Notes: generated by a model from the sequence alone, not told the origin. Numbered from the stretch's first letter, positions 1 to 64,000 are shown. The stretch: DNA of 64,000 nucleotides from Nocardioidaceae bacterium (GCA_020636935.1 JACJWW010000010.1:10826-74825), one strand, 5' to 3'. Translations and numbers: made by a program.

Positions 1-762
1 GGTCGTGGTCTTGCCCGAGCCCGTGCCGCCAGAGATCACCATGTTGAGTCGCCCGCGCACACAGGCGTCCAGGAAGTCACGTGAAGCAGGGGAGAGCGTC
101 CCGAAGCTGACGAGATCATCAGCAGTCAGCGGGTCGGTGGCAAATTTGCGGATTGTGAGCAGCGAGCCATCCAAGGCGATCGGCGGCACCACTGCGTTGA
201 TCCGGGACCCGTCTGGGAGGCGGGCATCCACCATCGGGCTGGCTTCGTCGACCCGTCGACCGATCCGGCCCACGATCTTGTCGATCGTGCGCCGCAGATG
301 CGCCTCGCTGGTGAAGGTGATGTCGGCGCGGAAGAGTCGTCCACTGCGCTCGACGTAGATGGTGTCGGGCCCATTGACCATGATCTCGGAGACCTCGGGA
401 TCGCGCAGGAAGGGCTCCAGGGGGCCGTGACCGAGGATGTCGTCACTGACTTCTTGGATCACCCTCGTGCGATCAGACTTCGACAGGGGCGTCTCTTCGG
501 TTTCGATCACCTCTTGGAGGGTCTCGCGTACGGCGGTGGCGAGCTCATCTTCAGGTAGATGCGGGTCATACAACTGCGGGCCCAAAGAGTCGATCAGGGC
601 TTGATGCACGCGCTCCTTGACGCCTGCATTGGCGCGGGGTTCGGTACGCAACGGCTGGACTGGCTTCGACGCTGGCTCACTGTCGGGCGCAGTCGGCTGT
701 TGGGGTGCAGTTGGCTCTTGATGACCGCGCGCCTTGTTGAGGCGATCACTGAGGCTGCTCAT
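1..762 (-). CDS. cpaF: CpaF/TadA Flp pilus assembly ATPase (3' end runs off the window)
   Basis: My own minus-strand translation from ATG 762, which overlaps the cpaE stop: ...GHGPLEPFLRDPEVSEIMVNG...RRVDEASPMVDARLPDGSRINAVVPPIALDG...TIRKF...ISGGTGSGKTT (Walker A at the edge). Absent from the ORF track because it has no stop in the window. Confidence 0.93.
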   Translation of the reverse strand, partial: MSSLSDRLNKARGHQEPTAPQQPTAPDSEPASKPVQPLRTEPRANAGVKERVHQALIDSLGPQLYDPHLPEDELATAVRETLQEVIETEETPLSKSDRTRVIQEVSDDILGHGPLEPFLRDPEVSEIMVNGPDTIYVERSGRLFRADITFTSEAHLRRTIDKIVGRIGRRVDEASPMVDARLPDGSRINAVVPPIALDGSLLTIRKFATDPLTADDLVSFGTLSPASRDFLDACVRGRLNMVISGGTGSGKTTT

Positions 763-1937
763 CGCCGCCACCCGCTGATCAGCGCCCGCTTGTGGGTTGG
801 CTTCGCCTTGGCATCACGCACGGGGTCACCCATCCGGTTGCGGATGTGTTGGTCGGCGATGATTCTCAATGCCTCGGCGACGGCGCCCTTGGGCTGGTCA
901 ACCACGATCGGTACGCCGCGATTGGTCGAGGCAGGGACTTCCATGTCGTAGGGCACACTGACTGCGATCGGGATGCCAAGCACTTGCACGACATCTTGCG
1001 GGGTCAACCCGACCTTGGTGTCTGCGCGATTGAGCACCAGGGCTCGGGCCTCCGCGTCGCCGCCCAGCGCATCGAGCGTGGTGATCGCGACCTTGAGGTT
1101 TTTCAGTGCTGGGATGTCCAGCGTCGCGATCAACAACAACAGGTCACTCTCGTCGATGGCCGACAAGACGTGCTCGGTGAAGGCTGGTGGGGTGTCGATG
1201 ATGATGTACTCATATTGTGATCGGGCGACCCGCAGGAGTTCGGGGATCACTTCGGCAGGGATCCGGTCGGCCACACCCGGGTCGTCTGGCGCGGCCAAGA
1301 TGTCCAGTCCGGTGCTGGGTTGTTGCTCCACCGCCGACTCAAGACCTTGCACGTCGAGATGGCCGATCATGTCGACCAGGTCGCCGATTGACCCGCCTGG
1401 ATCGCGCTGCAAACTGATCGCCACATCGCCAAACATCAAGTCGAGATCAATCAGGAGCGTGCGGCATCCGGATGCTGCGAGGTGAGTGGAGAGATTGGTC
1501 GACAAAGTGGTCTTACCGACCCCGCCTTTGGCTGAAAAGACCGTGACCACCCGGCCCTTGCCCGGGGTGCTCTCCGGCGTACCAGAGAGGTGTGCGCTCA
1601 GGGTACGGCTGCGGGCGATCGCCTCGGAGAGTGCCGTGTGGTCTCCAGCTTGGACCACCTCGCGCATCCCGCTGCGCAGGGCCTCAGACAATGCTGAGAC
1701 CTCAAGTCGCTGCCGGATCAAGATCACGCCGAGCTCCGGTCGTGCCATCCGCTCACGCTGGGCCAGCTGGCAGGCTTCGGCCAGAGGCACGTCGGGGCCA
1801 ATCAAGACCAGTTGATGCCCGCCGTCCTGCAGAGCCCGACTCAAGCGCGGACCACTGGTGTGATGCTCGATGCCATCGCCCAAGGTGATCCGGTAGGTGT
1901 CGGCGGCGTTTGGGGAAAGCTCCCACAGCAAGGTCAT
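759..1937 (-). CDS. cpaE: CpaE/TadZ pilus localisation ATPase (receiver-like N-terminus plus MinD/ParA-type ATPase)
   Basis: VFSAKGGVGKTT deviant Walker A, LIDLDLMFGD, IIIDTPP; lies between cpaB and cpaF. Confidence 0.88.
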   Translation of the reverse strand: MTLLWELSPNAADTYRITLGDGIEHHTSGPRLSRALQDGGHQLVLIGPDVPLAEACQLAQRERMARPELGVILIRQRLEVSALSEALRSGMREVVQAGDHTALSEAIARSRTLSAHLSGTPESTPGKGRVVTVFSAKGGVGKTTLSTNLSTHLAASGCRTLLIDLDLMFGDVAISLQRDPGGSIGDLVDMIGHLDVQGLESAVEQQPSTGLDILAAPDDPGVADRIPAEVIPELLRVARSQYEYIIIDTPPAFTEHVLSAIDESDLLLLIATLDIPALKNLKVAITTLDALGGDAEARALVLNRADTKVGLTPQDVVQVLGIPIAVSVPYDMEVPASTNRGVPIVVDQPKGAVAEALRIIADQHIRNRMGDPVRDAKAKPTHKRALISGWRR

Positions 1938-2683
1938 CGCGCACCTCCTGAGGCCTGGTTCACGTTGAGATCGTTGATCTGCTCGCCTTGTCTGACTTGG
2001 GCGTCGGTGCCACGAAGGCCGGCATAGATCGAGCCGGTCTGGATGCCGTGCACCAGGCGCACAGAGTCGCTGGGAGTGACCGCCACCGTGATCGTGACGG
2101 TGCTGCTGGAGCCACTGGCTGCCTCAGCTGGGTTTGCGTCCTGGCCCATCAGCGGTTGGGCGCCCACCGCGATCACCAAGACATCATCTAGGAGCACAGA
2201 GGTGCTCTTGATATTTCGATTGCCTGGCGCCTCAACAGTGTTGTAGATCGCGACATGGCTGCCTGGAGTGACGAAGCTGCCCACCTTGCTGGCGTCACCG
2301 AGTTGCAATGAGATGCTCACCATGCCTTCGGGCACCGTGATTGCGCTCTTGCCAGTCGGAGTGTCTGCGAAGCGTGCAGCCAGCAGATATTCACCCGGAG
2401 CGATATCACTCGTGGCCACCAGGCTGGCATTTGTGGAGCTGATCTCCTCAAGGGCGCCCGCTGGGCGAGCCTTGCTGGGCACCATGGTTTCCCTGATCAG
2501 ACCCTTCTTGCGCGCCTCCTCCAACGGTGTCCCGGCAGGCACCGCTTGCACGGCGGTCCACACGGTCTCTGGAGTAGAACTCGCAAGGGCGCGACCGTCG
2601 GCGCCTCGGGTGTAGAGCACCACCATGACTGCCCCCAGCAGGGCAAGGACGATGGCCGAAGTGATGGCAATCTTGCGTTTCAT
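1934..2683 (-). CDS. cpaB: CpaB/RcpC Flp pilus assembly protein (SAF domain)
   Basis: N-terminal TM, SAF-like VPAGT...IAPGE, VGSFVTPGSHVAIY, VLLDDVLVIAVG, ITVAVTP. Confidence 0.88.
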   Translation of the reverse strand: MKRKIAITSAIVLALLGAVMVVLYTRGADGRALASSTPETVWTAVQAVPAGTPLEEARKKGLIRETMVPSKARPAGALEEISSTNASLVATSDIAPGEYLLAARFADTPTGKSAITVPEGMVSISLQLGDASKVGSFVTPGSHVAIYNTVEAPGNRNIKSTSVLLDDVLVIAVGAQPLMGQDANPAEAASGSSSTVTITVAVTPSDSVRLVHGIQTGSIYAGLRGTDAQVRQGEQINDLNVNQASGGAR

Positions 2684-2734
2684 GTCTACCTGGCTTTCGG
2701 TGTGTTGCTGCAGGTTTGGTTTGTGGAGTTGTGG

Positions 2735-4012
2735 TCAGCCAGCTGGCAGGGTGGTGTAGGTGCCGTAGTCGGCACCGGTGATCGGAGCCTTGATCGTCTT
2801 GGCGTCCAGCTCGCCTTTGAGGAACCAACCTGAGATGCAGCGTCCAGACCCGCTACACGGCATCGAGCCAGTGCGGGTGCTGGCCATTTGTTGGCTTCCT
2901 CCGATCTTGTAGCCACTCATGTAGAACTTCGCCCAGCCGGCGATGTAGTAATAGGACTTTGAGCCGTGACCCGAGCTGCAATTTGAGAAGTTGGTCGGCG
3001 GGCCGGTTGGCGCCGAACCCGAGCTGACCAAGCAGCTGAAGACCGGCAGGTCGAGTACCTTGCCGCGCAGATTGGGGAAGGCGGAGGTGCAATTGCCGGG
3101 TGCTGAGTTGCCGGTGCTGATCTTCACCCAACCGTCAGTGCTGACATTGGCTTGGCAACTGCTGCCAGAAACTGGGTCGAGATAGCCGAACCCACCAGGG
3201 GCATCCTTGTTGTTGACTGCACAGTCATGCCCAGTGCTCTGGTTGGGCGAGTGCAACCAGATGGTGACTTCCTGGTTGGCTGCAGGCCAAGCAGGTTGGC
3301 CAGAACCGCCATACCCGGGGAAGGCCCCAGAGGGCGGATTGGTCACCCAACCAGCGCCGGAGTTCATGTAGTACTCCCACTCGCAGTGGGAGAAGGTCAC
3401 CGGGATGCTGCCTGTGGAGTAGTTCCCGGCTGCTCCCCAGGCGTAGCGAGAGCAGGCCTTGACGTTGACGCCTTCCTGTCCGGTGATGGTTTGACCGAAG
3501 TCGAAGGGCAGGATCGATCCGGAGGCAGTCTTGGTCGAGGAGTAGACCTCCACATAGGGCACCGATGAGTTGCTGCCCTTGAGCCAACTCGGCAAGGGGG
3601 TGCACTCACGCAGATCGCTCACGCTCGCATCCGAGGTGGCCGAGTTGCAGGTGGGCAGCGACCCGCCAGTGTTGCGGCCGCAAAGCCCGCCGCCGTACTT
3701 GCTGGTGTCGAGCTTGGTCAACCCGTCATTGGCGTTTTGGCCCATGAGTTCAGTGAGTGCTCCTGCCTGGCTGGAGTTGCAGGCGGCTGGGTTCTTGGCG
3801 CAGGTGAGGGTCAGGGCTCGGGAGGCAGCATCGGCGCCGTTTTGGAGTTGGCGACGCTCCCAGAGCGCTTTGCCGACATCGGCCGACAAGGCCAGGGTGC
3901 TCAACACGATGCCACCGGCAAACAGGATCACTATGATGGTGGCCACTGCGCCATGTTCGTTGCGACGGCTGGGCGCATTGCGACGGCTGGGAGTTAGCTT
4001 GATTTGGCGCAT
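2735..4012 (-). CDS. TadG-like pseudopilin with large Cys-rich extracellular domain
   Basis: EHG|AVATIIVILF prepilin-like N-terminus and LSADVG...ERRQLQNGADAA Tad motif; ATG 4012 overlaps the tadE stop (GTG 4021 is an alternative). Confidence 0.8.
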   Translation of the reverse strand: MRQIKLTPSRRNAPSRRNEHGAVATIIVILFAGGIVLSTLALSADVGKALWERRQLQNGADAASRALTLTCAKNPAACNSSQAGALTELMGQNANDGLTKLDTSKYGGGLCGRNTGGSLPTCNSATSDASVSDLRECTPLPSWLKGSNSSVPYVEVYSSTKTASGSILPFDFGQTITGQEGVNVKACSRYAWGAAGNYSTGSIPVTFSHCEWEYYMNSGAGWVTNPPSGAFPGYGGSGQPAWPAANQEVTIWLHSPNQSTGHDCAVNNKDAPGGFGYLDPVSGSSCQANVSTDGWVKISTGNSAPGNCTSAFPNLRGKVLDLPVFSCLVSSGSAPTGPPTNFSNCSSGHGSKSYYYIAGWAKFYMSGYKIGGSQQMASTRTGSMPCSGSGRCISGWFLKGELDAKTIKAPITGADYGTYTTLPAG

Positions 4013-4401
4013 CAGCTGCACCTCATGACGGCTTGGGACGAGAAGCTATTGGGCAGGGCGCTGTCTGCATTGAACATCCGAAGGGCCGGCCCCAGGATCA
4101 CCCAGTTGAAGGGTGTTGAGCTGGTCACCGTGGTCGAGCTGCCCGCACCGCCACACATGGTGGCGTTCGTGGTGACTGTGATTGTCGGTGCCGCAGCAGA
4201 CGCACGGGTGCGTACGTCGGACAGCGTCGCCTCATTGATGATCGCCGTACGCGCCCCTTCGCGGGAGGCATTGGTCAACATGACCTCGGTGTACATCGCG
4301 CGACCGAAGTCGACGATCCCGCCGATCAGCAAGATCAACACCGGCAGGATCAGCGCAAACTCGACTGCGGCTGCGCCGCTGTCATTGCGCTTTGGTCCCA
4401 T
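4012..4401 (-). CDS. tadE: TadE family pseudopilin
   Basis: DSG|AAAVEFALILPVLILLIGGIVDFG...NASREGAR. Confidence 0.9.
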   Translation of the reverse strand: MGPKRNDSGAAAVEFALILPVLILLIGGIVDFGRAMYTEVMLTNASREGARTAIINEATLSDVRTRASAAAPTITVTTNATMCGGAGSSTTVTSSTPFNWVILGPALRMFNADSALPNSFSSQAVMRCS

Positions 4402-4418
4402 GGTGTTTCCTGACTGTG

Positions 4419-4478
4419 CTGGGGTGGAAGTGCTTGGGCGGAATGTGACTGGGTCGAGAGTGTTCGGGGTGAAAGTGC
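4419..4478. repeat. Four degenerate 15-bp tandem repeats in the flp-tadE spacer
   Basis: ctggggtggaagtgc / ttgggcggaatgtga / ctgggtcgagagtgt / tcggggtgaaagtgc. Confidence 0.6.
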
Positions 4479-4489
4479 CTAGATGTGCG

Positions 4490-4530
4490 TAGTGGGGGGC
4501 TGTGAGCCAATGCCCATCAGCCCCCCACTA
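4490..4530 (-). terminator. Stem-loop directly after flp pilin gene (terminator or mRNA stabiliser)
   Basis: 13-bp inverted repeat tagtggggggctg...cagccccccacta. Confidence 0.7.
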
Positions 4531-4539
4531 GGCGCTCGA

Positions 4540-4728
4540 TCAGGCTGTGCCGCCACCTGCGGGGACGCTGCCGGCGACATCTTCGAAGATGCCGTTGAGG
4601 TTGCCACCCAGCAGGGTGACTGCGGCGATGATCACGGCTGCGATCAGAGCGATCATCAAGCCGTACTCGACGGCGGTGGCTCCGGCCTCATTGCGGAGCA
4701 TCTGGAGACGAACGTAGAGCTTGGTCAT
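4540..4728 (-). CDS. flp: Flp family type IVb/IVc major pilin
   Basis: NEAG|ATAVEYGLMIALIAAVII Flp motif, 62 aa. Confidence 0.95.
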   Translation of the reverse strand: MTKLYVRLQMLRNEAGATAVEYGLMIALIAAVIIAAVTLLGGNLNGIFEDVAGSVPAGGGTA

Positions 4729-4786
4729 TGGTCTTGCCTTCCGTGGTTGTTTGGAGATCTGGGGGAGAGCTCCGCTGTTACTAAAA

Positions 4787-4835
4787 AGAGTACCTTCTGT
4801 CCTATTTTGTGCAAGTTGTTTCCAAAAAAAAGTGA
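4787..4835 (-). promoter_or_regulatory. Putative sigma70-type promoter of the tad operon with upstream T-tract
   Basis: Minus strand TTGCAC-N16-TACTCT preceded by TCACTTTTTTTTG in an AT-rich island. Confidence 0.45.
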
Positions 4836-4905
4836 AATATTACTTTCGTGTGGCATGTCGGAAGGATTGACGATGCCAGATCCCTGCTTAGATTCGCGGT
4901 CTGGG

Positions 4906-6078
4906 TCAGCGCGATCTCAGGGCTGTGGCGAGTCTCGCCAAAGCCTCGCCGAGTAACTCTTCGCGCTTGCAAAAGGCCCAGCGCACGAAGGGCGAGCCAG
5001 CCTCAACCTCGGCAAAGAAGCCTTGACTCGGGATCGCAACTACCCGAGCGTGCTCGGCGATCCATCGGCAGAAGTCAGCGCCATTTGCAAACTCCAGTGA
5101 CCGCACATCGGTGTTCACGAAGTAGGTGCCCTGGGCTTCGAATACCTCCAGACCCAGCTCGCGCAGGCCGGTCGACAGCAGGTCTCGCTTGTGTTGCAGG
5201 GAATAGCGCAATCGTTGGTGGAAGCTCTCTTCATTGTTGAGCGCATGCGCAATCGCCGGCTGGAATGGTGCGCCTGACGAATAGGACAGCCAGTTCTTGG
5301 CCCCCTCAACCGCATCGACCAACGAGGCCGGGCCTGTCGCCCAACCGATCTTCCAGCCAGTCAGGGAAAAGCTCTTGCCTGCGCTTGAGATCGTGATTGT
5401 GCGCTCAGTCATCCCAGGCAAGGTGGCAAGAGGTATGTGTGTGTGATCGTCGAAGGTCAGGTGCTCGTAGACCTCATCGCTAACCACGATCAGGTCGTGC
5501 CGGATGGCCAACTCCGCGATCCCAGCCAACTCCGCCCGACTGAACACCCGGCCCGTCGGATTGTGCGGACTATTGCACAAGAGCACTTTGGTTGCCGGGG
5601 TGATCAATTGCTCCAGCGCCTCTAGGTCAACAGTGAAGTCAGGTGCTCTCAAGGTGATTGATCGGCGTACGCCGCCAGCAAACGCGATCATCGCGGGATA
5701 GCTGTCATAGGCGGGGTCGATGGTGATCACCTCATCGTCAGGGTCAACCAGAGCCAGGATTGAAGCCGCAATCGCTTCGGTGGCCCCGGTTGTGACAACG
5801 ACCTGATCCGTGCCCAATTCCTGTCCGTAGTGCCTGGCTTGGTGTGCTCGAATCGCCTCGATCAGGACAGGGTTTCCATGACCGGGCGGATATTGGTTTA
5901 GGCCACCGCGCATTGCCTGCGCCGCAACCTCGATCACGCTGTTGGGGCCGGACTCGTCAGGGAAGCCTTGGCCCAGGTTGATCGAGTTGGTATGGGTGGC
6001 CAGAGCTGACATTTCAGCGAAGATGGTTGACCCGTAGCCGGACAAACGCATTGCTGCCGCTCTGTGCTGATGGTTCAT
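4906..6078 (-). CDS. PLP-dependent class I/II aminotransferase (DapC/YbdL-like)
   Basis: STIFAEMSALA...INLGQGFPD, NSPHNPTG, SDEVYEHL, SSAGKSFSLTGWKIG; start re-called at ATG 6078 because the longer ORF overlaps the sortase antisense. Confidence 0.9.
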   Translation of the reverse strand: MNHQHRAAAMRLSGYGSTIFAEMSALATHTNSINLGQGFPDESGPNSVIEVAAQAMRGGLNQYPPGHGNPVLIEAIRAHQARHYGQELGTDQVVVTTGATEAIAASILALVDPDDEVITIDPAYDSYPAMIAFAGGVRRSITLRAPDFTVDLEALEQLITPATKVLLCNSPHNPTGRVFSRAELAGIAELAIRHDLIVVSDEVYEHLTFDDHTHIPLATLPGMTERTITISSAGKSFSLTGWKIGWATGPASLVDAVEGAKNWLSYSSGAPFQPAIAHALNNEESFHQRLRYSLQHKRDLLSTGLRELGLEVFEAQGTYFVNTDVRSLEFANGADFCRWIAEHARVVAIPSQGFFAEVEAGSPFVRWAFCKREELLGEALARLATALRSR

Positions 6079-6126
6079 CCCCGCATTATCGCGCCCTGTC
6101 TTGCCTGCTTCTGTGACAATGGCCAG

Positions 6127-6804
6127 ATGGCCGAACCCAAGCGAAGTAGGTCGCTGCTCTGGTGGGTGGGGATCTTGCTGATCCTCGCCGGAGTCGGCCT
6201 GCTCGCTTGGGTTGGCTGGCAGTTCTACGGCACCAACTGGGTGGCGAAGGGGAAGCAGCGAGAGGCCGTCACCTCCTTGGAGCGAAGTTGGCAACAGGCC
6301 AGCGACCCGAAGCAATTGCGTCCGAAGAATGTCGCGATCGGCAATCCTTCTGCGCTGATCCGGATCCCGAAGTTTGGTGCCGACTATGTGATGCCGGTCT
6401 TTGAAGGTGTCGGCGATGACGTCTTGGCCAAGGGTTATGGCCATTTCGCGGGCGAGGGGAGCGCCAACCCAGGCCAAGTCGGCAACTATGCCTTGGCAGC
6501 CCATCGGGTCACCCACGGCGAGCCACTGCGGCGGATGCCGATCCTGCGTCCCGGAGACGAGGTCATCGTGGAGACAGTCGACAAGATCTTCAGCTATCAA
6601 CTCGACACCAACCCAAATGATCTGATCGTGCCCTTCACTGAAGGCTGGGTGGTTGACCCGGTGCCCAAGAACCCAAAGCCAGGTGGAGTGGGGCCAGCCC
6701 CTGGCCACGACCGGCTGATCACCTTGACCACCTGCTCGGAGCTCTTCCACACCGATGGACGCATGGTCGCCTTCGGTCATCTGGTGTCTGCCAAGACCAA
6801 ATAG
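6127..6804 (+). CDS. Sortase, class E-like
   Basis: N-terminal TM, NYALAAHRVTHG (His), LITLTTC (Cys), GRMVAFG (Arg). Confidence 0.9.
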   Translation: MAEPKRSRSLLWWVGILLILAGVGLLAWVGWQFYGTNWVAKGKQREAVTSLERSWQQASDPKQLRPKNVAIGNPSALIRIPKFGADYVMPVFEGVGDDVLAKGYGHFAGEGSANPGQVGNYALAAHRVTHGEPLRRMPILRPGDEVIVETVDKIFSYQLDTNPNDLIVPFTEGWVVDPVPKNPKPGGVGPAPGHDRLITLTTCSELFHTDGRMVAFGHLVSAKTK

Positions 6805-6873
6805 GCTCGCCGCCGAAGTTGTCACAACCCAAGCCGGGTCAGGTTGGGCCAGCTGCGACTCTAGGATGTGGGC

Positions 6874-7404
6874 GTGACTTCAGATCCAGACTTGGCCCGT
6901 GACGTCGATGCCTGCTGCCGCTTGACCGGTGAGTTCACGCTACGAAGCGGGCAGGTGGCTACCGAATACTTCGACAAATATCTCTTCGAAGCTGACCCGG
7001 GCCTGCTGGCTCGCGTGGTTGAGCAGATGATCGGCCTGGTGCCAGAGGGCACCGAGTTGCTGGGTGGTCTGGAGCTGGGCGGCGTGCCAATCGCAACCGT
7101 GCTGTCTGCGCGCACGTCCTTGCCGGCGCTCTTCGTGCGCAAGCAGGCGAAGACCTACGGCACCTGCAAACTCGCGGAAGGTCAGTCAGTGGCCGGCAGA
7201 AGAGTCACCTTGGTCGAAGACGTGATCACCACAGGTGGTGCCGTGCGGGATGCGACCTCTGCCCTGAGGGCTGAAGGAGCCATCGTCGAGACAGTGATCT
7301 GTGCGATCGATCGCAGCCCCGAGGGTGAGAATCCGTTGGCTGACGTCGGCCTTGAGGTGCGGCCGGTGTTGACCAAAGCCATGCTTGATCAAGCCAGAGG
7401 CTGA
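6874..7404 (+). CDS. pyrE: Orotate phosphoribosyltransferase
   Basis: FTLRSG...YFDKY, FVRKQAKTYGT, LVEDVITTGG PRPP motif; TAGGAT 6 nt upstream suggests a leaderless start. Confidence 0.92.
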   Translation: MTSDPDLARDVDACCRLTGEFTLRSGQVATEYFDKYLFEADPGLLARVVEQMIGLVPEGTELLGGLELGGVPIATVLSARTSLPALFVRKQAKTYGTCKLAEGQSVAGRRVTLVEDVITTGGAVRDATSALRAEGAIVETVICAIDRSPEGENPLADVGLEVRPVLTKAMLDQARG

Positions 7405-7410
7405 TTTGCC

Positions 7411-8079
7411 TCAGCTGTTGGCTTGATTTTCACGACGGTGCCGCAACCATTCGATGGCTACCGGCACCAGGGACAGGGCGACGATGAGGATGATCACGAT
7501 GTCGATCTTGTCTCCCAGCCAAGGGAAGGCCGTGCCGAGGAAATAGCCCGCCAGGGTGACCGAGGAGACCCACAACACCGCGCCGACGGCACTGTAGGTG
7601 ACGAATTTGGTGCGGGTCATCTCCGAGACGCCTGCGATCACCGTGACGAAGGTGCGCACGATTGGCACGAAGCGACCGATGATCAACGCCGGCGCACCGT
7701 GCTTTTCGAAGAACTCGTGTGACTTCACGAAGTATTCCTTCTTGATGATCCTGCCCTCGTGTCGCAGGATCGGGGGGCCGAGCTTGCGGCCGATCTCATA
7801 GCCCATCACATTGCCCAGCAAGGCCGCAGTGATGAAGGAGAGCAGGACCACCACGATGTCAACGACTTCTCCTCGGCCGGTGATCTCCAAGGCACCCGAG
7901 GCCACGAACAGGCCGATCGCAAAAAGGAGGCTGTCGCCGGGGAGGATCGGGAAGAACAACCCACACTCCACCACGACGATGGCCAGGCTGACCCAGAAGA
8001 AGGCGGTGCCGTAGTGGTCGAGGAGCCACTGCGGATCCATCCAGTCAAGGCCGAAGAGAAGAGGATGCCAGAAGTTCAC
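7411..8079 (-). CDS. DedA/VTT family membrane protein
   Basis: ECGLFFPILPGDSLLF, GRFVPIVRTF. Confidence 0.9.
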   Translation of the reverse strand: MNFWHPLLFGLDWMDPQWLLDHYGTAFFWVSLAIVVVECGLFFPILPGDSLLFAIGLFVASGALEITGRGEVVDIVVVLLSFITAALLGNVMGYEIGRKLGPPILRHEGRIIKKEYFVKSHEFFEKHGAPALIIGRFVPIVRTFVTVIAGVSEMTRTKFVTYSAVGAVLWVSSVTLAGYFLGTAFPWLGDKIDIVIILIVALSLVPVAIEWLRHRRENQANS

Positions 8080-8171
8080 GCCGCAGAGCCTACTGTGCTG
8101 CACCACGCGCTGGCTCATGCCCGATGGCAGTGGGCTAGCGTGAAGATGAGGCAATCGAGGAGGAGATCGTG

Positions 8172-8981
8172 ATGAGTCAAGACGCAAGGTCCGTCTTCGT
8201 GACCGGCGCCGGTGGCGGGTTGGGTACGGCGGTGTGCCAGCGATTCGCCAGTGAAGGGTGGACGGTCTTCGCGGCCGACCTCAAGCCACCTCCAGCAACA
8301 GATCAGATCGTGCCGATCGAGGTCGATGTCACCGATAGCGATTCGGTTGAAGCTGCCATGGCACAAGTCGATGCGCAGTCTCCCGATGGTTTGGATGCTC
8401 TGGTCGCGATGGCCGGCCTGATGAGTGTTGGGGCTTTGGCGGAGATGCCTGATGACAAGTTGCAACGAGTCGTCAATGTCAACGTGATGGGCACTCACCG
8501 GGTGGTGCGGGCTGGCTTCGAGCGACTACGCAAGAAGACCGGTCGGGTGATCCTGATCAGTTCAGAGACCGGCTGGCAGACCACGATGCCCTTCAACGGC
8601 GCCTACGCGATGACCAAACACGCAGTGGAGTCATATGGTGACGCGCTGCGCAGGGAGTTGGCCATGTTGGGGATGAAGGTCTCGATCGTGCAGCCGGGGC
8701 CCTTCCGCACCAATATGACCGAGTCGATCGGCAAGGAGTTCAAGTCCGCCACGATCACCGGCTCGCCCTTTGAGAAGTTGGGTGCGAAGTTCGGTCCAAC
8801 CGCGGCCAAGGAGCACGGCAAGGCCCACGACCCCGCGATCTTGGCCCAGGTCATCTACGATGCCGCGACCAACGCCCGGCCCAAGGTGCGCTATCCGATC
8901 AAGAACGACCCCACTCGATCGATGCTGAGCAAGCTGCCGACGGTGGTGGTCGACAAACTCCTGGCCCAACTGTTGCGTTGA
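8172..8981 (+). CDS. Short-chain dehydrogenase/reductase
   Basis: TGAGGGLG, YAMTK (YxxxK). Confidence 0.9.
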   Translation: MSQDARSVFVTGAGGGLGTAVCQRFASEGWTVFAADLKPPPATDQIVPIEVDVTDSDSVEAAMAQVDAQSPDGLDALVAMAGLMSVGALAEMPDDKLQRVVNVNVMGTHRVVRAGFERLRKKTGRVILISSETGWQTTMPFNGAYAMTKHAVESYGDALRRELAMLGMKVSIVQPGPFRTNMTESIGKEFKSATITGSPFEKLGAKFGPTAAKEHGKAHDPAILAQVIYDAATNARPKVRYPIKNDPTRSMLSKLPTVVVDKLLAQLLR

Positions 8982-9670
8982 GCGAGCATCAAGACCAACC
9001 CGACTCCGGTGAGCGGGCGCCATACGACCCGATGCCCTACGGTCCGACCGAAGTGGGTCTGGGTCCGTGGGAGGGCCCTTGGCCCCAGGGCCAGGAGTAC
9101 GACGAGCAACTCCTGCGTGACGGAGACCGCCGCAATGTGGTCGACCGCTATCGCTATTGGTCGATGGAGGCGATCATCGCCGACCTCGACACCAGGCGTC
9201 ACGACTTCCATGTGGCCATCGAAAACTGGCAACATGACTTCAATATCGGCACCATCGTGCGCTCTGCCAATGCCTTCATGGCCAAGGAGGTGCACATCGT
9301 GGGCAACCGCCGGTGGAACCGCCGCGGGGCCATGGTGACCGATCGCTATCAGCATGTTCGTCACCACGAGACGGCTGCTGGCCTTGCCGACTACCTGCAC
9401 TCGATCGGCGTACGCCTGCTCGGCATCGACAATCTGCCGGGCAGTGAGCATCTGGAGACCATGGACTTGCCCCGCAGGGTTTGCTTCCTGTTTGGTCAAG
9501 AGGGCCCGGGGCTATCACCAGCAGCCAGACAAGCCTGTGATGGCACCTTCTCGATTGCGCAGTTCGGCTCGACGCGGTCGATCAATGCCTCTGCGGCTGG
9601 CGCGATCGCGATGCACACGTGGATCGTCAAGTACGCCGATCTGAGTCACGACGAAGTGTGGCGGGGCTAA
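8978..9670 (+). CDS. TrmH/SpoU family RNA methyltransferase
   Basis: NWQHDFNIGTIVRSANAF, FGQEGPGLS, RSINASAA. Confidence 0.9.
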   Translation: MSEHQDQPDSGERAPYDPMPYGPTEVGLGPWEGPWPQGQEYDEQLLRDGDRRNVVDRYRYWSMEAIIADLDTRRHDFHVAIENWQHDFNIGTIVRSANAFMAKEVHIVGNRRWNRRGAMVTDRYQHVRHHETAAGLADYLHSIGVRLLGIDNLPGSEHLETMDLPRRVCFLFGQEGPGLSPAARQACDGTFSIAQFGSTRSINASAAGAIAMHTWIVKYADLSHDEVWRG

Positions 9671-11157
9671 GGTGTTGCGGGGCTGAGGTGCTTGGGCGTC
9701 TCGAAGAACAACACCGCCACGAGACCAATCAGCATCACTCCAGCGCACAGCCACATCGAGGTCGCCATGGCGTTGGCGAATGGGTCCAGGATGGACTCGG
9801 GCAATTTGGCTACCTGCCCACTTGCATTGGCCTTGAAGTCGATGCCTGCGGCGCCGAGGCGATCATCCATGAGTACGGCGATCGCCGCGGACCCGACCAC
9901 TGCTCCGACCTGCCGGGTGGCGTTGTAGACGCCGGCGCCGGCGCCGGCCTGATGCAGGGGGAGGTTGCGATTGGCTGTCGTACTCGTTGGCGCCCACACG
10001 AAGGCAGACCCCAGGCCGAGCAGTGCGAGCGGGAGCACCAGTTGCCAGGTCTCGGCTTCTGGGGTCATCACCTGGATCTGCCAGATGAATGACATGGCCA
10101 CGGTGGCATAGCCAAAACCGGCTAGGAGCCGCGGATGGAAGCGGTCGGTCCACTTGCCGACTGGATTGGCCAAGACTGTGGAGACCAGGGCCATCGGAGC
10201 AAACAACAGGGCCGCCTCTGTGGGCGTCATCCCGCGCACGAGTTGGGCATAGAGCATGAACGGGAAGCCCAGCGCGGTGATCGCCAAGCTCATCGTGGAG
10301 ATGGCGACATTGGCGAGGCTGAAGTTGCGATCCTTGAACAAGCTCAGTGGCAGGAGTGGCTCGAGTGGGTTGCGGGACTGCCACACCAAGAAGACAGTCA
10401 GCAAGAGCAGGCCGAAGATGATCAGTCCCCAGACCGAGATCGGGCCAGCGATGGTGCCCCAGTCGTACTGGTGGCCCTCTTGGATGCCGAAGACCAGACA
10501 AAACAGGCCAGTGCCCGACAGCACCACGCCGAGCCAGTCGAGCTTGTGTGGATGAGTGCTCAGGTGGGGCACCAAGCGCATGGCCAGCACGAATCCGACC
10601 ACGCCAACTGGCACATTGATGAAGAAGATCCATTCCCAGCCCATGCTGTCGACGAGCACCCCACCCAGGATGGGCCCGACGAGAGTGGCCACACCTGCGG
10701 TGGCGCCCCACAGGGACATGGCGCGACCGCGTCGCTCGGCCGGGAAGATCCTGGTGATGATCGCCATTGTCTGCGGGGTCATCATCGAAGCGCCGAAGCC
10801 CTGGGCGACTCGGGCCAGGATCAACATCTCGATGGACTGGGTGAAGCCGCACCACAGTGACGCGAAGGTGAAGATGGTCAGGCCGAGCAGGTAGAGCCCA
10901 CGTTGCCCAAAATGGTCACCGAGCCTCCCGGTGATCAGGATCGGCACGGCATAGGCAAGCAGATAGGCACTGGTCACCCAGACAACGGAGTTGACGTCGG
11001 CGTGGAGGTCTTCGACTATCGCAGGCGTGGCCACGGTGACGATGGTCGAGTCGACTAGGATCATGAAGAAGCCAAGGCAAAGTGCAAACAACGCCGGCCA
11101 GGGATTGAGCTCGGTGCTCGTGGGCTCGCCTGAGCTGCTCGGGGAGGTGTGGGCCAT
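9667..11157 (-). CDS. DHA2 (EmrB/QacA) family MFS efflux transporter
   Basis: FMILVDSTIVTVA, GRLGDHFG, WEWIFFINVP; many TM segments. Confidence 0.92.
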   Translation of the reverse strand: MAHTSPSSSGEPTSTELNPWPALFALCLGFFMILVDSTIVTVATPAIVEDLHADVNSVVWVTSAYLLAYAVPILITGRLGDHFGQRGLYLLGLTIFTFASLWCGFTQSIEMLILARVAQGFGASMMTPQTMAIITRIFPAERRGRAMSLWGATAGVATLVGPILGGVLVDSMGWEWIFFINVPVGVVGFVLAMRLVPHLSTHPHKLDWLGVVLSGTGLFCLVFGIQEGHQYDWGTIAGPISVWGLIIFGLLLLTVFLVWQSRNPLEPLLPLSLFKDRNFSLANVAISTMSLAITALGFPFMLYAQLVRGMTPTEAALLFAPMALVSTVLANPVGKWTDRFHPRLLAGFGYATVAMSFIWQIQVMTPEAETWQLVLPLALLGLGSAFVWAPTSTTANRNLPLHQAGAGAGVYNATRQVGAVVGSAAIAVLMDDRLGAAGIDFKANASGQVAKLPESILDPFANAMATSMWLCAGVMLIGLVAVLFFETPKHLSPATP

Positions 11158-11265
11158 GGTGCAATGAAAGCACTGCCCTCGCCTTTTTGACCTAGCCCGG
11201 GTTGCGACTAGGCTGGCCGCAGCCTTAGTGAGACGTCAGACCCGCACCCGTTGAGGAGAGATCCA

Positions 11266-12297
11266 ATGCCTATTGCAACTCCTGAGAAGTACGCCGAGAT
11301 GCTCGACACCGCGAAGGCGAAGTCCTTTGCCTTCCCGGCGATCAATGTCACCTCTTCGCAGACGCTCAATGCGGCCCTGAAAGGCTTCGCCGATGCCGGC
11401 GCTGACGGCATCATCCAGGTCTCCACGGGTGGGGCTGAGTATTTCTCTGGGCAAGGGGTCAAGGAGATGGTGGCCGGCTCAGAAGCCTTCGCCGCGTTTG
11501 CCCGTGAGGTAGCCAAGAAATACCCGATCAACGTCGCGCTGCACACCGATCACTGCCCCAAGGACAAACTCGACACCTTCGTGAGGCCGCTGATTGACAT
11601 CTCGGCTGCTCGGGTCAAGCAGGGCCTCGAGCCGCTCTTCCAGTCGCACATGTGGGATGGCTCGGCGGTGCCCCTCGATGAAAACCTCCAGATCGCCCAG
11701 GAGCTCTTGGAGAAGTGCGCTGCGGCGCAGATCATCCTCGAGGTCGAGATCGGCGTGGTCGGCGGTGAAGAGGATGGCATCGTCGGCGCGATCGACGAGA
11801 AGCTCTACACCACCCCAGAAGACGCGCTGAAGACCATCGCGGCACTGGGCTTGGGGGAGAAGGGTCGCTACATGACTGCGCTGACCTTCGGCAATGTCCA
11901 CGGCGTCTACAAGCCAGGCAATGTCAAACTCCGTCCGGAGATCCTCAAGGCCGCCCAAGAGGCGATCGTGGCGCAGTACGGCGACTCCGCCGGGCAGCGG
12001 CCAATGGACCTCGTCTTCCACGGTGGCTCAGGCTCGACCGAGCAGGAGATCTCCGATGCGGTTGACTACGGCGTGGTGAAGATGAATGTCGACACCGACA
12101 CCCAATATGCCTTCACCCGCCCGGTGGCAGCACACATGTTCAACAACTACGACGGTGTGCTCAAGGTCGATGGCGAGGTCGGCAACAAGAAGGTCTACGA
12201 CCCGCGCTCATGGGGCAAGGCTGGCGAAAACGCGATGACCGCGCGGGTGATCGAGGCCTGCGAAAACCTCCGCAGCAGCGGGCACTCGGTCGGCTGA
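11266..12297 (+). CDS. fbaA: Class II fructose-bisphosphate aldolase
   Basis: MPIATPE, ALHTDHC, SHMWDGS, FGNVHGVYKPG, VFHGGSG. Confidence 0.96.
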   Translation: MPIATPEKYAEMLDTAKAKSFAFPAINVTSSQTLNAALKGFADAGADGIIQVSTGGAEYFSGQGVKEMVAGSEAFAAFAREVAKKYPINVALHTDHCPKDKLDTFVRPLIDISAARVKQGLEPLFQSHMWDGSAVPLDENLQIAQELLEKCAAAQIILEVEIGVVGGEEDGIVGAIDEKLYTTPEDALKTIAALGLGEKGRYMTALTFGNVHGVYKPGNVKLRPEILKAAQEAIVAQYGDSAGQRPMDLVFHGGSGSTEQEISDAVDYGVVKMNVDTDTQYAFTRPVAAHMFNNYDGVLKVDGEVGNKKVYDPRSWGKAGENAMTARVIEACENLRSSGHSVG

Positions 12298-12332
12298 GCT
12301 GGGGTCGGCTGAGCTGGGGTCGGCTTAGCTGG
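12288..12332. repeat. 3 x 15-bp tandem repeat whose first unit contains the fbaA stop
   Basis: ggtcggctgagctgg x2 then ggtcggcttagctgg. Confidence 0.9.
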
Positions 12333-12359
12333 CACTGCTTTGCGTGAGGCTCTGGGCTT

Positions 12360-13625
12360 TCAGCTGATGCCGTGTACGCCGGGGCCATTCGCCCCGGTCT
12401 CGGTGTTGGCCACGGTCGGTTTGCTGTAGCTGTCGCCGCACTGCCATGAGTCCCAGCTCTCGCGGGCATAGGTGACGAAGTCGCTGTTGATATAGCGGGT
12501 GGTGTCACCGGCGTACAGATAGCCACGCCACATGAAGGCAACCCAAGCGCCGGTCTTGAGGAAGCCGTCGTTGTTGTTGATGTGATCGGAATTCATCCCG
12601 CCGTAGTAGCGCTTCTTGCCCGAGTCGATGCCGGTGGCATCCCAGCCCCCGGCGGTGTAGGTCTTGGTGCCGCTTTGGTTGTTTGATTGTTTGAACTCCG
12701 CCCAGACGCCGGTGGATGGATTCTTGCGCATCACCACGAAGCGATAGATCGAGTAGGTGCCACCCCAATCCTGGCGGCCATCCTCTTCTGCAGTCGGCCA
12801 ACCGAAGTCGAAGACTCCATAGGGCCCTGGTAGGGCACCGCCCCAGACATCCAGTGAAGTGCGACATACTTTGCGGGCGGGTGCTTCGGGCGCGGTGATG
12901 GGTGGCGCAGTCACGGTGTAGTTGACCTTGGGGAAGGTGCCGCCAAACACCGTCTGCCAAGTGGCCTTGGTCGGGGAGCGCAAGCGTGCCTTGGCGCGCA
13001 GCCCGACATGGCGCCCGGCGCTGGCCAGGACGAGATCACGACGGCCGGCGTAGGTGCTCAGATCGAACTTCGACTGAACCCTCGGGCAGATCACCTTGGT
13101 GCCACCCGGAGCCACAATGCCATTGCTGATCGGTGTATAGCCGCGTGTGGTGCTGTAGGTGTTGCTGGCTGACAGGTTGCCCACGGCGTTGCTCCCAAAG
13201 GTCCAGGCCGCCGGGCTTTCGATGCCCGTGGTGCAGTCTGCGCTGCTCGAGCTGGTGCGCACATCGACCAATGAGTCGGCAAACAGGCGACTGTCGCTGG
13301 TGGCAGCTGTGGCGCTGGAGTCGCTTGCGTTTTTCATCAAGAAGGCATCGAAGGAAAAGATGTCGGTGTTGCCGTTGAGCCGGTCTGAGGTGAGGCCGAT
13401 CTTGAGTCCTGGGGTGCTGGTGGCGGGGTTGAGGTCGCTGTCGCCCACGTGCAGGGTCGGATTGACGGAGACGTCGGAGACAGTTTGCTCAAACTTTGAG
13501 CTACGCGTCGCCGGAGGCGTGTAGCTGTCGGCCTTGCTCCAACCCGCGCGCGTGGGCTGAGTGGCGGTCAACCCGATGCCCGCAAGGAGGGCCACCAGAG
13601 CCAGTCCTGAAGCGAGCTTGTGCAT
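12360..13625 (-). CDS. Secreted protein with SipW-type signal peptide (putative tip/minor fibre subunit)
   Basis: Hydrophobic leader ending TRA|GWS, like TFA|YWS of its neighbours; Ser/Thr/Trp-rich; last gene of the sipW operon. Confidence 0.6.
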   Translation of the reverse strand: MHKLASGLALVALLAGIGLTATQPTRAGWSKADSYTPPATRSSKFEQTVSDVSVNPTLHVGDSDLNPATSTPGLKIGLTSDRLNGNTDIFSFDAFLMKNASDSSATAATSDSRLFADSLVDVRTSSSSADCTTGIESPAAWTFGSNAVGNLSASNTYSTTRGYTPISNGIVAPGGTKVICPRVQSKFDLSTYAGRRDLVLASAGRHVGLRAKARLRSPTKATWQTVFGGTFPKVNYTVTAPPITAPEAPARKVCRTSLDVWGGALPGPYGVFDFGWPTAEEDGRQDWGGTYSIYRFVVMRKNPSTGVWAEFKQSNNQSGTKTYTAGGWDATGIDSGKKRYYGGMNSDHINNNDGFLKTGAWVAFMWRGYLYAGDTTRYINSDFVTYARESWDSWQCGDSYSKPTVANTETGANGPGVHGIS

Positions 13626-14434
13626 TATTCAATCCTGCCTTGCCAGGTGGTTGAAGGTGAGTGAAATGTCCGACATTGTGGCTGGTCTGCTTCGGACTCC
13701 TCCTCACGACGGTTGCCGGCCAAGACGATCAACCCGACGTAGATGAGCAGGGCACTCAGGCACAGGATGGTTGCGGTGCTGTACAGGCCGAGTGGGGCAC
13801 CCGTTTGAGGCAAAGGCCGATGTGCAGAGGAGTGGTGTGGCTGTTTTGCGGGCGGCCGTGGTTTGGTAGCGGGCCCGGTTTCGACCAGGGGTGGGCTCAC
13901 GCAGGTGCCGTCCTGTGCCGGCGCATTGACCTCGGACCCACGCACGGCCATCGGGATCTCGATCCGCTGCAGCCGCATCGCATTGGTTGCTGACCAGGGG
14001 AGGGCTACGGTCGCGGTGATCTGTCGCTTGCCGCCCTTGGTGACCGCTTGAGTCAAGATATTGATGCAGGCGTCACCCAGGTTTGCTTGCGCACTCGCCA
14101 GCAGCTTCCCGGACTCGTCGAGGTCGTCCACGATCAGTTTGAGTTGGGCAGATTCATTTGGCACATGGACATCGGGATCGGCTAGGGTGATATCAGCCAA
14201 GATCTGGAAGTACGCCGTGCTCTCACTGGAGTTGCGCACCCAGAAGGAGTCGGTGATTGTGTCACCTGGCACGATCCGACCGGCTGCAGGGAAGAGCAGC
14301 GGAGGGTCCGGGCTCCAAGTCATCCCATCGGCGGAGAAGAGCACGCGTTCGGCAGCTTGCGCCGTGGCTGGGAGCCCTACCGTGACCATCCAGATGAGCA
14401 GGCCGAAAATGGTGGCGAAGGGTAGGCGCCTCAT
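13625..14434 (-). CDS. LPXTG cell-wall-anchored protein with TasA-like IVPGD motif
   Basis: ATG 14434 overlaps the sipW stop; Sec signal ending AQA; RIVPGDTITDSFWVRN; Pro-rich linker; LPQTG plus hydrophobic segment plus RR. Confidence 0.75.
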   Translation of the reverse strand: MRRLPFATIFGLLIWMVTVGLPATAQAAERVLFSADGMTWSPDPPLLFPAAGRIVPGDTITDSFWVRNSSESTAYFQILADITLADPDVHVPNESAQLKLIVDDLDESGKLLASAQANLGDACINILTQAVTKGGKRQITATVALPWSATNAMRLQRIEIPMAVRGSEVNAPAQDGTCVSPPLVETGPATKPRPPAKQPHHSSAHRPLPQTGAPLGLYSTATILCLSALLIYVGLIVLAGNRREEESEADQPQCRTFHSPSTTWQGRIE

Positions 14435-15042
14435 GGTCGTCTCGCCGACTTTGGCCTGCGCCGGCCTGGTCGCGGAGCGCCGATGAGTTGCCATCCGGCG
14501 TACCCGAAGAGTGCGCAGGCCGCGATCCAGATGCCAGTGTCCTTCTGCTCCTGCGGCAGCGCAGTGGCGGCGTAGCCGACATAGGGCACCCAATATTTGA
14601 CCTGGCCCCTGACCTGCTTTGACGTGAGCTCCCAAGGGTCCTCCGCATTGTTGGCGTCGCCCTTGGTGCGCAGGCGCACGGTGCCATTGGGGTCGGTCGT
14701 CTTGGCCACAATCCGGTGGGTGACGGTCATCCCGGAGTCGGGCTTGGGGAGGAAGGTGATGATCTGACCTGGCTCAAGCCTGGCCAAGTCAGTGTTGCCA
14801 TGCACCCGCTCGACCACCACCTGACTGCCGATCGGGATGGTTGGCGTCATTGAGCCGGTGAGCACAGTCAGCGGCACCCACCCCAATACCTTTGGTACGA
14901 CGATCACGGCCACCAGCGCCACCGCCACCACGCTGACCAAGGCCCAAGTGATCCACGTGCCCGCTGTGCGCAAGTGCCCGCGAGACACCTGGGCGTGTGT
15001 GCCCGGTGCCTGCTGCGGCGTGCTTGCGGTCAACGTGGGCAT
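14431..15042 (-). CDS. sipW: Signal peptidase I, SipW/ER-type
   Basis: VLTGSMTP (Ser), VTHRIV (His), TKGDANNAEDP. Confidence 0.9.
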   Translation of the reverse strand: MPTLTASTPQQAPGTHAQVSRGHLRTAGTWITWALVSVVAVALVAVIVVPKVLGWVPLTVLTGSMTPTIPIGSQVVVERVHGNTDLARLEPGQIITFLPKPDSGMTVTHRIVAKTTDPNGTVRLRTKGDANNAEDPWELTSKQVRGQVKYWVPYVGYAATALPQEQKDTGIWIAACALFGYAGWQLIGAPRPGRRRPKSARRP

Positions 15043-15059
15043 GAGGAGTCCGGCTCCAA

Positions 15060-15782
15060 TCAGGTCTGGGACAAGGTCAGGTCGAAGGCTCCGAAGGTGA
15101 TGGCCTTGTTGGTCAATCTGGCCAGCAAGTCAGCGCCTGCGTCATCGGGCGGCACGGCCATGGTCCAGGTGACTTGGTAGCTGCCGCTCCCGTCGGCGCT
15201 GCTGACAGGCAGCGTCAACACCCAACCAGTGCCACTCGTTATCGCGGTGGTCGAGTTGTCGGGTTTGGTCACCGACGCTGAGATGGTGGCGGCGCAGGCG
15301 TAGGAGTTGCTCTGATCACCGGGGCAGGCGCCGCCCGTGTTGGGGAGCACCTCCGAGAGATCAACCATGAGATCTCCTTGAAGGTTGTCTCCGGAGGCGG
15401 TCACGGCTATTTGTCGCGTGATCGTCAACTTGTCGCCCGGCACCAACCTCTCGGTGCCCAAGGTGGCGGTCACCTTGCGACATTCGGTGTACGGCGCCGT
15501 TGTGGCACAGGTCGTGCCAGAGACAAAACTGCGTTGCCCGACGGTGATCTGGCTGTGTAGTTCGATGCTCGTTGTGCCACCACTGATATTGAGAGCACCA
15601 GCGGTGAGATTGCCGGTGCCGATTGCATTGGTGGTGCCCCAGAGGGCGAGAGTGTCCAATCCTCCGGTCAGCAAGAAGACTCCAAGGGTTGCGGCAACCA
15701 ATGGCTTCCACAACCTCCGCAACAGTTTGTCTCCCGGTGCTGTTGCCCCGGTGGGGGTACGGCATGGATGGCTCCTCTTCAT
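15060..15782 (-). CDS. SipW-dependent exported protein, TasA/camelysin-like (RER_14450-type), minor subunit
   Basis: TLA|LW leader, LTAGALNI strand, RLVPGDKL, C-terminal FDLTLSQ. Confidence 0.75.
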   Translation of the reverse strand: MKRSHPCRTPTGATAPGDKLLRRLWKPLVAATLGVFLLTGGLDTLALWGTTNAIGTGNLTAGALNISGGTTSIELHSQITVGQRSFVSGTTCATTAPYTECRKVTATLGTERLVPGDKLTITRQIAVTASGDNLQGDLMVDLSEVLPNTGGACPGDQSNSYACAATISASVTKPDNSTTAITSGTGWVLTLPVSSADGSGSYQVTWTMAVPPDDAGADLLARLTNKAITFGAFDLTLSQT

Positions 15783-15811
15783 CGGGTCCTCGTCTCAGGA
15801 TTTGCCCAGCC

Positions 15812-15848
15812 CGCGTGATCCGGTCGGGATCGCCGACCGGATCACGCG
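15812..15848 (-). terminator. Perfect 16-bp stem-loop after first gene of sipW operon
   Basis: cgcgtgatccggtcgg-gatcg-ccgaccggatcacgcg. Confidence 0.75.
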
Positions 15849-15854
15849 ACTGAA

Positions 15855-16436
15855 TCAGGGCACCTGGACCAGGTTGAGCTTGAAGTCGGTCAAGCTGGCC
15901 GTGGTGGTGACGCCATCTTGATTGGCGACGCTCGAGGGCAGTTGCAATGCGACGATCGCCGTCTTGGCGTTGCCGCTGTCGGCCTCGGTCAGCCCAGTGG
16001 GGCTACCCGAAATGCCAGCTGCCACGGTGATCCACTTGGTCAGGTCTGTGCCCGATCCGGTGGCTGGCAGGGTGGCGGTCAGGTCGGCCTTGATGTTGTC
16101 GCCGACCAAGGTCGGGGTGGCGGTGGCGACGTACTTGAGCTTGTCGCCGGGCACGATCCGGAAGGCAGTGATGTCGATGATCTGGCTGCATCCGCTCAGA
16201 CCGACCGGTGAGGTGGTGGTGTCGGTGGCAGCCGAGGTGCCATTGGCAGTGCAGTCATACCAAGCGTCCCCCGACACAGCCAAAGACAAGTTGCCCGCGG
16301 TGATGTCGCCGCTGCCCACATTGGTCGACTGCGACCAGTAGGCGAAGGTGCCGCCGACGCCAGTCAACAAGGCCAGGCCAAGGCCCGCGGCGATCGCGCC
16401 CCTTTTTGCATGGGACTTCTTCGGTGTTGCGTTCAT
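15855..16436 (-). CDS. SipW-dependent exported protein, TasA/camelysin-like (RER_14450-type), probable major subunit
   Basis: KRGAIAAGLGLALLTGVGGTFA|YWS, ITAGNLSL, RIVPGDKL, C-terminal FKLNLVQ. Confidence 0.82.
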   Translation of the reverse strand: MNATPKKSHAKRGAIAAGLGLALLTGVGGTFAYWSQSTNVGSGDITAGNLSLAVSGDAWYDCTANGTSAATDTTTSPVGLSGCSQIIDITAFRIVPGDKLKYVATATPTLVGDNIKADLTATLPATGSGTDLTKWITVAAGISGSPTGLTEADSGNAKTAIVALQLPSSVANQDGVTTTASLTDFKLNLVQVP

Positions 16437-16568
16437 CAGGGTTCTCCTCAGGAATCAGACCGACGATGGCCGGCTCTATCCATTATGAGGTTATAAGTCC
16501 GTTTTCATACAAAAAAGTGAGATTTGCTATGGAAAATCTGTTCTCGGCGCCTGCGTAGGATGTGGGCC

Positions 16569-16979
16569 ATGACTAACCCACAAGACCTCTTGGCTGGCCC
16601 TCCCGCGACCCTGCTTCCACCTGATCCGGCAGCTGCAGACCTGGCGCATCAGCCAACCAAGACGGTCGTGGCGGCCCATCCCGAGTCGCCACTTGCCTGG
16701 GCGGTGCTGGCCGAGGAGGCCTTCGTTGAGGGTGCTGAAGATGTCACGGTCTATGCCTATGCCCGAGTCGGCTATCACCGTGGCCTTGATGTCTTGCGTC
16801 GCAATGGCTGGAAGGGGCACGGGCCGGTGCCGTGGAGTCATGAGCCCAACCGAGGCTTCCTGCGTGCACTCTCTGCCCTGTCCAGAGCGGCAGGCCGGAT
16901 CGGTGAGACCGAGGAGCAAGAGCGTTGTCGCTCCTTCCTGCGCGACTGCAGTGAGACTGCCTTCGAAGAGTTGCTCTAG
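16569..16979 (+). CDS. DUF3151 family protein
   Basis: YAYARVGYHRGLDVLRRNGWKGHGPVPWSHEPNRGFLR. Confidence 0.88.
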   Translation: MTNPQDLLAGPPATLLPPDPAAADLAHQPTKTVVAAHPESPLAWAVLAEEAFVEGAEDVTVYAYARVGYHRGLDVLRRNGWKGHGPVPWSHEPNRGFLRALSALSRAAGRIGETEEQERCRSFLRDCSETAFEELL

Positions 16980-17052
16980 CTGGCCTCCCGATGCGTCGGC
17001 CTGCCCCGTGAAATGGGCTGCGTCCCGTCGATTTGCTAACGTACGGCCGTAA

Positions 17053-18420
<1,368 letters not shown>

Positions 18421-18460
18421 CCCCAGCAACCCACTCACCACAGAAACGAGGGTGTAGGCC

Positions 18461-19738
18461 ATGAAGACGCTCGTGATCGGCTCGGGGGGCCGCGAACACG
18501 CACTCGCGCTGGCGCTGTCACGCGATCCGTCGGTGACGCAGGTGCACTGCGCTCCGGGCAACCCCGGCATGGCGGACATCGCCACCCTGCATCAGGTGGA
18601 CGCCTCGGATGGCACGGCAGTCGCTGAACTTGCCACGACTGTGGGCATCGACCTGGTCGTGATCGGCCCCGAAGCACCTCTCGTAGCAGGTGTCGCCGAT
18701 GCCGTACGGGCCGCGGGCATCTCCTGTTTTGGGCCGTCCAAGGAGGCGGCGCAACTGGAAGGATCGAAGGCCTTCGCCAAGGAGGTGATGGCTGCGGCAG
18801 GCGTGCCCACGGCGCAGGCGCGGGTCTGTCGTACGCCGGATGAGGCGCGCGCAGCGCTGGACACCTTCGGGGCCCCATATGTCGTCAAGGACGATGGGTT
18901 GGCCGCGGGCAAGGGTGTTGTGGTCACCTCCGACCGTGCACTTGCGCTGGCCCATGCGGCCTCGTGCGAGCAGGTCTTGATCGAGGAATTCCTCGACGGG
19001 CCCGAGGTGTCGCTCTTCGCGGTCACCGACGGTGTGACCGTCTATCCCATGCAGCCGGCACAAGACTTCAAGCGCATCAGTGATGACGATCAGGGGCCAA
19101 ACACGGGCGGCATGGGTGCCTACACGCCATTGCCGTGGGCGCCCTATGACCTGATCGATGAAGTCCTCGGCACCGTGTTGCAGCCCACGGTCGACGAGAT
19201 GGCCCGGCGGGGCACGCCCTTCCAGGGTCTGTTGTACGCCGGTCTGGCCCTCACCTCGAATGGCGTGCGGGTGGTGGAGTTCAACGCTCGCTTCGGCGAC
19301 CCGGAGACCCAGCCATTGATGGCGCTGCTCGACTCGCCTCTGGGTGAGCTGCTCAAGGCGGCTGCCGACTCTCGTCTGCATGAGGTCTCTGCGCCCCGTT
19401 GGCACCCGGGAGCCGCTGTTGCGGTGGTGTTGGCCAGCAAGGGATATCCCGAGGGCTCGAGCAAGGGTGATGTGATCACCGGGGTCAGTGATGTCATTGA
19501 CGCCGATGTGATCCACGCCGGTACCGCCCTCAGCGAAGGCCAACTGGTCACAGCTGGTGGGCGAGTACTGGCCGTGACCGCCTTCGGTGAAGACCTCAAC
19601 CAAGCCCGTGAGCGGGCCTATCGCGGGGTTGAGGCCATCAACTTCGAGGGCGCCCAGTGGCGCACGGATATCGCCAAGCTTGCGGCGAGTGCAACTACAG
19701 ATCAGAGCGCTGCTCGGGAAGCAGAAGGACCATCATGA
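18461..19738 (+). CDS. purD: Phosphoribosylamine-glycine ligase
   Basis: IGSGGREHAL, GLAAGKGV, NTGGMGAY, EFNARFGDPE. Confidence 0.97.
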   Translation: MKTLVIGSGGREHALALALSRDPSVTQVHCAPGNPGMADIATLHQVDASDGTAVAELATTVGIDLVVIGPEAPLVAGVADAVRAAGISCFGPSKEAAQLEGSKAFAKEVMAAAGVPTAQARVCRTPDEARAALDTFGAPYVVKDDGLAAGKGVVVTSDRALALAHAASCEQVLIEEFLDGPEVSLFAVTDGVTVYPMQPAQDFKRISDDDQGPNTGGMGAYTPLPWAPYDLIDEVLGTVLQPTVDEMARRGTPFQGLLYAGLALTSNGVRVVEFNARFGDPETQPLMALLDSPLGELLKAAADSRLHEVSAPRWHPGAAVAVVLASKGYPEGSSKGDVITGVSDVIDADVIHAGTALSEGQLVTAGGRVLAVTAFGEDLNQARERAYRGVEAINFEGAQWRTDIAKLAASATTDQSAAREAEGPS

Positions 19739-21153
19739 CCATGCAAAATGTCTTGGCCAGCCGCTATGCAGGGGCCGACCTTGCTGCGATCTGGTCGCCG
19801 GAGCACAAGATCGTCTTGGAGCGTCGGCTCTGGATCGCCGTACTCCGCGCTCAGCGTGACCTCGGCATCGAGGTTCCCCAGGCAGCCATCGACGCCTATG
19901 AGGCAGCGGTCGAGCAGGTCGACCTCGACTCGATCGCAGCGCGGGAGCGGATCACTCGCCACGACGTGAAGGCGCGCATCGAGGAGTTTGCCGCGATCGC
20001 CGGGCACGAGCAGATCCACAAGGGCATGACCTCTCGTGACTTGACTGAGAATGTCGAGCAATTGCAGGTCAAGCAATCACTGGAGTTGATCCGGCATCGA
20101 GTCGTCGCCACGCTGGCGCGGCTGGCGAGATTGGCCGCTGAGCACGAGACCACAGTGATGGCAGGTCGCTCACACAATGTCGCTGCCCAGGCCACCACGC
20201 TCGGCAAGCGCTTCGCCACGGTGGCCGACGAAATGCTGATCGCGCTCGATCGGCTCGATGATCTGATCGGTCGTTATCCCCTTCGGGGCATCAAGGGGCC
20301 GATGGGCACCGCTCAAGACATGCTCGACCTGCTCGATGGCGATGCCGCAAAGATGGCCGAGCTTGAGCGACGGGTCGCTGCTCACCTCGGTTTCGAGCAC
20401 GTGCTCACCTCGGTTGGCCAGGTCTATCCCCGCTCTCTCGACTTCGATGCGCTGTCGGCCTTGGTGCAGGTGATCGCGGGGCCGTCAAATCTGGCGACCA
20501 CGATCAGATTGATGGCGGGCATCGAGCTGGTCACAGAAGGCTTCAAGGAAGGGCAGGTCGGCTCATCGGCCATGCCCCACAAGATGAACACCCGATCGTG
20601 TGAGCGGGTCAACGGCTTGGCGGTGATCACTCGTGGCTATTTGTCGATGGTCGGGGAGTTGGCCGGTGACCAGTGGAACGAAGGCGATGTCTCGTGCTCC
20701 GTCGTACGCCGGGTGGCCCTTCCCGATGCCTTTTTCGCGGCCGATGGACTCTTCCAGACCTTCTTGACAGTCCTTGATGAGTTTGGCGCCTTCCCCGCGG
20801 TGATCCAGCGCGAACTCGACCGCTATCTGCCCTTCTTGAGCACGACCAAGGTGCTGATGGCCGCCGTACGTCGTGGCGTCGGCCGTGAACTTGCGCATGA
20901 AGCGATCAAGGAGCACGCCGTGGCGGTGGCCCTGGAGATGCGCCAAGGGCGTGCTGACAACGACCTCTTCGACCGGTTGGGCGGCGATGACCGTTTGGGG
21001 CTCACCCAGACGGAGATCGAGGCCTTGGTCAGCGAGCCACTGGAGTTCACCGGGGCTGCCAGGGCGCAGGTGCAAACGGTGGTGGCTCGCGTCGAGGGCG
21101 TGGTGAGTGCCGACCCGATAGGGGCGAAGTACACCCCAGGCGCAATTCTTTAG
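19735..21153 (+). CDS. purB: Adenylosuccinate lyase
   Basis: TRHDVKA, GSSAMPHKMN signature; ATG overlaps the purD stop. Confidence 0.96.
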   Translation: MTMQNVLASRYAGADLAAIWSPEHKIVLERRLWIAVLRAQRDLGIEVPQAAIDAYEAAVEQVDLDSIAARERITRHDVKARIEEFAAIAGHEQIHKGMTSRDLTENVEQLQVKQSLELIRHRVVATLARLARLAAEHETTVMAGRSHNVAAQATTLGKRFATVADEMLIALDRLDDLIGRYPLRGIKGPMGTAQDMLDLLDGDAAKMAELERRVAAHLGFEHVLTSVGQVYPRSLDFDALSALVQVIAGPSNLATTIRLMAGIELVTEGFKEGQVGSSAMPHKMNTRSCERVNGLAVITRGYLSMVGELAGDQWNEGDVSCSVVRRVALPDAFFAADGLFQTFLTVLDEFGAFPAVIQRELDRYLPFLSTTKVLMAAVRRGVGRELAHEAIKEHAVAVALEMRQGRADNDLFDRLGGDDRLGLTQTEIEALVSEPLEFTGAARAQVQTVVARVEGVVSADPIGAKYTPGAIL

Positions 21154-21294
21154 TTCGTTTTGTGGCGATTTGTCCGAATAGTCGGTAATCTAGTCTCAGT
21201 GGTGGCCTTCGAGTCATCATCCAGCGTGCAGCGTCCCCCTCCAGCCAAAGACCTGTTCGATGGATCAGACCCAACGTGTTGGCCGCCACGACTC

Positions 21295-21342
21295 AGCCCT
21301 TGGGTGGGACCGTGTTTCGGTGCGCGGTCCCACCGAAGGGCT
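21295..21342 (+). terminator. Long hairpin in purB-purC spacer
   Basis: agcccttgggtgggaccgtg...cgcggtcccaccgaagggct. Confidence 0.6.
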
Positions 21343-21371
21343 TCACCGTGTCGGCTTTGTAGGCTGCCGGT

Positions 21372-22259
21372 GTGCTGAACATCCCCCCTGCCCCTGAGCT
21401 TCCCGGCGCCAAGCACCTTCATTCAGGCAAGGTCCGCGACCTCTATTTGATGAATGACGGGCGCTTGCTGATGGTGGCCAGCGACCGGATCTCCGCCTAT
21501 GACCACGTCTTGGAGACCACGATCCCCGACAAGGGTGCGATCCTGACGCAGATGTCGCTGTGGTGGTTTGACCAGCTCGCAGATCTGGTGCCCAATCACG
21601 TCTTGTCAACCGACGTCCCCGACGATGTTGTCGGCAGGGCGGTGCTTTGTGAGCAACTCCAGATGTATCCCGTCGAGTGCGTGGCTCGTGGATATCTCAC
21701 CGGGTCTGGGCTGCTCGACTACCAAGACACCGGTGCGGTCTGTGGCATCGAGTTGCCAGCGGGGCTGGTCGAGGCGAGCCGACTTGAAGCCCCGATCTTC
21801 ACCCCTGCGACCAAGGCCGAGCTTGGTGATCATGACGAGAATGTCAGCTATGACGCAGTGGTCGAGGAAGTGGGTAGTGAAGTGGCACAGCGCCTGCGTG
21901 AGTTGACCTTGGCGGTCTATGGCCGAGCCGAAGGGATCGCGCGTGAGCGGGGGATCATCCTGGCTGACACGAAGTTTGAGTTCGGGGCCCGTCAAGACGG
22001 CACGATCGTGCTTGCCGATGAAGTGCTCACCCCAGACAGCAGCAGGTTTTGGCCAGCCGCCGATTGGCAGCCCGGTCAGGTGCAGGCCTCCTATGACAAA
22101 CAGATAGTGCGCAACTGGCTCACCTCGCCTGAGTCAGGCTGGGACAAGGCATCCGACCAGCCGCCACCGCCGCTGCCCGATGAAGTCGTCGAGCGCACTC
22201 GGGCACGGTATTTGGAGGCATACGAACTTCTCACAGGTCAAACCTTCAAAAGCTCCTGA
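21372..22259 (+). CDS. purC: SAICAR synthetase
   Basis: [36 protein letters not shown]. Confidence 0.97.
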
Positions 22260-22306
22260 CTTGCGAGTAGGTTGGCCAAGTCCGGAGTCAGCTAGATGGA
22301 GGCACC

Positions 22307-23854
22307 TTGTTCAACCTCTCGGTCTTCTTGGAAGACAGCGCCCGCAACTACCCAACTCGCGACGCCATCGTCTTTGGCGACATGCGACTCAACTACCAAA
22401 TGGTCAATGGTGCCGCCAACCAAGTGGCCAACCTGTTGGTCTCCAAAGGCATCCAGCCTGGGGACAAGGTGGCCTTGACCTGCGCCAACCTGCCCTACTT
22501 CCCGATCATCTATTACGGCATCCTCAAGGCCGGCGCTGTGGTGGTGCCGCTCAATGTGCTCAACAAGGCTCGGGAAAACGCCTATTACCTTGAGGATTCG
22601 GGAGCCAAGGCCTACTTCTGTTTCGAGGGCACTCCTGACCTGCCGATGGGCAAGGAAGGCAAGGAAGGTTTCGATGCCGCACCCGGCTGCACTGACTTCT
22701 TCTTGATCACCGTTGACCCTGCAGCTGCGCCCGAAGGTGTCACGACTTTTGGGCAGGCCACCAAGGATCAATCCCCAGTCTTCGAGAGCTATCTGGGCCA
22801 AGAAAACGAAACCGCCGTCATCCTCTACACCTCGGGTACGACGGGACAACCCAAGGGCGCCGAGCTCACCCACTCAAACCTGGTGATGAATGCACTCGTT
22901 TGCAATCGCTTGCACGAGAGCAAGATCGCTGATGAAGTCCACCTGATCACGCTGCCGTTGTTCCACTCCTTCGGCTCCACCGTGCAGATGAATGCCGGCT
23001 TTGCGGTGGCCGCCACCTTGGTGTTGCTGCCCCGTTTCGACGGTGAGCAGGCCTTGCGGTTGATGGAGAAGGAACAAGTCAGCATCTTCGCTGGCGTGCC
23101 AACCATGTGGTGGGGCCTGCTGGGTGCGATCCAAGAACACCAAGACATAGACGTCTCCAAGATCGCTGGCAACCTGCGCAAGGGTCTGTCTGGGGGTGCC
23201 TCGTTGCCGGTGGAGATCATCAAGGACGTCCAGGCCAAGCTCGGGGTCACCATCCTGGAGGGCTATGGCCTTTCCGAAACCGCTCCGGTGGCCACCTTCA
23301 GCGACCCCTACCAGGATCCGCGTCCCGGCTCGATCGGGATCCCGATCTTCGGGGTCGAGGTGAAACTGATCAACGACGACTGGTCCACGGTTGAGGGCGC
23401 GGACAATATCGGCGAGATCGCGATCCGCGGCCACAACATCATGAAGGGCTACCTCAACCGGCCAGAGGCAACTGCTGAGGTGATGAAGGACGGCTGGTTC
23501 CGTACCGGCGACCTGGCCCGCCGTGATGAGGACGGTTTCTACTACATCGTGGACCGGTCCAAGGACATGATCATTCGCGGTGGCTACAACGTCTACCCGC
23601 GAGAGATCGAGGAAGTCCTGATGACCCACCCGGATGTCTCGCTGGCCGCAGTGGTCGGCGTACCCCATGACAGCCACGGTGAGGAGGTCAAGGCGTTCAT
23701 CATCAAGAACCCCGGCGCGACCATCACCGAGGACGAACTGATCGCCTGGGGCAAGGAGCAGATGGCGTCCTACAAGTATCCACGCATCGTGGAGTTCAAG
23801 GACGCCCTTCCGATGACCGCGACCGGCAAGATCCTCAAGCGCGAACTGATTTAG
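22307..23854 (+). CDS. Long-chain fatty acid-CoA ligase
   Basis: YTSGTTGQPKG, EGYGLSET, RTGDL, TATGKI. Confidence 0.92.
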   Translation: MFNLSVFLEDSARNYPTRDAIVFGDMRLNYQMVNGAANQVANLLVSKGIQPGDKVALTCANLPYFPIIYYGILKAGAVVVPLNVLNKARENAYYLEDSGAKAYFCFEGTPDLPMGKEGKEGFDAAPGCTDFFLITVDPAAAPEGVTTFGQATKDQSPVFESYLGQENETAVILYTSGTTGQPKGAELTHSNLVMNALVCNRLHESKIADEVHLITLPLFHSFGSTVQMNAGFAVAATLVLLPRFDGEQALRLMEKEQVSIFAGVPTMWWGLLGAIQEHQDIDVSKIAGNLRKGLSGGASLPVEIIKDVQAKLGVTILEGYGLSETAPVATFSDPYQDPRPGSIGIPIFGVEVKLINDDWSTVEGADNIGEIAIRGHNIMKGYLNRPEATAEVMKDGWFRTGDLARRDEDGFYYIVDRSKDMIIRGGYNVYPREIEEVLMTHPDVSLAAVVGVPHDSHGEEVKAFIIKNPGATITEDELIAWGKEQMASYKYPRIVEFKDALPMTATGKILKRELI

Positions 23855-24372
23855 GCAAAGGGATTCGGCAACGCGCCGGGCAGATCCGCCAGCAGAGTGC
23901 GGGCCTGTCCGGCGTGTTTGTGCTCGACCAGCACCTCGTACTTCGTGGCGACGACCTGCTGGATCGAGCTGAAGTCGCGACGCCCCCGGGTCATCGCATA
24001 GCCCACGAGGGCGAAAATCAGGCCGAAGGCGGCGCCCATCAACATGGTGGTGCCGATGATCTGGAATGACTCGCCCTTGGTGAACATCGAGAAGATCAGG
24101 CCGATGAACAGGCCCATCCACAGGCCGCTGATCACCCCACCGAGAGCTACCTTGCCGGTGGTGAGGCGCCCGGTGATCCGTTCGATCTGCTTGAGGTCAG
24201 TGCCCACGATCATGCAGTTCTGGACCGGGAACTCCTTGTCGGAAAGGTAGTCAACGGTGCGCTGCGCGTCGGCGTACTTGTCGTAGACGGCCAGCGACTG
24301 GGGGAACTCAAGGGACAGCAACGAGTTGGCATCGAGCCCGGGTGCCATCCGGGGATTGTTGAACTGCGACAT
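23851..24372 (-). CDS. General stress protein / YflT-like membrane protein
   Basis: AQRTVDYLSDKEFPV...IERITGRLT plus two TMs, RRDFSS. Confidence 0.75.
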   Translation of the reverse strand: MSQFNNPRMAPGLDANSLLSLEFPQSLAVYDKYADAQRTVDYLSDKEFPVQNCMIVGTDLKQIERITGRLTTGKVALGGVISGLWMGLFIGLIFSMFTKGESFQIIGTTMLMGAAFGLIFALVGYAMTRGRRDFSSIQQVVATKYEVLVEHKHAGQARTLLADLPGALPNPFA

Positions 24373-24492
24373 GACTCAACTGTGCCAGTGCGCTGGTTGC
24401 CGACACCACGGGGGTGGAGAGGGACCAGCGGCCATTAGACTGGTGCCGTCCACCAAGCTGACCCCCATTTGGGGCTCAATCCAGGAGTGCCT

Positions 24493-24738
24493 GTGGCCCG
24501 CGTAGTAGTCGACGTCATGCCGAAACCCGAGATCCTTGACCCCCAGGGCAAGGCGGTGCAGGGTGCCCTGCCGCGGCTTGGCTTCACCGGGGTGGTGGAG
24601 GTTCGTCAGGGCAAGCGCTTCGAGATCGAGCTCGAGGGTGAGGCCACCGCGGAGCGCCTTGACGACGTACGCCGGATGGCGGAGACGCTGCTTTCCAACC
24701 CGGTGATCGAGGATTTCGAAGTACGGGTGCTGCCGTGA
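24493..24738 (+). CDS. purS: FGAM synthase subunit PurS
   Basis: [25 protein letters not shown]. Confidence 0.96.
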
Positions 24739-25403
24739 GGATCGGGGTGGTCACCTTCCCCGGATCCCTGGACGAAGTCGATGCGGCCCGGGCGATCGAG
24801 TTGGCCGGTGGCGAGGCAGTCGGGCTGTGGCACGGCGATGCCGACCTCAAGGGAGTCGATGCAGTGCTCCTGCCCGGTGGCTTCTCCTACGGCGACTACC
24901 TGCGCTGCGGTGCGATCGCTCGATTTGCGCCGGTGATGTCCCAGGTGATCGCCAGGGCCGGTGAGGGGATGCCGGTGCTGGGCATCTGCAATGGCTTCCA
25001 GATCCTGTGCGAGTCACACCTGCTGCCCGGAGCCCTGATCCGCAACGACCACCGCAAGTTCGGTTGCCTGGATCAGCGCGTCGTGATTCGCAACAACACC
25101 ACTCCCTGGACCAATGCCTACGAGGTTGATCAGGAGATCACCATCGTGCTCAAGAATGGCGAGGGTTCCTACGTCGCCGACGAGGACACCCTGGACCGAC
25201 TCGAGGGGGAGGGCCGGGTGGTGGCGACGTACGTCGGAAATCCGAATGGCTCCCTGCGTCAGATCGCCGGCGTCACCAATGAGCGCGGCAATGTGGTGGG
25301 CCTGATGCCGCACCCCGAGCACGCGGTCGAGGACCTCTGCGGTCCCGGCACCGACGGTCTGGGATTCTTCACCTCGGTGCTGGGCTCGCTCGCAGCAAGC
25401 TGA
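24735..25403 (+). CDS. purQ: FGAM synthase glutaminase subunit
   Basis: [26 protein letters not shown]. Confidence 0.96.
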
Positions 25404-25462
25404 AGCAGCAGGCCACTGAATCCAGCCTGGGCGGGTGAACTACTGCCGCCTCGGCGTGGGGG

Positions 25463-26659
25463 TCAGCGCGGAGGTGAGGTACGGGCGTTGGCGACCAGGC
25501 CGAGTTGGACCCGCAGCACCCACCAATCGGCGCGCGAGAAGCGACGCTGCACGCGGTGATTGGTGGCGCGCTGGAAGTTCTGCACCGACCCGGTGGTGAC
25601 CCGACCCCAGTACCCGGTGGGCTCGACGCTGAAATAGCCCAGCAGCTTCAGCCCACATTGCAGCGGCTTGATCATCCGGCGGTGCCTCCTGGGGCCGGTG
25701 ACCGGGTACCTCGCCCGCATCACGGTTTGTTTGGAGCAGGTCGAGGAGATGTTCTTCACCGTCGGAGTGCTCACTCCGCCCAACTGCAGGTAGTTGTTAT
25801 CGATATTGATGGTCACTCCACCCCAGGTCTCGTTGTGGCCACCGCGGTACTGGTGCACCCGAGCGCTGGGCACCCACCCGTCGGGACGGACGTACTTGGA
25901 GTTGGCATCAGCCACGCCATTCCAATCGGCGATCCACAAGATGTCCGGCATGGTGATCGTGTTGCCCGGCGTGACCCGGGCGTTGTCCAACAACTTGATG
26001 CCAGAGCCACCCGAGGAGTAGACCCCCGAGGTGTAGCCATTGGCGTGCAACTGCTCGGTGAAGGCGCCCAACATTGCCAGCGCGGAGCCATTGCAGGATG
26101 CGCTGGCGTTGATATTCCAGGCCTCCAGGTCATAGAAAATGGTGCTGCCACGACTGAGCCCAAGTGCTTGGGAGGCGGCGGTGGCGATATTTGCCTCGTT
26201 GACACCCTGCGCGCGAGCTGCGGCGTAGTTGTTGGCCGGGCTGGACTTGATCACGCCCTCTTGCAGGTATCGGGTCCTGGTGGTGCAGGAGGCCTGTACG
26301 CCGAGATGGATCGGCAACAGCTTCCAGCCCTTGGCCAACTGCGTGGCCACCCAGGTCGGGGTCAGGTTGGGTTGTGCCTTGCAGGCCCGGGACTGTCCGG
26401 ACTGGTAGATGCCCACGGCTCGGTACGGCGACTTGGCCAGCCAGGCATCCATCGCGGCCTGGGTGGGTGCGTTGCACTGGTCGAAACCCTTGCCGGTGAA
26501 GGCTCCGGGCGTGACCGGATTGCCCGCCGCGGGACGTGCTGGGGCGCTCGGTGCTGCGGCTGCCGGTGGCAGGAGCAGCAGGCTGGCCAGCATGGCGATT
26601 GCGGCGGCGTACACCAGGGCAGCGCGGCCGGTCTGGCGGCCGGTTGCGTGGGGAAGCAT
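25463..26659 (-). CDS. Secreted DUF1906 (GH25-like) putative peptidoglycan hydrolase with C-terminal PG-binding-like domain
   Basis: Signal peptide; GFDQC, YRAVGIY, IFYDLE, HQYRGGHNETWGGVTINID; C-terminal PLQCGL..LGY...TGYWG..T...V.NFQ. Confidence 0.8.
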   Translation of the reverse strand: MLPHATGRQTGRAALVYAAAIAMLASLLLLPPAAAAPSAPARPAAGNPVTPGAFTGKGFDQCNAPTQAAMDAWLAKSPYRAVGIYQSGQSRACKAQPNLTPTWVATQLAKGWKLLPIHLGVQASCTTRTRYLQEGVIKSSPANNYAAARAQGVNEANIATAASQALGLSRGSTIFYDLEAWNINASASCNGSALAMLGAFTEQLHANGYTSGVYSSGGSGIKLLDNARVTPGNTITMPDILWIADWNGVADANSKYVRPDGWVPSARVHQYRGGHNETWGGVTINIDNNYLQLGGVSTPTVKNISSTCSKQTVMRARYPVTGPRRHRRMIKPLQCGLKLLGYFSVEPTGYWGRVTTGSVQNFQRATNHRVQRRFSRADWWVLRVQLGLVANARTSPPR

Positions 26660-26828
26660 GGGTCTTCCTAACCTGTTGGCAATTCGTGGACCGCGCCACC
26701 TTAACCACATTCGTCACACCCGTAACAGGGGATTTCACTAACTACAAATGTGTAGTTTGTCGGAGTGCCTGGTCGCTGACCGTGACCGTTTCGAGGCTGG
26801 CGCACCCGGCTCACTAGACTCGGGCAGC

Positions 26829-29072
26829 GTGAGCCTGGATACCGTCGCCGCAGCCGCCCTTGATCCCGATCGTGCGCAGCCCTGGGCTGAACTCGGCCTC
26901 AAGGAGGATGAGTACGACCGGATCCGGGAGATCCTGGGCCGTCGCCCCACGGCCAGTGAACTGGCAATGTATTCGGTGATGTGGAGTGAGCACTGCTCCT
27001 ACAAGTCCTCCAAGGTGCATCTGAAGCAGTTCTCGGAGATCCCGCAGGAAACCGTGGCTGGCAAGATGCTGGCCGGCATTGGCGAGAACGCCGGTGTGAT
27101 CGACATCGGGCAGGGTTATGCGGTCACCTTCAAGGTGGAGAGCCACAACCACCCCTCATATGTGGAGCCATATCAGGGCGCAGCGACCGGGGTTGGTGGG
27201 ATCGTGCGTGACATCCTCGCGATGGGTGCGCGGCCGGTGGCGGTGATGGATCCGCTGCGGTTCGGGCCGCTTGACGCCGAGGACACTCATCGAGTGCTGC
27301 CCGGGATCGTGGCCGGAGTGGGTGGCTATGGCAACTGCCTCGGCCTGCCCAATATTGGCGGCGAGGCGGTCTTTGATGAGACCTACCTGGGCAACCCGCT
27401 GGTCAATGCGCTGTGCGTCGGCGTACTGCGTCATGAGGACCTGCATCTGGCCAAGGCGTCCGGGGTCGGCAACAAGGTCATCCTGTACGGCGCCCGCACC
27501 GGCGGCGATGGCATTGGCGGGGTGTCGATCCTGGCCAGCGAAACCTTTGACGAAGAGGGCCCGGCAAAGCGACCCAGCGTCCAGGTCGGCGACCCGTTCA
27601 TGGAGAAACTGCTGATCGAATGCACCCTGGAGTTATTCCGGGCCGAACTCATCTCCGGTATCCAGGACCTCGGTGGCGCCGGCCTTTCGTGTGCCACCTC
27701 CGAACTGGCCTCGGCCGGTGATGGCGGCATGAGCGTGGAACTCGACACGGTGCCTCTTCGCGATCAGACCCTGTCTCCGGAGGAGATCCTGATGAGTGAG
27801 TCCCAGGAGCGGATGATGGCGGTCGTGGAGCCGGACGATGTGGCGGCGTTCCTGGAGATCTGCCAGAAGTGGGATGTTGAGGCAGTGGTGATTGGTGAGG
27901 TCACCGACAGCGGACGGTTGTCGATCACCTGGCATGGTGAGGAGGTGGTCAACGTGCCACCCCGCTCGGTGGCTCATGATGGCCCGACCTATCACCGGCC
28001 CTATGCCCGGCCGGACTGGCAGGATGCGTTGCAGGCCGATGGTGCCGAGAAACTGGCCCGGCCGACTTCGGGCGCCGAACTGCGGGAGACCTTGTTGCGT
28101 CTGGTGGCCTCCCCGAACCTGTGCGATCGCTCCTGGGTCACCGATCAGTACGACCGCTACGTGCAGGGCAACACGGTGCTTGCCCAACCCAGCGACGCCG
28201 GAATGATCCGGGTTGATGACCAGACCAACCTGGGGGTGGCGGTCTCCACCGACTGCAATGGCCGCTTCGCCAAACTCGACCCCTATACCGGCGCTCAATT
28301 AGCGCTGGCGGAGTCGTACCGAAACGTATCGGCATCGGGGGCCACGCCGTTGGCGATCAGCGACTGTCTGAACTTCGGCTCCCCCGAGGATCCCGCGGTG
28401 ATGTGGCAGTTCGCCCAGGCCTGCAACGGACTCAAGGACGCCTGTCTGGAACTCGGCATCCCGGTAACTGGCGGCAATGTCTCGCTGTACAACCAGACCG
28501 GCGACACCGCGATCCTGCCCACTCCGGTAGTGGCCGTGCTCGGCGTGATCGAGGACGTCACCAAGCGCACCCCCACCGGTTTCCAGGCTGAGGGCGAGCA
28601 GGTCTACCTGCTGGGTGAGACCCGCGCGGAGTTCTCCGGTGGCGAGTGGGCACACGTCGTACATGGGCACCTGGGGGGGCTGCCACCGAAGCTGGATCTG
28701 GCGGCAGAGAAGGCGCTCTCGCAGCTCTTGATCGCGGCGGCTGGCACGATCTCCTCAGCGCACGACCTCTCCGATGGTGGCCTGGCCCAGGCGTTGGCGG
28801 AGTCCTGCCTGCGCAATGACATCGGTGTCGAGGTGGCCCTTTCCGGAGACGCCTTCGAGCAGTTGTTCAGCGAGTCCGCGTCGCGTTGTCTGGTGAGTGT
28901 GACCCCTGAAGCCGAGTCGAAGCTGTTGGAGCTGGCCGCAGCACACGGCGTACCCGTGGCGAAGCTCGGTCGCACCCACGGCGGCGCGCTCGCCGTGGCG
29001 TCGTACTTTGAGGTGCCGCTGGCCGAGCTCCGCTCCGCTTGGGCCGGGACCCTCCCCCAGGCGCTCGGGTGA
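26829..29072 (+). CDS. purL: FGAM synthase subunit PurL
   Basis: [27 protein letters not shown]. Confidence 0.97.
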
Positions 29073-29099
29073 TGGGATTCGGTTTCCCAAGTGCACTTG

Positions 29100-30373
29100 G
29101 GTGGTTTCTAGTTCCTAGTGCAACGCCTTGTTGTTGGAGGTGTTGTGGGATGCCGCATGGTGTTGTGGTTCTTGGTGGTGTTCGTGATCAGGTTTGGGCT
29201 GGGGTTCGGGCTGGGTTGCATTTGCGGGTGGCTGCTGAGTCGGTTGGTGTGTCGTATGACGCGGCGCGGTTGTGGCTTCGTGATTGTGGTGGGGTGATTC
29301 CTCCTGCTTCGCGTGCTGGTCGTGTTGGTTGTTCTTATCGTCGGTTGAGTGTTGTTGATCGTGAGACGATCGGGTTGAGGTTGGCATCCGGGTGGTCGTT
29401 GAGTCGGATTGCTGATGAGCTTGGGGTGCATCGGTCCACGGTTAGTCGTGAGATTGCTCGGCATTCGTCGGTGTCTGGTGAGTATCGGCCGTTGACTGCT
29501 CAGGCTCGTGCTGAGGCTGTGGCTAGTTCTTCTCATTGCAGGCCTCGGAAGTTGTCTGTGCCTGGGAAGTTGCGTAGTTATGTGGTGGCTGGGTTGAAGC
29601 AGGATTGGTCTCCGCAGGAGATTTCGGCGAGGTTGCGTTTGGATCATCCAGATGATCCGGTTATGCGTGTGAGTGCTGAGACGATCTATCAGTCGTTGTT
29701 TGTGCAGACCCGTGGGTCATTGAAGCAGGAACTGACCAAGCATTTACGCACTCAACGCACCAGGCGACGGTCCCAGACCGCTCGTCAGGAAGCTGCCCAG
29801 TGTGGTCGGGGTCGGTTGGCGGGTGCGATCTCGATCAGTCAACGACCTGCCGAAGCACAAGACCGGGCTGTTCCAGGCCATTGGGAAGGTGATCTGATCA
29901 TCGGCGCGAACAACGCCTCAGCGATCGGGACCCTGGTTGAACGCACTACCCGTTTCGTGATGTTGATCCATCTACCAGGCCCACGCACCGCTGAAGAGCT
30001 CTACCGGGCACTGACCCCAACCATCGCCGCGTTACCTGACCAACTACGCCGCTCACTCACCTGGGACAACGGCAAAGAAATGAGCATGCATCACCGCATC
30101 TCCATGGAAGCCAACATGCCCATCTACTTCGCTGACCCCCGCAGCCCCTGGCAACGAGGCAGCAACGAAAACACCAACGGGCTATTGCGCCAGTACTTCC
30201 CCAAAGGCACCAGCCTGCGCCGATACACGCCACAAGACCTCGACAACGTCGCCACCAAACTCAACGGACGCCCCCGCAAAACCCTCAACTGGAAAACCCC
30301 AGCCGAAGCTCTAAATGACATACTCGGACAACCATTCGAAAAAACGGTGTTGCACTAGCGCCTAGACCACACC
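29100..30373 (+). mobile_element. Complete IS30-family insertion sequence (1274 bp)
   Basis: Imperfect 28-bp terminal IRs (29100-29127 ggtggtttctagttcctagtgcaacgcc vs reverse complement of 30346-30373, 21/28 identical); flanking TTG duplication at 29097-29099 and 30374-30376. Confidence 0.92.
29150..30358 (+). CDS. IS30 family transposase
   Basis: HTH (LSRIADELGVHRSTVSREI), WSPQEIS, GHWEGDLI, LTWDNGKEM, RGSNENTNGLLRQYFPKG (DDE triad). Confidence 0.95.
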   Translation: MPHGVVVLGGVRDQVWAGVRAGLHLRVAAESVGVSYDAARLWLRDCGGVIPPASRAGRVGCSYRRLSVVDRETIGLRLASGWSLSRIADELGVHRSTVSREIARHSSVSGEYRPLTAQARAEAVASSSHCRPRKLSVPGKLRSYVVAGLKQDWSPQEISARLRLDHPDDPVMRVSAETIYQSLFVQTRGSLKQELTKHLRTQRTRRRSQTARQEAAQCGRGRLAGAISISQRPAEAQDRAVPGHWEGDLIIGANNASAIGTLVERTTRFVMLIHLPGPRTAEELYRALTPTIAALPDQLRRSLTWDNGKEMSMHHRISMEANMPIYFADPRSPWQRGSNENTNGLLRQYFPKGTSLRRYTPQDLDNVATKLNGRPRKTLNWKTPAEALNDILGQPFEKTVLH

Positions 30374-30418
30374 TTGGGAAACCAGAGCTGCCAATGGTCT
30401 GCAGACCGTTGTTGGTTA

Positions 30419-30446
30419 CGGTTTCCCAAGTGCACTTGGGAAACCG
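30419..30446. repeat. Perfect 28-bp palindrome (REP-like); a second copy starting at 29080 is split by the IS30
   Basis: cggtttcccaagtgcacttgggaaaccg; split copy is 29080-29099 plus 30377-30383. Confidence 0.9.
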
Positions 30447-30462
30447 ACGGGGTTGCTGACCA

Positions 30463-30822
30463 GTGCCAAGGCAACTCAAACCAGCACCCCCTGAAGACGT
30501 ACGACGCGCGCTTGCGGTGGGCGAGCCGGACGCGGAACGGCTCCTGGTCAAGCACTTCCTGGCGTTGTTGCAGGCAAAGGTGCCGGGCGCCTCGGTTGAG
30601 GTGCGGGTGCCGCCGTACGCCGCGGTGCAGGTGATCGAGGGGGTGCGGCACACCAGGGGTACTCCGCCGGCAGTGATCGAGACCGATGCGAAAACCTGGA
30701 TCGCGCTCAGTACCGGGGCGTTGCAGTGGGTCGAGGCAATCGACCAGGGGTTGGTGCACGCCTCTGGAGAGCGCACGGATCTGAGCGGGTTACTGCCTCT
30801 CGCCAGTCCCGAGGATGCGTGA
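30463..30822 (+). CDS. Actinobacterial sterol-carrier (SCP2-like) family protein
   Basis: SVEVRVPPYAAVQ..G.RHTRGTPP.VIETD..TW, ASGERTDLS; typical neighbour of purL/purF. Confidence 0.8.
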   Translation: MPRQLKPAPPEDVRRALAVGEPDAERLLVKHFLALLQAKVPGASVEVRVPPYAAVQVIEGVRHTRGTPPAVIETDAKTWIALSTGALQWVEAIDQGLVHASGERTDLSGLLPLASPEDA

Positions 30823-30850
30823 ACCATGGCGAACCTGACACCATGGACAT

Positions 30851-32065
30851 GTGCGCCGCATCGTCCAGAGCCAGAAACTGCAAAACGTCCGCTATGACGT
30901 CCGGGGTCCGATCCTGACCGAGGCCAACCGCCTGGAGGCCGAGGGTCACCGCATCCTGAAGCTCAATATTGGCAACACTGCGCCCTTCGGTTTCGAGGCG
31001 CCCGAAGCGATCCTGGCCGACATGATCCATCACCTGCCCGACGCGCAGGGCTACTCCGATTCGCGCGGCATCTATTCGGCCCGCACCGCGGTTTCGCAGT
31101 ACTACCAGTCCCGCGGCCTGAAGGACACCCAGGTCGAGGACGTCTACATCGGCAATGGCGTCTCCGAGCTGATCAGCATGGTGTTGCAGGCCTTCGTCGA
31201 TGATGGCAACGAGATCCTGGTCCCCGCGCCCGATTACCCCCTGTGGACCGGAGCCGTTTCGCTCTCCGGCGGTACGCCGGTGCACTACCGCTGCGATGAG
31301 GACAACGGCTGGAATCCCGACCTGGCCGATATCGAGTCGAGGATCACCGAGAACACCCACGCCCTGGTGATCATCAACCCCAACAACCCCACCGGCGCGG
31401 TCTACAGCGAGGAGATCGTCAAGGGCCTGGTCGACATCGCCCGACGCCACAACCTGGTGATCTTCAGCGATGAGATCTACGAGAAGATCCTGTACGACGA
31501 CGCGCGCCACCACCATGCAGCAACCTACGCCGGGGATGACGTGCTCTGCCTGACCTTCTCCGGGCTCTCCAAGGCCTATCGGGTCTGCGGTTATCGCGCC
31601 GGGTGGGTGATGATCTCCGGGCCCAAGGAGATCGCCAGTGACTTCCTGGAGGGCCTGACCCTGATCGCCAACATGCGGATGTGCTCAAATGTGCCCGCCC
31701 AACATGCGATCCAGACCGCGCTCGGGGGTTACCAGTCGATCGAGGAATTGATCTGTCCCGGTGGGCGCTTCTATGAGCAGATCAAGCTGGCTGACCGACT
31801 GCTCAATGACATCCCCGGGGTCTCCAATGTGACCCCGCAGGGTGCGTTGTACTGCTTTCCGCGGCTCGATCCGGAGGTCTATCCGATCGAGAACGACGAG
31901 GAGTTCGTGCTCGATCTATTGCGCAGCAAGAAACTCCTGGTCACCCACGGCACCGGATTCAACTGGCCCAAACCCGATCACTTCCGGGTCGTCTGCCTGC
32001 CTGATGAGGAGTTGCTGGAGGAGGCCATCGGTCGGATCGCCGACCACCTGGCCACCATGCGCTGA
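30851..32065 (+). CDS. alaA: PLP-dependent aminotransferase, AlaA-type
   Basis: KLQNVRYDVRGP, LKLNIGN, INPNNPTG, SGLSKAYRVCGYRAGW. Confidence 0.85.
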   Translation: MRRIVQSQKLQNVRYDVRGPILTEANRLEAEGHRILKLNIGNTAPFGFEAPEAILADMIHHLPDAQGYSDSRGIYSARTAVSQYYQSRGLKDTQVEDVYIGNGVSELISMVLQAFVDDGNEILVPAPDYPLWTGAVSLSGGTPVHYRCDEDNGWNPDLADIESRITENTHALVIINPNNPTGAVYSEEIVKGLVDIARRHNLVIFSDEIYEKILYDDARHHHAATYAGDDVLCLTFSGLSKAYRVCGYRAGWVMISGPKEIASDFLEGLTLIANMRMCSNVPAQHAIQTALGGYQSIEELICPGGRFYEQIKLADRLLNDIPGVSNVTPQGALYCFPRLDPEVYPIENDEEFVLDLLRSKKLLVTHGTGFNWPKPDHFRVVCLPDEELLEEAIGRIADHLATMR

Positions 32066-32091
32066 CCGGGCTCCCGGCGTAGTCTCCACCC

Positions 32092-33438
32092 ATGGAGACA
32101 AGCGAACTTCGTGAGCGCCTGAATGCGCTGATGCCCGGCGTACGCCGTGACCTGGAGGACCTGGTCCGGATCCAATCGGTTTCTGCTGATCCGCAACGGG
32201 TCGGTGAGGTGCAGCGCAGCGCCGAGGCGGTCGCGGCACTCCTGCGCGCTGAGGGGTTCCAGGACGTACAGGTGGTCACCGCAAACAACGACGGGATCGC
32301 GCCGGCAGTGCTGGGTCGGATCCCGGCCAGGCCGGGTCAGCCGACCGTGCTGCTCTACGCGCACCACGACGTACAACCGGAGAACGACCCGGCTGACTGG
32401 GACTCCCCGCCCTGGGAACCCACCGAGCGAAATGGTCGGCTGTACGGGCGCGGCGCCGCCGACGACAAGGCCGGGATCATGGCCCATCTGGCCGCGATCC
32501 GCACCCTGGGCGAGGACCTTAGAGTCGGTGTCACGGTCTTCATCGAGGGTGAGGAGGAGGTCGCCTCGGCCACCCTGCCGGACCTGCTGGCCCAGCATCG
32601 TGACTACCTGGCCTGCGACACCATCGTGATCGCCGACTCCGGCAACTGGGATATCGGCGTACCTGCCCTGACCACCACCCTGCGCGGGATGATCCGCTGC
32701 GATCTGGAGGTGCGCACCATGACCCACGCGGTGCACTCGGGCATGTGGGGCGGGCTGGTGCCCGATGCGCTGATGACCCTGTCCAGGGTGATCTCCAGCC
32801 TGTACGACGAGCACGGCGGCGTCGCGGTCGCCGGTCTCCACTCGGGGCCGGCAGCGGATGTGGACTATCCAGAGGAAAGGCTGCGGGCGGAGTCCGGGGC
32901 GCTGCCGCAGGTGAAGTGGATCGGGTCGGGCAGCGCGGTTGAGCGGATGTGGACCCAACCGGCGATCACTGTCACCGGCATCGACGCCCCCCGGGTTGAT
33001 GGTGCCAGCAACACCCTGACGCCATCGGCCCGGGCGAAGATCACCATCCGGCTCGCGCCGGGTGACTCAACGGCCAATGCCTTCGCCTGCCTGGAGCGCC
33101 ATCTGGAGCAGCACGTTCCGTTCGGGGCGGCGTACTCCCTGGAGTTGTGTGACAGTGGTGAACCGACCTCGATCGACGCCACTGGGCCCGCCTATGACGC
33201 CGCCCGAGCAGCGTTCACCGAGGCCTGGGATGGCACCGAGCCCATCGATATGGGGGTCGGTGGGTCGATCCCGTTCATTGCGGAGTTCCTGGAGTGCTTC
33301 CCGGGTGCGAGCGTGTTGGTCACCGGCATCGAGGACCCCGACACCCGGGCCCACGGCGCCAACGAGGGGCTGCACCTGGCTGAGTTCGAGCGGGCCTGCC
33401 TGGCCGAGGCGCTGCTGTTGGACAAGTTGGCCAACTGA
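32092..33438 (+). CDS. M20 family dipeptidase
   Basis: YAHHDVQP, GRGAADDK, EGEEE, HGANE. Confidence 0.9.
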   Translation: METSELRERLNALMPGVRRDLEDLVRIQSVSADPQRVGEVQRSAEAVAALLRAEGFQDVQVVTANNDGIAPAVLGRIPARPGQPTVLLYAHHDVQPENDPADWDSPPWEPTERNGRLYGRGAADDKAGIMAHLAAIRTLGEDLRVGVTVFIEGEEEVASATLPDLLAQHRDYLACDTIVIADSGNWDIGVPALTTTLRGMIRCDLEVRTMTHAVHSGMWGGLVPDALMTLSRVISSLYDEHGGVAVAGLHSGPAADVDYPEERLRAESGALPQVKWIGSGSAVERMWTQPAITVTGIDAPRVDGASNTLTPSARAKITIRLAPGDSTANAFACLERHLEQHVPFGAAYSLELCDSGEPTSIDATGPAYDAARAAFTEAWDGTEPIDMGVGGSIPFIAEFLECFPGASVLVTGIEDPDTRAHGANEGLHLAEFERACLAEALLLDKLAN

Positions 33439-33441
33439 CCA

Positions 33442-34536
33442 GTGCAGTGTGACTACTTCGATGCCGGGGTGTGTCGTTCCTGCACCCTGATGGGCACGCC
33501 GTACGCCGAGCAACTCACCGCCCTGAGTGGCCGGACCCGCGAGGTGCTGGGCGAGGTGATCCCCCCGGAGGCCTGGCTGCCCGCAGTGGCAAACACCGAG
33601 TCGGGCTTTCGCAACAAGGCCAAGCTCGTGGTCGGTGGTCGCCGGGGAGCGCCCACGCTGGGCATCCTCGATGGCTCCGGCAACGGGGTGGATCTGCGGC
33701 ACTGTGGCCTCTATGAACCCGGGTTGGCGGAGGCGGTGCTGGCCTTTGCTGATTTCGTCGGCGCCGCCGGGTTCACGCCATACGACGTGGGCACGCGCAG
33801 CGGCGAACTCAAACACCTGATCCTCACCCATTCACCGAACGGCGAACTGATGGCCAGGTTCGTGTTCCGCTCCGAGGGGCAGATCCGCAAACTGGCGGAC
33901 CGGTTGGGGGAGCTCCCGGGGAACACCAGGGTGGTCACGGCCAACCTGCAACCAGAGCACAAGGCGGTGCTTGAGGGCGAACAGGAGCTGGTGTTGTCCG
34001 AGCAGACCCAGCTGCCGATGCCGGTCAACGATGTGGTGTTGCAACTTGGCCCGAGATCCTTCTTCCAGACCAGCACCCCGATGGCTGCTCGGCTCTATGC
34101 GACGGCGCGGGAGTGGGTGGCCGGCATTGAGCCAACCCGGGTGGCCGATCTCTACTGTGGTGTTGGAGGTTTTGCCCACCATCTGGCTGCTCCGGGCCGA
34201 CAGGTGCAGGGGGTGGAGTTGTCGGCAGCAGCGGTGGAAAGTGCCCGTTTGGTGGGGACCCCCGGGGTGAGCTTCGCGGTCGCCGACGCTGATCGGCTCG
34301 AGGTGCCCGAGGCGGACCTGGTGGTGGTGAACCCTCCGCGTCGCGGCATCGGTGAGTTGGCGCAAACCCTTGAGGGCTCCGGAGTGGAGCGGATCCTCTA
34401 CTCCAGCTGCAACCCCCGGTCCCTGGCCGCGGACCTCGCGCGGTTGGCGTCGTACGAGGTGGAAAGGGCGCGACTGTTCGACATGTTCCCCCAGACCGAG
34501 CATGCCGAGGTCCTGGTCTCGCTCAGATTGATTTGA
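33442..34536 (+). CDS. RNA (uracil-5)-methyltransferase, RlmC/TrmA family
   Basis: N-terminal CxxxxxxxCxxC, SFFQT, DLYCGVG, VNPPR, YSSCN, DMFPQT. Confidence 0.88.
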   Translation: MQCDYFDAGVCRSCTLMGTPYAEQLTALSGRTREVLGEVIPPEAWLPAVANTESGFRNKAKLVVGGRRGAPTLGILDGSGNGVDLRHCGLYEPGLAEAVLAFADFVGAAGFTPYDVGTRSGELKHLILTHSPNGELMARFVFRSEGQIRKLADRLGELPGNTRVVTANLQPEHKAVLEGEQELVLSEQTQLPMPVNDVVLQLGPRSFFQTSTPMAARLYATAREWVAGIEPTRVADLYCGVGGFAHHLAAPGRQVQGVELSAAAVESARLVGTPGVSFAVADADRLEVPEADLVVVNPPRRGIGELAQTLEGSGVERILYSSCNPRSLAADLARLASYEVERARLFDMFPQTEHAEVLVSLRLI

Positions 34537-34654
34537 ACCTTCTTCCCTGGGTGGATTAGACCGGAATTTCGAGACTGGTGGAGATGGCGTCACGAAGTCC
34601 TCTTTGGTCGGTTACACCCCCGAGTGACACATTTCCACTAGTTGAGGGGGACCA

Positions 34655-37318
34655 ATGAGCTTCCAGAAATTTAGGTCTGAACACTCCGAGGGGGGTTCAC
34701 GACGAGAGCGCAGCCTGCTGGCCCGGATAGCCGCATTGATCGCCATGATGGCGATGGCGCTGGCACCCGCCCTGGTAGGAGTTTCGGCTTCAGCTGACAC
34801 TGGTGGTTCTGGTGGCGGCGACGGCGGTTCCGGCGGTGGCTCCAGCAGCGGCCGCGAAAAGGTCTACTTGGATGTCTATGACCATGTTTCGGTCGAGGTC
34901 GATCCGATCACCGGGCAGCGGCCCGCGGGACAGGGCTGGGGACAGGACTCGATCGACTTCTTCGTCAATCGGGCCGACACCAGGCTCTCAACCGCTCCTC
35001 GCCAGACTGGCACCGGAAACAATGGTCACGGATCCGGCCGGTGGGAGGGATTCTCCAACTCCCACAAGTTCGGCAATGGGATGACCCTGGTGCAGATGAT
35101 CAATCATCAGTGCACCCAGGCGATCAACGAGGCCGTTGGTCGAAACCCGCAGGCCACCTCAGCCAGGGTGGTCTCCCTGCAATTCTCCTTCTCCGTTGAG
35201 GGGGGAAATATGGGCAATATTTTCAATCCGGATTGGTACTACATCATCACCCCGTCATTCGTGCACTACCCGCACTGGCGCGACACCCTGGATGAGGTGG
35301 GTTCGACCTACACATCCAAGAAGATCGGCACCTGGACCGATGAGAAGGGTGATCTGGTTGCCGACAGTGATGGTGATGGCAACTACACCAATGGTGAATA
35401 CATCAATGCTGCGGAACTGGACCCCTCCGAACAGCCGACTGCGGCCATTCGTGCAGAACTCGATCGCTCTGTTGAAATGGCCTGGGATGCAGCTCAGCCG
35501 AACACTCACAACAGCTCGGCTCGGATGGTTTCCTGCGTGGCGATGAATGACCGTGAGCCCGAGGGACTCATCCCCAACCCGGTGATCGACGTCTCCAAGA
35601 ACGCCGAGGACATCGATGGTGCCTTCGAACGGGAGACGCTGGCTGCTCCCGGGTCGCAGAACGTGAGCGTCACCTTCAGCAATACCGGTGATGAGAATCT
35701 GAAGGACCTGACCTTCGCTGACAACACCACCTCTGGCAATGCCGTCAAGTGGACCTCGGTTACTCTGCCCAACGGGTCAACCGTGGCCGTCGGTGGTGCC
35801 GGCACTCCTGCAGATGTGCAGGCTGCTCTCAGCGGCGTGGTTCTCAACGCTGGTGATCCTGACACCCAAACCCCCGGTGGATCGGTAACCGTCAACGGAA
35901 CCGTCCAAGTGGATGCTGGTGTGTTGCACTCCGATGAGGTCACCGTCACGGGCAAGGGCGTCATCTCTGGTCAGATCGTGACCGACAAGGACGGCACCGA
36001 GTACTTCGCCCCCGAGCCTGAGATTTGTGTTGGTTCGATTGGTGACTTCGTTTGGGAGGACACCAACAAGGACGGGATCCAGGATGCTGGTGAGCCCGGT
36101 GTTGGCAATGTGACCGTGGAGTTACTTGATGAAGAAGGTGATGTGGTGGCTACCACCACTACCGCTGCTGATGGCAGCTACCACTTCAATGAGGTTGCTT
36201 GTGGCACCTACTCGGTTCGGTTCACTGCTCCTTCGGGTTACCAGGGCTTCACTGATCCCAACCAGGGCGATCACGATGGACTTGATTCTGATGCGGACAA
36301 GGACACCGGTGAGACCGCTTCGGTGACCATCGATTCGGAGCATCCGAACAACAACACCCTGGATGCTGGCCTGGTCAAGGAAGAAATCGTTGAGCCGGCT
36401 TGCTTCGGTTCGATCGGTGACTTCGTTTGGGAGGACACCAACAAGAATGGTGTTCAGGATGCTGGTGAGCCCGGTGTTGGCAATGTGACCGTTGAGTTGC
36501 GTGATGAAGAGGGTGCTGTGGTGGCTACTACCACGACCGCTGCTGATGGCAGCTACCACTTCAATGAGGTTGCTTGTGGCACCTACTCGGTTCGGTTCAC
36601 TGCTCCTTCGGGTTACCAGGGCTTCACTGATCCCTACCAGGGCGATCACGATGGACTTGATTCTGATGCAGACAAGGACACCGGTGTGACCGGTTCGGTG
36701 ACCATCGATTCGGAGCATCCGAACAACAACACCCTGGATGCTGGCCTGGTCAAGGAAGAAATCGTTGAGCCGGTTTGCATCGGTTCGATCGGTGACTTCG
36801 TTTGGGAGGACTCCAACAAGAATGGTGTTCAGGATGCTGGTGAGCCCGGTGTTGGCAATGTGACCGTGAAGTTGCTTGATGCTGAGGGTGCTGTGGTGGC
36901 CACCACCACGACCGCTGCTGATGGCAGCTACCACTTCAATGAGGTTGCTTGTGGCACCTACTCGGTGCAGTTCGTTGCCCCTGAGGGTTACCAGGGCTTC
37001 ACTGATCCCAACCAGGGTGTTGATGACAGCGCTGATTCGGATGCAAACAAGGAAACCGGCAAGACTGCTCCGGTGACCATCGATTCGGAGCACCCGAACA
37101 ACAACACCCTGGATGCTGGCCTGGTCAAGACGCAGCAGGTTGAGCCCCCGGTGGTGACCCCTGAGATTCCTTCACAGGTGTTGCCTCCATCGAGGATTCC
37201 CAACAAGCTCCCGTCGACGGGTAGTGAGGTCAGCCCGATCGTTGGGTTGCTGGGTGTCCTCTTGGTCGCTGCCGGCGGCGGCCTGTTGATCCTCAGGAGG
37301 CGCAATCAACTGAACTGA
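34655..37318 (+). CDS. LPXTG-anchored surface protein with three SdrD B-like repeats
   Basis: Signal peptide, unique N-terminal region, 3 x GSIGDFVWED.NK.G.QDAGEPG...DAGL, LPSTG plus TM plus RRR. Confidence 0.9.
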   Translation: MSFQKFRSEHSEGGSRRERSLLARIAALIAMMAMALAPALVGVSASADTGGSGGGDGGSGGGSSSGREKVYLDVYDHVSVEVDPITGQRPAGQGWGQDSIDFFVNRADTRLSTAPRQTGTGNNGHGSGRWEGFSNSHKFGNGMTLVQMINHQCTQAINEAVGRNPQATSARVVSLQFSFSVEGGNMGNIFNPDWYYIITPSFVHYPHWRDTLDEVGSTYTSKKIGTWTDEKGDLVADSDGDGNYTNGEYINAAELDPSEQPTAAIRAELDRSVEMAWDAAQPNTHNSSARMVSCVAMNDREPEGLIPNPVIDVSKNAEDIDGAFERETLAAPGSQNVSVTFSNTGDENLKDLTFADNTTSGNAVKWTSVTLPNGSTVAVGGAGTPADVQAALSGVVLNAGDPDTQTPGGSVTVNGTVQVDAGVLHSDEVTVTGKGVISGQIVTDKDGTEYFAPEPEICVGSIGDFVWEDTNKDGIQDAGEPGVGNVTVELLDEEGDVVATTTTAADGSYHFNEVACGTYSVRFTAPSGYQGFTDPNQGDHDGLDSDADKDTGETASVTIDSEHPNNNTLDAGLVKEEIVEPACFGSIGDFVWEDTNKNGVQDAGEPGVGNVTVELRDEEGAVVATTTTAADGSYHFNEVACGTYSVRFTAPSGYQGFTDPYQGDHDGLDSDADKDTGVTGSVTIDSEHPNNNTLDAGLVKEEIVEPVCIGSIGDFVWEDSNKNGVQDAGEPGVGNVTVKLLDAEGAVVATTTTAADGSYHFNEVACGTYSVQFVAPEGYQGFTDPNQGVDDSADSDANKETGKTAPVTIDSEHPNNNTLDAGLVKTQQVEPPVVTPEIPSQVLPPSRIPNKLPSTGSEVSPIVGLLGVLLVAAGGGLLILRRRNQLN
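36032..37129. repeat. Three near-identical intragenic repeats, 375-bp period
   Basis: Units begin at 36032, 36407 and 36782. Confidence 0.92.
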
Positions 37319-37331
37319 TCAGCATCATGAT

Positions 37332-37369
37332 CAATGTGGGGCGTGCGAGCAATCGTGCGCCCCACATTG
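37332..37369 (+). terminator. Hairpin after adhesin gene
   Basis: caatgtggggcg...cgccccacattg. Confidence 0.65.
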
Positions 37370-37446
37370 CCATTTGTGGGGACCCAGAGGGGCGTCGTCG
37401 GTGGGGAGGATGGCACGGTTCCCATGGATTCCCGTAGCCTCAGCGA

Positions 37447-38238
37447 GTGGACACAGATGAAGTCCTCGAGCTGCTCAAGCGGGTGGCCGCCGAGGTGATC
37501 ACCCCGCGATTCCGGGCGTTGATGGACACCCAGATCAAGGAGAAACGTCCCGGAGACCTGGTCACCGTGGCTGACCACGAAGCCGAGGAACTGATCACTC
37601 AGGCCCTGCTCCAGGCCTATCCGGATGCGGTAGTCCTGGGTGAGGAAGCGCATTCGGCGGATCCCTCTATGATGGGGCGCTTCCGATATGCCGATCATGC
37701 CTTCACTGTGGACCCGGTCGATGGCACCAAGAACTTCGTCAACGGTTCTCCGGATCATGCCGTCATGGTTAGTGAGGTGCGGATGGGAACCACCCAGCGC
37801 GCCTGGATCTGGCAGCCCGAGCACCAGACGTCCTGGACTGCAGAGTTGGGTGCCGGAGTACGCCGCAACGGCGTACTGGTGAACCGTCCCGCAACCGCAG
37901 AACCACCCGTGGGGGCGACCTCAATCTGGTCACGGAGAGGGCGAATTCCCGAAGGTCTGCCTGCCCTGATTGGCAGTTGGATCTGCTGCGGAGTCGATTA
38001 CCCCCACCTGATCGAGGGGGATTGTGACTACCTCGTCTATGGACATACCAATCCCTGGGACCACCTGCCCGGATCGCTGCTGCTCCACGAGGTCGGTGGG
38101 GTCAGCGCCCACCGCGACGGCACGCCGTACGACGCCCGCTCAACCGGCAGGGGGCTGATCGCTGCTGCCGATCCGCAGACCCTGGCTAGAGCAGTGACTG
38201 CCTGCGAACGCATCTGGCCGGATCGCCCCGTAGACTGA
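37447..38238 (+). CDS. Inositol monophosphatase family protein
   Basis: DLVTVAD, LGEE, VDPVDGTKNF, WDHLPG. Confidence 0.9.
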   Translation: MDTDEVLELLKRVAAEVITPRFRALMDTQIKEKRPGDLVTVADHEAEELITQALLQAYPDAVVLGEEAHSADPSMMGRFRYADHAFTVDPVDGTKNFVNGSPDHAVMVSEVRMGTTQRAWIWQPEHQTSWTAELGAGVRRNGVLVNRPATAEPPVGATSIWSRRGRIPEGLPALIGSWICCGVDYPHLIEGDCDYLVYGHTNPWDHLPGSLLLHEVGGVSAHRDGTPYDARSTGRGLIAAADPQTLARAVTACERIWPDRPVD

Positions 38239-38242
38239 CCTG

Positions 38243-39811
38243 GTGCCACACCATGCTCGCCGTCGTGGAGACGGCCGCCTCACGCATGATCTTGACCCAC
38301 AGGACCGCGGACCCCAGGACGCCTGCGGGGTGTTCGGGGTCTGGGCGCCGGGTGAGGACGTCGCCAAGCTGACCTACTACGGCATCTACGCCCTTCAGCA
38401 CCGTGGCCAGGAGTCAGCCGGCATCGCAGTCAGCAATGGCCGTCAGATCCTGGTCTACAAGGACATGGGCCTGGTCTCCCAGGTCTTCGACGAATCCACC
38501 CTGGAGACCCTGCAGGGGTACGTCGCGATCGGCCACGCCCGTTACTCCACCACCGGCGCCAGCACCTGGCACAACGCCCAGCCGACCTTCCGGCCCACCG
38601 CTGATGGTTCGATCGCGCTGGCCCATAACGGCAACCTGATCAACACCCGCGAACTGTTGGAACTGGTCAACGAGTTGCCCAGCGAGCGCGGCGAGCTCGA
38701 CATCCACGCTCGAAACCTGGAGACCAGCACAAATGACACCGCTCTGGTCACCCAACTCCTGGCGCACCACCCCGACATCTCCCTTGAGGAGAAGGCAGTA
38801 GAGGTGCTGCGCAAGGTAAAGGGCGCGTTTTCCTTTGTCTGGATGGACGAAACCACCCTGTACGCCGCCCGCGACCCCCAGGGCATCCGGCCCCTGGTGC
38901 TGGGTCGTCTGGAGCGGGGTTGGGTTGTTGCCAGCGAGACCGCGGCGCTCGACATAGTGGGTGCCTCCTTCATTCGCGAGATCGAACCGGGTGAGTTGAT
39001 CTCAATCGACTACGACGGCCTGCGCAGTCGTCGCTTCGCTGAACCAGCGCCCAAGGGTTGCCTGTTCGAGTTTGTCTACCTGGCCCGCCCTGACACCGTA
39101 ATCTCTGATCAGCGGGTGCACAGCGTCCGAGTCGAGATCGGCCGCCGCCTGGCCCATGACTTCCCGGCTGAGGCCGACCTGGTGATCCCGGTGCCGGAGT
39201 CCGGCACTCCCGCCGCGATCGGATACGCCGAAGCCAGCGGCATCCCCTATGGCACTGGTTTGGTGAAGAACTCCTATGTGGGCCGCACTTTCATCCAACC
39301 CAGCCAGACGATCCGGCAACTAGGCATCAGGTTGAAGCTCAATCCGCTGCGCGATGTGATCGAGGGCAAGCGTCTGGTCGTGGTCGATGATTCGATCGTG
39401 CGGGGCAACACCCAACGGGCGTTGGTGCGGATGCTGCGGGAGGCTGGTGCCCGCGAAGTACATGTGCGCATCTCCAGCCCACCGGTCAAGTGGCCTTGTT
39501 TCTATGGCATCGATTTCGCCACTCGAGCCGAGTTGATCGCCAACGGGTTGAGCACTGAGGAGATCTGCAACTCGATTGGCGCTGATTCCCTGGCCTACAT
39601 CTCTTTGGAGCAGTTGGTGGAGGCAACCGGGGTGGCCCAGCACCAACTCTGCATGGCCTGCTTCACCGGGGAATACCCAATCCCGCTGCCCGAACCCCAG
39701 GACCTGGGCAAACACCTGTTGGAAGCCGAGCCCGAACGCATTCTTGATGTCGATGGCCTGGCAGCCTCGCTCAGCGGCGGCATGGCCGCTGATGCCCTTG
39801 ACCGTCCCTGA
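38243..39811 (+). CDS. purF: Amidophosphoribosyltransferase
   Basis: CGVFG, LQHRGQESAG, GHARYST, VVDDSIVRG. Confidence 0.97.
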   Translation: MPHHARRRGDGRLTHDLDPQDRGPQDACGVFGVWAPGEDVAKLTYYGIYALQHRGQESAGIAVSNGRQILVYKDMGLVSQVFDESTLETLQGYVAIGHARYSTTGASTWHNAQPTFRPTADGSIALAHNGNLINTRELLELVNELPSERGELDIHARNLETSTNDTALVTQLLAHHPDISLEEKAVEVLRKVKGAFSFVWMDETTLYAARDPQGIRPLVLGRLERGWVVASETAALDIVGASFIREIEPGELISIDYDGLRSRRFAEPAPKGCLFEFVYLARPDTVISDQRVHSVRVEIGRRLAHDFPAEADLVIPVPESGTPAAIGYAEASGIPYGTGLVKNSYVGRTFIQPSQTIRQLGIRLKLNPLRDVIEGKRLVVVDDSIVRGNTQRALVRMLREAGAREVHVRISSPPVKWPCFYGIDFATRAELIANGLSTEEICNSIGADSLAYISLEQLVEATGVAQHQLCMACFTGEYPIPLPEPQDLGKHLLEAEPERILDVDGLAASLSGGMAADALDRP

Positions 39812-39829
39812 GTGACCGGAGAAATACAG

Positions 39830-40891
39830 ATGAATGGCGCAACCTACGAGGCTGCTGGCGTATCGATCGAGGCTGGCGACAAGGCCGTTGAGCTGATGAA
39901 GGTCTGGATCGACAAGGCCAAACGGCCCGAGATGATCGGGGGTATCGGGGGCTTTGCCGGGCTATTTGATGCCAGCGCCCTGAAGAATTACCAGCGCCCG
40001 CTGTTGGCCAGTTCTGCAGATGGTGTGGGTACCAAGGTGGCGATTGCCCAGGCCCTGGACAAGCACGACACGATCGGCTTTGACCTGGTCGGGATGCTGG
40101 TTGATGACCTGGTGGTGTGTGGTGCCGAACCCTTGTTCCTGACCGACTACATCGCCACCGGACGCGTCGTACCGGAGCGGATCGCGGCGATCGTCAAGGG
40201 CATCGCTGAGGCCTGTGTGGCGGCTGGCTGTGCGTTGATTGGTGGCGAGACAGCTGAGCACCCCGGACTCCTTGAGCCAGATGAGTACGACGTTGCCGGC
40301 TCGACCACCGGAGTGGTTGAGGCCACTCAAGTGCTGGGGCCGGGGCGAGTCCGCCCGGGTGACGTCGTGATCGCGATGGCTTCGAGCGGACTCCACTCCA
40401 ATGGCTACTCCTTGGTGCGTCACGTCTTGCTCAACGCTGCTCAGATGAGCCTTGATGCCCATGTCGACGAGTTGGGTCGCACTTTGGGTGAGGAGCTCCT
40501 TGAGCCAACGCTGATCTACGCCAAGCCCTGTCTCGACCTGGCCAGACAAACCCAGACCCATGCCATGTCTCACATCACGGGCGGAGGCCTGGCTGCCAAT
40601 CTCGAGCGCGTGATGCCCGTCGAGCTGACGGCGACCATCGACCGGTCGACCTGGCAGTTGCCGCCGGTCTTCGACCTCGTACGCCGCACCGGCGATGTCG
40701 CTACTGCCGACCTGGAGGCCACCCTCAACTGTGGGGTTGGCATGGTGGCCCTGACCGACCAGGCAGATGCTGACAGGGCGGTCGAGACGCTGGCGAGTCA
40801 TGGGGTGCGCGCTTGGGTGGCTGGCGAGGTGGCCACTGCGGCTGCTGAAGACGGCGGCAAGGTGCGTTTGGTTGGCTCCCACGCTGGTTGA
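39830..40891 (+). CDS. purM: AIR synthetase
   Basis: YEAAGVSIEAG, DGVGTK, GGETAEHP, GLHSNGYSL, HITGGG. Confidence 0.97.
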   Translation: MNGATYEAAGVSIEAGDKAVELMKVWIDKAKRPEMIGGIGGFAGLFDASALKNYQRPLLASSADGVGTKVAIAQALDKHDTIGFDLVGMLVDDLVVCGAEPLFLTDYIATGRVVPERIAAIVKGIAEACVAAGCALIGGETAEHPGLLEPDEYDVAGSTTGVVEATQVLGPGRVRPGDVVIAMASSGLHSNGYSLVRHVLLNAAQMSLDAHVDELGRTLGEELLEPTLIYAKPCLDLARQTQTHAMSHITGGGLAANLERVMPVELTATIDRSTWQLPPVFDLVRRTGDVATADLEATLNCGVGMVALTDQADADRAVETLASHGVRAWVAGEVATAAAEDGGKVRLVGSHAG

Positions 40892-41069
40892 GTGGGTGCC
40901 TAGGGGGCGTGGCCCGCATGGGGCGCCGCTTTTAGACACACCGGCATCGGCAAAATGCCGACCTGAGTGTCGCCAAGTTGTTCGACCGGTTAGAGTTGTC
41001 CTCACGAACAGTTGACTACCGACCGGCAGCCATAGAGCGCCGGCCAGACGTGCGAGGGGGTCGACCCAT

Positions 41070-41252
41070 ATGGGGCGCGGCCGTGCAAAGGCGAAGCAGA
41101 CCAAGGTTGCCCGCGATCTGAAGTACCGCAGTCACGATACGGACTTCAATGCGCTGGCTAGAGAGCTCCACGGAGATGATGTCCAAGGTGACGTCGATCC
41201 CGAGGAGTTGGACAAATGGGCGGATTACGCTGATCCGCCCAATCAAGACTGA
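41070..41252 (+). CDS. DUF3073 family protein
   Basis: MGRGRAKAKQTKVARDLKY. Confidence 0.92.
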   Translation: MGRGRAKAKQTKVARDLKYRSHDTDFNALARELHGDDVQGDVDPEELDKWADYADPPNQD

Positions 41253-41549
41253 TCGGCTCCTTCGCAGCCCTTCCCTTGAGGGTGCCACACCCGAGATCCA
41301 CGTCGTGTCAGTAAATTCTTGACCACAAATGCGCGTTAGTCTCGTATTTGCCCGATTTTTCTGATACACATGGTTTCGTAACTTCTGAACGAATAGCAAG
41401 CATTGTCCGAGTGGTCTAGGGCGCAACTGTCAATAATCCACAAGATGGACATTTCAGGTTTGCTGCTCGTTGACGAAGTGGCAAGATGCTTCTCACTGGG
41501 GAAACCAGGGGGAAGTTCCCGAAGTAGCACGAGGATGAAGGTGATTGCA

Positions 41550-41762
41550 GTGGTTTCGCGACCGACTGAATCAGAAGCACTGTTGACTCCGGCAGAAGTT
41601 GCCGCGATGTTCCGAGTAGATCCCAAGACGGTGACTCGCTGGGCCAAGGCCGGCAAGTTGAGCGCGATCCGCACGCTCGGTGGCCACCGCCGCTATCGCG
41701 AGTCTGAAGTCAAGGAGCTCTTGGGAGACATCATTCCCTCCCAACGCATGTCTGACGACTGA
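41550..41762 (+). CDS. bldC: BldC family (MerR-like) transcriptional regulator
   Basis: LLTPAEVAAMFRVDPKTVTRWAKAGKL..IRTLGGHRRYRE.EV. Confidence 0.93.
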   Translation: MVSRPTESEALLTPAEVAAMFRVDPKTVTRWAKAGKLSAIRTLGGHRRYRESEVKELLGDIIPSQRMSDD

Positions 41763-41926
41763 TCGCGACCCAAACTGGGTTTGGCTCCCGACCAGGTGAC
41801 CTCCGGCTAGGGGCAGCCCACAAACACGACTGAGACAACCCGGTCTCGCCGATGGCGCGGCCGGGTTGTGTTGTCCGTGAATACGCTGCCCACGGGGACT
41901 CTTTGGCCCCCTGATAGACAAGACCA

Positions 41927-42400
41927 ATGAGCAGTCTGCGACAGCGCCCCAAGTTTCTGGAAACCAACACCTTCCACACGGCGATGAAGCAATTGTCGAG
42001 GGCCCACGTGGGCCTTTATCGGCGTACTCGAGGCAAGTTGGGGGCCACGATGCCCGTCTCCGCGCGACTGTGGCTCCCCGTTTGCCTGTTGACTCACGCA
42101 GGCCGCAAATCCGGGATTCCTCGAGTGACGCCACTGCTGTTCATGCCCGACGCAGAGCGCGTCGTACTCTTTGCAGCCCAAGGGGGCTTGCCGCAGCATC
42201 CGCAGTGGTATCTCAACCTCAAAGCCGATCCTGACTGCACGATCCAGGTCGGGTCGCAAGTCCGGCGTTTGAAGGCGCGGACGGCATCGGCTGCAGAGCG
42301 GGAGGCCTTGTGGCCACGGATGAAGCAGCACTATCCGGGTTGGGGCGCCTATCAGTCTTGGTGCGAGCGAGAGATCCCGGTGGTGATCTGCGAGCCGTGA
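41927..42400 (+). CDS. Deazaflavin (F420)-dependent nitroreductase family oxidoreductase
   Basis: LLTH.GRKSG.PR.TPL, HPQWYLNLKADP, YQ....REIPV. Confidence 0.88.
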   Translation: MSSLRQRPKFLETNTFHTAMKQLSRAHVGLYRRTRGKLGATMPVSARLWLPVCLLTHAGRKSGIPRVTPLLFMPDAERVVLFAAQGGLPQHPQWYLNLKADPDCTIQVGSQVRRLKARTASAAEREALWPRMKQHYPGWGAYQSWCEREIPVVICEP

Positions 42401-42499
42401 TCGGCGTACGTCGGGCCGCTGCCCGCTGACTGGATGCCACCCAGATGACAAACGCCCCGCCTGAGTGAGACGGGGCGCTGCCCAGGTCAAGCCTGGGAG

Positions 42500-42576
42500 T
42501 GGTGGGCAGGGGCGGGGTCGAACCGCCGACCTTCCACTTTTCAGGCGGACGCTCGTACCAACTGAGCTACCTGCCC
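42500..42576 (-). tRNA. tRNA-Phe(GAA)
   Basis: GGGCAGGTAGCTCAGTTGG...CTGAAAA...GGTTCGACCCCGCCCCTGCCCACCA. Confidence 0.95.
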
Positions 42577-42597
42577 ACTGAGGTGGTGAAACCTCAG

Positions 42598-42671
42598 CGA
42601 CCCCGACGGGACTCGAACCCGCGACCTCCGCCGTGACAGGGCGGCGCGCTAACCAACTGCGCCACGGGGCC
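42598..42671 (-). tRNA. tRNA-Asp(GTC)
   Basis: GGCCCCGTGGCGCAGTTGG...CTGTCAC...GGTTCGAGTCCCGTCGGGGTCG. Confidence 0.95.
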
Positions 42672-42738
42672 TGGCTTTGACTCACGTTTTTGTGAGCCAC
42701 GGAATGGTATCCCACTGCTGGGCTACTGCACCAATCCG

Positions 42739-42811
42739 CACCCCCAACGGGATTCGAACCCGTGCTACCGCCGTGAAAGGGCGGCGTCCTAGGCCACTAG
42801 ACGATGGGGGC
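42739..42811 (-). tRNA. tRNA-Glu(TTC)
   Basis: GCCCCCATCGTCTAGTGG...CTTTCAC...GGTTCGAATCCCGTTGGGGGTG. Confidence 0.95.
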
Positions 42812-42913
42812 CTGTCGCTGTTGCGACTGCACAATCATAGGGGTTGAGCCACCTTCCACAAATCTGGGGGCTAGGCTCTGGCCCACGCCCAGCGACGCGG
42901 AGGACTGCCAAAG

Positions 42914-43600
42914 ATGTCTGGACTGCCCGGCCCAGGCCCGCAAAAGCCCAACACGACGCCGTACGTCGTGCTCGCCGTTGTTGCCTCGCTGCTGCTGGGC
43001 GTTGCGATGTTGGGCGTCATCGGTGTGGTCACCTGGAGGAGTCTTAGCGATGACCCCTCTTTGACTCCAGAGCCTGCCCCGACGCCGACCACGCTCTCTG
43101 CCCCGGCGGAGCCGTCCCCTACGACTGGGGTTGGCGACCCGAGGCTGCGTCGCAACGATCAAGCCAACTACGCGGCATGGGTCAGCCCGACAGGCAACAT
43201 CTCCTGTGTGATTGACCATGCCGAGGCTTGGTGTTGGGCCGAACAGCACACTTGGAGCATCCCGGCCCAGGATTGTGACGCCGACTGGGGAGATTCAGTG
43301 GTCCTGTGGGAGGGCGGAGCGAACTATGGCTGCCGGGGCGACCCGACTTGCATCTCGGCGATCCCAGGACAACCCGACCCCTGCGGTCTCGGCGAGGTCC
43401 GCGATGGCCTGTGGTGGGCCCGACCCTCAGATCCGGTCGCCTTCTCGCAAGGTCAGCTGGGCAACAAGGCGCTGCCCTATGGCAACAGCATCCAGATCCG
43501 TGATCTGAGATGTGACAGCCGCAAGACCGGCATGCACTGCACCCATCTGCTCACTGGCAGAGGCTTCATGATCAGCCGAGACAAGTTGGTCTTGCGCTGA
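42914..43600 (+). CDS. Membrane-anchored Cys-rich extracytoplasmic hypothetical protein
   Basis: N-terminal TM, Pro/Thr linker, SPTGNISC...LPYG.SI....LRC.S..TGM.C...TGRGF domain of the kind seen in actinobacterial secreted proteins. Confidence 0.65.
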   Translation: MSGLPGPGPQKPNTTPYVVLAVVASLLLGVAMLGVIGVVTWRSLSDDPSLTPEPAPTPTTLSAPAEPSPTTGVGDPRLRRNDQANYAAWVSPTGNISCVIDHAEAWCWAEQHTWSIPAQDCDADWGDSVVLWEGGANYGCRGDPTCISAIPGQPDPCGLGEVRDGLWWARPSDPVAFSQGQLGNKALPYGNSIQIRDLRCDSRKTGMHCTHLLTGRGFMISRDKLVLR

Positions 43601-43615
43601 GTCAGGCGATGAGAT

Positions 43616-44218
43616 CTACCCGATCCATCGGGCGCGGAGTACGACATCTTCGTGGTGATGGGCGCCAGCGCCGCCGCTGACTTCGCGCTCCCGCCGCTCG
43701 TGCACGTCCACCGCCCAGCCCGGCCCCAGGTCGGCTGCGACCTCATCTACGGTGAGATAGTCGTCTGGGTCGAAGCCGTGGGCCTTGGCGTGCTCGGGGT
43801 CAAACTCCGCGTGGTGTACGACGAGCAGGGTGCCGCCTGGCGCTACGGCCTCTAGGAGCCGGGCCAGGCCCTGGCCTTCCTTGCGGATGGGCAGATAGCT
43901 GGCTGCCACAAGATCGAAGGATTCACCCTCAAGTTGGTCGATGCTGGACTCTCGCCAGTTGACGTTGACGCCAGCGCCGTCCGCAGCCTTCCTGGCCCGA
44001 TCAAGAGCGACCTTGGAAATGTCGATCGCGGTGACCTGCCAGCCCTGCTGGGCAAGCCAGATCGCATCGGCGCCCTCACCGCAGCCGACTTCGAGCGCCG
44101 TACCAGGGTGCAGTGAGGTGACTTCGGCTACCAGAGCTTGGTTTGGATTGCCGCTCCAGATCTGCGACTCCTCGTCGTAGCGAGAGTCCCAGTCTTGCGG
44201 TGAATGATCGTTAGGCAC
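43616..44218 (-). CDS. Class I SAM-dependent methyltransferase
   Basis: WDSRY...WSGNPN, ALEVGCGEGADAIWLA..GW.VTAIDIS; start re-called at GTG 44218. Confidence 0.88.
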   Translation of the reverse strand: MPNDHSPQDWDSRYDEESQIWSGNPNQALVAEVTSLHPGTALEVGCGEGADAIWLAQQGWQVTAIDISKVALDRARKAADGAGVNVNWRESSIDQLEGESFDLVAASYLPIRKEGQGLARLLEAVAPGGTLLVVHHAEFDPEHAKAHGFDPDDYLTVDEVAADLGPGWAVDVHERREREVSGGAGAHHHEDVVLRARWIG

Positions 44219-44242
44219 CTGCACAGGGTCGCACACTGCCCC

Positions 44243-44314
44243 AGCCCTGCACCTCAGCCAAGCCCTGCACCTCAGCCAAGCCCTGCACCTCAGCCAAGCC
44301 CTGCACTTCAGCCA
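44243..44314. repeat. 4 x 18-bp tandem repeat overlapping the desaturase stop codon
   Basis: agccctgcacctcagcca x3 then agccctgcacttcagcca. Confidence 0.92.
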
Positions 44315-45474
44315 AGCACAGCAGCAGGAGCGAGTACGACGAGTGGCGCGGTGGGCGTGGAGCCTTCGGGCGTCTTGTTGGCGCCGAAGAAGTCGTTGGG
44401 CAGCGAGAGGCGGATGATCTTGCGCCACGCGGAGTACACCTGCTTGGGCAGCGATCCCGACACATAGGCGAGGTCGTATTTCTCGAACAGTTCGCGCACT
44501 CGGGGGGCGATCTCGCCGTACCTGTTGCTGGGCAGATCGGGGAAGAGATGGTGCTCGATCTGGTGGGAGAGGTTGCCGGTCATGATGTGCATCAGGGGCG
44601 GGCCGTCGATATTGGCCGAGCCCAGCATCTGGCGCACATACCACTCGTCTTTGGTCTCGCCTTCGATCGAGTCGGTCTCGAAGGTCTCCACACCCTCGGG
44701 GAAATGGCCGCACATGATCACTGCATGTGACCACACATTGCGGATCACATTGGCGGTGAAGTTGGCGGTCAGCGTCGACTTTGCTGAAGGCCCAGACATC
44801 AAGGGGTGTACGACGTAGTCCTTGGTCACCTGACGCCCCACCTTGCGCAGGGCTCCCTTCACGCGCCGCTTGAAGGCCCCGTCGATCTTCTTGCCGGTGC
44901 GCATGTATTGACCCATGTCGAGGTCGTAGAGCGTTATGCCATATTCGAAGAAGAGCGCATTGAGGAGGTTTTCAAAGGGCTGCAGCAGGTGTCGGGGTTG
45001 CCAAGGCTGGTCTTCGTCGACGCGCATGATCCCGTAGCCAAGGTCGTTGTCTTTGCCGATGACATTTGTGTAGGTGTGGTGCATGTCGTTGTGGGTGCGC
45101 TTCCACTGCTCGGCAGGGGAGGCGTGATCCCACTCCCAAGTGCTGGAATGGATCTTGGGGTCGCGCATCCAGTCCCATTGACCATGCAAGACGTTGTGGC
45201 CGATCTCCATGTTTTCCAAGATCTTGGCCACTGCGAGCCCAGCTGTGCCGACCACCCACGCAGGTCGCCATTTGCTGAACAACAGCACAGCTCGGCTGCC
45301 CAACTCCAGGCTGCGCTGCACCTGGATCACCCGTCTGATGTACGCCGCATCGCGCGCTCCACGCGACTCCAAGACGTCGCGGCGGATCGCTTCGAGCTCC
45401 CGCCCGATTGCTTGGACGTCTTCGGAGCTGAGGTGTGCGATTTGGTTGTCTGCCTTGCGGCTGATTACGGTCAC
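44308..45474 (-). CDS. Membrane acyl-CoA desaturase (DesA3-like), copy 2
   Basis: His boxes HNVLH, HNDMHH, QIEHH. Confidence 0.9.
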   Translation of the reverse strand: MTVISRKADNQIAHLSSEDVQAIGRELEAIRRDVLESRGARDAAYIRRVIQVQRSLELGSRAVLLFSKWRPAWVVGTAGLAVAKILENMEIGHNVLHGQWDWMRDPKIHSSTWEWDHASPAEQWKRTHNDMHHTYTNVIGKDNDLGYGIMRVDEDQPWQPRHLLQPFENLLNALFFEYGITLYDLDMGQYMRTGKKIDGAFKRRVKGALRKVGRQVTKDYVVHPLMSGPSAKSTLTANFTANVIRNVWSHAVIMCGHFPEGVETFETDSIEGETKDEWYVRQMLGSANIDGPPLMHIMTGNLSHQIEHHLFPDLPSNRYGEIAPRVRELFEKYDLAYVSGSLPKQVYSAWRKIIRLSLPNDFFGANKTPEGSTPTAPLVVLAPAAVLG

Positions 45475-46637
45475 GCGACGGCTTCAGCGGTCTGCGTGCG
45501 CTTGGGCATCGCAACGGGGGCAGGGGTCTTGTTGGTCATGCCCATGAAGTCGTTGGGCAGCGACAGGCGCACGATCTTGTGCCATGCGGAGTACACCTGC
45601 TTGGGCAGTGAACCAGTGACGTAGGGCAGGTCGTATTTGTCGAACAATGCCTTTACCTGCACCGAGATCTCGGCATACCTGTTGCTGGGCAGGTCGGGGT
45701 AGAGGTGGTGCTCGATCTGGAAGGACAGGTTGCCGGTCATCAGGTGCATCAGCTTGGAGCCATCGATGTTGGCCGAGCCGAGCATCTGGCGGATGTACCA
45801 CTCGTCCTTGGTCTCGCCCTCGATCGACTTCTTCTCGAAGGTGGCCACGCCTTCAGGGAAGTGACCGCACATGATCACCGAGTGGGTCCACAGATTGCGG
45901 ACCAGGTTGGCGGTGAAGTTGGCGCTCATCGTGTGCAGAGCAGAGGGGCCGGACAACAACGGGTGGATCAGGTAGTCCTTCTTGGCCTGGCGCCCGATCT
46001 TGCGCAGCACCTGCTTGGCGCGGGCCCGGAACTCCGGATTGCTGCGGTGCTTCTTTTGCAGGTTGCGACCCAACTGCAGGTCATAGGCCGCGATGCCGTA
46101 CTCAAAGAAGCAGGCGTTGATGAAATTCCACATCGGCTGGAAGAGGAAGAAGGGCGACCAGCGCTGGTCTTCGTCGACCCGCATGATGCCGTAGCCGAGA
46201 TCGTTGTCTTTGCCGACGACGTTGGTGTAGGTGTGGTGCACTTCGTTGTGGGCGTGCTTCCACTGCTCGGATGGGGAGGCGTTGTCCCACTCCCAGGTGC
46301 GCGAGTGGATCTTGGGGTCGCGCATCCAGTCCCATTGCCCATGCATGACGTTGTGGCCGATCTCCATGTTTTCCAAGATCTTGGCCAGCGACAGGCCGGC
46401 GGTGCCGACAAACCATGCCGGCGGGAAGAGCGAGAAGAGCAACACCGCACGCGAGCCGAGCTCAAGCTTGCGTTGTACGTCGATCACCTTGCGGATGTAC
46501 GCCGCATCCGACTCGCCGCGGCTGTCGAGGATCTCCTGGCGGATCCGCTCGAGCTCGCTCCCGATTGCTTCGATGTCTTCGGGGGTGAGGTGAGCTACGG
46601 GATTGTCGGACTCGGCTTGCTTCTGGATGACGGTCAT
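45471..46637 (-). CDS. Membrane acyl-CoA desaturase (DesA3-like), copy 1
   Basis: His boxes HNVMH, HNEVHH, QIEHH. Confidence 0.9.
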   Translation of the reverse strand: MTVIQKQAESDNPVAHLTPEDIEAIGSELERIRQEILDSRGESDAAYIRKVIDVQRKLELGSRAVLLFSLFPPAWFVGTAGLSLAKILENMEIGHNVMHGQWDWMRDPKIHSRTWEWDNASPSEQWKHAHNEVHHTYTNVVGKDNDLGYGIMRVDEDQRWSPFFLFQPMWNFINACFFEYGIAAYDLQLGRNLQKKHRSNPEFRARAKQVLRKIGRQAKKDYLIHPLLSGPSALHTMSANFTANLVRNLWTHSVIMCGHFPEGVATFEKKSIEGETKDEWYIRQMLGSANIDGSKLMHLMTGNLSFQIEHHLYPDLPSNRYAEISVQVKALFDKYDLPYVTGSLPKQVYSAWHKIVRLSLPNDFMGMTNKTPAPVAMPKRTQTAEAVA

Positions 46638-46663
46638 GGAGATTCCTTAAGGATGTGGCGTGG

Positions 46664-47743
46664 TTAGTGGTCGAATGTGCAGGCGCCGGCTGCGGCGTTG
46701 ATGCAGGTCTGGACTCTTACGTTGTCGCTCTCGGTGACGCTGGTGATCTCGCCATTGCGTAGGTCGCGCACGACGCCTTCCTTCAAGGGCAAGACACAGG
46801 TGAAACAGATGCCCATCCGGCAGCCGCTGGGCATCAACACGCCCGCTTCTTCGGCGGCTTCCATCAAGGTGGTGGCTCCATCGACATCGATGGTCACTCC
46901 GCTCTTGGCGAAGGTGACCGTGCCACCCTCTCCGGGCTCGACATAGGTGGCTCGGAATTTCTCCACCTGCAAGGGCACCTCTTTGGTGTCGTGGAAGGAC
47001 TCCAAAGCGTCGAGCAGCCCGCCCGGCCCGCAGGCGTAGGTGGTGCGCTCGGCCAGGTCGGGCACGAGTTCGCCAAGGGCGTTGACGTCGAGGATGCCGT
47101 GCTGATCGTCGTACCTCGCGATCAGGCGGATCGCGCCGGCCTCGTCGAGCGAGCGCAGGTTGTCGATGAAGATCGACTCTGGCTGGCTGGGGGCCACGTG
47201 GACGACGACGATGTCGAAGTTGTCGCTGCGCTCGAGGCGGAGTACGCCGTCGTCGGTGACCGGGAAGAGATTGCGCAAGATGCCGATCACCGGGGTGATC
47301 CCTGAGCCGGCGGTGATAAAGGTGAAGCGGCCGCCTTCAGGGGGGAGTACGAAGTCGCCCGCGGCCTGCTCAAGGTGCACGAGGGTGCCTGGCTTGGTAT
47401 GACGCACCAAGTGGTTGCTGACCAACCCGTCGGGGACAGCCTTGACTGTGACCGAGATCCGGCCGTCGCCGCGGGGGCCGTGGGTCAGTGAGTAGGGACG
47501 CCAGGTGCGGACGCCGTCGATGTCGACCCCGATGCGGACATATTGACCGGGCACGTGGCCGGCCCAGTCGGCGCCGGCGCGGATCACGATCGTGGCCGCA
47601 TCGGCGGTCTCCATGTGGATCTCTTCGATGCGCCCGCGCAGGTCAGCACCCTTGCGCAGCGGGTCGAACATGTCGAAATAGTCGGCAGGCACCAATGGGG
47701 TGGCCAGCGCCTCTGCGACACGGGTCAGTCCTTCTCTAAGCAC
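46664..47743 (-). CDS. Ferredoxin reductase (FAD/NAD plus 2Fe-2S), desaturase partner
   Basis: RPYSL, AGSGITP, ACGP, CRMGICFTC...QTC. Confidence 0.9.
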   Translation of the reverse strand: MLREGLTRVAEALATPLVPADYFDMFDPLRKGADLRGRIEEIHMETADAATIVIRAGADWAGHVPGQYVRIGVDIDGVRTWRPYSLTHGPRGDGRISVTVKAVPDGLVSNHLVRHTKPGTLVHLEQAAGDFVLPPEGGRFTFITAGSGITPVIGILRNLFPVTDDGVLRLERSDNFDIVVVHVAPSQPESIFIDNLRSLDEAGAIRLIARYDDQHGILDVNALGELVPDLAERTTYACGPGGLLDALESFHDTKEVPLQVEKFRATYVEPGEGGTVTFAKSGVTIDVDGATTLMEAAEEAGVLMPSGCRMGICFTCVLPLKEGVVRDLRNGEITSVTESDNVRVQTCINAAAGACTFDH

Positions 47744-47808
47744 GCTCTCCAGTGTGCATGTCGAAAGGGGGTAAAATCATGACTCCAGCAGGTGAACTTT
47801 ATATCGAT

Positions 47809-47829
47809 CTTTGTTCGTAGGTGACAAAA
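47809..47829. promoter_or_regulatory. TTTGT-N9-ACAAA palindrome, probable PucR/MabR-type operator
   Basis: ctttgt-tcgtaggtg-acaaaa in the divergent promoter region. Confidence 0.6.
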
Positions 47830-47830
47830 C

Positions 47831-48976
47831 TTGGCAGCACGCAATTCGTTCGGCCTCAACCAGAAGGCAGTCAAACGCCTGCACGCTCAGATGACTTCGG
47901 TGTCTGATGATGTCGTCGAGGCGATCATCGAAGAAGTGCCTTACTACACCGATGCGCTCTCTGGGCCGATGGGCCAGATCATCCGCGATGCCGTGCAGGT
48001 GGCTCTCACCGGCTTCATCACAGTCGCCTCAAGTAGCGGAGACTCGGCTCAACCTCGAGCAGCCGCACTCTCGGGTGCCTACGACCTCGGCCGTGGCGAG
48101 GCACGTAGCGGCCGCAGCGCCGAGGCGCTCCTGTCGGCCTATCGGATCGGGGCCCGGGTCTCCTGGGAGCGGCTGTCCGCCGAGACCGTGCAGGCAGGTG
48201 CTGACGGCGCTGCGGTCGCCAACTTCGCCTCCTTGGTCTTCGACTACATCGACCAACTCTCCGCGGCCAGTGTCTCGGGCCACGCCGACGAAACTGCCCG
48301 CTCTGGCCAAGCCCGCGAGCGACTCCTCGAAGGGCTCGCCACCGACCTCCTCGAAGGCACCCTCACCCCTGCACTTGTTGAGCAGACCCAGGCCGCAGAA
48401 TGGGCGCCACCGGCGACCTTCACCGTCGTACTCGCGCCACGAGAGCAGGCCCGGTCGGTCATCACCGAGCTGCGTGACGACGTACTCCGTGCCCGCGCCG
48501 ACTTCCTGGAAGGGTATGTGGTTTTGCTGGTGCCTGACGCCCACGGCCCGGCGCGGGCCAGGTTGATCCGGCAGTTGCGCAACTGGTCTGCGATCGTTGG
48601 CCCGGCCAGGCCTTGGCAGGAAGCGGCTTCGTCGTACGCGAGGGCCGAGCATGTTCTGGAGTTGGGTCTTGGCCCCGACAGCGAGGCTCACCTGTCGACC
48701 TTGATCTTGAACTCCGACCCGATGGCTCTTCGCGACCTCAGGGATCGCGTGCTTGAGCCACTCTCCGACCTGACCGAGTCGACCCGCGCCAAACTCGTCG
48801 AGACGCTGCGAGCTTGGCTGCTCCATCAAGGCCGCCGCGAAGACATCGCCCGAGTGCTGTTCGTGCATCCTCAGACCGTGCGCTATCGCATTGGTCAACT
48901 CCGTGAGGCCTACGGCGACCGCCTCGATGACCCCGCCTGGATCCTCGACCTCACGATCGCGCTCGGGGAGGGCTAG
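47831..48976 (+). CDS. PucR family transcriptional regulator
   Basis: LGRGEARSGR...LLSAYRIG; C-terminal HTH LFVHPQTVRYR. Confidence 0.9.
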   Translation: MAARNSFGLNQKAVKRLHAQMTSVSDDVVEAIIEEVPYYTDALSGPMGQIIRDAVQVALTGFITVASSSGDSAQPRAAALSGAYDLGRGEARSGRSAEALLSAYRIGARVSWERLSAETVQAGADGAAVANFASLVFDYIDQLSAASVSGHADETARSGQARERLLEGLATDLLEGTLTPALVEQTQAAEWAPPATFTVVLAPREQARSVITELRDDVLRARADFLEGYVVLLVPDAHGPARARLIRQLRNWSAIVGPARPWQEAASSYARAEHVLELGLGPDSEAHLSTLILNSDPMALRDLRDRVLEPLSDLTESTRAKLVETLRAWLLHQGRREDIARVLFVHPQTVRYRIGQLREAYGDRLDDPAWILDLTIALGEG

Positions 48977-48983
48977 CCGCTCT

Positions 48984-49074
48984 CGGTTTCACTGGTCACC
49001 CAGTGAACTTGGCACGTAGCACCTGAAATTTCACGTGCTGCGTACGAACTTCACTGGGCAACCCGTGAAACTGG
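48984..49074. repeat. 91-bp three-hairpin REP/MITE-like element, intergenic copy
   Basis: Three internal inverted repeats; ungapped 64/91 identity to 59171-59261. Confidence 0.85.
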
Positions 49075-49104
49075 ACGGGCCCAAGGCAACTCCCCGGGCG
49101 GGGG

Positions 49105-49428
49105 TCACCCAAGCCACACGCCAAACAGGGAGGCGGGCAGGCAGAGGCCGAGGGTGAGGGCGACATAGGGCCAATTGACTGGGTGGTCGTGCCCCGCGGC
49201 TTGTACGGCGAACGCGCTGTAGGTGGTGAGGCCGCCGCAGAAGCCGACGCCGATCAGTGCGAGCATGCTGGGCTCGAGGTTGAAGGCGATTGCGCCGAGG
49301 ATGAATGAGCCGATCACGTTGACGAGCAGGGTTCCCCAGTGCATTTCGGCTCGGTCAAGCAGGTGCCCGGCGAGATAACGTACGCCGGATCCGATCGCGG
49401 CCCCGAGCATCACGAGTAGTGGCGTCAT
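49105..49428 (-). CDS. crcB: Fluoride channel CrcB/FluC
   Basis: GAAIGSGVRY, GTLLVNVIGSF, GFCGGLTTYS. Confidence 0.9.
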   Translation of the reverse strand: MTPLLVMLGAAIGSGVRYLAGHLLDRAEMHWGTLLVNVIGSFILGAIAFNLEPSMLALIGVGFCGGLTTYSAFAVQAAGHDHPVNWPYVALTLGLCLPASLFGVWLG

Positions 49429-49832
49429 TCGTCGCCGCCTTCCTCAGCGAAGTCGGCGGCTTCAGTTGGGGCCACCGCCCGGCCAGCGAGTCGCACGAGC
49501 GGGAGGGTGATCACTGCCGTGGCGACGAACACCATCAAGTGGAGTGGGCGCGCGCCCGGGGACAGTAGTGCGGCACCCGACATCGTGGTGAAGCCCCCCA
49601 AGATGCCGGTGCCCAAGAAGACCGGCAGCAGTGAGTGACGTCGTACGACGCCCACGTGCGGCAGCAGGGCCAGCGCCAGCGAGCCGACCACGTTGATCGC
49701 CATGGTGGTCCACAGGGCCGAGCCGATGCTGAGAGTCAGGCCCCATCGAGCCAGTGCGCCGATGGCGCCGCCAGCGGCTGCAGCCCAAAGACCCCAGCTG
49801 AGTTTCGGCGCGACAGCAGCGGGAGGAGGCAC
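49425..49832 (-). CDS. crcB: Fluoride channel CrcB/FluC, second subunit
   Basis: GGAIGALARW, INVVGS, GILGGFTT. Confidence 0.85.
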   Translation of the reverse strand: MPPPAAVAPKLSWGLWAAAAGGAIGALARWGLTLSIGSALWTTMAINVVGSLALALLPHVGVVRRHSLLPVFLGTGILGGFTTMSGAALLSPGARPLHLMVFVATAVITLPLVRLAGRAVAPTEAADFAEEGGDE

Positions 49833-49929
49833 GCGTCCATCATGGCGCAGCAGCGATCATCACACTGGGGTGCCTGAGATCACGGCGCCACAATTTCCTT
49901 CAAGCCTGATGCTTTGGGAAAATCGTGAG

Positions 49930-51303
49930 GTGGACACTGAGACGACCCAGCGCCATCGAGTCGTGGTGATCGGCTCTGGTTTTGGAGGCCTGTTCGCCAC
50001 CAAGACCCTGAAGCGCGCAGACGTTGATGTGACGATGATCGCCAAGACGTCACATCATCTTTTCCAGCCTCTGCTCTATCAAGTGACCACTGGCATCCTC
50101 TCCGAAGGTGAGATCGCTCCGCCCACGCGCGAGGTGTTGGCAAAGCAAAAGAATGCCCAAGTGCTGCTCGGTGAGGTCGACGAGATCGATCTGGCCAACC
50201 GCACGGTGTCGCACCACGTCTTGGGTCGGCGTACGACGACCCCCTATGACTCCTTGGTCGTGGCAGCCGGCGCGGGCCAGTCGTATTTCGGTCATGACGA
50301 GTTTGCGCGCTATGCCCCGGGCATGAAGTCGATCGATGATGCCCTAGAGCTAAGGGCTCGCATCTTCGGTGCTTATGAATACGCCGAGGTCTCCGCCAAT
50401 CGTGGCGAGGAGATCGACCATCTGATGACCTTCGTGGTGGTCGGTGCCGGACCCACCGGTGTGGAGATGGCCGGGCAGATCGCCGAGCTCGCCCACAAGA
50501 CCTTGCCCACCAACTTTCGGGCGATCGACACCCGTAAGTCGCGGGTGATCCTGATCGACGGGGCCGACCAGGTGCTGCCTCCCTTCGGAGAGAAGTTGGG
50601 TGCGAAAACCCAGCAGGCATTGGAGAAACTCGGCGTTGAGGTGCGGCTCAACACCTTGGTCACCGACGTGGATGAGCGGGGTTTGACGATCAGGCACACC
50701 GAGACCGGCGAGCAGGAGTACGTCGATGCCGTCACCAAGGTGTGGGCCGCGGGAGTGCAGGCTTCCCCGTTGACCAAGACCTTGAGCGAGCAGACCGGTG
50801 CCGAGCTGGATCGCGCTGGCCGGATCGCAGTCAACCCCGATCTCACCCTGCCCGGGCATCCGGAGGTCTTCGTGGTTGGCGACATGATCGACCTCGATGG
50901 TCTGCCTGGTGTGGCTCAGGTCGCGATCCAGGGTGCTCGCTATTCGGCGACGGAGATCAAGCGGCGACTCAAGGGCAAGCCTGCCCAAGAGCCGTTCAAG
51001 TATTTTGACAAGGGGTCGATGGCGACCATCTCACGGTTCAATGCCGTAGCGATGGTCGGCAAGCTGCGACTGACGGGCATGCTTGCCTGGTTGATGTGGT
51101 TGGTCGTGCATCTGGTCTACATGACGGGCTTCAAGAATCAAGTCACCGCCTTGATCCGCTGGGCGGTCACTTTCATCGGCAATGATCGTTCTGAGCGCGC
51201 GGTGACCATGCAGCAGCTCTTCGCCAGACAGGCGATCGAGAGGTTGAAGAGCGGGCCGGCCTCGCTGATCTCTGATGACGATCAGCGGGCTTCCTCGAGT
51301 TGA
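49930..51303 (+). CDS. ndh: Type II NADH dehydrogenase
   Basis: VIGSGFGG, HLFQPLLYQV, VGAGPTGVEMAG, WAAGV, YFDKGSMAT. Confidence 0.92.
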   Translation: MDTETTQRHRVVVIGSGFGGLFATKTLKRADVDVTMIAKTSHHLFQPLLYQVTTGILSEGEIAPPTREVLAKQKNAQVLLGEVDEIDLANRTVSHHVLGRRTTTPYDSLVVAAGAGQSYFGHDEFARYAPGMKSIDDALELRARIFGAYEYAEVSANRGEEIDHLMTFVVVGAGPTGVEMAGQIAELAHKTLPTNFRAIDTRKSRVILIDGADQVLPPFGEKLGAKTQQALEKLGVEVRLNTLVTDVDERGLTIRHTETGEQEYVDAVTKVWAAGVQASPLTKTLSEQTGAELDRAGRIAVNPDLTLPGHPEVFVVGDMIDLDGLPGVAQVAIQGARYSATEIKRRLKGKPAQEPFKYFDKGSMATISRFNAVAMVGKLRLTGMLAWLMWLVVHLVYMTGFKNQVTALIRWAVTFIGNDRSERAVTMQQLFARQAIERLKSGPASLISDDDQRASSS

Positions 51304-51963
51304 TCACTCAAACCTGGATGGGGAGATCACCTCTCGTGCCCACCTGGGCATGATGAACAGCCCCTCGGTCTCGATGGTTGGCTCGCCACCTACAGGCCCG
51401 AGTTGTCCCTTGACGATGGTCTTGATCCCGTCGGTGGAGTCGATCCATGCGCTGGCTTCAAGGTCGCCAAGTGGTGTGGGCTTGCGATAATGAGTAGTCA
51501 GATAGGCGGTCATCCCTGGGCGCCCTCCGGCCGCGGCGGCTTCTCCCATGACTTGGTCCATGATCAGGGCACTCACTCCGCCGTGCACCAAGGTCGGAGG
51601 CCCTTCATATAGGGCGTTCAGGTGAAACTTCGCCCAAGCGCGACCGTCGTCGCTGCGCTCGGTGTGCAGGGGTACGGCGATCGGATTGCGCATCCCGACG
51701 ACGGCGTTGCCATAAGCGCGTACGCCACCGTCCTTGTTGACTTGTACGCCGAAAGAGTCGGGGATCATCTCTTCGCGAAGGAGCGCGTCGATCTCTTTGA
51801 GTCGAGCGATCGCGTCGTTGACCTTGGCGGGCGGGATCGTCGTACGCAGGCTGGCTTCGTTGAGTGAACGCATCGTGTCGGCGAGGCCGCCGTAGACTTC
51901 GCGTTCTTCGGCCAGTTGGTCTTCGGTCAACTCAACTTCGCTATAGATGTCAGCCACAACCAA
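51304..51963 (-). CDS. PaaI family thioesterase
   Basis: YEGPPTLVHGGVSALIMDQVMG. Confidence 0.85.
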   Translation of the reverse strand: MVVADIYSEVELTEDQLAEEREVYGGLADTMRSLNEASLRTTIPPAKVNDAIARLKEIDALLREEMIPDSFGVQVNKDGGVRAYGNAVVGMRNPIAVPLHTERSDDGRAWAKFHLNALYEGPPTLVHGGVSALIMDQVMGEAAAAGGRPGMTAYLTTHYRKPTPLGDLEASAWIDSTDGIKTIVKGQLGPVGGEPTIETEGLFIMPRWAREVISPSRFE

Positions 51964-52030
51964 ATCATAGCCGCTCCAAGATGTGACAGGAGGGCGTTGA
52001 CTGTCACACGCCCAGATCCAAAATCGGTGG

Positions 52031-52046
52031 TGTGAGGCCTGTCACA
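52031..52046. promoter_or_regulatory. Consensus CRP/GlxR-type site
   Basis: TGTGA-ggcctg-TCACA in the thioesterase/tRNA-Lys divergent region. Confidence 0.6.
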
Positions 52047-52092
52047 TCAAGGGGTCGGCTAGTCTTTCTGCGATCGCTCCGCTGATGGGCGA

Positions 52093-52165
52093 GGGCCTCT
52101 AGCTCAATTGGCAGAGCAGCGGACTTTTAATCCGCGGGTTGTGGGTTCGAGTCCCACGGGGCCCA
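52093..52165 (+). tRNA. tRNA-Lys(TTT)
   Basis: GGGCCTCTAGCTCAATTGG...CTTTTAA...GGTTCGAGTCCCACGGGGCCCA. Confidence 0.95.
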
Positions 52166-52442
52166 CTTCTTCTTTGCGCCCTTGGCCGATGCTGTTGAGG
52201 GCCTTGCGGCTCCGCATTCAAACTGCGTAAACGCGCGATCCCCGATGAAGATAGGGAACTGAGAGTCTCAAATCTGCTCCCCGCAAACCGAGATGATCAG
52301 TGGACTAGCCCCCCGAGTGGCGTTGAGCCGGTCCTCCTTGACCCTTCAATGTGACGGCGATTACGTTCGGTCGATCCATAGTCCAAGTTGGGTGGGCCGT
52401 GGGCTATTTCCAAACGGAAAGCTTATGAAGGGATATCAATCC

Positions 52443-54530
52443 ATGAACTCACGTTCGCGTCGCTTCGCCGCGAGCCTGGTGGCTGTTGTGGGCCTCGTTG
52501 CCGCGGGGTGTTCGACCACCCCCGGTGGCCCCGATCCGCAGGCCCCGGTCGCAGCAATCCAGGCGGTGCCCACCACGGGCACGGCGCCTTTGACCGTTGA
52601 CTTCGGGTCAGTTGGCTCAAACGACCCCGATGGCACCATCTCCACGTACTCGTGGAACTTCGGTGATGGTTCGCCCCTGGAGAATGGTCCGGGTGCTACT
52701 CACATCTACACCGCTCCAGGCAACTTCACCGCGACCTTGATCGTCACCGACAACTCAGGCATGACTGGATCGGCGACCACCAATATCAACGTGGTTGATC
52801 CCGGATCAGGCTGTGCAGCCAACCCCGATCCGCTCGATGCCAATGGCGATGACACCAACTGTGACGGTGTCGACGGCATTGCGCTGGCGCAGGTGTTGGT
52901 CGATGCGGGCAGCGGCTCCGATGTCGGCGCTTGCGGCACGGTCGTCAAGCCATGCGCCACCATCGCCAACGGTGTTGCCACTGCAACGGCAGCTGGCAAG
53001 AACATCATCTTGGTCACGGCTGGTGACTACGATGCGTTCGACATCACCAATGGTCGGATCGTCCGCGGCGGCTACAACCCCACCTTCAACGGTCGGATTC
53101 CCGCCGGTACTCGCGTGCATGGTGCCCTCGACAGCGCCAACAACACCTACTACGGCGTGCGCGCCAACAACATCACCTCGGTGACCAAGCTGCTCGACCT
53201 GAAGATCAATGCCGAAGGCCAGGCCGGTACGGCTGCCAGCGGCGTGATCGTCAAGAACGCCAGCGCCAAGGTCGTCTTGGACAATGTCACCGCGACTGCA
53301 GGTCAGGGCGTCAACCCGACCGGTGTCTTGGCCGACAACAACTCCAAGGTTGAGATCCTCAACTCCGCCATTTCGTCGGGTACGGCGACTGGTGCCGGCT
53401 CTGATGCCTACGGTGTCCGTGCCCTCGACGGCTCCAACGTGACCGTCAATGGCGGCACGATCGAGGCCGCTGCGGGTGTCAATGGCAACGATGCCTCTGC
53501 TGGAGCACCCGCGACTCCCGCCAAGGCATGTGACGGCGGTAACGGCTATGCCGGTGCATTCGAAATCATCGACGGCATTGGTGTCCAGGGGCTGGGCGGC
53601 TCGTCCTGCAACCCGTGGTTCACCACTGTCACCAATGGCGGCAATGGCGGCGTTGGTGGAGACGGAAGTGCCCCAGGCGCCAACGGTGTCAAGGGTGGCC
53701 AGGGCGTTGGAGCCAATGGCGGCAACGGTGGCTGTGGCTCTGTTGTTGGATGTGGTTCGCAGGCAACCGGCGGTGCTGGTGGCCAGGGCGGTGCGGCTGG
53801 TGCGGCCGGTGCCGCAGGTGCCAACGACCTGACCACGGCCGGTGCAACTTGGGCTGGCGGCAACGGTGGCAATGGAAGCAACGGCGCTGAAGGCGGCGGC
53901 GGCGGCGGTGGCGGTGGCGGTTCGTCCGCTGCGGCCATGGGCGGCGGCGGCGGTGCCGGCGGTGCCGGTGGCGCATCAGGCTTGGGTGCCACCCAGGGTG
54001 GCCAGGCAGGCGGCGGCTCCTTCGGCGTGTACGCCGTTAACTCCACCGCCAACCTCACCAACGTGGCTGTGACGGTCGCTTCTGGTGGCAACGGTGGCAA
54101 GGGCTCAACTGGCGGCGCTGGCGGCGCTGGCGGCAATGGCGGCAAGGGCGGCGCTCCCGAGTGCTGTGAAGCCGGTGGCGGTGGCGGCGGCGGTGCCGGC
54201 GCAGGCGCTGGTGGCGGTGGCGGAGCCGGTGGCGGCGCCGGTGGCCCGGCCATCGCGGTCCTCCACAACGGCACTGGCTCGCTGACCACGACCAGCGTGG
54301 TCACCTCCCTCCCCGCGGCATCCGGCACCGGTGGTGCAGGTGGCACCGGTGGTGCCGGCGGCGCGGCTGGCGCACTCGGCGCTGGCGGCCCGAAGAGCCC
54401 CGTGACGCTGTTCAACCGCAAGGGCGGTGACGGTGGTGCTGGCGGCGCAGGTGTTGCCGGTGCAACCGGCAATGCTGGTGCAGCCGGACAGCTGTTGAAG
54501 TTCTGGGACAACGGCACAGCCACTCCCTGA
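52443..54530 (+). CDS. Lipoprotein: 1 PKD domain, MopE-like motif, beta-helix-like region, Gly-rich (PGRS-like) domain
   Basis: Lipobox LVAAGC; YSWNFGDG; DTNCDGVDG; CGT..KPCATI; GGxGGx blocks. Confidence 0.8.
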   Translation: MNSRSRRFAASLVAVVGLVAAGCSTTPGGPDPQAPVAAIQAVPTTGTAPLTVDFGSVGSNDPDGTISTYSWNFGDGSPLENGPGATHIYTAPGNFTATLIVTDNSGMTGSATTNINVVDPGSGCAANPDPLDANGDDTNCDGVDGIALAQVLVDAGSGSDVGACGTVVKPCATIANGVATATAAGKNIILVTAGDYDAFDITNGRIVRGGYNPTFNGRIPAGTRVHGALDSANNTYYGVRANNITSVTKLLDLKINAEGQAGTAASGVIVKNASAKVVLDNVTATAGQGVNPTGVLADNNSKVEILNSAISSGTATGAGSDAYGVRALDGSNVTVNGGTIEAAAGVNGNDASAGAPATPAKACDGGNGYAGAFEIIDGIGVQGLGGSSCNPWFTTVTNGGNGGVGGDGSAPGANGVKGGQGVGANGGNGGCGSVVGCGSQATGGAGGQGGAAGAAGAAGANDLTTAGATWAGGNGGNGSNGAEGGGGGGGGGGSSAAAMGGGGGAGGAGGASGLGATQGGQAGGGSFGVYAVNSTANLTNVAVTVASGGNGGKGSTGGAGGAGGNGGKGGAPECCEAGGGGGGGAGAGAGGGGGAGGGAGGPAIAVLHNGTGSLTTTSVVTSLPAASGTGGAGGTGGAGGAAGALGAGGPKSPVTLFNRKGGDGGAGGAGVAGATGNAGAAGQLLKFWDNGTATP

Positions 54531-54543
54531 TCACGAAACACAT

Positions 54544-54577
54544 CGGTGGGCCGGTGGTACACACCACCGGCCCACCG
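54544..54577 (+). terminator. Intrinsic terminator
   Basis: cggtgggccggtgg...ccaccggcccaccg followed by cttt. Confidence 0.8.
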
Positions 54578-54639
54578 CTTTCACAGACTTCGGACCATTT
54601 CCCCTCGGCATCTCGTTGATGCGGTAGGTCCGGGAAACA

Positions 54640-54687
54640 AGCAGTAACTCTGTAAAGCAGTACCTCCTCAGAGCAGTACCTCCTCAA
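54640..54687. repeat. 3 x 16-bp direct repeat upstream of second PKD gene
   Basis: agcagtaactctgtaa / agcagtacctcctcag / agcagtacctcctcaa. Confidence 0.75.
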
Positions 54688-54741
54688 GAACAGGGCGGCC
54701 CCCGGGTAGGGCGGGGCGACGTTAACGAAGGGAAGCAAAAG

Positions 54742-57700
54742 ATGAAGGTTCGAGCGCGGCGGATAGCCGCCAGCCTGATCGCAACGGTAGGTCTCGTTGC
54801 GGCCGGCTGCTCCACAACTCCAGGTGGTACACCGCCTGTGGCAGTCATGTCTGCAACACCAGATAGTGGTGTCGCGCCCCTGACTGTCAATTTCAACTCC
54901 GCAGGCTCGAACGACCCCGATGGGTCGATTTCGTCGTACGCCTGGGACTTCGGTGATGGTGGTACGGCGACTGGCTCCACCGCCACCCACAACTACGGCG
55001 CACCGGGCGTGTACACCGCCAAGCTGACCGTGACCGACAACTCCGGCTTGACCGGCTCGATCACAAAGCAGATCACCGCCACCTCGGCGAGCAATCTGCC
55101 TCCGGTGGCCAAGGCCGGAGCCACTCCGAAGAATGGCACCGCGCCTCTGGCCGTGGCCTTCTCCTCGGCTGGCACCAATGACCCCGATGGCACGGTTGCG
55201 TCATACGAGTGGACCTTCGGCGACGGATCGCCCAAGGACACCAGCGCCAACCCCAATCACACCTACACCGTCGCCGGCAACTATGTCGCGACCTTGAAGG
55301 TCACTGACAACGGTGGCGCTGTTGGCACCGACACGGTGACCATCAACGTGGGTGCCAACCAGCCTCCGACGGCGTCGGCGAGCGCGACCCCGACCTCGGG
55401 CAAGGTGCCCTTGGCCGTGGCCTTCTCCTCAACTGGATCTGCCGATCCTGAGGGTGGCGCACTGACCTATGCCTGGAACTTCGGCGATGGTGACACCTCC
55501 ACGTCGGCCAACCCAAATCACACCTACACCGCGGTGGGCGTCTACTCGGCTGCTTTGACGGTGACTGACACTGAGGGCCAGTCCGACACCAAGACGGTCA
55601 CGGTCACGGTCAACGCAAACCAGCCGCCGGTGTCCATCCCGAATGCGGATGTGACCGCGGGCCAGGCACCGTTGACGGTCAACTTCAATGGCGGAGACTC
55701 CAACGACCCCGATGGCACGATCGTGTCCTACCTGTGGGACTTCGGTGGTGGCAACACCTCGACTGCGCAGAACCCGACGTACACCTTCGGTAGCCAAGGC
55801 GCCAAGGTCGTGACCTTGAAGGTCACCGACGACGATGGCGCGACCGACACTGCGTCGATCACGATCAACGTGTCTGCTCAGCCAAATGTGCCCCCCACGG
55901 CACAGGCAGCAGCGACCTCGCCGAAGACCGGAGTGGCACCGCACACGGTGACCTTCTCATCGGCTGGTTCAGCTGACAGCGACGGCACGATCGTGTCCTA
56001 CAACTGGCAGTTTGGTGATGGTGGTTCGTCCAACCAGGCCAACCCCAGCCACACCTACACGCTGGCGGGCAGCTACACGGCCACGCTGACTGTCACCGAC
56101 AATGCCGGTGGCACAGCTAGCGCGACTGTGACCGGCATTGAGATCGCTCCCAACCAGGCTCCAACTGCCAATGCGTCGGCAACCCCGACCGTGGGCAAGG
56201 CGCCCCTGGCTGTGGCCTTCTCCTCAGCTGGCTCTTCTGACCCCGAGGGGCAAACGCTCACCTACGAGTGGACCTTCGGCGACGGATCGCCCAGCTCCAA
56301 TGCAGCCAACCCCAATCACACCTACACCGCTGCGGGCACTCACACCGCTACCCTGAAGGTGACCGATACGGCTGGCGCATTCGACACCAAGCAGGTCGTG
56401 ATCACGGCCAACGCCAACGTGGCTCCCACCGCGGCATTCAACGCAACTCCAGCCTCGGGCCCGCGCCCCTTGTTGGTCTCGCTTGATGCCTCCAACTCCG
56501 CAGATGCTGATGGCAATATCGTCAGCTATGCCTGGGACTTCGGCGACGGCACCAATGGCACCGGCAAGAACGTGACCCACACGTTTGCAGCCAACGCCAC
56601 GCCGTACACCGTCACCTTGACCGTCACCGATGACAATGGCGCGACCGATACTGCAACCACGCAGATCACGGTGTACGTCGATGACGATGGCGACGGGGTC
56701 TCCCCGCCGGCTGACTGCAACGACGCCGATGCCAACACCTACCCAGGTGCTGCCGACCCGCTCGATGGGGTCGACCAGAACTGTGACGGTGTTGACGGCA
56801 CGCTGGCCAACAACATCATGGTGAGCATCTCCAGTGGCGCTGACAGCGGCTCCTGTGGCACGGTCGCAAGCCCGTGTGCCTCGATCGCCAAGGGCATCAC
56901 GCGCGCCGGTGACACTGGTCGCACGGTCATCTTGGTCGCCGGCGGCAACTACGACGCCTTCGATCTGGGCAATGGTCTGACCGTCCGTGGTGGCTATAAC
57001 GGCACCTTCAACGGCAACGGTGCGGCCACGGTCGTCAACGGCAAGCTCGACTCTGGCGTCTACTACGGCGTCCGCGTCAATGGCGCGACGACCGCGTCGA
57101 AGCTGGCGAAGCTGTCCATCAATGCCGGTGGCGCCAGTGGCGTCGCCTCCAATGGTGTGGTGATCACTGCTTCGACTGCCCTGGTGACTCTCGATCAGGT
57201 GACCTCAACCGCAGGCACCGGCCTCAACCCGGCCGGCGTCGTTGTTGACGGCTCGCAGGTCAAGGTCAAGGACTCCACGATCAACTCCGGTACGGCGACA
57301 GGTGCTGGATCCAGCGCCTATGGCATCCGGGTTGTCAACGGGTCCAATGTCGATGTCTCCGACTCGTCGGTGACCGCCTCAGCTGGTGTCAATGGTGCGG
57401 ACGCATCAGCCGCCGCACCTACAGCGCCGGGCCAGGCTTGTGCAGGCCCGAACGGCGCTAACGCGAGCGGGCCCAGTTCGCCCGGTGCGGGAGGTGTCTC
57501 GTGCGGCGGTGCTGGTGTGACTCGCGGTGGCTCCGGTGGCACCGGCGGCGACTACTCCGATCCTGGTGCTGCTGGTGAAAACGGTGGCGGCGGGGCTGCT
57601 GGCGGTAACGGTGGCTGCGGCTCGTACTTCGGTTGTGGCACGAGCGCAGGTCCTGGCGCAGGTGGTGCCGCTGGCGCTGCTGGCACGGCTGGTGCGGCTG

Positions 57701-58368
57701 GATCCAACGCTCTCGCCTCAGCTGGAGCGACGTGGGTCGGTGGCAACGGTGGCCTCGGCGGTAACGGTGCAGTTGGTCAAGGCGGCGGCGGTGGTGGCGG
57801 CGGCAAGTCTGCCTCTGCCTCCGGTGGCGGTGGCGGCGCCGGTGGCGCCGGCGGCGCAGCTGGCCTGAAGGCGACTCAGGGTGGCCAGGCAGGTGGCGGT
57901 TCATTCGCTGTCTACTCGGTCAACTCAGATGTCACGCTGACCAATGTTGTCGCGACTGCTGCCGCTGGCGGCAATGGTGGCAAGGGATCAGCTGGCGGCA
58001 AGGGTGGTCAAGGCGGCAACAGTGGTGCTGGCGGCTCTCAGTCGTGCTGTTCAGCTGGCGGCGGTGGCGGCGGCGGTGCCGGCGGTGGTGCTGGCGGCGG
58101 TGCCGGTGCCGGTGGCGGTGCTGGCGGACCCTCGATCGCCATCTTCCACAACGGTACGGGCACAGCCACAGTCACCGGTGGGTCGCAGGCGCGAGCAGCG
58201 TCGGCAGCCACGGGTGGCGCCGGTGGTGCCGGTGGTGCCGGCGGTGCCCCGGGCACACCCGGTGGCAATGGCAATGCTGGTGGGACCGGGGTCACTGGAA
58301 ACTCTGGTAGCGCCGGTAATGCTGGTCAGATCTACCGGATCTGGGACAACAGCGTCACCACTTCATAA
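54742..58368 (+). CDS. Lipoprotein: 7 PKD domains, MopE-like motif, beta-helix-like region, Gly-rich (PGRS-like) domain
   Basis: Lipobox LVAAGC; seven W.FG(D/G)G units; DDDGDG...DCNDADANTYPGA..DQNCDGVDG; GGxGGx blocks; paralog of 52443-54530. Confidence 0.85.
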   Translation: MKVRARRIAASLIATVGLVAAGCSTTPGGTPPVAVMSATPDSGVAPLTVNFNSAGSNDPDGSISSYAWDFGDGGTATGSTATHNYGAPGVYTAKLTVTDNSGLTGSITKQITATSASNLPPVAKAGATPKNGTAPLAVAFSSAGTNDPDGTVASYEWTFGDGSPKDTSANPNHTYTVAGNYVATLKVTDNGGAVGTDTVTINVGANQPPTASASATPTSGKVPLAVAFSSTGSADPEGGALTYAWNFGDGDTSTSANPNHTYTAVGVYSAALTVTDTEGQSDTKTVTVTVNANQPPVSIPNADVTAGQAPLTVNFNGGDSNDPDGTIVSYLWDFGGGNTSTAQNPTYTFGSQGAKVVTLKVTDDDGATDTASITINVSAQPNVPPTAQAAATSPKTGVAPHTVTFSSAGSADSDGTIVSYNWQFGDGGSSNQANPSHTYTLAGSYTATLTVTDNAGGTASATVTGIEIAPNQAPTANASATPTVGKAPLAVAFSSAGSSDPEGQTLTYEWTFGDGSPSSNAANPNHTYTAAGTHTATLKVTDTAGAFDTKQVVITANANVAPTAAFNATPASGPRPLLVSLDASNSADADGNIVSYAWDFGDGTNGTGKNVTHTFAANATPYTVTLTVTDDNGATDTATTQITVYVDDDGDGVSPPADCNDADANTYPGAADPLDGVDQNCDGVDGTLANNIMVSISSGADSGSCGTVASPCASIAKGITRAGDTGRTVILVAGGNYDAFDLGNGLTVRGGYNGTFNGNGAATVVNGKLDSGVYYGVRVNGATTASKLAKLSINAGGASGVASNGVVITASTALVTLDQVTSTAGTGLNPAGVVVDGSQVKVKDSTINSGTATGAGSSAYGIRVVNGSNVDVSDSSVTASAGVNGADASAAAPTAPGQACAGPNGANASGPSSPGAGGVSCGGAGVTRGGSGGTGGDYSDPGAAGENGGGGAAGGNGGCGSYFGCGTSAGPGAGGAAGAAGTAGAAGSNALASAGATWVGGNGGLGGNGAVGQGGGGGGGGKSASASGGGGGAGGAGGAAGLKATQGGQAGGGSFAVYSVNSDVTLTNVVATAAAGGNGGKGSAGGKGGQGGNSGAGGSQSCCSAGGGGGGGAGGGAGGGAGAGGGAGGPSIAIFHNGTGTATVTGGSQARAASAATGGAGGAGGAGGAPGTPGGNGNAGGTGVTGNSGSAGNAGQIYRIWDNSVTTS

Positions 58369-58383
58369 CCCAACCCAACAAGT

Positions 58384-58419
58384 CTGTGGCCCCGGATGCG
58401 CAAGCATCCGGGGCCACAG
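58384..58419 (+). terminator. Intrinsic terminator
   Basis: ctgtggccccggatgc-gcaa-gcatccggggccacag. Confidence 0.8.
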
Positions 58420-58705
58420 TCGTTTCTGCGGCGGCTGCGTGCCTCGTCGTGCGCGCGCCAAATACTTGCGTGCCCTAGCGTCGGACACCCTTGCGAGTCG
58501 TGGTTTGTGTCATGCGTTGCGGTGGGTTGCGGCCTTGCGTCATGCGTTTGGTGGCCATATGCGCTGTGTTGTCATAAGCGCACTGTTCGGATGACGTTGG
58601 GGAGTTGTGTCACGGTTCGTATGACGCTGGGCTCACAGCAGGGCGGCAGCCCGTACGCCGAACCCTGCCGTCACTAACACCAACGGGCAGAGCGCTGCCG
58701 GAAGC

Positions 58706-61390
58706 TCAGGGGGTGTGTTGGGCCTGGAAATAGGTCAAGATCTCGAGGAACTCCTCGACGTCGACCTGTGAACGGTCGACTGTCATCTCCTTGCCGCTGC
58801 CCGTGAGCTTCACCGACCAGTTCTCCGCCTCCGGGCTCTCGGAGGCTTCCACCTTGAGATCTTTGGAGTTCAGGTCGAGGTGCTCGACGTGGTTGCCCTT
58901 GGCAAACTCGACCAGCCCGTCGGTGACCGACAAAATGCCTGGCTTCACCATGAGCAGGCCGATCAGGAACAAGAGCAACACACCGCAAGCGGCCATCAAT
59001 GCGGTCAGCGGGGTCTGTCCGGGCCGCAGCACCTGCCATCCGATTGCCCCGGCCACTGCCACGCCAGCGATCACGCACCCACCGACCAACACAGATCGCG
59101 CGGTCGACGCCTGCCGGAATGCGACGTACTCCGGCGGCTTTTCGGTGCTTGTGGTTGATTTGGGTGAGTGTGGTTTCACTGGTTCACCAGTGAATTTGCC
59201 ACGTTGCACCTTTTGCAAAGGGGGCTCCGTGACAATTTCACTGGGTACCCCGTGAATTTGGTCGGCGTCTTCTTCATCGTCAGGCGCGGGTACGACGCCA
59301 CGCAGCGTGGGCGCGGCAGAGACCTTGCTTGGGGGGTCAGACAGGGGCTTGGGCGCCTCAGGGACATCGCCCACGATTTCGGGTGGCTTCGAGACCGAGT
59401 GACGCCCACTGAAGGTGGGTACGCCGAAGCTGCTGGTGTCGGTCTTCGTTTTGGACTCAGTGGGGGGCTCGCCTGAAGGTGGAGCGCCGATCAGCCCGGT
59501 TGTCGCGGTGTCGTTCGTCGGCGTGGGCGCGGTGGAAGAGTGCTTTGCCTCAGCCTTTACACCTGGTGGCGGCGCAGCCACTGTCGGTTTGTCATCGGGA
59601 GTGGTGTCAGGCTGATCTGCTTTGGCGGGAGGCGCCGGTGGCGGTGGTGTGCCTGCGGCAAGCCACTCGGTCATCGAGTCGGCATATGGCTCATCCGGCT
59701 CGGGCTTTGACTGTCGCCTGCTGAACAACCCGCGCTTCTTTCGCAGAGGCTCAGGGACAGGGCTCTTTGGGGTCTCGACCAGTGGCACATCAGCTTTGAA
59801 TGCTGCAGCAGGCTCGGCCGGGGTGGGAGTCTCGGCGGCCAACGGGGTCGCCGGTTTGGGCTCCTCGGACTGCTGGGCTTCCGAGGCCTCCGCGACCTGA
59901 CCGGGCTGATCGCTCGCCCCAAGCTCTCCCTCAGGCAAGGCCCCACTGAGCCAGTCGTATGACTGAGGAGCCTCAGCTTCGGCCTGGGGCTTGGTGGTCT
60001 CAACCGGCGAGGGCACTGGTGGCATGGAGACGGGCTCAGGCTTCGCCGACGGGGCAGTCTGGAGCGGAGGGTCTGCTGTTGAGGAGCTGTCCTTCTTGCC
60101 GCGTCTCCCAAAGAGTCCGCGCTTCTCCTTGGGCTCTGGGGGCGCAGTGGCCGCCGCATCGCTGGCAGCCTTGGTCTTCTCAGTTTCATCGACCACTGTT
60201 GGGGCCGCTGGCGTGGGGAGCACCCCCGTGTCATCTTTGGTCGGGGCCGTCACCTCTGGTGCGGGTACGGCGGTCTCAGCGGTTGCAGGCTCAGACACGA
60301 TGGGTTCAGGGGTCTTGGGCTCTGGAGCAGGAGCAGGGGCGTCGCCATACAGGTGGCTACTGAGCCAATCGCCTGTGCTTTCGGACGTCGAAGTTGAGGC
60401 GGGTGTTTTGGGCTCCGTGACCACGGGCGCAGCCTCGACGACCGGTGGTACGACGGGCTTGGGCGCTGGCGGAGTGGTGGTCGAACTGTCGTCGCCCAAT
60501 TGGCCGCCCGATTGGTCGCCTAGCCAGTCGCGGGAAACACTCGCTTCATCTGCGGCTGGCGAGCTCTCGGCGGGCACATCCTCGGTTGGGGGTGCCACGG
60601 GAGCGGCTAGGGGTTGCTCTGGCTTGGTGGGCTCAGGTGTGAGCGCTGGCTGGGCTGGCTCGGGGGAGACAACCTGCTCAACGGGCTCTGGTGTGGGCCA
60701 ACTGTTGATGCTGAGCCAGTCCGTGGTGTCGGCGGCCGGCTGCGCTGGCGGCGGGGTCGCCTCGGCGACTGGGGGTACGACGGACTCGGGCGCCGGGGGC
60801 GGTGCCGGGGCTTCGCGCTCGGCAACGACTGGTTCGCGCTCGGCGACGACTGGTTCGGGCTCGGCAACGACTGGCTCGACAACCACTGCCTCGGGAGCTG
60901 GCGGGGTTGGCTTTGGAGCTACCGGTTCGGGCGTCACGGGAGGGACGACAGAGGGTTCGGCCGCAACTGGTTTGGGCGCAGGTGGTGCGGCTGGCGCCAC
61001 GGGCTCGGCAGTCACAGGCTCAGCAGTCGCAGGCTCAGGTGGTCTGAAGCTCTCTGGCGCTGCGCGTTCGGGCTCGGGCTCGGCGGGAGCATCGCTGCGC
61101 ATGACGGGAGCAGGCGGGCCGGAGTAGCTCCAGCCAGGGCGTTCTGAAGCGGGTCGGGGTGCCGGGGCTGCAGGGGTTTGGGGCGCCTCGGGCTCGGGGG
61201 CAGGTGCTGGCTCCGGTGCGCTGCGTCGGCGGCGGCCAAAGCGGGTGGGGTGGCGTTCTTGATCTTGACGCGGAGTGCCGTAGCCGTGCTCGAAGGCGTC
61301 GCGCATCACCGCCAATGGGTCGGGCGGTGAATAGTCGTCTGAGTCGGGCCCGTTGTTGTCGGGGCGGTCCTCATCGGGACGTCCTGGCAA
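58706..61390 (-). CDS. Pro/Ala/Glu-rich low-complexity protein with two C-terminal TM helices and a small globular domain
   Basis: 894-aa open frame, GAGGAG RBS before TTG, hydrophobic pair near the C-terminus. Confidence 0.75.
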   Translation of the reverse strand: MPGRPDEDRPDNNGPDSDDYSPPDPLAVMRDAFEHGYGTPRQDQERHPTRFGRRRRSAPEPAPAPEPEAPQTPAAPAPRPASERPGWSYSGPPAPVMRSDAPAEPEPERAAPESFRPPEPATAEPVTAEPVAPAAPPAPKPVAAEPSVVPPVTPEPVAPKPTPPAPEAVVVEPVVAEPEPVVAEREPVVAEREAPAPPPAPESVVPPVAEATPPPAQPAADTTDWLSINSWPTPEPVEQVVSPEPAQPALTPEPTKPEQPLAAPVAPPTEDVPAESSPAADEASVSRDWLGDQSGGQLGDDSSTTTPPAPKPVVPPVVEAAPVVTEPKTPASTSTSESTGDWLSSHLYGDAPAPAPEPKTPEPIVSEPATAETAVPAPEVTAPTKDDTGVLPTPAAPTVVDETEKTKAASDAAATAPPEPKEKRGLFGRRGKKDSSSTADPPLQTAPSAKPEPVSMPPVPSPVETTKPQAEAEAPQSYDWLSGALPEGELGASDQPGQVAEASEAQQSEEPKPATPLAAETPTPAEPAAAFKADVPLVETPKSPVPEPLRKKRGLFSRRQSKPEPDEPYADSMTEWLAAGTPPPPAPPAKADQPDTTPDDKPTVAAPPPGVKAEAKHSSTAPTPTNDTATTGLIGAPPSGEPPTESKTKTDTSSFGVPTFSGRHSVSKPPEIVGDVPEAPKPLSDPPSKVSAAPTLRGVVPAPDDEEDADQIHGVPSEIVTEPPLQKVQRGKFTGEPVKPHSPKSTTSTEKPPEYVAFRQASTARSVLVGGCVIAGVAVAGAIGWQVLRPGQTPLTALMAACGVLLLFLIGLLMVKPGILSVTDGLVEFAKGNHVEHLDLNSKDLKVEASESPEAENWSVKLTGSGKEMTVDRSQVDVEEFLEILTYFQAQHTP
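59171..59261. repeat. 91-bp three-hairpin element, copy in-frame inside the 894-aa CDS
   Basis: Ungapped match to 48984-49074; encodes QIHGVPSEIVTEPPLQKVQRGKFTGEPVKP on the minus strand. Confidence 0.85.
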
Positions 61391-61758
61391 CGTCCACTCC
61401 TCTCACGTCGTACACCTAAACAGATCAGCGCATTGATTGTCCCAAAACCCACTCTCGCAAACCTTAGGTTTGCCCGAAAATTTTGGTCTCCACTGAGTTG
61501 ACGTAGCTCCCAGCCTCTCATGACGGAGCTTGAGGAAGAGACTCCAGCAGACACGGAATGCGACCCCGGGTCCGAGCGTGCAGGCTTGTTGGTAGTGTCA
61601 TGACTGCCAAGGTGCAGTTCCAGCGGTACACAACGCTCGTTGGAGTTTGTGATCCAACCGGCGGTTCTGAGCTCAACCTGAGTCGGGACGAGGTTTCACG
61701 CATCTTGGTGAGGTCATCAAATGATGGTCTCTCGCCCCGATACAAGGAGTAAAAGAGC

Positions 61759-61962
61759 ATGGCTCAGGGCACAGTTAAGTGGTTCAACGCTGAAAAGGGC
61801 TTTGGTTTCATCGCCCAAGAAGACGGCGGCGACGACGTCTTCGTTCACTACTCGGCCATTCAGTCGCAGGGCTACAAGTCCCTCGACGAAAACCAGAAGG
61901 TGCAGTTCGACGTCACCCAGGGTCCCAAGGGGCCTCAGGCTGAAAACGTCGTCCCCATCTGA
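61759..61962 (+). CDS. cspA: Cold-shock protein
   Basis: [32 protein letters not shown]. Confidence 0.96.
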
Positions 61963-61975
61963 TTGACGACAACTT

Positions 61976-62007
61976 TGAGGGCCATGGTCGATTGACCGTG
62001 GCCCTCA
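61976..62007 (+). terminator. Intrinsic terminator after csp
   Basis: tgagggccatggtc-gatt-gaccgtggccctca then ttgctttt. Confidence 0.8.
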
Positions 62008-62058
62008 TTGCTTTTCCGCTGGTGCTCGTGGCAGCGCAGGCGCCAAGCGCCGTCTTGA

Positions 62059-62838
62059 TCAGCCGAAACGGCCTGAGATGTAGGCCTCGGTGGCTGGCTC
62101 ATCGGGGGTGCTGAACACCTTGGTGGTGGGGTTCATCTCGATCAGGTGGCCCGGCTTGCCGGCTCCGGCGATATTGAAGAAGGCGGTGTCTTGCGACACC
62201 CGGGCCGCTTGTTGCATGTTGTGGGTGACGATCACGATCGTGTACTCCGCCTTGAGTTCATGGATCAGATCTTCGATCGCCGAGGTCGAGATCGGGTCAA
62301 GTGCCGAGCAGGGCTCGTCCATCAGGAGTACGTCGGGCTCGACCGCGATCGCACGGGCGATGCAGAGCCGCTGCTGTTGGCCACCGGAGAGACCCGAGGC
62401 AGGCTTGTTGAGCCGGTCGTGCACTTCATCCCACAAGTTCGCGCCTTTGAGCGCCTTCTCAGCAATGTGGTCAGCTGCTGCCTTCTTGAGCTTCTTGTTG
62501 TTCAGACGGCTGCCAGCCAGGACGTTCTCATAGATTGACATCGTCGGGAATGGGTTGGGTCTTTGGAAAACCATGCCCACCATGCGGCGTACTTGCACCG
62601 GATCAACTTCTGGATCGTAGATCGACTGGCCGTCCAGGAGGACCTTGCCCTCGACCCGTGCCCCAGGGATCACCTCGTGCATTCTGTTCAGTGAGCGCAG
62701 CAGGGTCGACTTGCCGCATCCGGATGGCCCGATGAAGGCCGTCACCGAGCGTGCCGGGATGGTCATGTTGATGCCTTCGACGGCAAGGAAGTCGCCGTAG
62801 TAGACATCGAGGTCACAGATGTCGATGCTCTTTGACAT
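62059..62838 (-). CDS. pstB: Phosphate ABC transporter ATP-binding protein
   Basis: [39 protein letters not shown]. Confidence 0.96.
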
Positions 62839-62853
62839 TGGATTCCTTTCCGG

Positions 62854-63762
62854 CTAGCCCCGTTTGGGCGCCAGCCACCTTCCAGCGAGTCTGGCAATCA
62901 GGTTGAGGGTCAGCACGATCACGGTCAGCACAAACGCAGCCCCCCAAGCCATGTCTGCCAAGAGCTCAGCATCCGGAGAGGTCTTGGTGATGTTGTAGTA
63001 GATGAAGACGGGCAGAGTCATCATGCGATCTGAGAACAGGTTGGTGTTCACTGAGTCGGAGAAGCCAGCGATGATCAGCAGCGGTGCGGTCTCGCCGATG
63101 ATCCGGGCTATTGCCAAGGTGACTCCAGTGATGATGCCAGACGTTGCGGTGGGCAGCACCACTTTCGTGATGGTGCGCCACTTGGACACCCCCAGGGCGT
63201 ACGCCGCTTCGCGCAGGTCGTTGGGCACTAGCTTCAGCATCTCTTCGCTCGATCGCACCACGATCGGGATCATCAGGATTGACAGGGCCACCGCGCCACC
63301 GAATCCCATCCTGACACTTGGTCCGAAGAAGAGTGCGAAGAGCGCGAAGGCGAAGAGCCCTGCCACGATCGAGGGGATCCCGGTCATCACGTCAACCATG
63401 AATCTGATCCAGTGGCCCAGTCGATTGCTCCCGGCGTATTCAACGAGGTAGATCGAAGTCATCAGTCCGATCGGTACGGCGATCACGGTTGCGGCGAAAG
63501 TGATCAGGACCGTGCCCCAGATGGCATGCGCAATGCCTCCGGTCTCTCCGACGACATTACGCATCGACCAGGTCAGGAATCGGAGGTTCATCTGAGATGC
63601 ACCTTGGACGATCACATTCCACAGGAGCAGCGCAAGGGGTGTCAGTGCGATGACGAGGGCCAGCCAGATCAACATGGTGACCACTTGGTCGGTGATCGAG
63701 CGCCGAGACCACCTTGACCGGTGCAGTGAGTTTGAGGGGGTTGTCGCGTTGGCCTGACTCAT
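62854..63762 (-). CDS. pstA: Phosphate ABC transporter permease PstA
   Basis: GIPSIVAGLF, LREAAYALG, ARIIGETAPL. Confidence 0.94.
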   Translation of the reverse strand: MSQANATTPSNSLHRSRWSRRSITDQVVTMLIWLALVIALTPLALLLWNVIVQGASQMNLRFLTWSMRNVVGETGGIAHAIWGTVLITFAATVIAVPIGLMTSIYLVEYAGSNRLGHWIRFMVDVMTGIPSIVAGLFAFALFALFFGPSVRMGFGGAVALSILMIPIVVRSSEEMLKLVPNDLREAAYALGVSKWRTITKVVLPTATSGIITGVTLAIARIIGETAPLLIIAGFSDSVNTNLFSDRMMTLPVFIYYNITKTSPDAELLADMAWGAAFVLTVIVLTLNLIARLAGRWLAPKRG

Positions 63763-64000
63763 GATGCCCGCCGCTCTCCGGCACGAGTCAGGATCAATCT
63801 CGCCAAGAAGTTGACTGCGAAGCTGATCGCGAACAGTGCCAAGCCACTGAAGATCAGCACATTGACCTTGGTGCCGAAGGCTTCAGGGAAGCGCAACGCG
63901 ATATTGGCTGCGATCGTTGATGGATTGTCTGCAGAGATCAGGTTGAGGGAGAACAAGCCTCCTTGGGTGGAAAGCACCATCGCCACCGCCATGGTCTCGC
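63759..64000 (-). CDS. pstC: Phosphate ABC transporter permease PstC (C-terminal part only)
   Basis: ETMAVAMVL...TIAANIA..FPEA...GLALF; directly upstream of pstA. Confidence 0.88.
   Translation of the reverse strand, partial: ETMAVAMVLSTQGGLFSLNLISADNPSTIAANIALRFPEAFGTKVNVLIFSGLALFAISFAVNFLARLILTRAGERRAS

What the first reader, a model, noticed from the sequence alone, without database searches (positions are those of the whole stretch)
12360..16520. Candidate undescribed system: SipW-processed TasA-like fibre with an LPXTG-anchored base and a tip subunit
SEEN: five tightly coupled minus-strand genes behind an AT-rich promoter region. Genes 1 and 2 carry the SipW-type leader (TFA|YWS, TLA|LW), then an ITAGNLSL/LTAGALNI strand and a (I/L)VPGD motif. 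Gene 3 is a SipW-type peptidase. Gene 4 keeps the IVPGD motif but has an ordinary AQA signal, no TAG.L strand, and an LPQTG sorting signal. Gene 5 has a SipW-like leader (TRA|GWS) and is about twice as long. KNOWN: Bacillus TasA is cut by SipW, has the equivalent FASGTLDL and LKPGD motifs, and polymerises by N-terminal donor-strand exchange; actinobacterial RER_14450-type proteins are defined by their signal peptide but have no function I know of. INFERENCE: gene 1 is the major shaft, gene 2 a minor shaft, gene 4 an acceptor-only subunit tethered to peptidoglycan by sortase, and gene 5 a tip adhesin. That would be a hybrid of TasA-type self-assembly and sortase anchoring, distinct from both isopeptide sortase pili and Tad pili.
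Basis: partly seen in the sequence, partly recalled or inferred. Interest (0 to 1): 0.85.

Follow-up and report, generated by a model that had tools for sequence, protein, structure and literature searches.

The report
Wall-anchored TasA-like fibre operon, actinobacterial
A wastewater actinobacterium (family Nocardioidaceae) carries a five-gene operon that most likely builds a TasA-type protein fibre whose subunits lock together by strand insertion and whose base is tied to the cell wall by sortase; such operons have been proposed for other bacteria but never tested, and none has been studied in actinobacteria.

Summary
Five minus-strand genes (12360-16436) sit behind a 45% GC intergenic region.

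- **g1:** a TIGR04089 "SipW-dependent" protein.
- **g2:** a weaker paralogue of g1.
- **g3:** a SipW-type signal peptidase with its Ser/His/Asp residues intact.
- **g4:** a Sec-secreted protein with an LPQTG sorting signal.
- **g5:** a 421-aa protein with no known family.

New here:
- g4 belongs to an unannotated family of about 155 sequence clusters. About 88% of full-length members carry an LPXTG-type tail.
- g4 is homologous to g1 (hhalign 95%) and its predicted fold resembles TasA.
- g4 starts at the strand that follows the donor strand, so it can accept a strand but cannot give one.
- In 400 sampled genomes of the class, all 14 strong g4-family matches lie 0.6-2.3 kb from a TIGR04089 gene.
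- A complex model puts g1's first 19 mature residues into g4 (score 0.70, best control 0.48).

- The donor strand is YWSQSTNVGSG, not ITAGNLSL.
- g1 and g2 are separated by a conserved hairpin.
- The tip role of g5 is untested, because its fold could not be modelled.
- The idea is not new. Preprints on C. perfringens BsaB and on AbpX already propose LPXTG anchors for TasA-type fibres, and this scan has reported similar operons in other genomes.

Verdict: a new variant of a known kind, of moderate interest.

The parts
16437..16523 (-). AT-rich intergenic region upstream of g1. It is the likely promoter region, with a GAGGAG ribosome-binding site before the ATG. The DUF3151 gene runs divergently from it.
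   Evidence: GC is 0.448 against 0.627 for the window. The sequence was read. No sigma-70 consensus match was found. DUF3151 was identified.
15855..16436 (-). g1, the predicted major fibre subunit. It is a TIGR04089 protein of 193 aa with a SipW-type leader cut after A32 (TFA|YW). Its invariant motifs are W34, G48, VPGD 95-98 and Q191.
   Evidence: TIGR04089 89.9 bits and TIGR04088 30 bits. Family alignment A3.
16302..16340 (-). Codons for g1 residues 33-45 (YWSQSTNVGSGDI), the predicted donor strand. It corresponds to TasA residues 28-38.
   Evidence: The complex model's interface covers g1 residues 33-51. The TasA donor strand is defined in PMC9674648.
15803..15857 (-). Strong RNA hairpin that starts at the g1 stop codon, inside the 72-nt g1-g2 spacer. 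It probably acts as an attenuator or mRNA stabiliser that keeps the major subunit in excess.
   Evidence: dG is -44.4 kcal/mol, z is -4.76, and 0 of 200 shuffles fold as well. The orthologous locus has a hairpin of different sequence at the same place, with dG -43.1 and z -4.67.
15060..15782 (-). g2, a paralogous TasA-like subunit of 240 aa with four Cys residues. It has its own leader (TLA|LW), a donor segment and a VPGD motif. It is predicted to be a minor or adaptor subunit.
   Evidence: TIGR04089 51.7 bits, below the cut-off. It aligns over its full length in A3. An orthologue lies next to the g5 homologue in G672.
14431..15042 (-). g3, a SipW-type (archaeal/ER-type) signal peptidase I with two membrane spans. 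The catalytic motifs are GSM (Ser), THR (His) and GDAN (Asp).
   Evidence: TIGR02228 74.6 bits (cut-off 51.85) and PF10502 31 bits. The motifs were read from the translation.
13625..14434 (-). g4, a TasA-like beta-sandwich (residues 30-170) without a donor strand. It has a Sec leader (AQA|AE), a Pro-rich stalk, an LPQTG sorting signal and a membrane span at residues 217-244. It is the predicted base anchor or terminator of the fibre.
   Evidence: AF2 pLDDT is above 90 for residues 30-170. Foldseek's top matches are the TasA fibre and archaeal bundling pili. Atlas neighbours are. hhalign to the g1 family gives 94.9%. The family tails were counted.
13799..13813 (-). Codons for LPQTG (g4 residues 208-212), the sortase cleavage motif.
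   Evidence: Translation. T211 and G212 are nearly invariant in alignment A1.
12360..13625 (-). g5, a 421-aa protein of unknown fold with a SipW-like leader (TRA|GW). It is a rare accessory subunit. A role as distal tip or nucleator is a hypothesis only.
   Evidence: No family match. The model has pLDDT 37. Homologues occur only in TIGR04089-SipW clusters.
6064..6804 (+). Class E sortase, the only full sortase found in this 84%-complete genome. It is the candidate enzyme for anchoring g4 and lies about 6.8 kb from the operon.
   Evidence: NF033747 187.8 bits (cut-off 160). Genome search.

Best explanation
The operon encodes a surface fibre of the TasA superfamily, held together by donor-strand insertion and tied to the cell envelope.

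- **Processing (shown by family membership, inferred for this copy):** g3, a SipW-type peptidase, cuts the special leaders of g1 and g2 and probably g5. The cut falls after T-x-A/G and leaves W at position +2.
- **Polymerisation (inferred):** The mature g1 N-terminus (YWSQSTNVGSG...) is a donor strand that completes the beta-sandwich of the next subunit, so g1 polymerises as the shaft. The hairpin after g1 keeps g1 in excess over the downstream genes.
- **Anchoring (modelled, not shown):** g4 has the same fold but begins just after the donor-strand position. It is exported with an ordinary Sec leader and ends in LPQTG plus a membrane span. It can therefore accept the free donor strand at the cell-proximal end of the fibre but cannot extend it. 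This would terminate growth and tether the fibre to peptidoglycan through the class E sortase, or to the membrane in relatives that lack the motif.
- **Accessory subunits (weakest steps):** g2 is a minor or adaptor subunit. g5 is a rare, variable large subunit that may donate the first strand, as TapA does, and so end up at the distal tip.
For: - **Family hits:** g1, g2 and g3 match their families as described.
- **g4 fold:** g4 folds confidently as a beta-sandwich. Its two best Foldseek matches are the TasA fibre 8aur and the archaeal bundling pilus 7ueg.
- **Atlas neighbours of the g4 model:** these include "SipW-dependent-type signal peptide" clusters that carry PF12389. They also include a Bacillota cluster in which PF12389 is on 70% of members and Gram_pos_anchor on 48%.
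- **g4 is homologous to g1:** the g4 family aligns to the g1 family by profile-profile comparison (probability 94.9%, E 4.7e-8, 132 columns). g4's mature start falls on g1's AGNLSL, so the 13-residue donor segment is missing. Across the family the mature N-terminus lies a median of 5 residues before the first strand.
- **Anchor tails:** 120 of 137 full-length family members have [LIVM][PASGV]xTG followed by a hydrophobic stretch and a basic tail. Most of the rest have a membrane span followed by RRR.
- **Co-location:** in 400 sampled genomes of the class, 14 of 14 strong g4-family matches lie 0.64-2.3 kb from a TIGR04089 match. About 15 of 22 TIGR04089 loci carry such an anchor gene. SipW is adjacent in every strong-match locus examined in detail.
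- **Complex model of mature g1 with the g4 domain:**
  - The score is 0.70 against a best control of 0.48. That mark was reached by 58 of 80 solved complexes and 2 of 110 mismatched pairs.
  - The runs agree in at least 94% of their contacts, and the partner's pLDDT is at least 82.
  - The interface is g1 residues 33-51 lying antiparallel to g4's last strand (P0004 residues 153-168) and to residues 44-56.
- **Hairpin:** a hairpin after g1 is conserved in the orthologue.
- **Sortase:** a class E sortase is present in the window.
- **A related cluster:** it carries a 501-aa protein with a SipW-type leader and a ricin-type lectin domain.
- **RNA libraries:** sequence from all five genes occurs in contigs of RNA libraries from sludge and biofilm, from two studies. 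This is consistent with expression but does not prove it.
Against: - No fibre has been observed. Every structural step is a prediction.
- The complex passes by a thin margin (+0.22, with 0.20 required). One unrelated control scored 0.48, and the solved TasA fibre may prime the model.
- The VIA-align Z scores (7.8-8.2) do not stand out from those of generic beta-sandwiches.
- Sequence profiles of g1 and g4 do not reach TasA in the PDB. Pfam Peptidase_M73 is below threshold for g1 and covers only its N-terminus.
- By my own knowledge, class E sortases usually prefer LAXTG, whereas g4 has LPQTG.
- About a third of TIGR04089 loci have no recognisable anchor gene.
- The fold of g5 is unknown. Its leader is not recognised by TIGR04088.
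Confidence: 0.6

Rival explanations
1. g4 is not a permanent terminal subunit. Instead it is an envelope-tethered assembly factor. It transiently binds the donor strand of newly secreted g1 and either primes or nucleates polymerisation or blocks premature polymerisation, much as the membrane-anchored chaperone ElrE does for the Enterococcus Elr pilus.
For: - The model shows only that g1's N-terminus fits g4. It does not show that the complex is terminal or permanent.
- Some family members have only a membrane span and no sorting motif.
- ElrE works by donor-strand complementation from the membrane (10.64898/2026.10.17.759780).
Against: - 88% of family members have a sortase-type signal, which implies release from the membrane and covalent attachment to the wall.
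- g4 is homologous to the subunits themselves. It is not homologous to any known chaperone.
- TasA-type fibres are reported to assemble without chaperones (PMC9674648).
Confidence: 0.15
2. The operon makes no fibre. g1, g2 and g5 are monomeric secreted or wall-associated proteins, such as matrix, coat or camelysin-like proteins, that merely share a dedicated signal peptidase. g4 is an independent LPXTG surface protein.
For: - No member of TIGR04089 has been characterised, and no paper mentions it.
- Pfam TasA/camelysin membership is not met.
- The structural scores are middling.
- One control in the complex test scored 0.48.
Against: - The N-terminal extension has an invariant W at +2 (TasA has F29 at +2), followed by the G.L strand, VPGD and a C-terminal L.L.Q motif. 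All are conserved across the family, as would be expected for strand exchange.
- An acceptor-only paralogue is strictly co-located with these genes.
- The layout of a major-subunit gene followed by a hairpin is typical of pilus operons (the comparison with pilus operons is my own knowledge).
Confidence: 0.15

Closest known systems
Bacillus subtilis tapA-sipW-tasA (TasA biofilm fibres; PDB 8aur; PMC9674648)
   Same: - Both have a dedicated SipW-type peptidase.
- The subunit has a special leader, an N-terminal donor strand directly after the cleavage site, a G(T)L strand, a (K/V)PGD motif and a jelly-roll fold.
- An accessory protein with a donor-like N-terminus is present (TapA there, possibly g5 here).
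   Different: - Sequence identity is only 12-14% at the fold level.
- No TapA homologue is present (TIGR04087 gives no match).
- The window has an acceptor-only LPXTG paralogue that Bacillus lacks.
- The host is an actinobacterium.
Clostridium perfringens sipW-bsaA-bsaB(-LPXTG)-bsaC with srtB (PMC7395162; PMC11580942)
   Same: - It is a SipW operon with several TasA-family paralogues.
- In most strains one paralogue carries LPXTG, and a sortase gene lies next to the operon.
- Its authors speculate that this paralogue anchors the fibre to peptidoglycan.
   Different: - BsaA fibres are cross-linked by isopeptide bonds and are membrane-anchored in strain 13.
- The BsaA family model TIGR04090 is not met here (15.5 bits against a cut-off of 60).
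- The anchoring role is untested there as well.
AbpX clade of the TasA superfamily in bacteria (bioRxiv 10.64898/2026.01.04.697558)
   Same: - Its loci encode a major subunit, minor subunits, predicted tip proteins, a signal peptidase I and SLH or LPXTG anchors.
- AF3 predicts that the LPXTG protein joins the fibre by donor-strand complementation.
- That paper's cluster map notes TasA homologues from Actinomycetota.
   Different: - It is a different clade. It is calcium-dependent, has a ten-span peptidase and a DUF5305 accessory protein.
- Its bacterial examples are Clostridia.
- It gives no analysis of the actinobacterial TIGR04089 loci or of the g4 family.
Enterococcus faecalis Elr (WxL) pilus (bioRxiv 10.64898/2026.10.17.759780)
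   Same: It uses the same logic: a donor-strand polymer, a distal adhesin, a subunit with an LPXTG motif that terminates assembly, and retention on the wall by sortase.
   Different: - It belongs to an unrelated fold family (WxL).
- It needs a membrane chaperone (ElrE).
- It is confined to Bacillota and has no dedicated signal peptidase.
Sortase-assembled isopeptide pili of Actinobacteria (Spa-type)
   Same: Both are Gram-positive surface fibres whose base is attached to peptidoglycan through an LPXTG signal.
   Different: - In Spa-type pili the subunits are joined covalently by class C sortases, through a pilin-motif lysine.
- Here g1 and g2 have no LPXTG signal.
- No class C sortase was found in the genome.

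Membership tests
TIGR04089 (exp_by_SipW_III, actinobacterial SipW-dependent proteins) | Score over the curated cut-off of 60 bits across the whole model | tested here: met
   g1 scores 89.9 bits over model positions 6-179. g2 scores only 51.7 bits, so g2 is a sub-threshold relative and not a member by the cut-off.
TIGR04088 (SipW-cognate signal peptide) | The leader matches the 34-residue model over its cut-off of 19 bits | tested here: met
   g1 scores 30 bits. g2 and g5 give no match at E<=1, so for those two genes the feature is not met by the model. They share only the pattern T(-3), A/G(-1), W(+2), read by eye.
SipW-type (archaeal/ER-type) signal peptidase I | TIGR02228 over its cut-off, with Ser-His(-Asp) catalytic residues rather than a Ser-Lys pair | tested here: met
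   g3 scores 74.6 bits against a cut-off of 51.85. The motifs GSM, THR and GDAN are present in the translation. The Bacillus SipW equivalog NF046067 is not met (75 bits against 190).
Pfam Peptidase_M73 (TasA/camelysin) | Score over the gathering threshold of 22.5 bits | tested here: not met
   g1 scores 21.2 bits, over residues 12-57 only. g2, g4 and g5 give no match. The likeness to TasA rests on fold and on motifs, not on Pfam membership.
TasA superfamily (fold level) | Jelly-roll or beta-sandwich core like that of TasA, AbpA and the Saci_0406 thread | tested here: inconclusive
   - For the g4 model, Foldseek ranks TasA fibre 8aur first (E 1.4e-4) and 7ueg second.
- VIA-align gives Z 7.8 with rmsd 3.0 over 133 residues for 8aur, but many unrelated sandwiches score alike.
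- The Atlas neighbours include clusters that carry PF12389.
- g1 itself was not folded alone.
TasA superfamily (mechanism) | Polymerisation by an N-terminal donor strand | tested here: inconclusive
   Only g1 with g4 was modelled. The score was 0.70 against a best control of 0.48, and the interface was g1 residues 33-51. The g1 homo-oligomer was not modelled, because only one job was allowed.
LPXTG sortase substrates | A three-part C-terminal signal (LPXTG, hydrophobic span, basic residues) and a sortase in the genome | tested here: met
   - g4 ends in LPQTG, 28 hydrophobic residues and NRR.
- PF00746 does not match g4 itself, but it matches 18 of 79 family members.
- 120 of 137 members have the signal by pattern.
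- A class E sortase lies in the window.
- Actual cleavage cannot be tested here.
TapA (TIGR04087) / BsaA (TIGR04090) | Score over the family cut-off | tested here: not met
   No TIGR04087 match was found for any of the five proteins at E<=1. TIGR04090 scores 15.5 bits against a cut-off of 60 for g1.
Sortase-polymerised (Spa-type) pili | Shaft subunits with LPXTG and a pilin motif, plus a class C sortase | tested here: not met
   g1 and g2 have no sorting signal. The genome search finds one class E sortase and one weak sortase-like ORF, and no class C sortase. The genome is 84% complete.

The most novel reading that the evidence does not exclude
The unannotated g4 family is the dedicated terminator and anchor of TasA-type fibres in Nocardioidaceae and related actinobacteria. 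It would be an acceptor-only subunit that captures the last free donor strand and is then linked to peptidoglycan by the housekeeping class E sortase. That would give Actinobacteria a second kind of pilus, non-covalent yet wall-anchored, which assembles tip first and base last without a chaperone, usher or pilus-specific sortase. g5-type proteins would be its exchangeable tip or nucleator modules.
Probability: 0.4. Interest if true: 0.6.

Novelty: new variant of a known kind. Interest (0 to 1): 0.42.

Why it matters
TasA-type fibres are a main scaffold of Bacillus biofilms, and relatives are now being found across bacteria and archaea. How such self-assembling fibres stay attached to the cell is still unsettled. 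In Bacillus the role of TapA is unclear, B. cereus is reported as sortase-independent, and the anchor proposed for C. perfringens is explicitly called speculative.

This operon and its relatives offer a clean and testable answer. The candidate is a paralogue that keeps the acceptor groove, has lost the donor strand and has gained a sortase signal. It is found almost only next to the fibre genes.

The organism is abundant in activated-sludge and wastewater biofilm data sets, so the fibre may matter for floc and biofilm cohesion. The g4 family, about 155 sequence clusters, currently has no Pfam or NCBIfam model and is annotated as hypothetical. It could be given a name and a predicted role.

Tried and rejected
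1. A whole-genome search with the full-length g4 profile (A1) across the phylum was dominated by generic LPXTG-tail matches and told nothing about the domain. I repeated it with the N-domain profile A2.
3. Sequence-profile searches of the PDB with A1 and A3 found no TasA or other fibre protein.
4. The VIA-align second look gave Z 7.8-8.2 for thread, bundling-pilus and TasA chains. Many unrelated sandwiches scored within 1 unit, so I do not count it as proof of fold family.
5. g5 remains unexplained:
   - It has no Pfam or NCBIfam match.
   - Only 4 close homologues were found.
   - The AF2 model is unusable, with pLDDT 37.
   - hhalign to the g1 family matches only the leader at 9.6% probability, and to the g4 family gives nothing.
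   - The Atlas feature search gives only unnamed actinobacterial clusters.
6. The sigma-70 promoter scan found no site. This is uninformative for an actinobacterium.
7. Laying RNA-library contigs cannot rank the genes or prove transcription, because only contigs were available at depth 3-8. Contigs from both studies break around the g1-g2 hairpin, but no DNA run was laid for comparison, so I draw no conclusion.
8. Literature searches for TIGR04089, RER_14450 and actinobacterial TasA-like systems found nothing relevant.
9. The longer TTG start of g4 (336 aa) was rejected, because homologues align from the ATG.

Full report
**1. What is there**

The minus strand of 12360-16436 carries five ORFs.
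- g1 is 15855-16436 (193 aa).
- g2 is 15060-15782 (240 aa).
- g3 is 14431-15042 (203 aa).
- g4 is 13625-14434 (269 aa from the ATG). The longer TTG frame is not supported by homologues.
- g5 is 12360-13625 (421 aa).

Spacing: g3/g4 overlap as ATGA, g4/g5 overlap by one base, and g2/g3 are 17 nt apart. g1 and g2 are 72 nt apart.

That spacer holds a hairpin beginning at the g1 stop codon (dG -44.4 kcal/mol, z -4.76). The orthologous locus of a sister species (G009) has a hairpin of different sequence at the same place (dG -43.1, z -4.67).

The 87-bp region upstream of g1 is 44.8% GC, against 62.7% for the window. The operon itself has the GC and GC3 of its neighbours. It lies between fbaA and the DUF3151/purA genes.

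The genome is a 1.76-Mb, 84%-complete assembly. Close homologues are labelled Marmoricola sp. or Nocardioidaceae bacterium in NCBI, where g4 is annotated as "hypothetical protein".

**2. Families**

- g1 matches TIGR04089 (89.9 bits, cut-off 60) and the SipW-cognate leader model TIGR04088 (30 bits, cut-off 19).
- g2 matches TIGR04089 below the cut-off (51.7 bits).
- g3 matches the archaeal/ER-type signal peptidase model TIGR02228 (74.6 bits, cut-off 51.85). It carries the GSM, THR and GDAN motifs.
- g4 and g5 match nothing in Pfam or NCBIfam.
- Pfam Peptidase_M73 (TasA/camelysin) touches only the N-terminus of g1 and falls below threshold.

An alignment of 26 g1-type proteins (A3) shows these invariant residues: A32 and W34 at the cleavage site, G48 (TAG.L), V95-P96-G97, G112 and Q191.

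**3. The LPXTG protein g4**

*Family.* An exhaustive HMMER search found 155 cluster representatives, mostly 200-290 aa.
- Of 137 full-length members, 120 end in [LIVM][PASGV]xTG plus a hydrophobic span and basic residues. LPxTG accounts for 70 and LAxTG for 23.
- Most of the other 17 have a membrane span followed by RRR.
- Pfam sees only the anchor motif, and only in 18 of 79 members.

*Fold.* With this alignment AF2 gives a confident beta-sandwich for residues 30-170 (pLDDT above 90).
- Foldseek ranks the TasA fibre (8aur) first and the Pyrobaculum bundling pilus (7ueg) second.
- The VIA-align second look gives Z 7.8-8.2 for these and for the Sulfolobus thread. Generic sandwiches score nearly as high, so this alone is not decisive.
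- The ESM Atlas shape search is more telling. Its neighbours include:
  - actinobacterial "SipW-dependent-type signal peptide" clusters that carry PF12389;
  - a 400-aa "signal peptidase I" cluster;
  - a Bacillota cluster annotated as LPXTG proteins, with PF12389 on 70% of members.

*Homology to g1.* The profile-profile comparison of the g4 domain family (A2) with the g1 family (A3) gives 94.9% probability and E 4.7e-8 over 132 columns.

In that alignment g4's mature start (AERVLFSADG) lies on g1's AGNLSLAVSG. What it lacks is the 13 residues before it.

In TasA the donor strand is the first 11 mature residues, 28-38, ahead of FASGTLDL (PMC9674648). The segment missing from g4 is therefore the donor strand. 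Family-wide, the mature N-terminus lies a median of 5 residues before the first strand.

**4. Co-conservation**

In 400 genomes drawn from the class, the same draw was used for both searches.
- The 14 strong A2 matches lie in 13 genomes. Each is 0.64-2.3 kb from a TIGR04089 match on the same strand.
- Of 22 TIGR04089 loci, 14 have a strong anchor gene and one has a divergent anchor gene with LPHTG. The others have none that I could recognise.
- Both families are concentrated in Nocardioidaceae (14 of 20 genomes each).

Metagenomic contigs that carry distant g4 relatives also carry SipW next to them.

The usual Nocardioidaceae layout is: TIGR04089 gene, SipW, LPXTG anchor, a second TasA-like gene, then a second SipW fused to an extra domain.

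The window's layout is g1-g2-sipW-anchor-g5. It is shared with G009. One other family has it without the anchor (G672: g1-g2-g5-sipW).

g5 is rare. It was found in 2 of 401 genomes, both inside such clusters.

A related cluster (G491) has a 501-aa protein with the same kind of leader and a ricin-type lectin domain. This shows that large, variable subunits with SipW-type leaders occur in these loci.

**5. Complex model**

Mature g1 (residues 33-193, alignment A3) was modelled with the g4 domain (alignment A2).
- The score was 0.70 against a best control of 0.48.
- That mark was reached by 58 of 80 solved complexes and by 2 of 110 mismatched pairs.
- The runs agree in at least 94% of their contacts, and the partner's pLDDT is at least 82.
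- The interface is g1 residues 33-51. Residues 35-40 pair antiparallel with A2 positions 139-135 (P0004 residues 166-162) and contact P0004 residues 44-56.

This is donor-strand complementation of g4 by g1. The margin is thin (+0.22). My own alignments were used, and the solved TasA fibre may bias the model. It supports binding but does not show it.

**6. Mechanism proposed**

1. SipW (g3) releases g1, g2 and probably g5, leaving W at position +2. TasA has F29 at +2, a residue that packs into the next subunit.
2. A free donor strand invades the groove of the next monomer, and g1 polymerises.
3. The hairpin after g1 would keep g1 in excess.
4. g4 is exported by the general pathway. It accepts the last donor strand and cannot extend the chain.
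5. g4 is then linked to the wall by sortase. A class E sortase lies at 6064-6804.
6. If g5 donates the first strand, as TapA is thought to do, it would end up at the distal tip.

Steps 1-3 rest on homology. Steps 4-5 rest on anatomy, co-conservation and one model. Step 6 is conjecture, because g5 could not be folded and shows no detectable homology to g1 or g4.

**7. Expression and habitat**

The operon sequence is held at 95-100% identity by contigs of RNA libraries from sludge and biofilm metagenomes, from two studies, covering all five genes. DNA carry-over cannot be excluded, so this is only consistent with expression.

**8. Novelty**

No paper in the held library mentions TIGR04089 or RER_14450, or studies an actinobacterial TasA-like system. 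The concept itself is not new.
- The C. perfringens work notes that TasA/BsaA paralogues often sit in operons with LPXTG proteins, signal peptidases and sortases. It speculates that an LPXTG-bearing BsaB anchors BsaA fibres (PMC11580942).
- The AbpX preprint reports LPXTG and SLH anchors, minor subunits and tip proteins in bacterial AbpX loci. AF3 predicts that they join by donor-strand complementation. It also places Actinomycetota sequences in the TasA cluster.
- The Enterococcus Elr pilus shows experimentally that donor-strand exchange and sortase anchoring can be combined, in another fold family.
- This scan has already reported similar operons in Erysipelothrix, Clostridia, Thermoleophilia and other actinobacteria.

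The contribution here is narrower:
- an unannotated anchor family is defined;
- its homology to the subunits is shown, along with the precise loss of the donor strand;
- its near-exclusive co-location with TIGR04089-SipW loci is shown;
- one supporting complex model was obtained.

I rate the finding a new variant of a known kind, of moderate interest.

Noticed in passing
window 15803-15857 (minus strand): A very stable hairpin sits directly after the g1 stop codon. The orthologous locus (L014 4478-4562) has a hairpin at the same place with a different sequence. RNA-library contigs from two studies break around this site.
   Followed up: partly
window 2735-4021 (minus strand): A 428-aa ORF has a TadE/G-like (Flp pilus assembly) N-terminal motif (PF13400). 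The same window may therefore also hold Tad pilus genes.
   Followed up: no
window 12298-12358: The fbaA-g5 spacer holds a tandem repeat GCTGGGGTCGGCT(G/T)A. One RNA-library contig (run X9) replaces these 59 bases with 27 other letters. This is a strain-level indel at the operon's 3' edge.
   Followed up: no
L015 4469-5431, L016 9026-10042, L020 2726-3682: Most Nocardioidaceae clusters end with a second SipW-type peptidase fused to a C-terminal domain of about 200 aa. An Atlas cluster of such 400-aa "signal peptidase I" proteins is a structural neighbour of the g4 sandwich. This suggests a peptidase fused to a TasA-like domain.
   Followed up: partly
L030 (G520:C3:117000-134000): Two complete TIGR04089-SipW-LPXTG-anchor clusters lie in tandem, about 3.5 kb apart, in one genome.
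   Followed up: no
L031 7752-9254: In the G491 cluster, a 501-aa protein with a SipW-type leader (GWA|YWT) carries a ricin-type lectin domain. The g4-like protein of the same cluster has a membrane span plus RRRR but no LPXTG.
   Followed up: partly
window 4906-6825 (minus strand) against 6064-6804 (plus strand): The 639-aa ORF opposite the sortase gene is an artefact of a long open frame. Only its C-terminal 350 aa match an aminotransferase, so the two real genes do not overlap.
   Followed up: partly
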